Source: Bacillus fonticola (GTDB lineage: Bacteria > Bacillota > Bacilli > Bacillales > JC228). Taken from it: a DNA stretch of 24,000 nt. The position numbers were made by a program, and so were the translations under genes. Numbering within the stretch: position 1 is the stretch's first letter; each line of letters starts with the position of its first letter. The DNA lies in assembly GCF_012955605.1 (NCBI RefSeq), contig NZ_CP052135.1, positions 1,972,711-1,996,710 on the forward strand, given 5' to 3'. Below the pieces are notes generated by a model, which was not told the DNA's origin, made no database searches, and was given only the letters and a program-made list of their open reading frames with translations. Positions 1-24,000 of this stretch are shown here, in pieces.

Positions 1-575
1 GAGGCACTCATGTTCGGGTTGACCACTTCCACTGCTGCAAGTGGCGCCACTGTGGGAAGTTCAACCCCCATTTTGTGAGCAATAGAAACAGCATTTTGCA
101 AAATGTGTTGTTTTTCCTCTAGTGTAGGAGCAATATTCATGCCCGCATCGGTGATATACAAAAATTTGTCGTATCCCGGCACCTCAAAAATAGCCACATG
201 CGACAATAACTTACCTGAGCGCAACCCGTGTTCTTTATTTAGAACTGCTTTCAAAATTGTCGATGTGGGTACATTCCCCTTCATGAGAACATTCGCCTCG
301 TTTTGTCGCACTGCGCGTACGGCCTGTTGGCAGGCGATGACCTCATCAGACGTGTGCACACAAGTTACGTGGTCGTCTTTTAGTAATTCCGGGGTATGTT
401 CTTCAAGTGTATCAAAGAGTTTATGGCGATCACCGTATAATAAGAAATCACATAATTGCTCTTCACGAGCCCGCCTGACCGCCTCAAGAACAAGCAAATC
501 TTCAGCTGCTGCCACAGCTACAGTTACTTGTTTCTGTACGGCTGTTTGTGTTTGTTGCAATTGCTCAAATGACAA
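1..575 (-). CDS. ptb: phosphate butyryltransferase (Ptb), N-terminal ~191 codons; 3' end lies beyond the window start
   Basis: Absent from the ORF track because it runs off the window. My minus-strand translation from TTG (575-573) reads (M)SFEQLQQTQTAVQKQVTVAVAAAEDLLVLEAVRRAREEQL...NVLMKGNVPTSTILKAVLNKEHGLRSGKLLSHVAIFEVPGYDKFLYITDAGMNIAPTLEEKQHILQNAV... This closely resembles the phosphate acetyl/butyryl transferase family as I recall B. subtilis Ptb. RBS GGAAAGGGTG (592-583) lies 7 nt upstream. It sits directly downstream of bkdR and a sigma-54 promoter, as in the B. subtilis bkd operon. Confidence 0.8.
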   Translation of the reverse strand, partial: MSFEQLQQTQTAVQKQVTVAVAAAEDLLVLEAVRRAREEQLCDFLLYGDRHKLFDTLEEHTPELLKDDHVTCVHTSDEVIACQQAVRAVRQNEANVLMKGNVPTSTILKAVLNKEHGLRSGKLLSHVAIFEVPGYDKFLYITDAGMNIAPTLEEKQHILQNAVSIAHKMGVELPTVAPLAAVEVVNPNMSA

Positions 576-602
576 CGGATAACACCCTTTCCTTTTACTA
601 GT

Positions 603-618
603 TGCAAGATGTATGCCA
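603..618 (-). promoter_or_regulatory. sigma-54 (SigL) -24/-12 promoter for ptb/bkd operon
   Basis: The minus strand reads TGGCAT-ACATC-TTGCA, matching the TGGCAC-N5-TTGCW consensus with exact GG/GC spacing. It lies about 28 nt upstream of the ptb TTG start, immediately downstream of a sigma-54 activator gene. Confidence 0.75.
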
Positions 619-702
619 ACCATTACATGTGCATTTACGGCATATATTCACGAAAACATTTTCACAGTATGAAGATTTCTTCACGAAGATACGTGCACGT
701 AT

Positions 703-2757
703 TTATTTTTCTAATTTGTTATACAACGTACGAACCGAAACGCCTAAAGATTTTGCGGCTTCGGTTTTATTTCCGTTATGTGAAGAAATAGCCGACAATA
801 TGCATTGTGTCTCATAGGCACGGACCCGATTCGCTAAGGTATCCTCTTGAGCTTCAGTATACTGATTAATTGGACTAGCTTTACTAAGACGTGGCATTAG
901 AGTAGGTAGATGGCAAAGCGATAATTTCTGTTCATGAAACTCCATAAAAATCATAGCTCGCCCAATTATATTCTCCAACTCTCTTACATTTCCAGGCCAA
1001 TCGTACGCTCGAAGCTGCTCCAAAACGGCCGGATCAACCTCTTCTACGTTCCGACCGTAGTCTTGATTCAACTTCTCAACGAGGCGTAGTACAAGTGCCG
1101 GTAAGTCTTCTTTTCTTTTTTTCAACGGCGGGATATGGATCGGCATTCGACTTAGACGATAGTACAAGTCTTCCCTAAATCTTCCCGCAGACATTTCTTT
1201 TTCTAGATTTACGTTTGTTGCAGAAATAACACGGACGTCTACCGAAATAGGTTTCGTACCTCCAACGCGAACAATTTCCTTTTCTTGAAGTACTCTTAAT
1301 AATTTTGCCTGCGTATGTAGAGGAAGTTCCCCAATTTCATCTAAGAGAATGGTGCCTTTATCAGCCTCTTCAAAGAAGCCTTTTTTACCGCCGCGAGAGG
1401 CACCTGTGAAGGATCCCTCTTCGTACCCGAACAGTTCACTTTCCAGAAGATGTTCGTGGATAGCCGCGCAATTCACACGAATGAACTTGTTATACTTACG
1501 TTCACTTGCATTATGAATAGCATGGGCAAATAGCTCTTTGCCCGTTCCAGACTCCCCCCGTAATAAAATGGTGGCGGGTGTACGTGCTGCAAGTTTTGCC
1601 TGTTCGATAGCTAACACCATTTCTTCTGCTTCTCCAATAATATCTTCAAACGTATATTTTGCTTCCAAAGAACGAATGATACGGCGTGCCCGATGCAACT
1701 CGGTCGTAAGCGACTGAATCTCCGACATATCGTGGATGACCCCAACGCTTCCCTTTAAAATGCCACCAACGATAATGGGAGCAACGTTTACGATTACCTC
1801 TCGTCGTCTTGGTCCCACCTTCATACGAACTCCACGCATTGGTTTTCGTGTTTGCAACACCTTCAGATGAACACTTTCACCTTCAGATATATCTATCGTG
1901 GCTGGTTTTCCGACAACATCTTTTTCACTAAGACCCGTAATTCTTGTATAAGCAGGATTAATTAACAGACCATTTCCTTTGTCATCAACTACTGTAATCG
2001 CATCATCAGAAGAATGAATGATAGCTTGAAGCATCGTGCGAATCTCTTCTAAATTCGTCACTTGCTCTGCTAATTGAACCACTTCAGTGATATCTTTAAA
2101 AACAGCTACCGCCCCAAACAGTACCCCACGATCATCAATGAGCGGGGTACGTGTAGTCACGATTTTTACTCCATTATGTAAAACAAGCTCTTGATTAGCT
2201 TCGGTTCTCTTCGTTTCCAAAACTCTTGGCAAGCCACTGTCTGGTATAACAGATAGTACATGCTGGTGTTGAACTTCTTGTTCACGTATGCCTACCATAC
2301 GTTGAGCACTTTTGTTTACGTAAAGAACTCTTGCTTGTTCATCGACAACGATCATCCCATCATCTGTTGAGTTGAAAATAAGATCCTGTTTAAACGATTG
2401 ATGTCTAAGAGCTTGGATGAGACCTTCCTTCTCTTCCATTAAGCGGGCTAAAATGTAGGCTACACTACCAGGGATCAACACAGTTCGCTTATGCCTTTTG
2501 TCACGAATGGCGCGAAATACGTCTTCTTTCCCTGTTACCTCTATTACAATGTCTATTTCTTTAGTCAAGAAAGCTTCCCATTCTGTGCCCGTAGAAATGC
2601 CAAGAGAAGCCGCCAGCCTCGTGCCAACGGCGTCTTTTTTGAGATCAATGACCCCCACTACTTGGAACGAGTCGGTTTTCGCTAGCATTTTTAAGATCGA
2701 AGTGCCTCCCTGTCCCGCTCCTACAATGAGTACCTTTTGTTTCATAAGGTGTAGCAC
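703..2757 (-). CDS. bkdR: sigma-54-dependent transcriptional activator, BkdR-like (N-terminal GxGxxG domain, PAS domains, AAA+ sigma-54 interaction domain, C-terminal Fis-type HTH)
   Basis: 684-aa ORF. Walker A is GESGTGKE, and ESELFGYEEGSFTGA corresponds to the GAFTGA sigma-54 contact loop. It also has WPGNVRELEN and a C-terminal NKTEAAKSLGVSVRTLYNKL HTH. The track start is GTG at 2757; an ATG at 2745 (MKQKVLIVGAG...) is an equally plausible start. Confidence 0.85.
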   Translation of the reverse strand: MLHLMKQKVLIVGAGQGGTSILKMLAKTDSFQVVGVIDLKKDAVGTRLAASLGISTGTEWEAFLTKEIDIVIEVTGKEDVFRAIRDKRHKRTVLIPGSVAYILARLMEEKEGLIQALRHQSFKQDLIFNSTDDGMIVVDEQARVLYVNKSAQRMVGIREQEVQHQHVLSVIPDSGLPRVLETKRTEANQELVLHNGVKIVTTRTPLIDDRGVLFGAVAVFKDITEVVQLAEQVTNLEEIRTMLQAIIHSSDDAITVVDDKGNGLLINPAYTRITGLSEKDVVGKPATIDISEGESVHLKVLQTRKPMRGVRMKVGPRRREVIVNVAPIIVGGILKGSVGVIHDMSEIQSLTTELHRARRIIRSLEAKYTFEDIIGEAEEMVLAIEQAKLAARTPATILLRGESGTGKELFAHAIHNASERKYNKFIRVNCAAIHEHLLESELFGYEEGSFTGASRGGKKGFFEEADKGTILLDEIGELPLHTQAKLLRVLQEKEIVRVGGTKPISVDVRVISATNVNLEKEMSAGRFREDLYYRLSRMPIHIPPLKKRKEDLPALVLRLVEKLNQDYGRNVEEVDPAVLEQLRAYDWPGNVRELENIIGRAMIFMEFHEQKLSLCHLPTLMPRLSKASPINQYTEAQEDTLANRVRAYETQCILSAISSHNGNKTEAAKSLGVSVRTLYNKLEK

Positions 2758-2847
2758 CGACCTTTGAATAAGTTTTCATACTATTAACAACTATGTGTGA
2801 CAATTCTTTCACACTCACTACTCGTAGTGTATCGTATTCTTCACAAC

Positions 2848-2875
2848 TTGACAATCGTCTTTCATGCGATAGGAT
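2848..2875 (+). promoter_or_regulatory. putative sigma-A promoter for the small plus-strand membrane protein gene
   Basis: Perfect -35 TTGACA (2848-2853), a 16-nt spacer, then -10 TAGGAT (2870-2875), about 70 nt upstream of the GTG start at 2948. Hexamer match only. Confidence 0.3.
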
Positions 2876-2947
2876 GTGAGTAAGCCGTCCTTTTAAATAT
2901 GGGACGATCCATCTCATTGTTGAAAGAAGTAGAAAGGTGGAATTGAT

Positions 2948-3199
2948 GTGGTGAGGATTTTTGCATTGTTAGTTCTAGTTGTTCCCGGTTTTCTAGCCGG
3001 ATACGGGATTAAAATAATGAGAGATATGACTTTCGCTATTTTGCAACCTCCGTTTCCTGCACTATGGGTGCAAGGGATCATTGGCCTTTTGTTCACTGTT
3101 TTAGGCATTGCCTTTGTCGCCGGATTTATCCTACACCGTGACCGAAAGCGAAATAACGTACAAAAACGATTCCAAAAGCAAAACCGAGCCACCCGCTAA
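2948..3199 (+). CDS. small two-TM membrane protein, DUF2627/YqzF-like
   Basis: 83-aa ORF with GTG start 7 nt after a strong RBS AAAGGTGGA (2932-2940). Two hydrophobic helices are followed by a basic tail HRDRKRNNVQKRFQKQ. It resembles my recollection of B. subtilis YqzF, which I have not verified. It is followed by an intrinsic terminator. Confidence 0.7.
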   Translation: MVRIFALLVLVVPGFLAGYGIKIMRDMTFAILQPPFPALWVQGIIGLLFTVLGIAFVAGFILHRDRKRNNVQKRFQKQNRATR

Positions 3200-3216
3200 G
3201 GTCGCTCGGTTTTTTT
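3180..3216. terminator. bidirectional intrinsic terminator between convergent genes
   Basis: A 10-bp stem pairs AAAACCGAGC (3180-3189) with GCTCGGTTTT (3204-3213), followed by a T-run to 3216 on the plus strand. On the minus strand the same stem is followed by GCTTTTGG. It lies between the converging 2948-3199(+) and 3246-3989(-) genes. Confidence 0.75.
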
Positions 3217-3245
3217 CAGTAGCAATTACTCATGTAATGAAATGT

Positions 3246-3989
3246 TTATAAGTTCAAACTTGCGTATACATTTTTTGCTTTTAAAGGATCATCTGTAAAA
3301 ATGGCTGTGCATTGCAAACGAAAAAGTTGTTCCATAACTAGTCTTCGGTTCACAGTATACGGGCGCACAGCTATTCCGTTTTCAATCGTTTCCAAAAGCA
3401 CGTCCTGAGTAAGTGATTTCCAGCTCGGATGAATGCCCCGCGCTCCAAACGACTGAACATACTTCCACGGTTGATGAAGTATTTCTTTATACAGTACAGC
3501 TGTTTCAGCATGTGGATCGATTCGAAGCATATGGGCAAGGCTATCATGATTAAATGATGAGTACACGACACGATCCTCAAGCCCAAAATCCTTGACTTCT
3601 TGAACTACACGTTCCTCTAGGTTTGGATAGAAGATAACAGAGTTCTTTAACTCAATATTACAAAGAAGGTTTGTCGTTTTCAACCACCGAAATACCTCTG
3701 ATAAGGTAGGAATACGTTCACCACTACGTGGAAAAATACGTTTGTTTTTCTTGTCGACAATGCGAAGCTGTGTAAGTTCAACATACGTAAAATCCTTCAC
3801 AAACCCTTTACCATTTGTCGTTCGATTGACTGTTTCATCATGAATTACGACAAGTTCGCCATCCTTTGTCATTTGCACGTCTAACTCAATGCCATCAGCG
3901 CCCTCTTGTTCAGCCCTTTGAAACGACACAAGCGTGTTTTCCGGTTCACGTACACTCGATCCGCGATGTGCAAAAATCAAAGTGCCCAT
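3246..3989 (-). CDS. glycerophosphodiester phosphodiesterase (GDPD/GlpQ-UgpQ family, YqiK-like)
   Basis: FAHRGSSVREPENTLVSFQRAEQEGADGIELDVQMTKDGELVVIHDETVNRTTNG is the canonical GDPD N-terminal catalytic region (HRG...ENT...E.D...HD). The ORF track starts at 3995, but RBS GGAGGG sits 7 nt before the ATG at 3989, so I place the start there. Confidence 0.85.
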   Translation of the reverse strand: MGTLIFAHRGSSVREPENTLVSFQRAEQEGADGIELDVQMTKDGELVVIHDETVNRTTNGKGFVKDFTYVELTQLRIVDKKNKRIFPRSGERIPTLSEVFRWLKTTNLLCNIELKNSVIFYPNLEERVVQEVKDFGLEDRVVYSSFNHDSLAHMLRIDPHAETAVLYKEILHQPWKYVQSFGARGIHPSWKSLTQDVLLETIENGIAVRPYTVNRRLVMEQLFRLQCTAIFTDDPLKAKNVYASLNL

Positions 3990-4051
3990 AAACATTCCCT
4001 CCAGACTACTTCGGTATAGGTGTCGGATCCTTATGCGTCGTCCTTACCCTT

Positions 4052-4843
4052 TCAAGATGCTTTGTGCTCAAGGCGAAGCTTGTCAGCGACCATTGCGATA
4101 AATTCTGAATTGGTCGGTTTTGCTTTCGTCATGCTCACCGTATAACCGAAGAGGGAAGAGATAGACTCAATGTTTCCACGACTCCACGCTACCTCTATGG
4201 CGTGACGAATAGCACGCTCGACCCGACTTGCCGTAGTGTTGTATTTCTTGGCAATGTCTGGGTATAGCACTTTTGTAATAGAGCCTAATAATTCGATATC
4301 GTTGAAAACCATAGAAATGGCTTCACGTAAATATAAGTATCCTTTTATGTGTGCTGGCACACCAATCTCATGAATAATACTTGTAATACTTGCGTCCAAA
4401 TTGTATTCACGCGGCTCTGGTTGAAAGGAATGTCTCATGGAGCCTGACATTTTTTTCGGCTGCGGAGATTGCGCTCCTCCCATTTGCCGAATAATGTTGG
4501 TCAAATTGTCCATATCAAAAGGCTTTAAAACAAAATAAGACGCACCTAGCTCTACTGCTTTTTTCGTCACGTCCTCTTGACCAAACGCCGTCAGCATTAC
4601 AACGTGTGGAAAGCGAATTCCTTGATCGCGCATTTTTTGTAATACTGCCAGTCCATCAAGATGTGGCATAATGATATCTAATACGAGCACGTCTGGCTCA
4701 GTATTTTCTAATAAAGCAAGACACTCTTGTCCGTTACGAGCAATTCCTACAACGTCCATATCGTCTTGTTCTTGAATATATTCTTCTAGTAATGAAACGA
4801 GCTCTCGGTTATCATCCACTATACATACCTTGATTTTCTTCAC
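4052..4843 (-). CDS. spo0A: sporulation master response regulator Spo0A
   Basis: The receiver domain ([18 protein letters not shown]...[18 protein letters not shown]) and the Spo0A-specific C-terminal DNA-binding domain ([53 protein letters not shown]) are both present. GTG start follows RBS GAGGAGGAAA. B. subtilis spo0A also uses GTG. Confidence 0.97.
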
Positions 4844-4908
4844 ATTTGTTTCCTCCTCAATTATGTAGCGACCAAAATTTTCATCTATAGTCTATTCTAA
4901 CGTACAGT

Positions 4909-5047
4909 TTCGACAAGGCAATAGAGTATCCCTTTCAATTTTTTATATTTCGTAAAAAAATCTACAAAATCATACCTTTTCTCTTTCTTTCTCTCCAATT
5001 CGACTGTATTCGTCATTTGACAGCAACCACTTAGAAGTTTTGTCGAA
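4909..5047 (-). promoter_or_regulatory. spo0A upstream control region with multiple 0A boxes (TGNCGAA)
   Basis: On the spo0A strand, perfect TGTCGAA at 4915-4909, TGACGAA at 5015-5009 and the one-off AGTCGAA at 5005-4999. There is also a perfect TGTCGAA on the opposite strand at 5041-5047. A possible sigma-H-like element reads AAAGGGATA (4935-4927), N12, then GTCGAAACT overlapping the first box. That promoter assignment is tentative. Confidence 0.6.
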
Positions 5048-5086
5048 AAATCTTTATGTTCCGAACACTGAAATATACCAATGACA

Positions 5087-5128
5087 TAAAAAAAACCCTT
5101 TAAAAGGGTAAACCACTTTTAAAGGGTT
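5087..5128 (-). terminator. intrinsic terminator of spoIVB
   Basis: On the minus strand, AACCCTTTAAAAG pairs with CTTTTAAAGGGTT as a 13-bp perfect stem with a 9-nt loop. The stem starts within the spoIVB stop codon and is followed by a run of 7-8 T. Confidence 0.8.
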
Positions 5129-6407
5129 AGCTTGCTTGGTTTAGATCATTTCCGTACAAATCGATGCCGGCTTCGTCTAACATCCATTCGATATGCACGC
5201 CGTAACCAGACTTCGGGTCATTTACAAATACGTGAGTCACAGCTCCAACTAATTTTCCATCTTGAACGATGGGACTTCCACTCATTCCTTGAACGATACC
5301 ACCTGTTTTTTCAAGCAATCGCGGATCTGTTACTTTAATGACCATCCCCTTTGTTGCTGGGAACTTTTGAGGAATGGTACTGATGATTTCAATATCGAAC
5401 AGCTCAACCTTATCATCATCGACTACCGTTAAAATTTGAGCAGGTCCTTCTTTCACTTGATGACTAAGGGCGATCGACATCGGCTCATCAAGTATTCCGT
5501 TTTGAATGGGGTCTGTCAGTTCCCCAAAGATTCCAAAAGGACTGTTTCGTTTTATATTTCCAATTACTTTTTTGTCTTCAGCAAAACGTGCAAGTTTCTC
5601 TCCAGGGTTTCCCCCACGTCCTTTTTCGATGGACGTGACCATGGAGCGCATGATTTCACCGTCTTGTACAACGATTGGCTCTTTCGTATCCATATCGGAA
5701 ATGACGTGACCGAGAGCGCCATATTTTTTTGACTTCGGCTCATAAAAAGTCATCGTACCAATTCCTGCTGCGGAATCTCGAATGTACAAACCAAGTTTGT
5801 ACTGCGCTTCACCCGATTGCTGAATAGGCATCAACTCAGTCTCAAATGTTTCTTCTTCTCTTCTTACTTCAAGTTGTAATGGCTTCCCATTTTCTCCAGC
5901 TTGCTTGACATAAGGACCGATATCGGACATCTTTTCCACTTTTGTTCCATTGATTTTCGTGATGATGTCGCCAACTTCAATTCCTGCGTTCTCTCCTGGA
6001 GACACACGACCTTCTCCAGTTTCCACTAAATGATGACCAACTACTAAAACGCCAAGCGTATTCAATTTTACACCAATGGATTGACCACCTGGATACACTT
6101 TTAAATCTTTGACGACATCGACATTCACCTTTTTGATTGGAAATCCTGCAAGTTCATACACCATTTCATGCTGACCCACACCACCAGCAGAAATGCTTTG
6201 TTCGCCATCTTGAGCAGTTACTTCAATAGCATTGTCCTGTTCTACAACTTCACCGCCAAATGACGCAAACGTTTCTTCTTGTCCCTCTATAAGGGTAAGA
6301 GAAGTTGGCATGTTAATCCATGCTTGTACAGGGTATAAAAAGGGTAAGATGAGGATGGAAACAAGGAGAAGTATTCCAGCTATCATACGGATTGGGTAAC
6401 GCTTCAT
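5127..6407 (-). CDS. spoIVB: SpoIVB signalling serine peptidase (S55 family, PDZ domain)
   Basis: 426 aa with an N-terminal signal anchor, a PDZ-like region ([21 protein letters not shown]) and the S55 catalytic region (GALGHVISD...[29 protein letters not shown]). RBS GAGGAGAG lies 7 nt upstream. Position between recN and spo0A matches B. subtilis. Confidence 0.93.
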
Positions 6408-6540
6408 TGTTTCACTCTCCTCGTTTCAAAATCCTTGCATTCAGTCTGGCCTAAGGCACTAGTCAATAATAATGCCCCGCGCTTTTTTGAATGGCTACAT
6501 TCTTAATGTTGCCTTCTACATACGCATTTATAACTGGTGA

Positions 6541-6574
6541 AAAAGAGAAAAAAGCTCCTCATGTGAGAGAAGCT
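6541..6574 (-). terminator. intrinsic terminator of recN
   Basis: On the minus-strand RNA, AGCUUCUC pairs with GAGGAGCU (8 bp including one G-U) with a 6-nt loop, followed by UUUUUUCUCUUUU. It starts 10 nt after the recN stop. Confidence 0.7.
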
Positions 6575-6584
6575 TTTTAGAATT

Positions 6585-8267
6585 TTATACGTATAAAGTG
6601 GTTTCCAAAAGTTCCTTCGCATGATCCTTCGTCGCTTTTGTTACATCAGCACCACTCATCATACGGGCAATTTCTTCGACTCGATCGGTTTTAGAAAGTG
6701 GCGAAATCGTTGTATACGTTCTTTTATCTCTATACGCCTTTTGAATCAAGTAATGACAGTTAGCACGTGCTGCTACTTGAGGAAGGTGGGTAATACAAAG
6801 CACTTGACCAAACGAGGCGAGGTAACTAATTTTATCCGCCATTGCTTGTGCTACTCGCCCACTTACCCCAGTATCTACTTCGTCAAAAAGAATGGATACC
6901 GCTGCCTGATGCTGACGGAACACAAGTTTTAACGCCAACATGAACCGCGACAGTTCACCCCCCGACGCTACTTTTGACAAGGGCTTTAATGGCTCTCCAA
7001 GGTTCGCACTAAACAAAATATCACACGTATATGCGCCATCCGCTTGGAACTCGTTACTTCCTGATCGCTTCTCAAACTGGACTTCAATACGTGTTCTTTC
7101 CATATAGAGATCCTGGAGGTGAGCGTGTACTTGTTCTGTTAGCGCTCGTGCACACCGGTTTCGCTCTGCATGAAGGACTTGTGCTTCTAAGACGAGCTCT
7201 TCTTCGACATCCGCTAATTCCTTTTGAAAGCGAGCAATATGACTTTCTCGATTTTCAAGCGACTCTAACTCTTCTTCAATCTTTGAAGCATACTCTAGCA
7301 TTTCTTCTACAGTTGGACCATATTTTTTTTCAAGGCGCTGTAATTCTGCCAAGCGACTTTCCACTTCATTTAGCCTATTTTCATCATAAACAAGATCGTC
7401 TAACAAATGTCGAATCGTTGAGCATTCTTCCTCTAAAGTGTAAAAGGCGTCCGCCACTTTATTATACGTGCTTTTATACGTATCGGAAACGGACTGGACA
7501 TGTTCCAACTGGGAAAGAGACAACCCGACCCAATCCAACCCTTTTTGTTCCCCTTGCAACGCATCATAAGCAGCCTGCAACCCTTTATATAGTTGTTCGT
7601 AGTTAGCTAACTGATCTCTTTCTTGCAGCAAAGCCTCTTCTTCTCCAAGCTGCAGGTTCGCTCCACTAAGCTCGTCAGCTTGATATTTTAAAATATCAAG
7701 ACGCTGTGCTGTTTCTTGTTCGTTTCTTGATAAATCAGCAAGCTTTCGCTTCACACTCACATACGTTCGATACGTCTCACCGTATGTACGCTTCGCTTCG
7801 AATAGTTTCTCAGAACCGAATGAATCTAACAAGGTTAGATGGTGTTTTCGGTCAAGAAGCTGCTGCGTATCGTGTTGCCCATGAACATCAAGCAGACTTT
7901 GACCCACTTCACGTAAGGTGGAAATGGTGACAAGCTTGCCATTAATGCGACACACACTTTTCCCTGTAGCAAAGAGATCTCGTCTTATCACAAGCATCTC
8001 TTCGTCAATTGGAAGACCAAATTCTTGCAAACGGTTCAAGACAGGATGTTTCGGATCGACGTAAAAAAGACCTTCTAATTCTGCTTTGTCTGTACCATGA
8101 CGAACAAAGTCTTGAGAGCCTCTTCTTCCTGCTAGCAGTAAAATAGCATCTATTACGATGGATTTACCTGCACCGGTTTCACCAGTTAATGCCGTCAGAC
8201 CCTCTTGAAACGAAACCGTCAATTCATCAATTATGGCAAAATCCTTAATGGACAATTGTCCTAACAT
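6585..8267 (-). CDS. recN: DNA repair protein RecN (SMC-like ATPase)
   Basis: 560 aa. N-terminal Walker A GETGAGKS in LSIKDFAIIDELTVSFQEGLTALTGETGAGKSIVIDAI, a long coiled-coil middle, and C-terminal signature SGGELSRFMLALK plus Walker B ILFDEVDTGVSG. Confidence 0.95.
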   Translation of the reverse strand: MLGQLSIKDFAIIDELTVSFQEGLTALTGETGAGKSIVIDAILLLAGRRGSQDFVRHGTDKAELEGLFYVDPKHPVLNRLQEFGLPIDEEMLVIRRDLFATGKSVCRINGKLVTISTLREVGQSLLDVHGQHDTQQLLDRKHHLTLLDSFGSEKLFEAKRTYGETYRTYVSVKRKLADLSRNEQETAQRLDILKYQADELSGANLQLGEEEALLQERDQLANYEQLYKGLQAAYDALQGEQKGLDWVGLSLSQLEHVQSVSDTYKSTYNKVADAFYTLEEECSTIRHLLDDLVYDENRLNEVESRLAELQRLEKKYGPTVEEMLEYASKIEEELESLENRESHIARFQKELADVEEELVLEAQVLHAERNRCARALTEQVHAHLQDLYMERTRIEVQFEKRSGSNEFQADGAYTCDILFSANLGEPLKPLSKVASGGELSRFMLALKLVFRQHQAAVSILFDEVDTGVSGRVAQAMADKISYLASFGQVLCITHLPQVAARANCHYLIQKAYRDKRTYTTISPLSKTDRVEEIARMMSGADVTKATKDHAKELLETTLYV

Positions 8268-8282
8268 AAAAGGAGGCCTCCT

Positions 8283-8735
8283 TTATAGCATGTCCAGAAA
8301 GCGGTTTGCGATCACTTCTGTATCTTCAGGAGAACGACAAATAATTAAACAAGTGTCGTCTCCACAAATGGTGCCCAATATTTCTTCCCAATCCAGGTGG
8401 TCTACTAGCGCACCTAAGGCCTGCGCATTGCCTGGCAATGTCTTCATAACAATTAGATGTCCCGCCTTATCCAACCGAACAAATGAATCCATCAGCGAGC
8501 GCTTCAATTTTTGTAGAGGATTAAAGCGCTGATCAGCAGGCAAACTATATTTGTAACGACCGTCCATGAGTGGTACCTTTACCAAATGTAACTCTTTCAT
8601 GTCACGCGAAACCGTTGCTTGTGTCACGGCGAACCCTGCTGCGCGCAATTGTTCAACAAGATCATCCTGTGTTTCAATCTCACGGTTCGTTATAATTTCT
8701 CGAATTTTTATGTGACGCTGTCCTTTACTTAACAC
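8283..8735 (-). CDS. argR: arginine repressor ArgR/AhrC
   Basis: [52 protein letters not shown]...[14 protein letters not shown] is nearly collinear with B. subtilis AhrC as I recall it. The ORF track starts at GTG 8750. However, AAGGTGGAGGG sits there and is positioned 7 nt before the GTG at 8735 (MLSKGQRH...), giving a 150-aa protein like AhrC. Confidence 0.93.
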
Positions 8736-8957
8736 TACTGTTCCCTCCACCTTCGCTCACAAAACGTATACAAGCTCCCATGCTGAAATCATACCACATT
8801 CAAGACGCTGCTAGAAGCGATTTCAGACTCATTAGCCGAACGTTATAAGTTACAGCTATAGTCTCTGTTAAGCAAAACAAAGCTGTTTTCTAAGGGGTTG
8901 TGCTTTTCCAAAGAACCCTCAGCTAGTAGTGGAGATAACCGCTGCAGAAAGAGCAAA

Positions 8958-8989
8958 GCAAAAAGAGTACTTGTTGCAAAGTACTCTTT
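8958..8989 (-). terminator. intrinsic terminator of tlyA
   Basis: An 11-bp stem pairs AAAGAGTACTT with AAGTACTCTTT around a 6-nt loop (8962-8989). On the minus strand it is followed by TTTTTGCTTTGCTCTTT. It begins 8 nt after the tlyA stop. Confidence 0.75.
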
Positions 8990-8996
8990 CAGCATT

Positions 8997-9848
8997 TTAT
9001 CCATCCCGTTTCGGAAAATGTCCATGTGCTTCTTGAACGGTGTCGACTATTTTTTGTTGTTCCGCTTCGTCTAAAACTAGCTCTACATCATCTGAAAAGT
9101 CATTGTCAGGTGTTTCACAATACAGCAGGAATTCAATATTCCCATCTCCGCCAGTGATAGGGGAATACGTGAGACCCTGTATAGAAAATCCTAACTGTTT
9201 GGCAAAAGACAACAGCTCGACCAGCACTTGCTTGTGAACAGAAGCATCCCTCACAATTCCTTTCTTCCCAACGGATTGTTTTCCTGCCTCAAACTGCGGT
9301 TTTACAAGTAAAACACACGGTGACATCGGCTCAGCAATGGCACGAAGCGGCGGGAGGATGTGTCGCAAGGAAATAAACGACACGTCTGCAGTTGCCAAGT
9401 TCGGTCTAGGCCCGTTAAAATCCTCACGAGTAGCATGGCGAAAATTCGTTTTCTCCATAACTGTTACACGCGCATCACTTCGCAGCTTCCAATCCAACTG
9501 GTTCGTTCCAACATCTACAGCATAAGAATGGCTGGCACCGTTTTGGAGGGCACAATCAGTAAATCCACCAGTAGAAGAACCAACATCTAATAAAACTCTA
9601 TCTGTAAGATCCAAAGAAAAATAAGTAATCGCTTTTTCTAGCTTATATCCGCCTCGACTTACGAAAGGGTTCGGATTCCCTTTGACACGTAAAAGGGAAG
9701 AAGACGGAATCTTCTCCCCAGGTTTATCAACACGTGTCTCTTTGTGAAACACAAGCCCGGCCATAATGGCGCGCTTTGCTTTTTCACGAGTCGGAAAATG
9801 CCCTTGTTCGACGAGTAGAGTGTCGACACGTATTTTTGATTCCTTCAT
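8997..9848 (-). CDS. tlyA: TlyA-family rRNA 2'-O-methyltransferase (S4 domain + FtsJ-like methyltransferase; YqxC-like)
   Basis: The N-terminal S4-like RNA-binding region is RVDTLLVEQGHFPTREKAKRAIMAGLV. The SAM-binding motif is VLLDVGSSTGGFTDCALQNGA...AVDVG. The start ATG overlaps the dxs stop by 1 nt (TAATG). Confidence 0.9.
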   Translation of the reverse strand: MKESKIRVDTLLVEQGHFPTREKAKRAIMAGLVFHKETRVDKPGEKIPSSSLLRVKGNPNPFVSRGGYKLEKAITYFSLDLTDRVLLDVGSSTGGFTDCALQNGASHSYAVDVGTNQLDWKLRSDARVTVMEKTNFRHATREDFNGPRPNLATADVSFISLRHILPPLRAIAEPMSPCVLLVKPQFEAGKQSVGKKGIVRDASVHKQVLVELLSFAKQLGFSIQGLTYSPITGGDGNIEFLLYCETPDNDFSDDVELVLDEAEQQKIVDTVQEAHGHFPKRDG

Positions 9849-11743
9849 TAGAGGAACGCTCTTTTCTGTTTCGATTGAACGAGTTGTTGTGCTGTTTCTA
9901 CAGCGTCGTCCACTGTAAGACCGATATCCTCTAAAAGCTTCCCGACACTTCCATGCTCGATAAACTGATCGGGGATTCCCATTCGCCGGATTGGTACATT
10001 TACGCCACGGTCTGAAGCGTACTCAACAATAGCACTCCCGAAACCACCTTGTAAAACGGCCTCCTCCATCGTAATGATTGGCACATTTTCTTTGAACAAC
10101 TGCGCCAACATCGCTTCGTCTAGCGGTTTAATAAAACGGGAATTGATGACACGAGCAGAAATACCTTGCGATTGCAAATTGTCTGCTGCTGCTTCAGCCA
10201 TTTGTACCATAGGCCCCACAGCGAGAAATGCGACATCGCTTCCCTCTCGCACCACTTCCCATGTACCGATCTGGATTTGCTGCAACTCCTCATCTAAAGG
10301 AACCCCGATGCCATTTCCACGCGGAAAACGCATCGCAATTGGACCTGCATTGTATTGTAAGGCTGTATAAACTAAATGTTGTCCTTCATTCTCATCCTTT
10401 GGCATCATTAATACCATGTTCGGAAGGTGTCGTAAAAAGGCAATATCGAACACCCCTTGATGCGTTTCTCCATCAGCCCCAACGAGTCCAGAACGATCAA
10501 TGCCGATAAAAACATTTAAATTTTGCCTACAAATATCATGAACAACTTGATCATACGCACGCTGTAGGAAGGTTGAGTAAATCGCTAAAAACGGCTTCAT
10601 ACCTTGAGTGGCAAGACCTGCAGCAGTCGTTGCCGCATGCTGCTCTGCAATACCTACGTCATACATGCGATCAGGGAATTCCTTTGCAAACCCTTCCAGC
10701 TTAGATCCTACAGGCATTGCCGGTGTAATCGCCACGACACGACGATCTTCTCGTGCTACTTTGAGAACAGTTTCACTTACAAGTGCACTCCAGCCTGGTG
10801 CTCCGGGCTTTGGCTTCACGAAGTCACCGGAGTCGATTTTATATGGCCCGGTACCGTGCCACGTACCAATCGTGTCATTTTCTGCAGGCTTATAACCTTT
10901 GCCTTTTTTCGTAATCGTATGTAACAAGACAGGTCCCTTTGTTTTCTTTGCATAAGCTAAGTTTTCAAATAAGTCTTCATACGAATGTCCATCCACAGGG
11001 CCAAGATACGTAAACCCAAGCTCCTCAAAAAACATGCCTGAGATGAACAAATATTTCAAGCTATCTTTCACACGTTCAGCAGTTTTGGCCATTTTCCCCC
11101 CAACAGCCGGGACCTTTTTCAATAAATAATCTAATTCGTCTTTTACCCAGTGGTATTTCCCTGCTGTACGCAACTTGCCAAGGACATTATGAAGAGCACC
11201 TACGTTAGGCGCAATGGACATTTCATTATCATTTAAAATAACGATCATATCTTTTTGTTCATGCCCAATATGGTTCAGTGCTTCTAGAGCCATTCCACCA
11301 GTTAATGCACCATCACCGATGACAGGCAGAATATAGGAGGATTCTTTTTTGACATCGCGAGCAATTGCCATACCCATAGCTGCAGAGAGACTTGTTGAAC
11401 TATGACCTGTTTCCCATACATCGTGTTCGCTTTCATTTCGTTTCGGAAATCCGCACAGACCTTGGTATTCTCGGAGGCTGCCAAAATCCTGTGCACGTCC
11501 AGTCAAAATCTTGTGTACATACGATTGGTGTCCAACATCCCATAAGATTTTATCTTTCGGACTGTCGAACATTTTATGAAGCGCGACTGTAAGTTCCACA
11601 ACGCCTAGATTGGGACCGATGTGACCACCTGTAACAGAGCACTTTTCAATAAGAAATCGGCGAATTTCCTCACTAAGTGCCTCAAGTTCGCTCATGTTCA
11701 TGTTCTTTAAAAAAGAAGGATTCTGAATCGATGTAAGATCCAT
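9848..11743 (-). CDS. dxs: 1-deoxy-D-xylulose-5-phosphate synthase
   Basis: [59 protein letters not shown]...[15 protein letters not shown] is the typical Dxs N-terminus. The TPP-binging motif [15 protein letters not shown] is present. The ORF track extends 33 codons further to 11842, but that extension overlaps the upstream gene and has no homology. I place the start at ATG 11743. Confidence 0.95.
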
Positions 11744-11754
11744 CCTAATACAAC

Positions 11755-12360
11755 TCACTTTCTTTTCTTTTTCCTGTTCTTTATTTTCGGATCTACAAGC
11801 ACTGTTATATAAAATCGTTCCTCTAGCAACTGAAGAACGCACCCTACTCTTAGAATAATGTTTTTAGAAAATTTAATAGCAATCGTTTTCCCTAATGCTT
11901 TCCCTCCCACAGTAAGTGCTGCGATGAAGCTTGTTAACAGCACATTCAGCCCGTCTTCAAGAGAGGCATTGTTCCCTTCTTGTATTGAATGGGTTAACGT
12001 AACTATGACAGTTGCTGAAGCTGCCCCTGAAATAATACCCGAAATATCCCCAATCACATCGTTACAAAAACTAGAAAATCGATCAGCATTTTTTACAATT
12101 CTGAGACTATGCTTTGCACCGTACACTTTCCTTGACGCCATCGCGTGAAAGGGAGATTCGTCGGCAGCCGCTGCTGCCATCCCCATCATATCAAATACTA
12201 CACCGATTAAGACGATAATGAATACGACCCCTAAACCCAACGTCCAAGTTAAACTGCCTAGCAACGTGTTGGAAATCATTGAAAAAAGAGCCGCTAACAC
12301 GAACGTGATAACGGCGATACTCATACTCCATTTCAGCGAGGTAAGAATGACTTTTTTCAT
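11755..12360 (-). CDS. oapA: four-TM membrane protein, candidate OLE-associated protein A (OapA)
   Basis: 201 aa (about 21-22 kDa). Four predicted TM helices: [70 protein letters not shown] and [20 protein letters not shown]. The C-terminal tail is strongly basic ([10 protein letters not shown]). It lies immediately downstream of the large noncoding region and upstream of dxs, the described position of oapA in B. halodurans. Assignment rests on context and topology, not on an alignment. Confidence 0.72.
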
Positions 12361-13039
12361 TTATGGGTCATACTCCAGTACTATGTGAAATTATAGGAAA
12401 TAGAAGACAAACGTCTTCCTCCAGTTATTCTCTTCTCTTAGATTTTGAATGGTCACATGAAGAGGTAATCTTACGGCTTAGGTCCAGTAGGATTTCCCAC
12501 CCTTCCACCTGATGTCACCATACAGGCGGTTCCCCTTTCAGGAAGAGTTAGCGTCGTTGCCGATCACTAGACTGGATTGCCACTTAGTCCGTACCACAAC
12601 TCCCTACATGCTTCAAATTGAACAGTCTAGGAGTTTTCCTCGGGCAGTTCTTACCGTAAATTAGCCTATTTTGCAAAATAGGGAGCGCATGGTCAAGTAT
12701 ATCATCACAAAGGTGGCCACCTTTTGATGTTGATCCATGCTCCTCACAACGGTTTTGCGCAAGGCAGGCTGCGCTCTGAACTTTCAATCCCCATTTGTAA
12801 AGTACAGCGCATCTATGACCCGTAATCTTCGGGGTCTTTAGTACCCTTGAGTGGATTTTTAGCCCCACCTTCCAATACGGAGAACCGACTAGAATACTGC
12901 ACCATCCAATTTGCATAAAAGTATACCACACCCGAAAAACTGTGTCACTTTTCACGGCAAAGTTGTGGTAAAAAAACCACCATTATCCTTTTTTTCACAA
13001 AGCAACAATCCTCAGGAAAATACATGACAGCACGCAGGT
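12361..13039 (-). ncRNA. ole: OLE (ornate, large, extremophilic) RNA candidate; exact 5'/3' ends undetermined within this gap (described RNA is roughly 600 nt)
   Basis: This is a 679-nt gap with no credible ORF inside a tightly packed co-directional operon. The order ispA / gap / 4-TM protein / dxs matches the described ole-oapA locus. Minus-strand stem-loops are dense: 12403-12418 (GAAGAC/GUCUUC), 12665-12682 (18-nt perfect palindrome CCUAUUUUGCAAAAUAGG), 12703-12729 (13-bp stem around AAAGGUGGCCACCUUU), 12757-12774 (GCGCA/UGCGC), 12817-12836 (GACCC/GGGUC) and 12965-12980 (GUGGU-U-rich loop-ACCAC). A possible long-range pairing joins 12841-12854 to 12580-12594. No terminator or promoter separates it from ispA. 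Confidence 0.8.
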
Positions 13040-13927
13040 TCAATTCTGCCTGTTTTGAATAAGTTGAGCTAAGTACATCAGTTCGTTACTTTTTACCTTC
13101 GCTTCCTCCAAAGCTCTTAGTGCCGCGACTACCTCTTCATGCAGGTGGGCCTTCGCTCCCTCAAGACCAAGGAGCCCTGGATAGGTACTTTTCTCGTTCA
13201 CCATGTCACTGCCTATATTTTTACCAAGCGTTCTGGCATTCCCTTCCACATCTAAAATGTCGTCTTGAATTTGAAAGGCCAGGCCGAGGTGATGACTGAA
13301 GAGTACGAGCGCTTCCTTTTGCGTAATTTCAGCCTCAGCTAGAATGCAGCCTGCCTCCACAGCATATGTAAGAAGCCTTCCTGTTTTTTTACGATGAATG
13401 GCTTGAAGTTCATCCACTAAGACAGTCCGTTTTTCAGCTTCCATATCTTCTATTTGTCCTGCCACCATCCCTTGTGCTCCAGCGGCATCTGAAAAAGCAG
13501 AAATAAGTTGCACTTTTTGAGCATCAGTTACCTCAGCTTGCGCCACTAAAGAAAAACCCTGTGTGAGAAGGGCATCACCTGCAAGAATCGCAGTCGCTTC
13601 TCCGAATACCTTATGGTTTGTGGGCTTCCCTCGACGTAAATCATCGTCATCCATACTCGGAAGGTCATCGTGTATTAACGAATACGTATGAATCATCTCT
13701 AACGCAGCGGCTACAGGGATGGATTGTTCGATCTGTTTACCCAGTGCTTTCACAGTGGCTAATAAAAGTAAAGGGCGAATGCGCTTCCCCCCCGCTTGCA
13801 AACTATAGAGCATTGCCTTTTGGAGGGAGGAAGGAGTTGTTAAACTTTGAACGTGTTCTAACATAAAACGTTCTGTTTGTTCCTTCCATTCTTGTAGCGT
13901 TTGTTCAGTTTTTTTAACTGATGTCAC
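13040..13927 (-). CDS. ispA: farnesyl diphosphate synthase (polyprenyl synthetase)
   Basis: The first aspartate-rich motif is LIHDDLPSMDDDDLRRGKPTNH and the second is FQIQDDILD. GTG start overlaps the xseB stop (GTGA). Confidence 0.93.
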   Translation of the reverse strand: MTSVKKTEQTLQEWKEQTERFMLEHVQSLTTPSSLQKAMLYSLQAGGKRIRPLLLLATVKALGKQIEQSIPVAAALEMIHTYSLIHDDLPSMDDDDLRRGKPTNHKVFGEATAILAGDALLTQGFSLVAQAEVTDAQKVQLISAFSDAAGAQGMVAGQIEDMEAEKRTVLVDELQAIHRKKTGRLLTYAVEAGCILAEAEITQKEALVLFSHHLGLAFQIQDDILDVEGNARTLGKNIGSDMVNEKSTYPGLLGLEGAKAHLHEEVVAALRALEEAKVKSNELMYLAQLIQNRQN

Positions 13928-14163
13928 GAGTTTTCCCCCTCATCAAGGTCAAACTTCACAGTCTCTCCGTCTTTTCCAACCACTTCAACAAGTTGTTTTT
14001 CCGCTTTTTGAAGTTGGTCATGGCAAAATTGAGAGTATTCCATTCCTTTTTTATAGTAAGACAACGCTTTTTCAAGTGGGACATCACCAGCTTCTAGATG
14101 CTCAACGATTTTCTCTAATTTTTGTAACGCTTCTTCAAAGGTTAAGGTACTTTCCTCACTCAT
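13924..14163 (-). CDS. xseB: exodeoxyribonuclease VII small subunit
   Basis: 79 aa. LTFEEALQKLEKIVEHLEAGDVPLEKALSYYKKGMEYSQFCHDQLQKAEKQL is the typical XseB helical hairpin. It overlaps the xseA end by 8 nt. Confidence 0.9.
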   Translation of the reverse strand: MSEESTLTFEEALQKLEKIVEHLEAGDVPLEKALSYYKKGMEYSQFCHDQLQKAEKQLVEVVGKDGETVKFDLDEGENS

Positions 14164-15514
14164 CGTCTTTCTTCCCCTCTCTATCCACGAACTGAACTTC
14201 TGTTATTATCGTTCCATCTGTAACGGAAAGATTAATTGTATCCCCTTGCTGTACTTGGGTCGTCTTAGAAAGAACTTTCCCGTCTTCTGTATAAGTGACT
14301 GTATAACCACGCTTTAACACAGCCAATGGGTTCAACGTCTCTAATTTAGAAAGAACTTGTCCAAACTGTTCACTACTACTATCTACTTGACGTCGACTTA
14401 CGCGATGTATTGCCTTTTCCACTTGTTCCAAAGTTTGTCGCTTTCGTTCCACGAGCTTATCTAATCTTACGCGCCGTAAACGTGCCTGAATGTCGTGTTG
14501 CCGTAGTGCCTTCCACTGAATAGTGCTCTTCATATCCTTTACTAACTTTTCCTTCAAGCGATCTAACACAAGCATCTTCTCTTCTATAAGGCGCCCTGGA
14601 TTTCGATACGCATAAGAGGAGATAGCACGTTTAAGCCGAGCTTCATCCAGTGAGACTTTTTGCTGTATGGACTTGGTCAACCTTACGTTCCACTGACGTA
14701 AAGCCGCCAGCACCTCCGTGTGATGAGGAACAGCAATCTCTGCGGCGGCTGTTGGAGTCGGTGCACGTTTGTCTGCAACGAAGTCAGCAATTGTTACATC
14801 GGTTTCGTGACCGACTGCCGAAATAATAGGAACATGACTTTGAAAAATGGCAGTAGCGACTTCTTTTTCATTAAACGCCCATAACTCTTCTATAGAACCA
14901 CCACCACGTCCAACGATGCATACGTCCACTTTTTGATCATTGGCTCGCTGTATCCCCTCAACAATAGACACCTTCGCACGATCTCCTTGGACAAGTACCG
15001 GAAATAAAAGCACACGGGCTTGTGGGAAGCGACGATCTAGTGTCGTAATGATATCTCTTATGGCTGCTCCAGTAGGTGACGTAACAACCCCCACTGTCAT
15101 CGGAAATCGTGGCAATGGCTTTTTACGAGCTTCGGAAAACCATCCTTGTTGCTGCAACGTTTCCTTTAACTGCTCATAGGCAACGTATAAGGCTCCAATT
15201 CCGTCTGGTTCCATCCCACTCGCGTACAGTTGATACGTTCCTGACTTTTCAAAAAGAGATACACGGGCTTCCACAATCACCTGCATACCTTCTTCGGGAG
15301 TGAATTTTAGACTTTGCACGTTCTTTTGGAACATGACTGCTTGAATACGTGCTCCGCTATCCTTGAGTGTGAAGTACATATGCCCACTAGAATGAAGCTT
15401 TACATTAGAGCATTCTCCTTTTACGAAGATGCGCTGAAGGTGTGGGTCACGTTCGAATTTTTGCTTTATGTACATTGTAAGCGCTTTAACTGTCAATACA
15501 CGCTGATTGGACAA
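14156..15514 (-). CDS. xseA: exodeoxyribonuclease VII large subunit
   Basis: 452 aa. LTVKALTMYIKQKFERDPHLQRIFVKGECSNVKLHSSGHMYFTLKD (OB fold), GVVTSPTGAAIRDIITTLDRRFP, and IVGRGGGSIEELWAFNEKEVATAIFQSHVPIISAVGHETDVTIADFVAD. This is collinear with B. subtilis XseA as I recall it. TTG start follows RBS AAGGA. Confidence 0.93.
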   Translation of the reverse strand: MSNQRVLTVKALTMYIKQKFERDPHLQRIFVKGECSNVKLHSSGHMYFTLKDSGARIQAVMFQKNVQSLKFTPEEGMQVIVEARVSLFEKSGTYQLYASGMEPDGIGALYVAYEQLKETLQQQGWFSEARKKPLPRFPMTVGVVTSPTGAAIRDIITTLDRRFPQARVLLFPVLVQGDRAKVSIVEGIQRANDQKVDVCIVGRGGGSIEELWAFNEKEVATAIFQSHVPIISAVGHETDVTIADFVADKRAPTPTAAAEIAVPHHTEVLAALRQWNVRLTKSIQQKVSLDEARLKRAISSYAYRNPGRLIEEKMLVLDRLKEKLVKDMKSTIQWKALRQHDIQARLRRVRLDKLVERKRQTLEQVEKAIHRVSRRQVDSSSEQFGQVLSKLETLNPLAVLKRGYTVTYTEDGKVLSKTTQVQQGDTINLSVTDGTIITEVQFVDREGKKDDE

Positions 15515-15562
15515 GTTATCACGTCCTTTTTCGCTCTTTATCTATTTAGTATAGTCGCTTCT

Positions 15563-15591
15563 ACTATAAGAAGCGAGGAGGACTTTGTCGA
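15563..15591 (-). promoter_or_regulatory. putative sigma-A promoter for xseA-xseB-ispA-(ole-oapA-dxs-tlyA)
   Basis: On the minus strand, -35 TCGACA (15591-15586), a 17-nt spacer, then -10 TATAGT (15568-15563). It lies downstream of the folD terminator and about 50 nt upstream of the xseA start. An inverted repeat GCTTCT-TATAGT-AGAAGC (15558-15575) embraces the -10. Confidence 0.45.
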
Positions 15592-15595
15592 TAGC

Positions 15596-15630
15596 CATAA
15601 GAAAGAAGCCCTCTTACAGCCAGGGCTTCT
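15596..15630 (-). terminator. intrinsic terminator of folD
   Basis: A 9-bp stem pairs AGAAGCCCT with AGGGCTTCT (15604-15612 with 15622-15630) around a 9-nt loop. On the minus strand it is followed by UUCUUAU, a modest U-tract. Confidence 0.6.
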
Positions 15631-15641
15631 CCCATCATTCA

Positions 15642-16508
15642 TTATTTTTTTCGTCTACGCTTAGCAGAGGTGACCGTGTTATGGAGGAGCATCGTAATCG
15701 TCATGGGACCAACTCCGCCAGGAACGGGGGTCAAATAAGACGCTACATCTTTGACGTCATCAAAGTCTACGTCCCCACTTAACTTTCCGTCTTCCGCGCG
15801 GCTTGTCCCTACATCGATAACGACTGCACCCTCTTTAAAGTAGTCAGAAGTCAGGAATTTGGGTCGACCAATAGCACTAATGACAACGTCGGCTTGCTTT
15901 GTGAATGCTCGAAGATTGACTGTTTTTGAATGGCACATCGTCACCGTTGCATTTGCAGCCAATAGGAGCTGTCCCATCGGTTTTCCAACTATTCCGCTCC
16001 GACCAATAACAACCGCGTGCTTCCCTGTCACATCAAAATCAATCGCTTCCAAAAGCTTCATAACTCCAAACGGCGTGCATGGAAGAAAAGCATCTTGGCC
16101 TGACATCATGCGACCTACGTTTACTGGGTGGAAACCATCTACGTCCTTTTCTGGAGAAATGGCGTCTAAACAGTATTGTTCATCAATGCGGTCAGGAAGA
16201 GGTAACTGTACGAGAATTCCATCAACCAAATCATCTGCGTTTAAGGCTGCAATCATGTCTAGTAATTCTTGCTGAGTAGTTTCTTTTGACTTTCGAATAA
16301 CGGTTGAGTGAATCCCCATTTTTTTGCATGCCTTTTCTTTCATAGATACATACGTAGTACTAGCCGGATCGTCACCAAGTAAGATAACTGCTAAACTAGG
16401 TGTAATCCCTTCATTTTTTAATTGTTCTACTTGTCGTTGTAACTCAGCACGAATGTTCCCGGCAATTGCTTTCCCATCTATCGTTTGCGCTTCTTGCATA
16501 GACATCAT
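15642..16508 (-). CDS. folD: bifunctional methylenetetrahydrofolate dehydrogenase / methenyltetrahydrofolate cyclohydrolase
   Basis: IDGKAIAGNIRAELQRQVEQLKNEGITPSLAVILLGDDPASTTYVSMKEKACKKMGI..., VDGFHPVNVGRM, and GKHAVVIGRSGIVGKPMGQLLL...TMCHSKT...PVPGGVGPMTITMLL are all FolD hallmarks. Three ATGs fall within the first four codons, so the exact start is uncertain by up to 9 nt. Confidence 0.95.
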   Translation of the reverse strand: MMSMQEAQTIDGKAIAGNIRAELQRQVEQLKNEGITPSLAVILLGDDPASTTYVSMKEKACKKMGIHSTVIRKSKETTQQELLDMIAALNADDLVDGILVQLPLPDRIDEQYCLDAISPEKDVDGFHPVNVGRMMSGQDAFLPCTPFGVMKLLEAIDFDVTGKHAVVIGRSGIVGKPMGQLLLAANATVTMCHSKTVNLRAFTKQADVVISAIGRPKFLTSDYFKEGAVVIDVGTSRAEDGKLSGDVDFDDVKDVASYLTPVPGGVGPMTITMLLHNTVTSAKRRRKK

Positions 16509-16520
16509 TCACTCTCCGTT

Positions 16521-16919
16521 CTATTCGTTATCTAAGGAACGTTTGAGTTTCGATAAGACTCCATTCACAAATTTTCCCGATTGTTCATCACCAAACGTTT
16601 TTGCCACTTCAATCGCCTCATTCATCGCAACATTCGCCGGTACTTCCGTGCTATACTTCAGCTCATAAGCACCTATTCTCAACGCATTTCGCTCCACTAC
16701 TCCTACACGTGTGAGTTTCCATTTTTCTAAATGAGCCTCGAGCCACTCGTCAATTTGTGCTCTGTTCTCGATGACTCCACACACTAAGTCGTGTAAATAT
16801 CCATCGGGAGATTCCCCTTCTTCGACTACAGAGTGAAGAGCTTCCTCTACGTTATGTTCAGTTATATCGATTTGATAAAGCGCTTGTAACGCTTTTTTTC
16901 TAGCTTCATGGCGTTTCAT
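16521..16919 (-). CDS. nusB: transcription antitermination factor NusB
   Basis: 132 aa. RHEARKKALQALYQIDI...ERNALRIGAYELKYSTEVPANVAMNEAIEVAKTFGDEQSGKFVNGVL is typical NusB. Confidence 0.93.
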   Translation of the reverse strand: MKRHEARKKALQALYQIDITEHNVEEALHSVVEEGESPDGYLHDLVCGVIENRAQIDEWLEAHLEKWKLTRVGVVERNALRIGAYELKYSTEVPANVAMNEAIEVAKTFGDEQSGKFVNGVLSKLKRSLDNE

Positions 16920-17081
16920 ACGTGCTCTCCTTTTTCAAATGCATCAAAGTGACTATATCACACGGAATAAGGTCTTTTCTAGTGTCTGAAAAGTGGGATA
17001 TGTCTAAAAAAGGGGTTGCCGATTTCTAAAGCACCGTTACCTGCCTGCACTTATAGCAACTTTCTGCACTATCACGGGTGC

Positions 17082-17117
17082 AATAAAAATGGACGAAACG
17101 CTTTATACGTTTCGCCC
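17082..17117 (-). terminator. intrinsic terminator after the Asp23-family gene
   Basis: On the minus-strand RNA, GGGCGAAAC pairs with GUUUCGUCC (9 bp including one G-U; 17117-17109 with 17099-17091) around a 9-nt loop, followed by AUUUUUAUU. Confidence 0.7.
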
Positions 17118-17124
17118 AAATTCC

Positions 17125-17538
17125 TTATATTTCTTGGTCGTAATCGCTTTCATCCTTTTGGGTTTCGAATTGAATCCCTACAACGTGGATGTTTACTTCA
17201 TCTACATCTAAAGCGGTCATATTGATTAAAGCTTGGCGAATGTTATCCTGGATTTGTTGGGCGACGTTTGGAATAGAAACACCAAAGTTTATAAAGCAAT
17301 AAACATCGACCACAATGCCTTCCTCAGCAAGATCTACTTTAATTCCTTTTCCGTGATTCTTTTTCCCAAGTCGTTCTGCCACACCAGAAGCAAAATTCCC
17401 TCGCATTTGCGAGACACCTTCTACCTCACTTGCGGCAATACCTGCAATGACCTCAATGACTTCTGGTGCAATTTCCACTTTTCCTAAACTCGAATTTTCC
17501 TGATTCATTTGCAACGGTTTTTGTTGTTGTTCGCTCAT
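17125..17538 (-). CDS. Asp23/Gls24-family alkaline shock protein (YqhY-like)
   Basis: 137 aa. GKVEIAPEVIEVIAGIAASEVEGVSQMRGNFASGVAERLGKKNHGKGIKV...NIHVVGI is the Asp23 family pattern. Position between accC and nusB matches B. subtilis yqhY. Confidence 0.85.
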   Translation of the reverse strand: MSEQQQKPLQMNQENSSLGKVEIAPEVIEVIAGIAASEVEGVSQMRGNFASGVAERLGKKNHGKGIKVDLAEEGIVVDVYCFINFGVSIPNVAQQIQDNIRQALINMTALDVDEVNIHVVGIQFETQKDESDYDQEI

Positions 17539-17558
17539 CGTTACACCTCCGTAGGTAT

Positions 17559-18911
17559 TTACGAATCGTACACGTCATGCAGTTCAAGGAACTTCGTGTT
17601 AAAATCCCCTTTCACAAACGTTTCGTGTGCAAGTAACCGTTCGTGAAATTCAATCGTTGTGTGTATGCCCTCAATAACAAATTCAGAGAGCGCTCTTTTC
17701 ATCCGAGCAATGGCTTCCTCTCGTGTCGAACCATGAACGATTAGTTTCGCTATCATGGAATCGTAGTACGGGGGAATTGTGTACCCTGGATAAACCGCAG
17801 AATCAACGCGCACACCTGGCCCTCCTGGAGGCAAATACATCTGTATTTTACCGGGCGAAGGCATGAACTGCTTTTGAGGATTCTCTGCGTTAATCCGACA
17901 TTCAATGGACCATCCGTTGAATGTTACTTCCTCTTGATTGACTGAAAGTGGTTTTCCAGAAGCAATAAGTAACTGCTCTTTAACGAGATCAATTCCGGTT
18001 ACCATCTCTGTTACTGGGTGCTCTACTTGAATACGTGTGTTCATTTCCATAAAGTAGAATGTCTGTTCTTTATGGTCATAAATAAATTCTATCGTTCCAG
18101 CCCCTTCATAATCAACAGCTTCGGCAGCCTTTACTGCTGCATTCCCCATTTTTTCACGAATTTCTGGTGTGATCGCTGGGGAAGGTGTTTCTTCAACCAA
18201 CTTCTGTAAGCGACGTTGAATCGTACAGTCACGCTCTCCTAGATGAATCGTGTTTCCGTGCTGGTCAGCAAGAACTTGAATTTCTACATGGCGAAAATCT
18301 TCTATGTACTTCTCTAAGTAGACACCAGGATTCCCAAAGGCCGTCATGGCTTCTTGTTGAGTAATATGAATCCCTTTTAGTAATTCTTTCTCGTCTCGTG
18401 CCACCCGGATCCCTTTTCCACCGCCACCTGCTGTTGCTTTAATAATAACAGGATAGCCGATCTCGTTCGCAATTTTTTTGGCATCTTCATCTGTTTCCAC
18501 AATTCCAGTAGAGCCGGGGACAATTGGCACATTCGCGCTTCGCATCGTTTCACGGGCCACATCTTTTGTGCCCATTCTTGAGATGGCTTCCCCACTCGGT
18601 CCTACAAAGGTTATGTGGCATTCTTTGCATAGTTCTGCAAAGTCAGCATTCTCACTTAAAAATCCATACCCAGGGTGAATCGCATCGCAATCAGTTAACT
18701 TAGCAATACTCATCATGTTTGAGAAGTTAAGATAGCTGTCTTTTGAAGGATGGGGGCCGATGCAATAGGCTTCGTCAGCAATTTGCACGTGTAAAGCTTC
18801 CTTATCACCCTCTGAATAAACTGCTACAGCTTCCATTCCTAGCTCATGACAGGCTCGAATAATGCGCACCGCAATTTCTCCTCGGTTCGCTACTAATACT
18901 TTACGAATCAT
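17559..18911 (-). CDS. accC: acetyl-CoA carboxylase biotin carboxylase subunit
   Basis: 450 aa. [21 protein letters not shown], the ATP-grasp glycine loop [13 protein letters not shown], and [14 protein letters not shown]. Confidence 0.96.
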
Positions 18912-18924
18912 ATAGTTTCGCTCC

Positions 18925-19431
18925 TTACTCAGGGTTCACTAAGAACAACGGCTGACCATACTCCACCAGTTGTCCATCCTTTACTAAAATCTCTACAATT
19001 TCTCCAGTGGCCTCGGCTTCAATTTCATTAAACAGTTTCATTGCCTCTACAATACATACGACTGTAGAAGCATCCACTCGATCTCCTACTTTAACGTAAG
19101 TGTCGGCGTCAGGAGATGGCTTTTGATAGAACGTACCGACCATTGGACTCGTAATTTCTGTGAGTCCTTCCTTTTTATCGGGTTGTGGGACTGATACGGT
19201 AGATTCTTGAACAGCTGGCGATACTGCAGGTTGTTGTGCACCTGCTGTCTGTGCTACCGGTGCTTGTTGTACTGGCACTTGCGGGGCAGGTACTTGTACA
19301 GGTTCAGAAACAATGGTACCGGTCTTTTTTTTCATTTCAATCTTTGCACCGTCCAATTCATAGACGAATTCATCAATGGATGACTGATCGATGAGTTTTA
19401 TGATTTCACGAATTTCTTGCACTTTTAACAT
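18925..19431 (-). CDS. accB: acetyl-CoA carboxylase biotin carboxyl carrier protein
   Basis: The C-terminal biotinyl domain carries the [12 protein letters not shown] attachment motif, preceded by a Pro/Ala/Gln-rich linker. The ORF track starts at GTG 19440. RBS GGAGTG favours the ATG pair at 19434/19431. [25 protein letters not shown] aligns with the B. subtilis AccB N-terminus as I recall it, so I use 19431. Confidence 0.92.
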
Positions 19432-19492
19432 CATTGTCACTCCTTACATCCTTGTTCTTGCGCAGGTTCCTTATTTAGGACTAGCTACTAAT

Positions 19493-19522
19493 ATCATACG
19501 ATAAGAGAAAGACTTTGTACAA
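19493..19522 (-). promoter_or_regulatory. putative sigma-A promoter for accB-accC
   Basis: On the minus strand, -35 TTGTAC (19522-19517), an 18-nt spacer, then -10 TATGAT (19498-19493), about 60 nt upstream of accB. Hexamer match only. Confidence 0.3.
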
Positions 19523-19609
19523 TGCTTTAAAGAATTTCTACTTCAACATGCCCCCTCATTTTAAACAACCTGTATTAGTCATGATGTCTATTCTAATTAG
19601 GGGGGTGAT

Positions 19610-19655
19610 GGAATAATAGAAAACACGAGCATCAGGACGCCTGAGCTCGTGTTTT
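19610..19655 (-). terminator. intrinsic terminator of the spoIIIA operon
   Basis: A long hairpin pairs AACACGAGC-A-TCAGG / ACG / CCTGA-GCTCGTGTT (19622-19653; about 14 bp with one bulge). It begins directly after the spoIIIAH stop. The minus strand has a UUUUCUAUUAUU tail, and the plus strand also has a T-run, so it is potentially bidirectional. Confidence 0.85.
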
Positions 19656-19659
19656 TTAG

Positions 19660-20232
19660 TTATTCTGGTTGGAATTCAACGGCTACTGCGTTGATTGATC
19701 CCATTTCTGCGTAAACGAGCTGAATGATCTCATCTGCTGCTGTCCGAGAAAGTTCGTTAGCTTTGACAACAACTTTTACATCGTCACCGTTAGCTTGCAC
19801 AAGTGCATCTGAATAGCCTAAAGAACGAATAACTTTTTCTAAATCTCCTTCTACTGCCGAGAGTTCTTGCAAAGTTTGCATTTCATCCATTAACTCACTT
19901 TTTTCGAGGGCGGAGAGCTCACTAGAAGCAATCATATCTTCTAGTTCTTCCGTCTTCATGGAGCGGATGTCTGAACGTTCAAGACGTAAGGCTTCAAAAA
20001 CCTCGTCCCCAGCTTCTGCAAACATACCTTCCAACTCATCCGCATCAAACATGCTAGCGACATCTTCATTTGCTATTTCGTCTTCACTTACATTTTCCGT
20101 TGCTCCGCTTTCTTCTTCAACACTTGCCATGTTTCCAGGCCCACCTTCAGGGCTTGTAATGTAATACACACTCAGAACTACTACTAGACTTAACATCGTT
20201 AGAAGCCATACAGTTTGTTTTTTTAACAACAT
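19660..20232 (-). CDS. spoIIIAH: stage III sporulation protein AH (feeding-tube channel component, YscJ/FliF-like domain)
   Basis: 190 aa with an N-terminal TM anchor (TVWLLTMLSLVVVLSVYYI), an acidic linker and a C-terminal domain ending VKVVVKANELSRTAADEIIQLVYAEMG. It is the last gene of a syntenic spoIIIA operon. Confidence 0.85.
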   Translation of the reverse strand: MLLKKQTVWLLTMLSLVVVLSVYYITSPEGGPGNMASVEEESGATENVSEDEIANEDVASMFDADELEGMFAEAGDEVFEALRLERSDIRSMKTEELEDMIASSELSALEKSELMDEMQTLQELSAVEGDLEKVIRSLGYSDALVQANGDDVKVVVKANELSRTAADEIIQLVYAEMGSINAVAVEFQPE

Positions 20233-20236
20233 TTAC

Positions 20237-20941
20237 TTATTCCCCTTTCATGGGCAGTACAGCTACACGGTGGCTTGGAACATCCAGCGAGCGCGTTACT
20301 GCCTCAATGATCCATTTTTTTAATTGAATATTTTCAGCACCCTTTGCGACGACAAGCACCCCACGAACTTCTGGTTGCACCGTTCCCCGTAAGAGTGGAA
20401 TTTCCTTATCCCCTTCACGAATGATGACCACTTGCTTATCTATAGAAGAGTCTTCTACAGTACGTTTGCCACCTTCGCGATCCGTTTCGTTCGTCACTTG
20501 ACGATCCTCTACTACGTTTTTCTCATATTGCTTCATTTCTGAGGACTCCAGTGTAACGACAACTTGCACTTCATCAATGCCCATCGCATCCTCCAGTGCT
20601 GTTTTTAATTGGTCTTCAAAATACTTTTCATACTCAGCGATGGATGCATTCGATGCGGAGGCTTTTCCGTTTCCAAACGTCTCTACATCTTTAGAGGCAG
20701 TTTCCTCAAATGCTTCTATGGACGAATCCTGCTCTTCAGTCGGGGTAGTGAAACTGCTCACAGCCATGATGCCAACCCCTGCTACAAGTAGTACGGCTAG
20801 AAGGGGCCCTTTTGGTTTCTTCCCTTGTGATTTTTTTTCAGTAGCATCTTGCTGGGCTTCCTCTTTTGGTGGGAAGAAAAAATGTTTTAACTTTTGTAAT
20901 GGACTTGAATCGTTCCCTGTTTCGTTCATATTTCCCTTCAT
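20237..20941 (-). CDS. spoIIIAG: stage III sporulation protein AG
   Basis: 234 aa with a single TM (LLAVLLVAGVGIMAV) and a C-terminal ring-building domain (VVVTLESS...VRGVLVVAKGAENIQLKKWIIEAVTRSLDVPSHRVAVLP). The start overlaps the spoIIIAF stop (ATGA). Confidence 0.85.
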   Translation of the reverse strand: MKGNMNETGNDSSPLQKLKHFFFPPKEEAQQDATEKKSQGKKPKGPLLAVLLVAGVGIMAVSSFTTPTEEQDSSIEAFEETASKDVETFGNGKASASNASIAEYEKYFEDQLKTALEDAMGIDEVQVVVTLESSEMKQYEKNVVEDRQVTNETDREGGKRTVEDSSIDKQVVIIREGDKEIPLLRGTVQPEVRGVLVVAKGAENIQLKKWIIEAVTRSLDVPSHRVAVLPMKGE

Positions 20942-21567
20942 TCCCCCTCTCCTTCAAAGTAGACATTAAACGCAACCCCTTCCATACCCCAGGTCGACTG
21001 TAACCAGTCACGTATAGGTTCAATCTGTTTAACCGTCTGGGTATCCTCTTTCTTAGGTTCTCCTGTGTCAATGTCTACAATTTCAATGACCTCCACCGTG
21101 TCTTGTGTCTCGGAGTTTTCCTCATACGGCGTTAGTTGGATCGTCATGCTTTCAATGTCTTCTGGATACATCGTATCTAGATCTTTCGCTACTTCTACTT
21201 GCATGTCTGCTATTTCTACACCGTATTCATCTCTCAACTCCCCTTGTACGCTTTTCTTTAGTTGGACAGCCATCTGTTCTAACATATATGCACGTTGTGA
21301 GGCTTGTATTTCTGTTTTCTTTGTATCAAACAAATTTTCTGTCTGAACTTCTTTACTCCATTCGTCCATTTGAACCTGACCTAGCGCACTTTCAATGTCC
21401 TGGGAGACGAGTCGAAAAAGAGGGGAAAGAATAATCGTAATTAACAACAAACCTGTAACCATTTTTGTGTAGCGCTTTAAATTACTGTTTGGGAGCAACA
21501 TATCCACCAAAACAGCAAACAAAACGAAAATGAGAATATTCGAGATCCATTGAATCAGATATTCCAC
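20938..21567 (-). CDS. spoIIIAF: stage III sporulation protein AF
   Basis: From GTG 21567, the sequence (M)EYLIQWISNILIFVLFAVLVDMLLPNSNLKRYTKMVTGLLLITIILSPLF...KKTEIQASQRAYMLEQMAVQLKK is collinear with B. subtilis SpoIIIAF as I recall it. A strong RBS GGGGAGGTG lies 5 nt upstream. The extra 31 N-terminal codons in the track (to 21660) have no RBS and are Arg/Cys-rich. Confidence 0.85.
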   Translation of the reverse strand: MEYLIQWISNILIFVLFAVLVDMLLPNSNLKRYTKMVTGLLLITIILSPLFRLVSQDIESALGQVQMDEWSKEVQTENLFDTKKTEIQASQRAYMLEQMAVQLKKSVQGELRDEYGVEIADMQVEVAKDLDTMYPEDIESMTIQLTPYEENSETQDTVEVIEIVDIDTGEPKKEDTQTVKQIEPIRDWLQSTWGMEGVAFNVYFEGEGE

Positions 21568-21741
21568 CTGTGCACCTCCCCTTCGGCAATACCGAAATAG
21601 ACTTACTCTTCGTAAATGTCTAGCACCAGTCGAACAGGGGACGCGGCGTATGTCACCCATCCGTTAGAATGTTAAAGAAAAACTTCTCTCCAGTTCTGAG
21701 ATGGGCCGGTTCCCCTGACCAACCACCTTCCGCTTTCCGTT

Positions 21742-22965
21742 TCAACGCACCATCATCGTCACATTTCCGGCAGCAATAATCACAGTAAGGCTTAAAAAGA
21801 ACATTAGACTGACAATCGCCAAGGAAGCAAAAATATAAATAACGCTTTTACTAATAATGTCGAGACATTCAATAACAGGTCCTCCACCTAAAGGTTGAAG
21901 CAGTGCTGCTGATAGCTTATAAATAAACGCGATCATCAAAATCTTCAAGGCTGGAAATGCCACTATGACAAGTAGGATAACTACTCCCGCTAGTCCAACT
22001 GTATTTTTTAGTAGAACAGAAGCGTTGATGACTGTATCGGCAGCATCCGTAAACATCCGTCCGACAACAGGGATAAAGTTCCCTGTTACAAATTTCGCTG
22101 TTCGTAACGCTAGACCGTCTGTAACAGCAGCGGTGGCACCTTGTACAGAAATGACTCCTAGAAACACCGTCATAAATATAGCTAGTAAGCCGATGCTCCA
22201 TGTTTTTAATAATTGCGCTAGTTGCGTAACTTTGTGCTGCTCACTTAGTGTAGACACAATGCCTAACAATGCTGACAAGAACAATAAAGGGAGAATCACT
22301 GTATTAATAAAAAAGCCACTTGTATTCATTAAAAAGATGATAACTGGATGAAAGAAAGCTGCCGATACAAAACCTCCAGCGGATGCAATCAACGCTAACA
22401 ATAGTGGAATCATTGCAATGGTAAAGTGAATCATCGTTGTAATTGCATCGCTCGCATAATCCATAGCGATTTTAAAGCTATTCAAAGCAATAATGATCAG
22501 TACCATGTAAACAATGGCATACGCTACCTTACTGACCGTTCCAGATTCAAACGCACTTTGTAGCGTCTGTAGAAAGATGCTGAATATCGTCAATACGATG
22601 AGCGTACCGAGTAACTTTCCATTTGCAAGTATTTCGTAAAAAATAAATTGCAAAAATGCCTGAAACCATGCCTCGATGGAAAACGATTTCTCCCCGCTGA
22701 GGAAATCAAATAAACTGCCTTTTTGACTCTCCGGTAAAAATCCACCGTATTCATCCAATATGTCATTCCAAAATGAACTTAGCTCGTCCAACTCTAATGT
22801 TTCTAACTGATTTTGTACAAAACCCTCTTGGGAGAAAGTGCTCTCTTCAAGTATTTGTTCTTCTTCCCTTTCCTCACTGCTACTTGGTGCTTGTCCATTC
22901 GCAACTGATGAAAAGCTTGTGAGGAGAAATAGGATGAGCAGCAATCCACCGAGGAAACGCTTCAT
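21742..22965 (-). CDS. spoIIIAE: stage III sporulation protein AE (polytopic membrane protein)
   Basis: 407 aa with a signal peptide (LLLILFLLTSFSSVANG), followed by about 7-8 TM segments with the SpoIIIAE pattern (VTGNFIPVVGRMFTDAADTV). Confidence 0.9.
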   Translation of the reverse strand: MKRFLGGLLLILFLLTSFSSVANGQAPSSSEEREEEQILEESTFSQEGFVQNQLETLELDELSSFWNDILDEYGGFLPESQKGSLFDFLSGEKSFSIEAWFQAFLQFIFYEILANGKLLGTLIVLTIFSIFLQTLQSAFESGTVSKVAYAIVYMVLIIIALNSFKIAMDYASDAITTMIHFTIAMIPLLLALIASAGGFVSAAFFHPVIIFLMNTSGFFINTVILPLLFLSALLGIVSTLSEQHKVTQLAQLLKTWSIGLLAIFMTVFLGVISVQGATAAVTDGLALRTAKFVTGNFIPVVGRMFTDAADTVINASVLLKNTVGLAGVVILLVIVAFPALKILMIAFIYKLSAALLQPLGGGPVIECLDIISKSVIYIFASLAIVSLMFFLSLTVIIAAGNVTMMVR

Positions 22966-23004
22966 CAGCTCTCGCCTCTTTCCCTAATAGAACTTTTGCT
23001 CTGA

Positions 23005-23397
23005 TTATGTGCTTGGTAGTAGATTGAGTATCGTTTCAATGAGAACTGTCAAAATAGGAACGGCCATCGCTAAAATTAAAATCTTAGCACCTAATTCAAT
23101 TTTTGAAGCAATCGCACCTTGCCCCGCATCCTTTGAGATTTGTGACGCAAATTCAGCGATATAAGCAATCCCGATGATTTTCAAAATTGTTTCTACATAA
23201 ACAGTGCTTATATTAGCCTCAACCGCAATGCTTTCTACCATCTGAACAATGCGTGCAATCTCATCAATGAGAAAAAGGAATATCGTACAACCGACAAATA
23301 CGACAAACAAGAATGCAAAATTCGGCGTTTGTTCCTTAATAATGATAGCTAGGAACGTGGATACGAGCGCGATCCCGACAATTTGTAAAATATCAAT
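23005..23397 (-). CDS. spoIIIAD: stage III sporulation protein AD; apparent non-canonical ATT start
   Basis: The track ORF (TTG at 23310, 101 aa) lacks about 29 N-terminal residues. In-frame upstream translation gives (I)DILQIVGIALVSTFLAIIIKEQTPNFAF-LFVVFVGCT..., collinear with the B. subtilis SpoIIIAD N-terminus (MQIDIVQIVGLGLIATFLSLIVKEQKPTFAFLIVVFAGCA) as I recall it. No ATG, GTG or TTG exists between the in-frame TAG (23415-23413) and this segment. ATT at 23397-23395 sits 9 nt after RBS AGGGGG. Confidence 0.8.
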   Translation of the reverse strand: MDILQIVGIALVSTFLAIIIKEQTPNFAFLFVVFVGCTIFLFLIDEIARIVQMVESIAVEANISTVYVETILKIIGIAYIAEFASQISKDAGQGAIASKIELGAKILILAMAVPILTVLIETILNLLPST

Positions 23398-23412
23398 CGC
23401 AAACCGCCCCCT

Positions 23413-23619
23413 CTAGCCCTGAAATAGAAAGACCGATTTGATCTTATTAAATAAATCATCCACAATGGTTGCTAGTTGAAACAGAATATATAAAAACCCA
23501 AACAGCGTCACCCATTGTGCGTACTCCTTTTTCCCCATCTGATCCAACACCGTAACGAGAAACGCCACGATAATACCTATACCGGCGATTCGAAAAATGA
23601 TATCTGCATCCAATCCCAT
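23413..23619 (-). CDS. spoIIIAC: stage III sporulation protein AC
   Basis: 68 aa. MGLDADIIFRIAGIGIIVAFLVTVLDQMGKKEYAQWVTLFGFLYILFQLATIVDDLFNKIKSVFLFQG is nearly identical in pattern to B. subtilis SpoIIIAC. RBS is GAAGGAGGAG. Confidence 0.92.
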   Translation of the reverse strand: MGLDADIIFRIAGIGIIVAFLVTVLDQMGKKEYAQWVTLFGFLYILFQLATIVDDLFNKIKSVFLFQG

Positions 23620-23683
23620 TTGTTCTCCTCCTTCATGGCCCTTCCCACTTTTTCAGCGTGTGCCTGCGCTTTTACTTGTCCAC

Positions 23684-24000
23684 TTACATAAAGAGTACGA
23701 TTAATAGTAAGCCTGATAGCACACCCAAACTTTTGATCATCTTCTCGTATTTGGACTGGCGATCTCTTGCTTCAGTTTCTTCTCTCTCTAAATGGGTTAA
23801 GGCGAGAACGATTTGCTTTTGCTGTGTACCTCTGTCATGCTTCCCTAATGTTTGTCCAAATTGACTGAGCACCTCGAACTCACCCTTGTTGAGTGCCGTC
23901 CACTTCCAAACTTCTCGAAGTGAGGTTTCCCAAGCAACTGAAGCCGTTGTATCCGTTTCTATGAGTCGTTTGGAAAAACTCGAAAAAAGAAGAGCAATGG
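23684..24000 (-). CDS. spoIIIAB: stage III sporulation protein AB, C-terminal ~105 codons; 5' end beyond the window
   Basis: The track shows only the last 62 aa. Continuing the frame to the window edge gives ...IALLFSSFSKRLIETDTTASVAWETSLREVWKWTALNKGEFEVLSQFGQTLGKHDRGTQQKQIVLALTHLEREETEARDRQSKYEKMIKSLGVLSGLLLIVLFM. This is collinear with the B. subtilis SpoIIIAB C-terminal half as I recall it. Confidence 0.85.
   Translation of the reverse strand, partial: IALLFSSFSKRLIETDTTASVAWETSLREVWKWTALNKGEFEVLSQFGQTLGKHDRGTQQKQIVLALTHLEREETEARDRQSKYEKMIKSLGVLSGLLLIVLFM

Follow-up and report, generated by a model that had tools for sequence, protein, structure and literature searches.

An oapA ortholog in Bacillus fonticola: the predicted membrane partner of OLE RNA beside a short form of the RNA

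The open reading frame (ORF) at positions 11755–12360 on the minus strand of the window, which here means the whole 24-kb stretch of Bacillus fonticola DNA that was analysed, is almost certainly oapA, the gene for the inner-membrane partner of OLE RNA, a protein of four helices with a CNNM-like fold. Orthology, retention of motifs, fold, synteny and co-occurrence with OLE all identify the product as OapA, and no evidence contradicts this identity: every sequence-level hallmark of OapA that was tested was found, and none was missing. Systems of this kind are already known from the work of the Breaker laboratory (2006–2025), and the oapA of B. fonticola is an ordinary ortholog in a canonical locus. 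As a discovery it adds little, as the ole–oapA pair and its position in the ispA/dxs cluster were described from 2006 onward, and a GTDB-wide survey of the family exists. It does allow a protein deposited as a "hypothetical protein" (WP_170007613.1, from Bacillus fonticola, 100% identical to the window product) and missed by Pfam and NCBIfam to be confidently named OapA.

The oapA gene and its locus

The ORF was taken from the ORF list of the window; it begins with ATG and encodes 201 amino acids plus a stop codon, for a product of 21.6 kDa with a pI of 9.9. A sequence-only reading of the same DNA had proposed it as a candidate OapA, and the coordinates and peptide given there are exact. By chance, the six frames of the window (43% G+C) would be expected to contain some 0.06 ORFs as long as this one, and 5075 database proteins are homologous to the product at E≤1e-3; on both grounds a chance ORF was excluded. 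A Shine-Dalgarno-like GGAG was read in the sequence at 12373–12376 (minus strand), 12 nt upstream of the ATG, and the N-termini of homologs align with the window protein from residue 1. At the other end, the stop codon (11755–11757) is followed, after a gap of 11 nt, by the dxs ATG at 11743 (MDLTSIQ...); the same spacing had been proposed earlier, and it holds with this conserved start. A GTG at 11842, which would make dxs overlap oapA, was rejected as the dxs start because in the alignments the homologous Dxs proteins begin at the ATG at 11743.

The Halalkalibacterium halodurans cluster was reached by a second homology search, seeded with an Alkalihalobacillus ortholog, and BH2780 was traced through cluster membership (BAB06499.1/Q9K970, "BH2780 protein"). 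BH2780 is the protein that was named OapA (PMC7936274). A BLASTP comparison with this protein had been suggested in the sequence-only reading (under the name B. halodurans); it gave 53% identity and 74% positives (E 2e-72) over residues 8–201 of the window protein, a stretch of 194 residues with 0 gaps. The alignment is offset by one residue, and D101 and D105 of the window protein correspond to D100 and D104 of BH2780, the aspartates mutated in the dominant-negative OapA PM1 (PMC9723947); this DxxxD motif is distinctive of OapA (PMC11332333). In addition, the match in size, topology and position on which the OapA candidate had been based stands up: 21.6 kDa against the published 21 kDa (PMC9723947), four predicted helices, and a place directly after OLE.

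Domain databases do not recognize the protein. Neither Pfam (E≤10) nor NCBIfam (E≤1) gave a relevant match for it, and the hits that did appear, to DUF2975 (E 7.6) and HU-beta (E 0.058), were discarded as noise. Family membership, as judged from sequence, is accordingly based on genomic context and on homology at the pairwise and profile levels. When 1.84 billion cluster representatives were searched exhaustively with a profile, 1236 related clusters came up at E≤1e-3, of which 388 also passed E≤1e-30; the best 150 consist of nearly uniformly short proteins of ~120–275 residues, with one of 355.

OLE, the sole RNA family that Rfam found in the window, is present as a short form of 489 nt at 12433–12921 on the minus strand (RF01071, 253.3 bits, E 6e-71, model positions 1–616), and its 3' end lies 72 nt before the oapA ATG (12360), on the same strand. 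The earlier proposal of an RNA at 12361–13039 is thus right as to the presence of OLE, but the range is not filled, as the Rfam match covers 12433–12921 only. The upstream neighbor of ole is ispA (polyprenyl synthetase; 13040–13927, minus strand; PF00348, E 4.5e-63), and oapA is followed by dxs (9848–11743, minus strand; PF13292, PF02779 and PF02780); these Pfam-annotated neighbors bear out the placement between ispA and dxs. The minus-strand order, as annotated with Pfam, is an Asp23-family gene, nusB, folD, xseA, xseB, ispA, OLE and oapA, and then dxs, an FtsJ/S4 methyltransferase gene (tlyA/yqxC-like), argR, recN, spoIVB and spo0A. In B. subtilis, ispA and dxs are presumably adjacent on the map; a literature check of this adjacency confirmed only the dxs–yqxC–ahrC–recN operon. 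The ispA–ole–oapA–dxs order is that of the published ole cluster (PMC12265935).

Co-occurrence with OLE, a check that the sequence-only reading had called for, was examined in a sample of one genome per species (GTDB r232), using the best 80 of at least 592 loci with relatives of the protein. These 80 belong to Bacillaceae, Paenibacillaceae, Thermoactinomycetaceae and several Clostridia. An OLE-like sequence was detected upstream, on the same strand, in all 80 (nhmmer, with the window OLE as query), its 3' end lying from a few tens to ~230 nt upstream of the gene. Rfam confirmed RF01071 in 20 of the 20 lowest-ranked of these loci (L061–L080, Clostridia included), with scores of 470–558 bits. 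Of the same best 80 loci, all have ispA upstream and 61 have dxs downstream. OLE and OapA have been reported in the literature to show near-complete mutual inclusion (PMC11332333).

Predicted membrane architecture and conserved residues

The four hydrophobic helices claimed from the sequence were recovered by two methods. Kyte-Doolittle hydropathy (19-residue window) has two strong peaks, at residues ~12–30 (2.1) and ~41–59 (2.7), and two moderate ones, at ~102–120 (1.7) and ~138–156 (1.6). An AlphaFold2 model, built from an alignment of 66 diverse relatives, is confident (mean pLDDT 93.1, pTM 0.83) and contains four long helices of membrane length (27–36 residues), at residues 2–35, 39–65, 92–127 and 132–163. 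It also has two short helices (68–76 and 82–90), an amphipathic helix (165–183) and a short terminal helix (191–200). The predicted transmembrane (TM) helices, all encoded on the minus strand, are TM1 at residues ~11–35 (12256–12330), TM2 at ~39–65 (12166–12246), which contains D57, TM3 at ~92–127 (11980–12087) and TM4 at ~132–163 (11872–11967), which contains the TVGGKAxGK motif.

It is well established that K/R-rich termini are ordinary topology determinants of membrane proteins, in keeping with the positive-inside rule. Averaged over the 66 relatives, the net charge is +3.9 at the N-terminus, +3.2 in the loop 66–94, −0.3 in the loop 124–137 and +4.3 in the C-terminal tail. Because this distribution follows the rule, the predicted four-span topology is most likely N-in/C-in, with segment 66–94 on the cytoplasmic side; the prediction draws on hydropathy, the monomer model and the charge bias.

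Conservation was counted in 66 diverse members with 33–62% identity to the query. D101, G104, G112, K154 and K158 never vary, and six more positions are nearly invariant (D57, D105, S111, T150, G153 and A155); D57 is kept in 65 of the 66, D101 in all 66 and D105 in 65. The codons of the DxxxD motif (D101-V-I-G-D105), equivalent to D100/D104 of OapA PM1, lie at 12046–12060 (minus strand). Both lysines of the TVGGKAxGK motif, K154 and K158, are found in 66/66 members. The segment E68–G108 (12037–12159, minus strand), which had been described as conserved-looking, is in the family alignments the best conserved part of the family; it is composed of two short helices followed by the start of TM3, is modeled with a pLDDT of 96–98, and includes the conserved basic residues K78, K83, K90 and R94, with K or R present at position 78 and at position 90 in 61 of the 66 members each.

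The DxxxD motif, D57 and the invariant K154 and K158 would probably form the functional core of the protein. By analogy with CNNM relatives, this core might be a putative divalent-cation site. Such a site is plausible because the acidic and polar residues D57, N100, D101, D105, S111 and T150 are conserved within the membrane and the fold is CNNM-like. In CNNM proteins, the Glu of the GExxPK motif coordinates Mg2+. K154 of the GGKAxGK motif might stand in the place of this Glu, a suspicion that we do not put forward as a claim.

A short OLE RNA beside an intact gene

The OLE RNA of the window is short. It measures 489 nt and scores 253 bits, against ~600–690 nt and 470–558 bits in 22 other loci examined with Rfam (L061–L080, the nearest relative L083, and L002). 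Similarly, the nhmmer pattern indicates an extra ~130–240 nt in the OLE of all of the best 80 of at least 592 loci, relative to the window. In Bacillus sp. AK031, the closest relative found (OapA identity 68%), OLE is full-length and scores 540 bits.

The deletions were located by comparing cmscan alignments and by aligning the window OLE with the closest relatives in MAFFT. Three elements are missing: model positions ~83–139, which comprise the conserved AUCGAUGAAG joining region and a long hairpin capped by a GCCCA loop; in the hairpin that follows, the distal part together with the CAAUGGCAUG loop, in place of which stands a short GACCC...GGGUC stem; and the hairpin at model positions ~242–277. 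The stem between the last two of these is also shortened. A single-sequence fold of the remodeled segment was not significant (z = −0.94). The 5' core block GGUGCAGUAUUCUAGUC and the block CUCCUAGACUGUUC are retained, as are P4, P9 (whose loop is GGCC) and the complete 3' domain. In the published nomenclature, OLE nucleotides 83–147 correspond to J4a/5, P5 and J5/6, P4 carries an A-rich loop, and P9 is a long stem with a palindromic loop (PMC9723947, PMC12265935). If our mapping, made from the wording of these papers, is right, the lost elements are J4a/5 with P5/P5.1, P6.1 and P8, and P7 is shortened. P5.1 and P6.1 are the partners of the intermolecular kissing loops in dimers studied by cryo-EM (PMC12265935). 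Under the same mapping, both kissing-loop partners and the k-turn site for OapC (J4a/5–P5) would have been lost together.

A one-off assembly error is unlikely because the 679-nt spacer between ispA and oapA is 100% identical in two other assemblies (ENA, Logan), making three in all. In the published bit-score scheme, "variant 2" RNAs score 235–310 bits and are without P7/P8, and variant 1 has a short P7–P9; the window OLE, at 253 bits, falls within the variant 2 range, but its loss is that of P5/P6.1, and the published scores come from a different model. B. fonticola is not listed in the supplement text of PMC11332333, as far as that text is available. The OLE ribonucleoprotein (RNP) of B. 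fonticola may therefore, with its short RNA, differ from the H. halodurans paradigm.

Abnormally fast evolution of OapA beside the shortened RNA was ruled out. The divergence of OapA relative to Dxs is normal: its mean residual of −0.033 lies within 1 sd (0.056) and takes rank 8 of 59.

It is possible, as a tentative proposal that we would sooner doubt than assert, that an ordinary OapA and a naturally reduced OLE of 489 nt form a functional, minimal OLE–OapA RNP in this free-living species of Bacillaceae. Were this so, the locus would define a minimal OapA-compatible OLE architecture, distinct from the published variants 1 and 2, and OapA function would be independent of the P5.1/P6.1 dimer contacts and of OapC docking. 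More generally, an intact OapA next to a reduced OLE could be a natural deletion experiment bearing on P5.1/P6.1 dimerization, OapC k-turn binding and membrane insertion.

Alternative explanations, proposed function and comparison with known systems

Two other accounts of the gene deny it a working RNA partner. In one, it encodes a stand-alone transporter module for Mg2+/Co2+ of the CNNM/CorB/MpfA type, which has no RNA role and lies close to OLE by accident. Names given to relatives in some databases point this way ("CNNM transmembrane domain-containing protein", "Mg2+ and Co2+ transporter CorB", "CBS domain containing-hemolysin-like protein"), as do weak matches to PF01595 (CNNM) in 42 of the 66 relatives (best E 3.8e-07) and the fold itself: the top four PDB matches in Foldseek are chains of the archaeal CNNM transporter MtCorB (7m1t, 7m1u; probability 0.99–1.00), the sole convincing ones, all others having a probability of ≤0.15. 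The likeness of the model to the CNNM transmembrane fold is moderate, not close, with query-normalized TM-scores of 0.41–0.52, 147–171 aligned columns and 16–17% identity. Sequence searches of the PDB returned chance matches only, whether with the single sequence (GAPDH and HU, E≥0.18) or with the 66-member profile (herpesvirus gL, E≥0.28); they found no solved OapA structure, and CorB/CorC lie beyond their reach. Against the transporter, the window protein has no match to PF01595 in Pfam, even at E≤10, and no CBS or CorC/HlyC domain was found in its 201 residues, which end with the fourth TM helix, one amphipathic helix and the basic tail. Judged by the gathering score of the profile it falls outside the Pfam CNNM family, and judged by architecture outside the MpfA/CorB/CorC type. 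It also has the DxxxD that is absent from CNNM domains and four helices instead of three; OLE lies directly upstream in 80 of the best 80 of at least 592 loci; and the H. halodurans ortholog binds OLE RNA biochemically (PMC12265935). A CNNM protein as best structural relative does not refute OapA, because OapA has itself been published as a distant relative of CNNM domains (PMC11332333). In addition, OapA and MpfA have overlapping Mg2+-sensitivity phenotypes and an anticorrelated phylogenetic distribution (PMC11332333). The stand-alone transporter is extremely improbable, although only its denial of an RNA role is disfavored; ion handling within the function of OapA may be compatible with the data. 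Hardly more credible is the second account, in which OLE has lost ~130 nt of conserved structure, the RNP is defunct, and oapA is decaying or released, its ORF surviving by chance or in another role. The length and score of the window OLE and the absence of P5/P5.1, the P6.1 loop and P8 would fit such a course, and rare defective ole genes are on record (PMC11332333). However, those defective genes occur in organisms without OapA, unlike here, and in B. fonticola the ORF is intact and keeps every family-invariant residue, with an unremarkable divergence relative to Dxs. The rest of the RNA preserves its near-invariant blocks, P4, P9 with the GGCC loop and all of the 3' domain; three assemblies carry the short locus in identical form; and natural short OLE variants, as published, are thought to be functional. 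We consider this decay very unlikely.

Within the OapA reading, a separate question is which part of the protein touches the RNA. The sequence-only reading had assigned this role to the Lys/Arg-rich C-terminus. The polybasic tail (residues 192–201; 11758–11787, minus strand) is evident from the sequence, with 8 K/R among the last 18 residues of the protein; K/R-rich tails are also found in BH2780 (KKKKEKNSRK) and most Bacillaceae relatives, the net charge of the tail is at least +3 in 47 of the 66 diverse members, and the positive-inside rule would put the tail in the cytoplasm. What recurs is the basic composition, and not the sequence, which is not conserved. Moreover, the net charge is below +3 in the other 19 of the 66, the chain stops with the last helix in two members and runs only one residue past it in three more, and K/R-rich termini also serve as plain topology determinants. 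The strictly conserved basic residues are elsewhere, K154 and K158 being present in all members; K/R78 and K/R90 are found in 61 of 66, and K83 and R94 are conserved as well. From charge bias these residues are predicted to be cytoplasmic, where they may form a cluster. The literature assigns the likely RNA binding to a cluster of conserved basic residues on the cytoplasmic side of OapA (PMC12265935). That the tail is the principal RNA-contacting element is therefore improbable, and on these alignments it is unlikely to determine RNA specificity; a basic tail is common, but it is variable and sometimes missing, and it may instead provide non-specific affinity or enforce topology. The conserved cytoplasmic basic residues would be the likelier site of specific RNA contact, and the variable tail would do no more than lend non-specific electrostatic affinity or hold the topology in place.

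What OapA does is known from the work of others, who showed RNA binding, localization and phenotypes in H. halodurans only. OapA of that bacterium binds OLE cooperatively near P2 and P4a, with a protein:RNA ratio of 2:1 or more, and the membrane localization of OLE in surrogate E. coli cells depends on OapA (Block et al. 2011, as summarized in PMC12265935). H. halodurans needs OapA to cope with cold, ~5% ethanol, Mg2+ above 2 mM and non-preferred carbon sources (PMC12265935, PMC9723947, PMC11332333), and in models based on cryo-EM OLE RNA is proposed to span the membrane beside OapA (PMC12265935). By orthology, the B. fonticola protein would be the membrane subunit of an OLE RNP. It would assemble as a dimer or higher oligomer, cooperatively bind the OLE RNA of the same operon near P2 and P4a, and so localize the RNA to the membrane, where the RNP may help the cell to withstand cold, short-chain alcohols, excess Mg2+ and poor carbon sources.

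The closest known system is that of H. halodurans C-125, whose OapA (BH2780, Q9K970, WP_010898928.1) has been characterized by experiment. The two are of nearly the same length (200 and 201 amino acids, both ~21 kDa) and share the position of DxxxD, the TVGGKAxGK motif, a basic C-terminal tail and four predicted TM helices. Both genes lie directly downstream of ole, in the common order nusB–folD–xseA–xseB–ispA–ole–oapA–dxs–tlyA–argR–recN. There are also differences: H. halodurans-type loci have an OLE ~130 nt longer than that of the window, and the window protein carries a few lineage-specific substitutions, such as K174C, at positions where close Bacillaceae relatives are nearly invariant. 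With the CNNM/DUF21 domains (PF01595) of CorB, CorC and MpfA, for example MtCorB (7M1T/7M1U), the protein has in common a similar helical membrane fold. It differs from them in that DxxxD is present and the conserved CNNM proline is not (PMC11332333), and from MpfA, CorB and CorC, in which CNNM is joined by a CBS pair and usually by CorC/HlyC, in having none of these additional domains. Unlike the CNNM transporters, OapA has an RNA partner.

Conservation of gene order around oapA

Gene order was compared across the best 80 of at least 592 loci encoding OapA relatives (one genome per species). In 19 of these 80, no dxs was detected in the 3 kb that follow oapA, and the order ispA-OLE-oapA was retained in all 19. 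The loci without a nearby dxs, which include L023, L026-L028, L031, L034, L038, L043-L045, L049, L050, L058-L060, L067, L069, and L080, belong mostly to Virgibacillus, Lentibacillus, Oceanobacillus, and related genera. The ole-oapA junction is therefore more fixed than the oapA-dxs junction. At one of these loci, from a Pseudogracilibacillus metagenome-assembled genome (L069), a Bacillaceae-1 small RNA (RF01690, 46.8 bits; 2052-2116, + strand) is located with ispA on one side and OLE on the other.

A Bacillaceae-type ispA-OLE-oapA-dxs locus was also present in a record entitled Pseudomonas sp. ISL-84 (JAGGRA010000014.1), with 60% identity to the window for OapA and 79% for Dxs. This assembly is probably mislabelled or contaminated; for such OLE matches outside the Bacillota, the literature blames errors of assembly or taxonomy.

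Candidate signals and reading frames

A promoter-like site (GTGACA, 17 nt, TG-TATACT; 10 of 12 matches) is found at 12920-12948 on the minus strand, and the last base of its -10 hexamer is the nucleotide where the OLE match begins. This site could give ole-oapA a promoter of its own, supplementing read-through from ispA; promoter-like sites in the region are not in excess, with four observed vs. 2.9 expected from shuffling. At the other end, 3' of OLE and 5' of the oapA start, lies a weak hairpin that resembles a terminator, GGAAGACGTTTGTCTTCT with ATTTCCTATA after it (12402-12419, - strand). Because its T-run is poor, this hairpin may be a 3'-end or processing structure of OLE rather than a terminator.

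Two further open reading frames were recorded in the window. One, a mechanically called 123-aa frame with a GTG start (12584-12955, - strand), shares its strand with the OLE RNA and falls almost wholly within it; this frame is almost certainly not a gene. The other, of 159 aa, is at the window edge on the strand opposite to oapA (103-582, + strand) and gave no hit to Pfam at E ≤ 1e-5.

A short form of OLE RNA

The OLE RNA beside oapA (12433-12921, - strand) is a short form of 489 nt, scoring 253 bits; in 22 other loci, including the nearest relative, Bacillus sp. AK031 (L083, 829-1445), which carries a full-length OLE, and L002 (2331-2947), the RNA is approximately 600-690 nt long and scores 470-558 bits. 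Three assemblies carry the identical spacer with the short OLE. Model positions ~83-139 are missing, a block that corresponds, by our own mapping, to J4a/5 and P5/P5.1. Also absent are the loop of P6.1 and a hairpin spanning model positions ~242-277 (P8), and P7 is shortened; P4, P9, and the 3' domain remain complete. This pattern of loss does not match the descriptions of the published OLE variants, namely variant 1, with short P7-P9, and variant 2, which has neither P7 nor P8.

What the first reader, a model, noticed from the sequence alone, without database searches (positions are those of the whole stretch)
12361..13039. Large ORF-free structured region between ispA and dxs: candidate OLE RNA
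Genes in this string are otherwise separated by 0-130 nt, and several stop/start codons overlap. Here there are 679 nt with no credible coding potential. The only ORF (12584-12955) is W/C/H/G-rich, has no RBS and resembles no protein I recognise. The minus strand is packed with local helices: two perfect palindromes of 16 and 18 nt, plus at least four other 5-7 bp stem-loops and one plausible long-range pairing. No promoter or terminator separates it from ispA, which implies co-transcription followed by processing. The order ispA / RNA / 4-TM protein / dxs, inside an xseA-xseB...tlyA-argR-recN string, is the genomic setting described for OLE RNA in B. halodurans and other extremophilic or anaerobic Firmicutes. 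OLE is one of the largest highly structured bacterial ncRNAs. It has been linked to tolerance of short-chain alcohols, cold and Mg2+ stress, but its biochemical role is unresolved, so this is the most valuable locus in the window.
Basis: partly seen in the sequence, partly recalled or inferred. Interest (0 to 1): 0.9.

Follow-up and report, generated by a model that had tools for sequence, protein, structure and literature searches.

The report
Unusually compact OLE RNA gene
The gene-free gap between ispA and dxs does encode an OLE RNA, a known large membrane-associated bacterial RNA, but this Bacillus fonticola copy is about 130 nucleotides shorter than in 82 relatives and lacks a protein-binding and dimer-contact module that is essential in the model species.

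Summary
Rfam's OLE model matches the minus strand at 12921-12433 (253 bits, gathering score 50, E 6e-71). The next gene encodes the OapA partner protein, and the locus is the classic ispA/ole/oapA/dxs setting in Bacillus fonticola, a deep-sea cold-seep isolate. One sub-claim is wrong: the RNA has its own conserved extended -10 promoter (12948-12920), as shown experimentally in B. halodurans. The unexpected part is the architecture. The distance from the P4 loop to the base of P9 is 84 nt, against 192-265 nt in all 82 relatives. Missing are the J4a/5 strand and all of P5/P5.1, the interior of P6, and one of the P7/P8 hairpins. That removes the strand shared by both OapC k-turns, the bS21 site and dimer bridge B2. 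The P9 loop whose adenosines dock on inner P6 is also rewritten. Everything else is kept and under selection: 158 of 169 conserved columns, 22 compensatory pairs, and 71-83% identity where four-fold sites are 35% identical. Three sequence sources carry the identical RNA. Verdict: a genuine OLE RNA, already a known family, in a variant more reduced than the two published ones. No expression data exist here.

The parts
12943..12948 (-). -35-like hexamer GTGACA of the ole proximal promoter
   Evidence: 5 of 6 match, 17-nt spacer. 49 of 82 relatives have a -35 match of at least 4 of 6 in register.
12920..12928 (-). Extended -10 box TGgTATACT; predicted transcription start near 12913, a few nt before P1
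   Evidence: A -10 match of at least 5 of 6 lies 12-31 nt upstream of GTGCAG in 82 of 82 relatives, and 65 of 82 have the TGn extension. Corresponds to the promoter tested in B. halodurans.
12433..12921 (-). OLE RNA (Rfam RF01071 match); P1-to-P1 structural core is 12909-12445
   Evidence: 253.3 bits, E 6.4e-71, model 1-616. MFE z = -2.83. P1 strands at 12901-12909 and 12445-12453.
12874..12886 (-). P3/P3.1 5' strands (GGUUCU, CCGUA). Partners are at 12646-12660. This is the proposed membrane-spanning helix, about 11-12 bp
   Evidence: Read from the sequence. Role taken from Lyon and Breaker 2025.
12850..12869 (-). P4 hairpin with the A-rich loop CUAAAAAUCC (dimer bridge B1)
   Evidence: exact anchor. 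B1 residues A45, A47 and A48 in Kretsch 2025 map to this loop.
12771..12840 (-). Remodelled 70-nt segment that replaces the roughly 180-250-nt J4a/5-P5-P6-P7-P8 module
   Evidence: Model positions 83-139 and 242-277 are absent and the P6 interior is absent. P4-loop to P9-base distance is 84 nt against 192-265 nt in 82 of 82 relatives.
12817..12836 (-). P6 stub hairpin GACCC-cgaagauuac-GGGUC. It is flanked by UAAA on the 5' side and AUA-GA on the 3' side, a possible substitute k-turn (hypothesis)
   Evidence: folds as predicted. The k-turn reading is my inference from the sequence.
12771..12810 (-). Single hairpin in the P7/P8 position (GCGCU..ACUUU-loop-AAAGU..AGCGC)
   Evidence: Rfam aligns it to P7. 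Homology to P7 or to P8 is ambiguous.
12664..12765 (-).
   Evidence: B3 is G315-C318 (GGCC) in Kretsch 2025.
12681..12692 (-). P9 3'-strand internal loop changed from the conserved UGAAA to GCGCU
   Evidence: UGAAA is kept in 82 of 84 relatives. Its adenosines (A345, A346) dock on inner P6 in the cryo-EM structure.
12665..12682 (-). 18-nt perfect palindrome CCUAUUUUGCAAAAUAGG: a local hairpin that competes with the base of P9 and the conserved CAAAA(G)AGG element
   Evidence: The MFE and centroid folds choose the local hairpin.
12765..12771 (-). CAGCCUG, a candidate OapA contact (YAGNCUR-type) at the P4a 3' strand. The second copy, UAGACUG, is at 12623-12629 in the P2 3' strand
   Evidence: for the positions. 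The motif is recalled from Block 2011, which I could not read. The review says only 'palindromic sequences in or near P2 and P4a'.
12549..12569 (-). P13 hairpin UAGUG-A-UCG[GCAA]CGA-CGCUA: the OapB primary site, with a GNRA loop and a 1-nt bulge. P14.1 with a GUGA loop is at 12507-12527
   Evidence: Site definition from Yang 2021.
12402..12419 (-). Hairpin GGAAGACguuuGUCUUCU followed by AUUUCC: a weak terminator or 3'-end-protecting hairpin between ole and oapA
   Evidence: -10.7 kcal/mol, z = -2.7. Some relatives have a hairpin or terminator here and many have none.
12965..12981 (-). Small hairpin GGUGG-uuuuuuu-ACCAC between the ispA stop and the ole promoter; significance unclear
   Evidence: -6.7 kcal/mol, z = -2.1. 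No U-tract follows it on the minus strand.
11755..12360 (-). oapA: 201-aa membrane partner of OLE RNA
   Evidence: 100% identical to a B. fonticola hypothetical protein, with 5075 homologues; 60 invariant columns in the 27-sequence alignment that includes this protein; 22 of 27 family members weakly match CNNM PF01595; hydrophobic segments, DVIGD motif, basic C-terminal tail.
12584..12955 (-). Spurious 123-codon ORF overlapping the RNA

Best explanation
The interval holds the ole gene of Bacillus fonticola. Shown here at sequence level: an extended -10 sigma-A-type promoter (12948-12920) lies just upstream of an RNA of about 470-510 nt on the minus strand, and that RNA matches the OLE covariance model. 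It keeps P1-P4a, the full P9 arm and all of domain 2 (P10-P15). The next gene is oapA. Taken from work on H. halodurans and Clostridium OLE RNAs: the RNA is abundant and stable, is bound by the membrane protein OapA at sites flanking P3, is tethered to (possibly inserted through) the membrane, dimerises, binds OapB on P13/P12.2, and helps cells tolerate cold, short-chain alcohols, excess Mg2+ and poor carbon sources. Its chemistry remains unknown. Inferred here: this copy is a functional but stripped-down OLE. It has lost the J4a/5 strand with P5/P5.1, the interior of P6, and one of P7/P8. So it cannot form k-turn 1a or 1b (the OapC site), has no bS21 site, and cannot make dimer bridge B2. It would rely on the L4 A-A contact (B1) and the GGCC kissing loop (B3) to dimerise. 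The P9 loop that normally docks on inner P6 has been converted into ordinary base pairs, consistent with the whole tertiary network having been removed as a unit.
For: Family identity: 253.3 bits, E 6.4e-71, full model. Synteny with oapA. Compaction: the only aberrant inter-anchor distance is 70 nt against a median of 204.5 nt; P4 loop to P9 base is 84 nt against 192-265 nt in 82 of 82 relatives; relatives score 457-535 bits over 586-677 nt; the nearest OapA relatives are full-length. Not an artefact: the 800 nt are identical in two other assemblies that differ elsewhere. Under selection: 158 of 169 columns that are at least 97% conserved are kept outside the segment. On a consensus built from relatives only, 71 pairs are identical, 22 are compensatory on both sides and 8 changed on one side but still pair. 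Core identity to L133 is 83% and 71%, against 35% at 301 four-fold sites. OapA matches all 60 invariant columns of the 27-sequence alignment that includes it. Promoter. Lost sites mapped from the literature: OapC k-turn, bS21, bridges and the A345/A346-P6 contact. The P9 loop change is specific to this RNA. OapB site intact.
Against: There are no expression, localisation or phenotype data for this organism. The deleted k-turn is essential in H. halodurans, where the C85A mutation behaves like a deletion of ole. This RNA also departs from relatives at 11 conserved columns outside the deletion (relatives: median 0, maximum 13). It has 12% non-canonical consensus pairs against at most 7% in relatives, partly from misalignment. 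MFE folding prefers the local palindrome hairpin over the base of canonical P9. I could not inspect the rest of the genome for oapB, oapC, mpfA or a second ole copy. By score alone this RNA might already sit in Fernando and Breaker's 'variant 2' bin.
Confidence: 0.85

Rival explanations
1. A decaying OLE remnant: the RNA lost an essential module and is drifting towards a pseudogene, while oapA persists for another reason.
For: Elements essential in H. halodurans are lost. More substitutions at conserved columns and more broken consensus pairs than any relative. A competing palindrome hairpin sits at the base of P9. Fernando and Breaker mention rare apparently defective ole genes.
Against: Those defective genes were seen in organisms lacking OapA, whereas OapA here is intact. 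The core is 71-83% identical to a relative where neutral sites are saturated at 35%. There are 22 double-sided compensatory pairs, including 7 consecutive ones in one helix. The promoter is kept in register. The deletions leave clean helical stubs and are matched by a rewrite of the P9 docking loop. All domain-2 blocks are intact.
Confidence: 0.1
2. One reading: no dedicated promoter, with the RNA made only by read-through from ispA and then processed.
For: No strong terminator follows ispA on the minus strand. In H. halodurans some OLE is co-transcribed with its neighbours.
Against: GTGACA-17-TGgTATACT lies immediately upstream. A -10 box is present at this position in 82 of 82 relatives and is extended in 65 of 82. 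In B. halodurans the proximal promoter raises expression more than 100-fold, and 5' RACE ends lie at the start of P1.
Confidence: 0.08
3. The interval encodes the 123-aa protein of the ORF at 12584-12955.
For: The ORF exists.
Against: No Pfam or NCBIfam match. The ORF is not conserved in 66 relatives (median 44, maximum 84 codons). It lies wholly within a covariance-model match at E 6e-71.
Confidence: 0.01
4. The short form is an assembly error or a deletion that arose in a laboratory strain.
For: Only one species carries it in the data I could reach.
Against: An ENA metagenome contig and a Logan run assembly are identical over the 800 nt, although both differ from the window elsewhere (100 and 186 ungapped mismatches in 6.6 kb). 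The change consists of several separate deletions plus substitutions, not one clean gap.
Confidence: 0.03

Closest known systems
Full-length OLE RNA (Rfam RF01071; H. halodurans C-125 ole and Bacillaceae relatives)
   Same: Same locus (ispA-ole-oapA-dxs), same proximal promoter, same conserved blocks, P1-P4a, P9 and P10-P15, OapB site, L4 and GGCC loops.
   Different: Lacks J4a/5, P5/P5.1, inner P6 and one of P7/P8, about 134 nt in all. The P9 UGAAA loop is rewritten. 253 bits against 457-535 bits.
OLE 'variant 2' (Fernando and Breaker 2024; common in RF39)
   Same: A reduced domain 1 and a score in a comparable low range.
   Different: Variant 2 is described as lacking P7 and P8 only, and is typical of gut symbionts with reduced genomes that largely lack OapB and OapC. 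Here P5 and inner P6 are also gone, one P7/P8-position hairpin is kept, and the host is a cultured, spore-forming Bacillaceae.
OLE 'variant 1' (TANB77)
   Same: Shortened peripheral stems.
   Different: Variant 1 has a shorter P9 and often lacks the OapB site on P13. Here P9 has normal length (88 nt between anchors) and P13 is intact.
C. acetobutylicum OLE dimer (cryo-EM, PDB 9MCW, Kretsch 2025)
   Same: Keeps the residues of bridges B1 (L4) and B3 (GGCC), plus the A57-type adenosines and the G269-C365-type pair.
   Different: Lacks the residues of bridge B2 (L5, L6), one strand of the tandem sheared G-A pairs of the k-turn (G71/A72), and both sides of the A345/A346-P6 contact.
OapA, and the CNNM transmembrane domain of MpfA-type Mg2+ transporters
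   Same: A syntenic 201-aa membrane protein with a DxxxD motif and a basic C-terminal tail. Family members weakly match PF01595.
   Different: This protein itself matches no Pfam or NCBIfam model at E 0.01 or below. It has no CBS or CorC domains.

Membership tests
OLE RNA (RF01071) | Covariance-model match above the curated gathering score | tested here: met
   253.3 bits against 50; E 6.4e-71; model 1-616; not truncated.
OLE RNA (RF01071) | Highly conserved sequence blocks (about 25% of positions more than 97% conserved) | tested here: met
   158 of 169 columns that are at least 97% conserved are identical outside the remodelled segment.
OLE RNA (RF01071) | Conserved base-paired architecture maintained by covariation | tested here: met
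   Of 115 ungapped consensus pairs, 101 are standard pairs and 22 carry double-sided changes.
OLE RNA (RF01071) | Immediately upstream of oapA, in a Bacillota host from an extreme or anaerobic habitat | tested here: met
   oapA starts 72 nt after the match. [quoted passage not shown]
OLE RNA (RF01071) | Abundant, stable transcript localised to the membrane in an RNP | not testable with these tools
   Only the promoter can be assessed.
Full-length OLE class (Fernando and Breaker 2024) | P5/P5.1, P6, P7 and P8 present, with the conserved J4a/5 k-turn strand | tested here: not met
   Model positions 83-139 and 242-277 are absent and the P6 interior is replaced by a 10-nt loop.
OLE variant 2 (Fernando and Breaker 2024) | Lacks P7 and P8 entirely but keeps the rest of domain 1 | tested here: not met
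   One P7/P8-position hairpin is retained, while P5 and inner P6 are lost.
OLE variant 1 (Fernando and Breaker 2024) | Shortened P7, P8 and P9; the OapB site on P13 is often missing | tested here: not met
   P9 spacing is 88 nt, equal to the median. P13 has a GCAA loop and a 1-nt bulge.
OapC-binding OLE (k-turn 1a/1b) | J4a/5 bulged strand (AUC-GAU-GA) at the base of P5, pairing with J5/6 plus the P6 shoulder, or with J6/7 | tested here: not met
   The strand is deleted. A different k-turn-like arrangement at the P6 stub is possible but untested.
OapB-binding OLE | [quoted passage not shown] | tested here: met
   UAGUG-A-UCG[GCAA]CGA-CGCUA at 12569-12549.
OapA | Small four-helix membrane protein encoded directly downstream of ole, with conserved acidic and basic motifs | tested here: met
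   52-68% identical to the syntenic proteins beside full-length OLE RNAs. 60 columns are invariant across the 27-sequence alignment that includes this protein. Three strong hydrophobic segments and one weaker one, DVIGD, and a [10 protein letters not shown] tail.
OapA | CNNM/DUF21-like transmembrane fold | tested here: inconclusive
   This protein has no Pfam hit. 22 of 27 family members hit PF01595, best E 3.2e-6. No structure was predicted.

The most novel reading that the evidence does not exclude
B. fonticola carries a functional, naturally minimised OLE RNA that works without the P5/P6 hub. That means no OapC k-turn 1a/1b, no bS21 site, no dimer bridge B2 and no P6-P9 A-minor contact. On this reading the indispensable core of the OLE particle is P1-P4a, the P9 arm and domain 2, together with OapA (and probably OapB). 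The joint loss of inner P6 and of the P9 UGAAA loop would be evolutionary support for the contact seen by cryo-EM. A less likely sub-reading (about 0.2) is that OapC binding is rescued by a rebuilt k-turn, with GACCC/GGGUC as the C helix, an AUA bulge, and G.A and A.A pairs.
Probability: 0.55. Interest if true: 0.6.

Novelty: new variant of a known kind. Interest (0 to 1): 0.5.

Why it matters
OLE RNA is one of the largest conserved bacterial RNAs whose biochemical function is still unknown. Current models centre on its dimer, its passage through the membrane and its set of protein partners. Here a cultivable, free-living Bacillus has removed the P5/P6 hub cleanly while keeping everything else under selection. 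That hub carries two protein sites and one of the three dimer bridges, and it is essential in H. halodurans. This amounts to a ready-made deletion mutant made by evolution. It shows which parts can be dispensed with in at least one genetic background. It gives a smaller RNA for structural work. It also offers a direct test, by cross-species complementation, of whether OapC and bS21 binding belong to the core mechanism or are lineage-specific regulation. If instead the RNA turns out to be inactive, the locus is simply another annotated OLE.

Tried and rejected
(1) A metagenome scan for other compact OLEs using CTAAAAATN{4,10}AAGGGN{45,75}AGCCTGCC returned 50 stretches, none with further OLE anchors. 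(2) Pfam and NCBIfam on the 201-aa protein gave no hit; its identity rests on homology and synteny. (3) The inverted-repeat finder missed the palindromes and helices, so I found them by script. (4) Global alignment of the 70-nt segment to the 194-nt module of L133 gives a meaningless 89% because gaps are free, so I discarded it. Whether the retained hairpin is P7 or P8 stays open. (5) I considered that GGGUCAUAGAUG might be a displaced copy of P4a plus J4a/5 (GGGCACAUCGAUG; 11 of 15 identical). The stretch is too short to decide, and in that register the k-turn GA would read GC. (6) Block 2011, which mapped the OapA sites, is not held, so the YAGNCUR motif is from memory. (7) The C. acetobutylicum sequence in the supplement is OCR-damaged (564 of 609 nt), so residues were mapped by local landmarks rather than one offset. 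(8) The missing P5/P6 module is not encoded elsewhere in the window. (9) The strain comparison gave no test of selection: SNPs are absent from the whole 3.3 kb from xseA to oapA, not only from the RNA.

Full report
OBSERVATION. The 679-nt interval between oapA (11755-12360) and ispA (13040-13927) is real and is the largest gap in a gene string that otherwise has spacings from -8 to 283 nt. The 123-codon ORF at 12584-12955 exists but matches no Pfam or NCBIfam family. It is not conserved: the longest same-strand ORF in the corresponding region of 66 relatives has a median of 44 codons and a maximum of 84.

IDENTITY. Rfam's OLE model (RF01071) matches the minus strand at 12921-12433 with 253.3 bits against a gathering score of 50. 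The E-value is 6.4e-71, the match covers model positions 1-616, and OLE is the only Rfam family found in the window. The 489-nt RNA folds better than all 100 dinucleotide shuffles (z = -2.83).

The flanking genes are FPP synthase (NF045485, 393 bits), dxs (TIGR00204, 959 bits), tlyA, xseB and xseA. The wider window is the spoIIIA-accBC-asp23-nusB-folD-xseAB-ispA-[ole-oapA]-dxs-tlyA-argR-recN-spoIVB-spo0A region.

The 201-aa protein downstream of the RNA is 100% identical to a Bacillus fonticola hypothetical protein. [quoted passage not shown] The protein is 52-68% identical to the proteins in the same position beside OLE RNAs in 80 other Bacillaceae loci. In the 27-sequence alignment that includes it, 60 columns are invariant. 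It has three strong hydrophobic segments and one weaker one, a DVIGD motif and a Lys/Arg-rich C-terminus. Of 27 family members, 22 weakly match the CNNM transmembrane domain. This is OapA as the literature describes it.

TRANSCRIPTION. That is not supported. GTGACA-17 nt-TGgTATACT lies at 12948-12920 and ends where the Rfam match begins. All 82 relatives have a -10 match of at least 5 of 6 positioned 12-31 nt upstream of the GTGCAG core. In 65 of them it carries the TGn extension, and 49 have a -35 match of at least 4 of 6. Wallace et al. 2012 showed in B. halodurans that this proximal promoter raises OLE expression more than 100-fold and that 5' RACE ends lie at the start of P1. The predicted start here is near 12913, just before P1 (12909-12901, pairing with 12453-12445). 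Read-through from ispA is not excluded. A modest hairpin with a weak U-tract (12419-12402; -10.7 kcal/mol, z = -2.7) lies between the RNA and oapA. Relatives vary at this position, from clear terminators to nothing.

THE UNEXPECTED PART: A COMPACT ARCHITECTURE. I used nine invariant sequence blocks as anchors. Every inter-anchor distance in the window equals that of its relatives except one. Between AAGGGNAC (P4a 5' strand) and AGCCUGCCU (P4a 3' strand and base of P9) there are 70 nt, against a median of 204.5 nt (range 179-251, n = 46). Re-measured without the variable anchor, the distance from the P4 loop to the base of P9 is 84 nt, against 192-265 nt in all 82 relatives. The core is 428 nt against 525-616 nt.

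Sixteen relatives scanned with Rfam score 457-535 bits over 586-677 nt. The two nearest OapA relatives, Bacillus sp. AK031 and B. salacetis, are full-length.

The cmscan alignments and the raw sequences show what is missing:
- Model positions 83-139: the J4a/5 strand AUCGAUGAAG and all of P5/P5.1 with its GCCCA loop.
- The interior of P6, including the AAUGGCAU loop. It is replaced by a 10-nt loop on a 5-bp stub (12836-12817).
- Model positions 242-277: the linker and P8.

One hairpin remains in the P7/P8 position (12810-12771).

The short form is not an assembly error. An ENA metagenome contig and a Logan run assembly are identical to the window over the 800 nt around the RNA. Both are different strains, with 100 and 186 ungapped mismatches over 6.6 kb, all of them downstream of 12104.

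WHAT THE LOST PARTS DO ELSEWHERE.
- In B. halodurans the OapC (YbxF) k-turn uses nucleotides 83-96 and 136-147. A single mutation there (C85A) abolishes binding and behaves like a deletion of ole.
- Both published k-turn versions, 1a and 1b, share the J4a/5 strand. bS21 binds P6.
- In the C. acetobutylicum cryo-EM dimer the three intermolecular bridges are L4-L4 (B1), L5-L6 with L7 stacking (B2), and the GGCC loop of P9.3 (B3). The sheared G.A pairs of the k-turn are G71/A72 with G177/A178.
- I mapped those residues onto the published sequence by local landmarks. The window keeps the B1 and B3 loops and lacks both B2 loops and the G71/A72 strand.

The supplement also lists A345/A346 making an A-minor contact and a ribose zipper with G135-C166 and C165. 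These are the adenosines of the P9 internal loop UGAAA docking on inner P6. UGAAA is kept in 82 of 84 relatives. In the window it reads GCGCU and can pair with the opposite strand. So both sides of that tertiary contact have gone together, which points to coherent remodelling rather than random damage.

IS THE REMAINDER STILL FUNCTIONAL? Outside the remodelled segment the window keeps 158 of 169 columns that are at least 97% conserved among relatives. On a consensus structure computed from relatives only, 71 pairs are identical, 22 are changed on both sides and still pair (including 7 consecutive pairs of one helix), 8 are changed on one side and still pair, and 14 are not standard pairs. Several of those 14 look like MAFFT register errors in P3 and around the deletion.

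Against the nearest relative, four-fold degenerate sites in oapA, dxs and ispA are 35% identical (n = 301), which is saturated. The OLE core is 83% identical in the 5' part and 71% in the 3' part.

Domain 2 is complete. P13 has a GCAA tetraloop and the single-nucleotide bulge that define the OapB site, and P14.1 has a GUGA loop. P3/P3.1, the proposed membrane-spanning helix, still sums to about 11-12 bp. Two YAGNCUR-type elements at P2 and P4a are present, but that motif is from my memory of Block 2011, which I could not read.

Points against: this RNA is more divergent at conserved positions than most relatives (11 mismatches outside the segment; relatives have a median of 0 and a maximum of 13). 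In addition, the 18-nt palindrome forms a local hairpin that thermodynamic folding prefers to the base of canonical P9.

COMPARISON WITH KNOWN VARIANTS. Fernando and Breaker (2024) describe three classes: full-length OLE; variant 1, with short P7, P8 and P9 and often no OapB site; and variant 2, with no P7 or P8. The variants occur mainly in the TANB77 and RF39 gut symbionts, which have reduced genomes and largely lack OapB and OapC. The 2025 review places the common variation between J6/7 and P8.

The present RNA fits none of these. P9 and P13 are normal, one P7/P8-position hairpin is kept, and the loss extends 5' through P6 and P5 to J4a/5. The host is a cultured, spore-forming Bacillaceae (spo0A, spoIVB and spoIIIA are in the window). 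By score alone it might fall into their variant 2 bin (235-310 bits on their model). I therefore cannot say they never saw it, only that this architecture is not described in the papers I could search.

A SPECULATION. The P6 stub is flanked by UAAA on its 5' side and by AUA-GA-UG on its 3' side. Read as a k-turn, GACCC/GGGUC would be the C helix with a C-G pair next to a 3-nt bulge, followed by G.A and A.A pairs. A.A at that position is rare but known (my recollection of work on Kt-23). This could preserve OapC binding in a new topology. It is inference from a short motif, and I give it about 0.2.

VERDICT. The finding is a genuine OLE RNA gene with its partner oapA. The family and its genomic setting are already known. 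What adds value is that this copy is a more extreme natural reduction than the published variants. It removes a hub that is essential in the model organism, while the rest of the RNA and OapA remain under clear purifying selection.

Noticed in passing
window 12382-12386; relatives L001-L080, about 30-41 nt after the GGGAAAUCCUACUGGACCUAAGCC block: An ACAUA motif lies 5-12 nt after the P1 3' strand in 61 of 81 relatives (67 of 81 within 60 nt; 14 of 81 shuffled tails). It lies at or beyond the 3' edge of the Rfam OLE model. In the window it is displaced about 55 nt downstream by an insert that contains the 12419-12402 hairpin. It may be a 3'-end or processing signal, or part of the oapA leader.
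   Followed up: partly
window 12665-12682: The 18-nt perfect palindrome arises because the UUUUG strand at the base of P9 in this lineage can pair either with the upstream CAAAA (canonical P9) or with the conserved downstream CAAAA of the CAAAA(G)AGG element (a Z-anchor in the cryo-EM structure). MFE folding picks the local hairpin. It could be a structural switch or simply a by-product of compensatory change.
   Followed up: partly
window 8269-8284: A 16-nt perfect palindrome, AAAGGAGGCCTCCTTT, spans the argR stop and the recN start. It contains a GGAGG Shine-Dalgarno sequence and its exact complement, so the recN ribosome-binding site could be sequestered in a hairpin.
   Followed up: no
window 7679-7700: A 22-nt perfect palindrome, CTTGATATTTTAAAATATCAAG, lies inside the recN coding region. 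It is the longest palindrome in the window.
   Followed up: no
window 12360-12374: A four-codon mini-ORF, AUG ACC CAU AAA UGA, has a stop codon that overlaps the oapA AUG (AUGA). The nearest GGAG is 12 nt upstream of the oapA start, which is rather far.
   Followed up: no
window 8755-15360, compared with L081 and L082: Two other B. fonticola-like assemblies show no differences from the window between 15360 and 12104 (xseA to the first part of oapA) but dozens of SNPs in dxs and tlyA. This suggests a recombination boundary inside or near oapA.
   Followed up: partly
window 9848-11842: The mechanical ORF for dxs (664 aa, GTG start) overlaps oapA by 88 nt. The gene as called in other assemblies starts at the ATG at 11743 (631 aa), 11 nt after the oapA stop.
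   Followed up: yes
window 703-2757: A sigma-54-dependent activator with PAS domains, together with a GDPD phosphodiesterase (3246-3995), lies just beyond spo0A at the edge of the conserved gene string.
   Followed up: no
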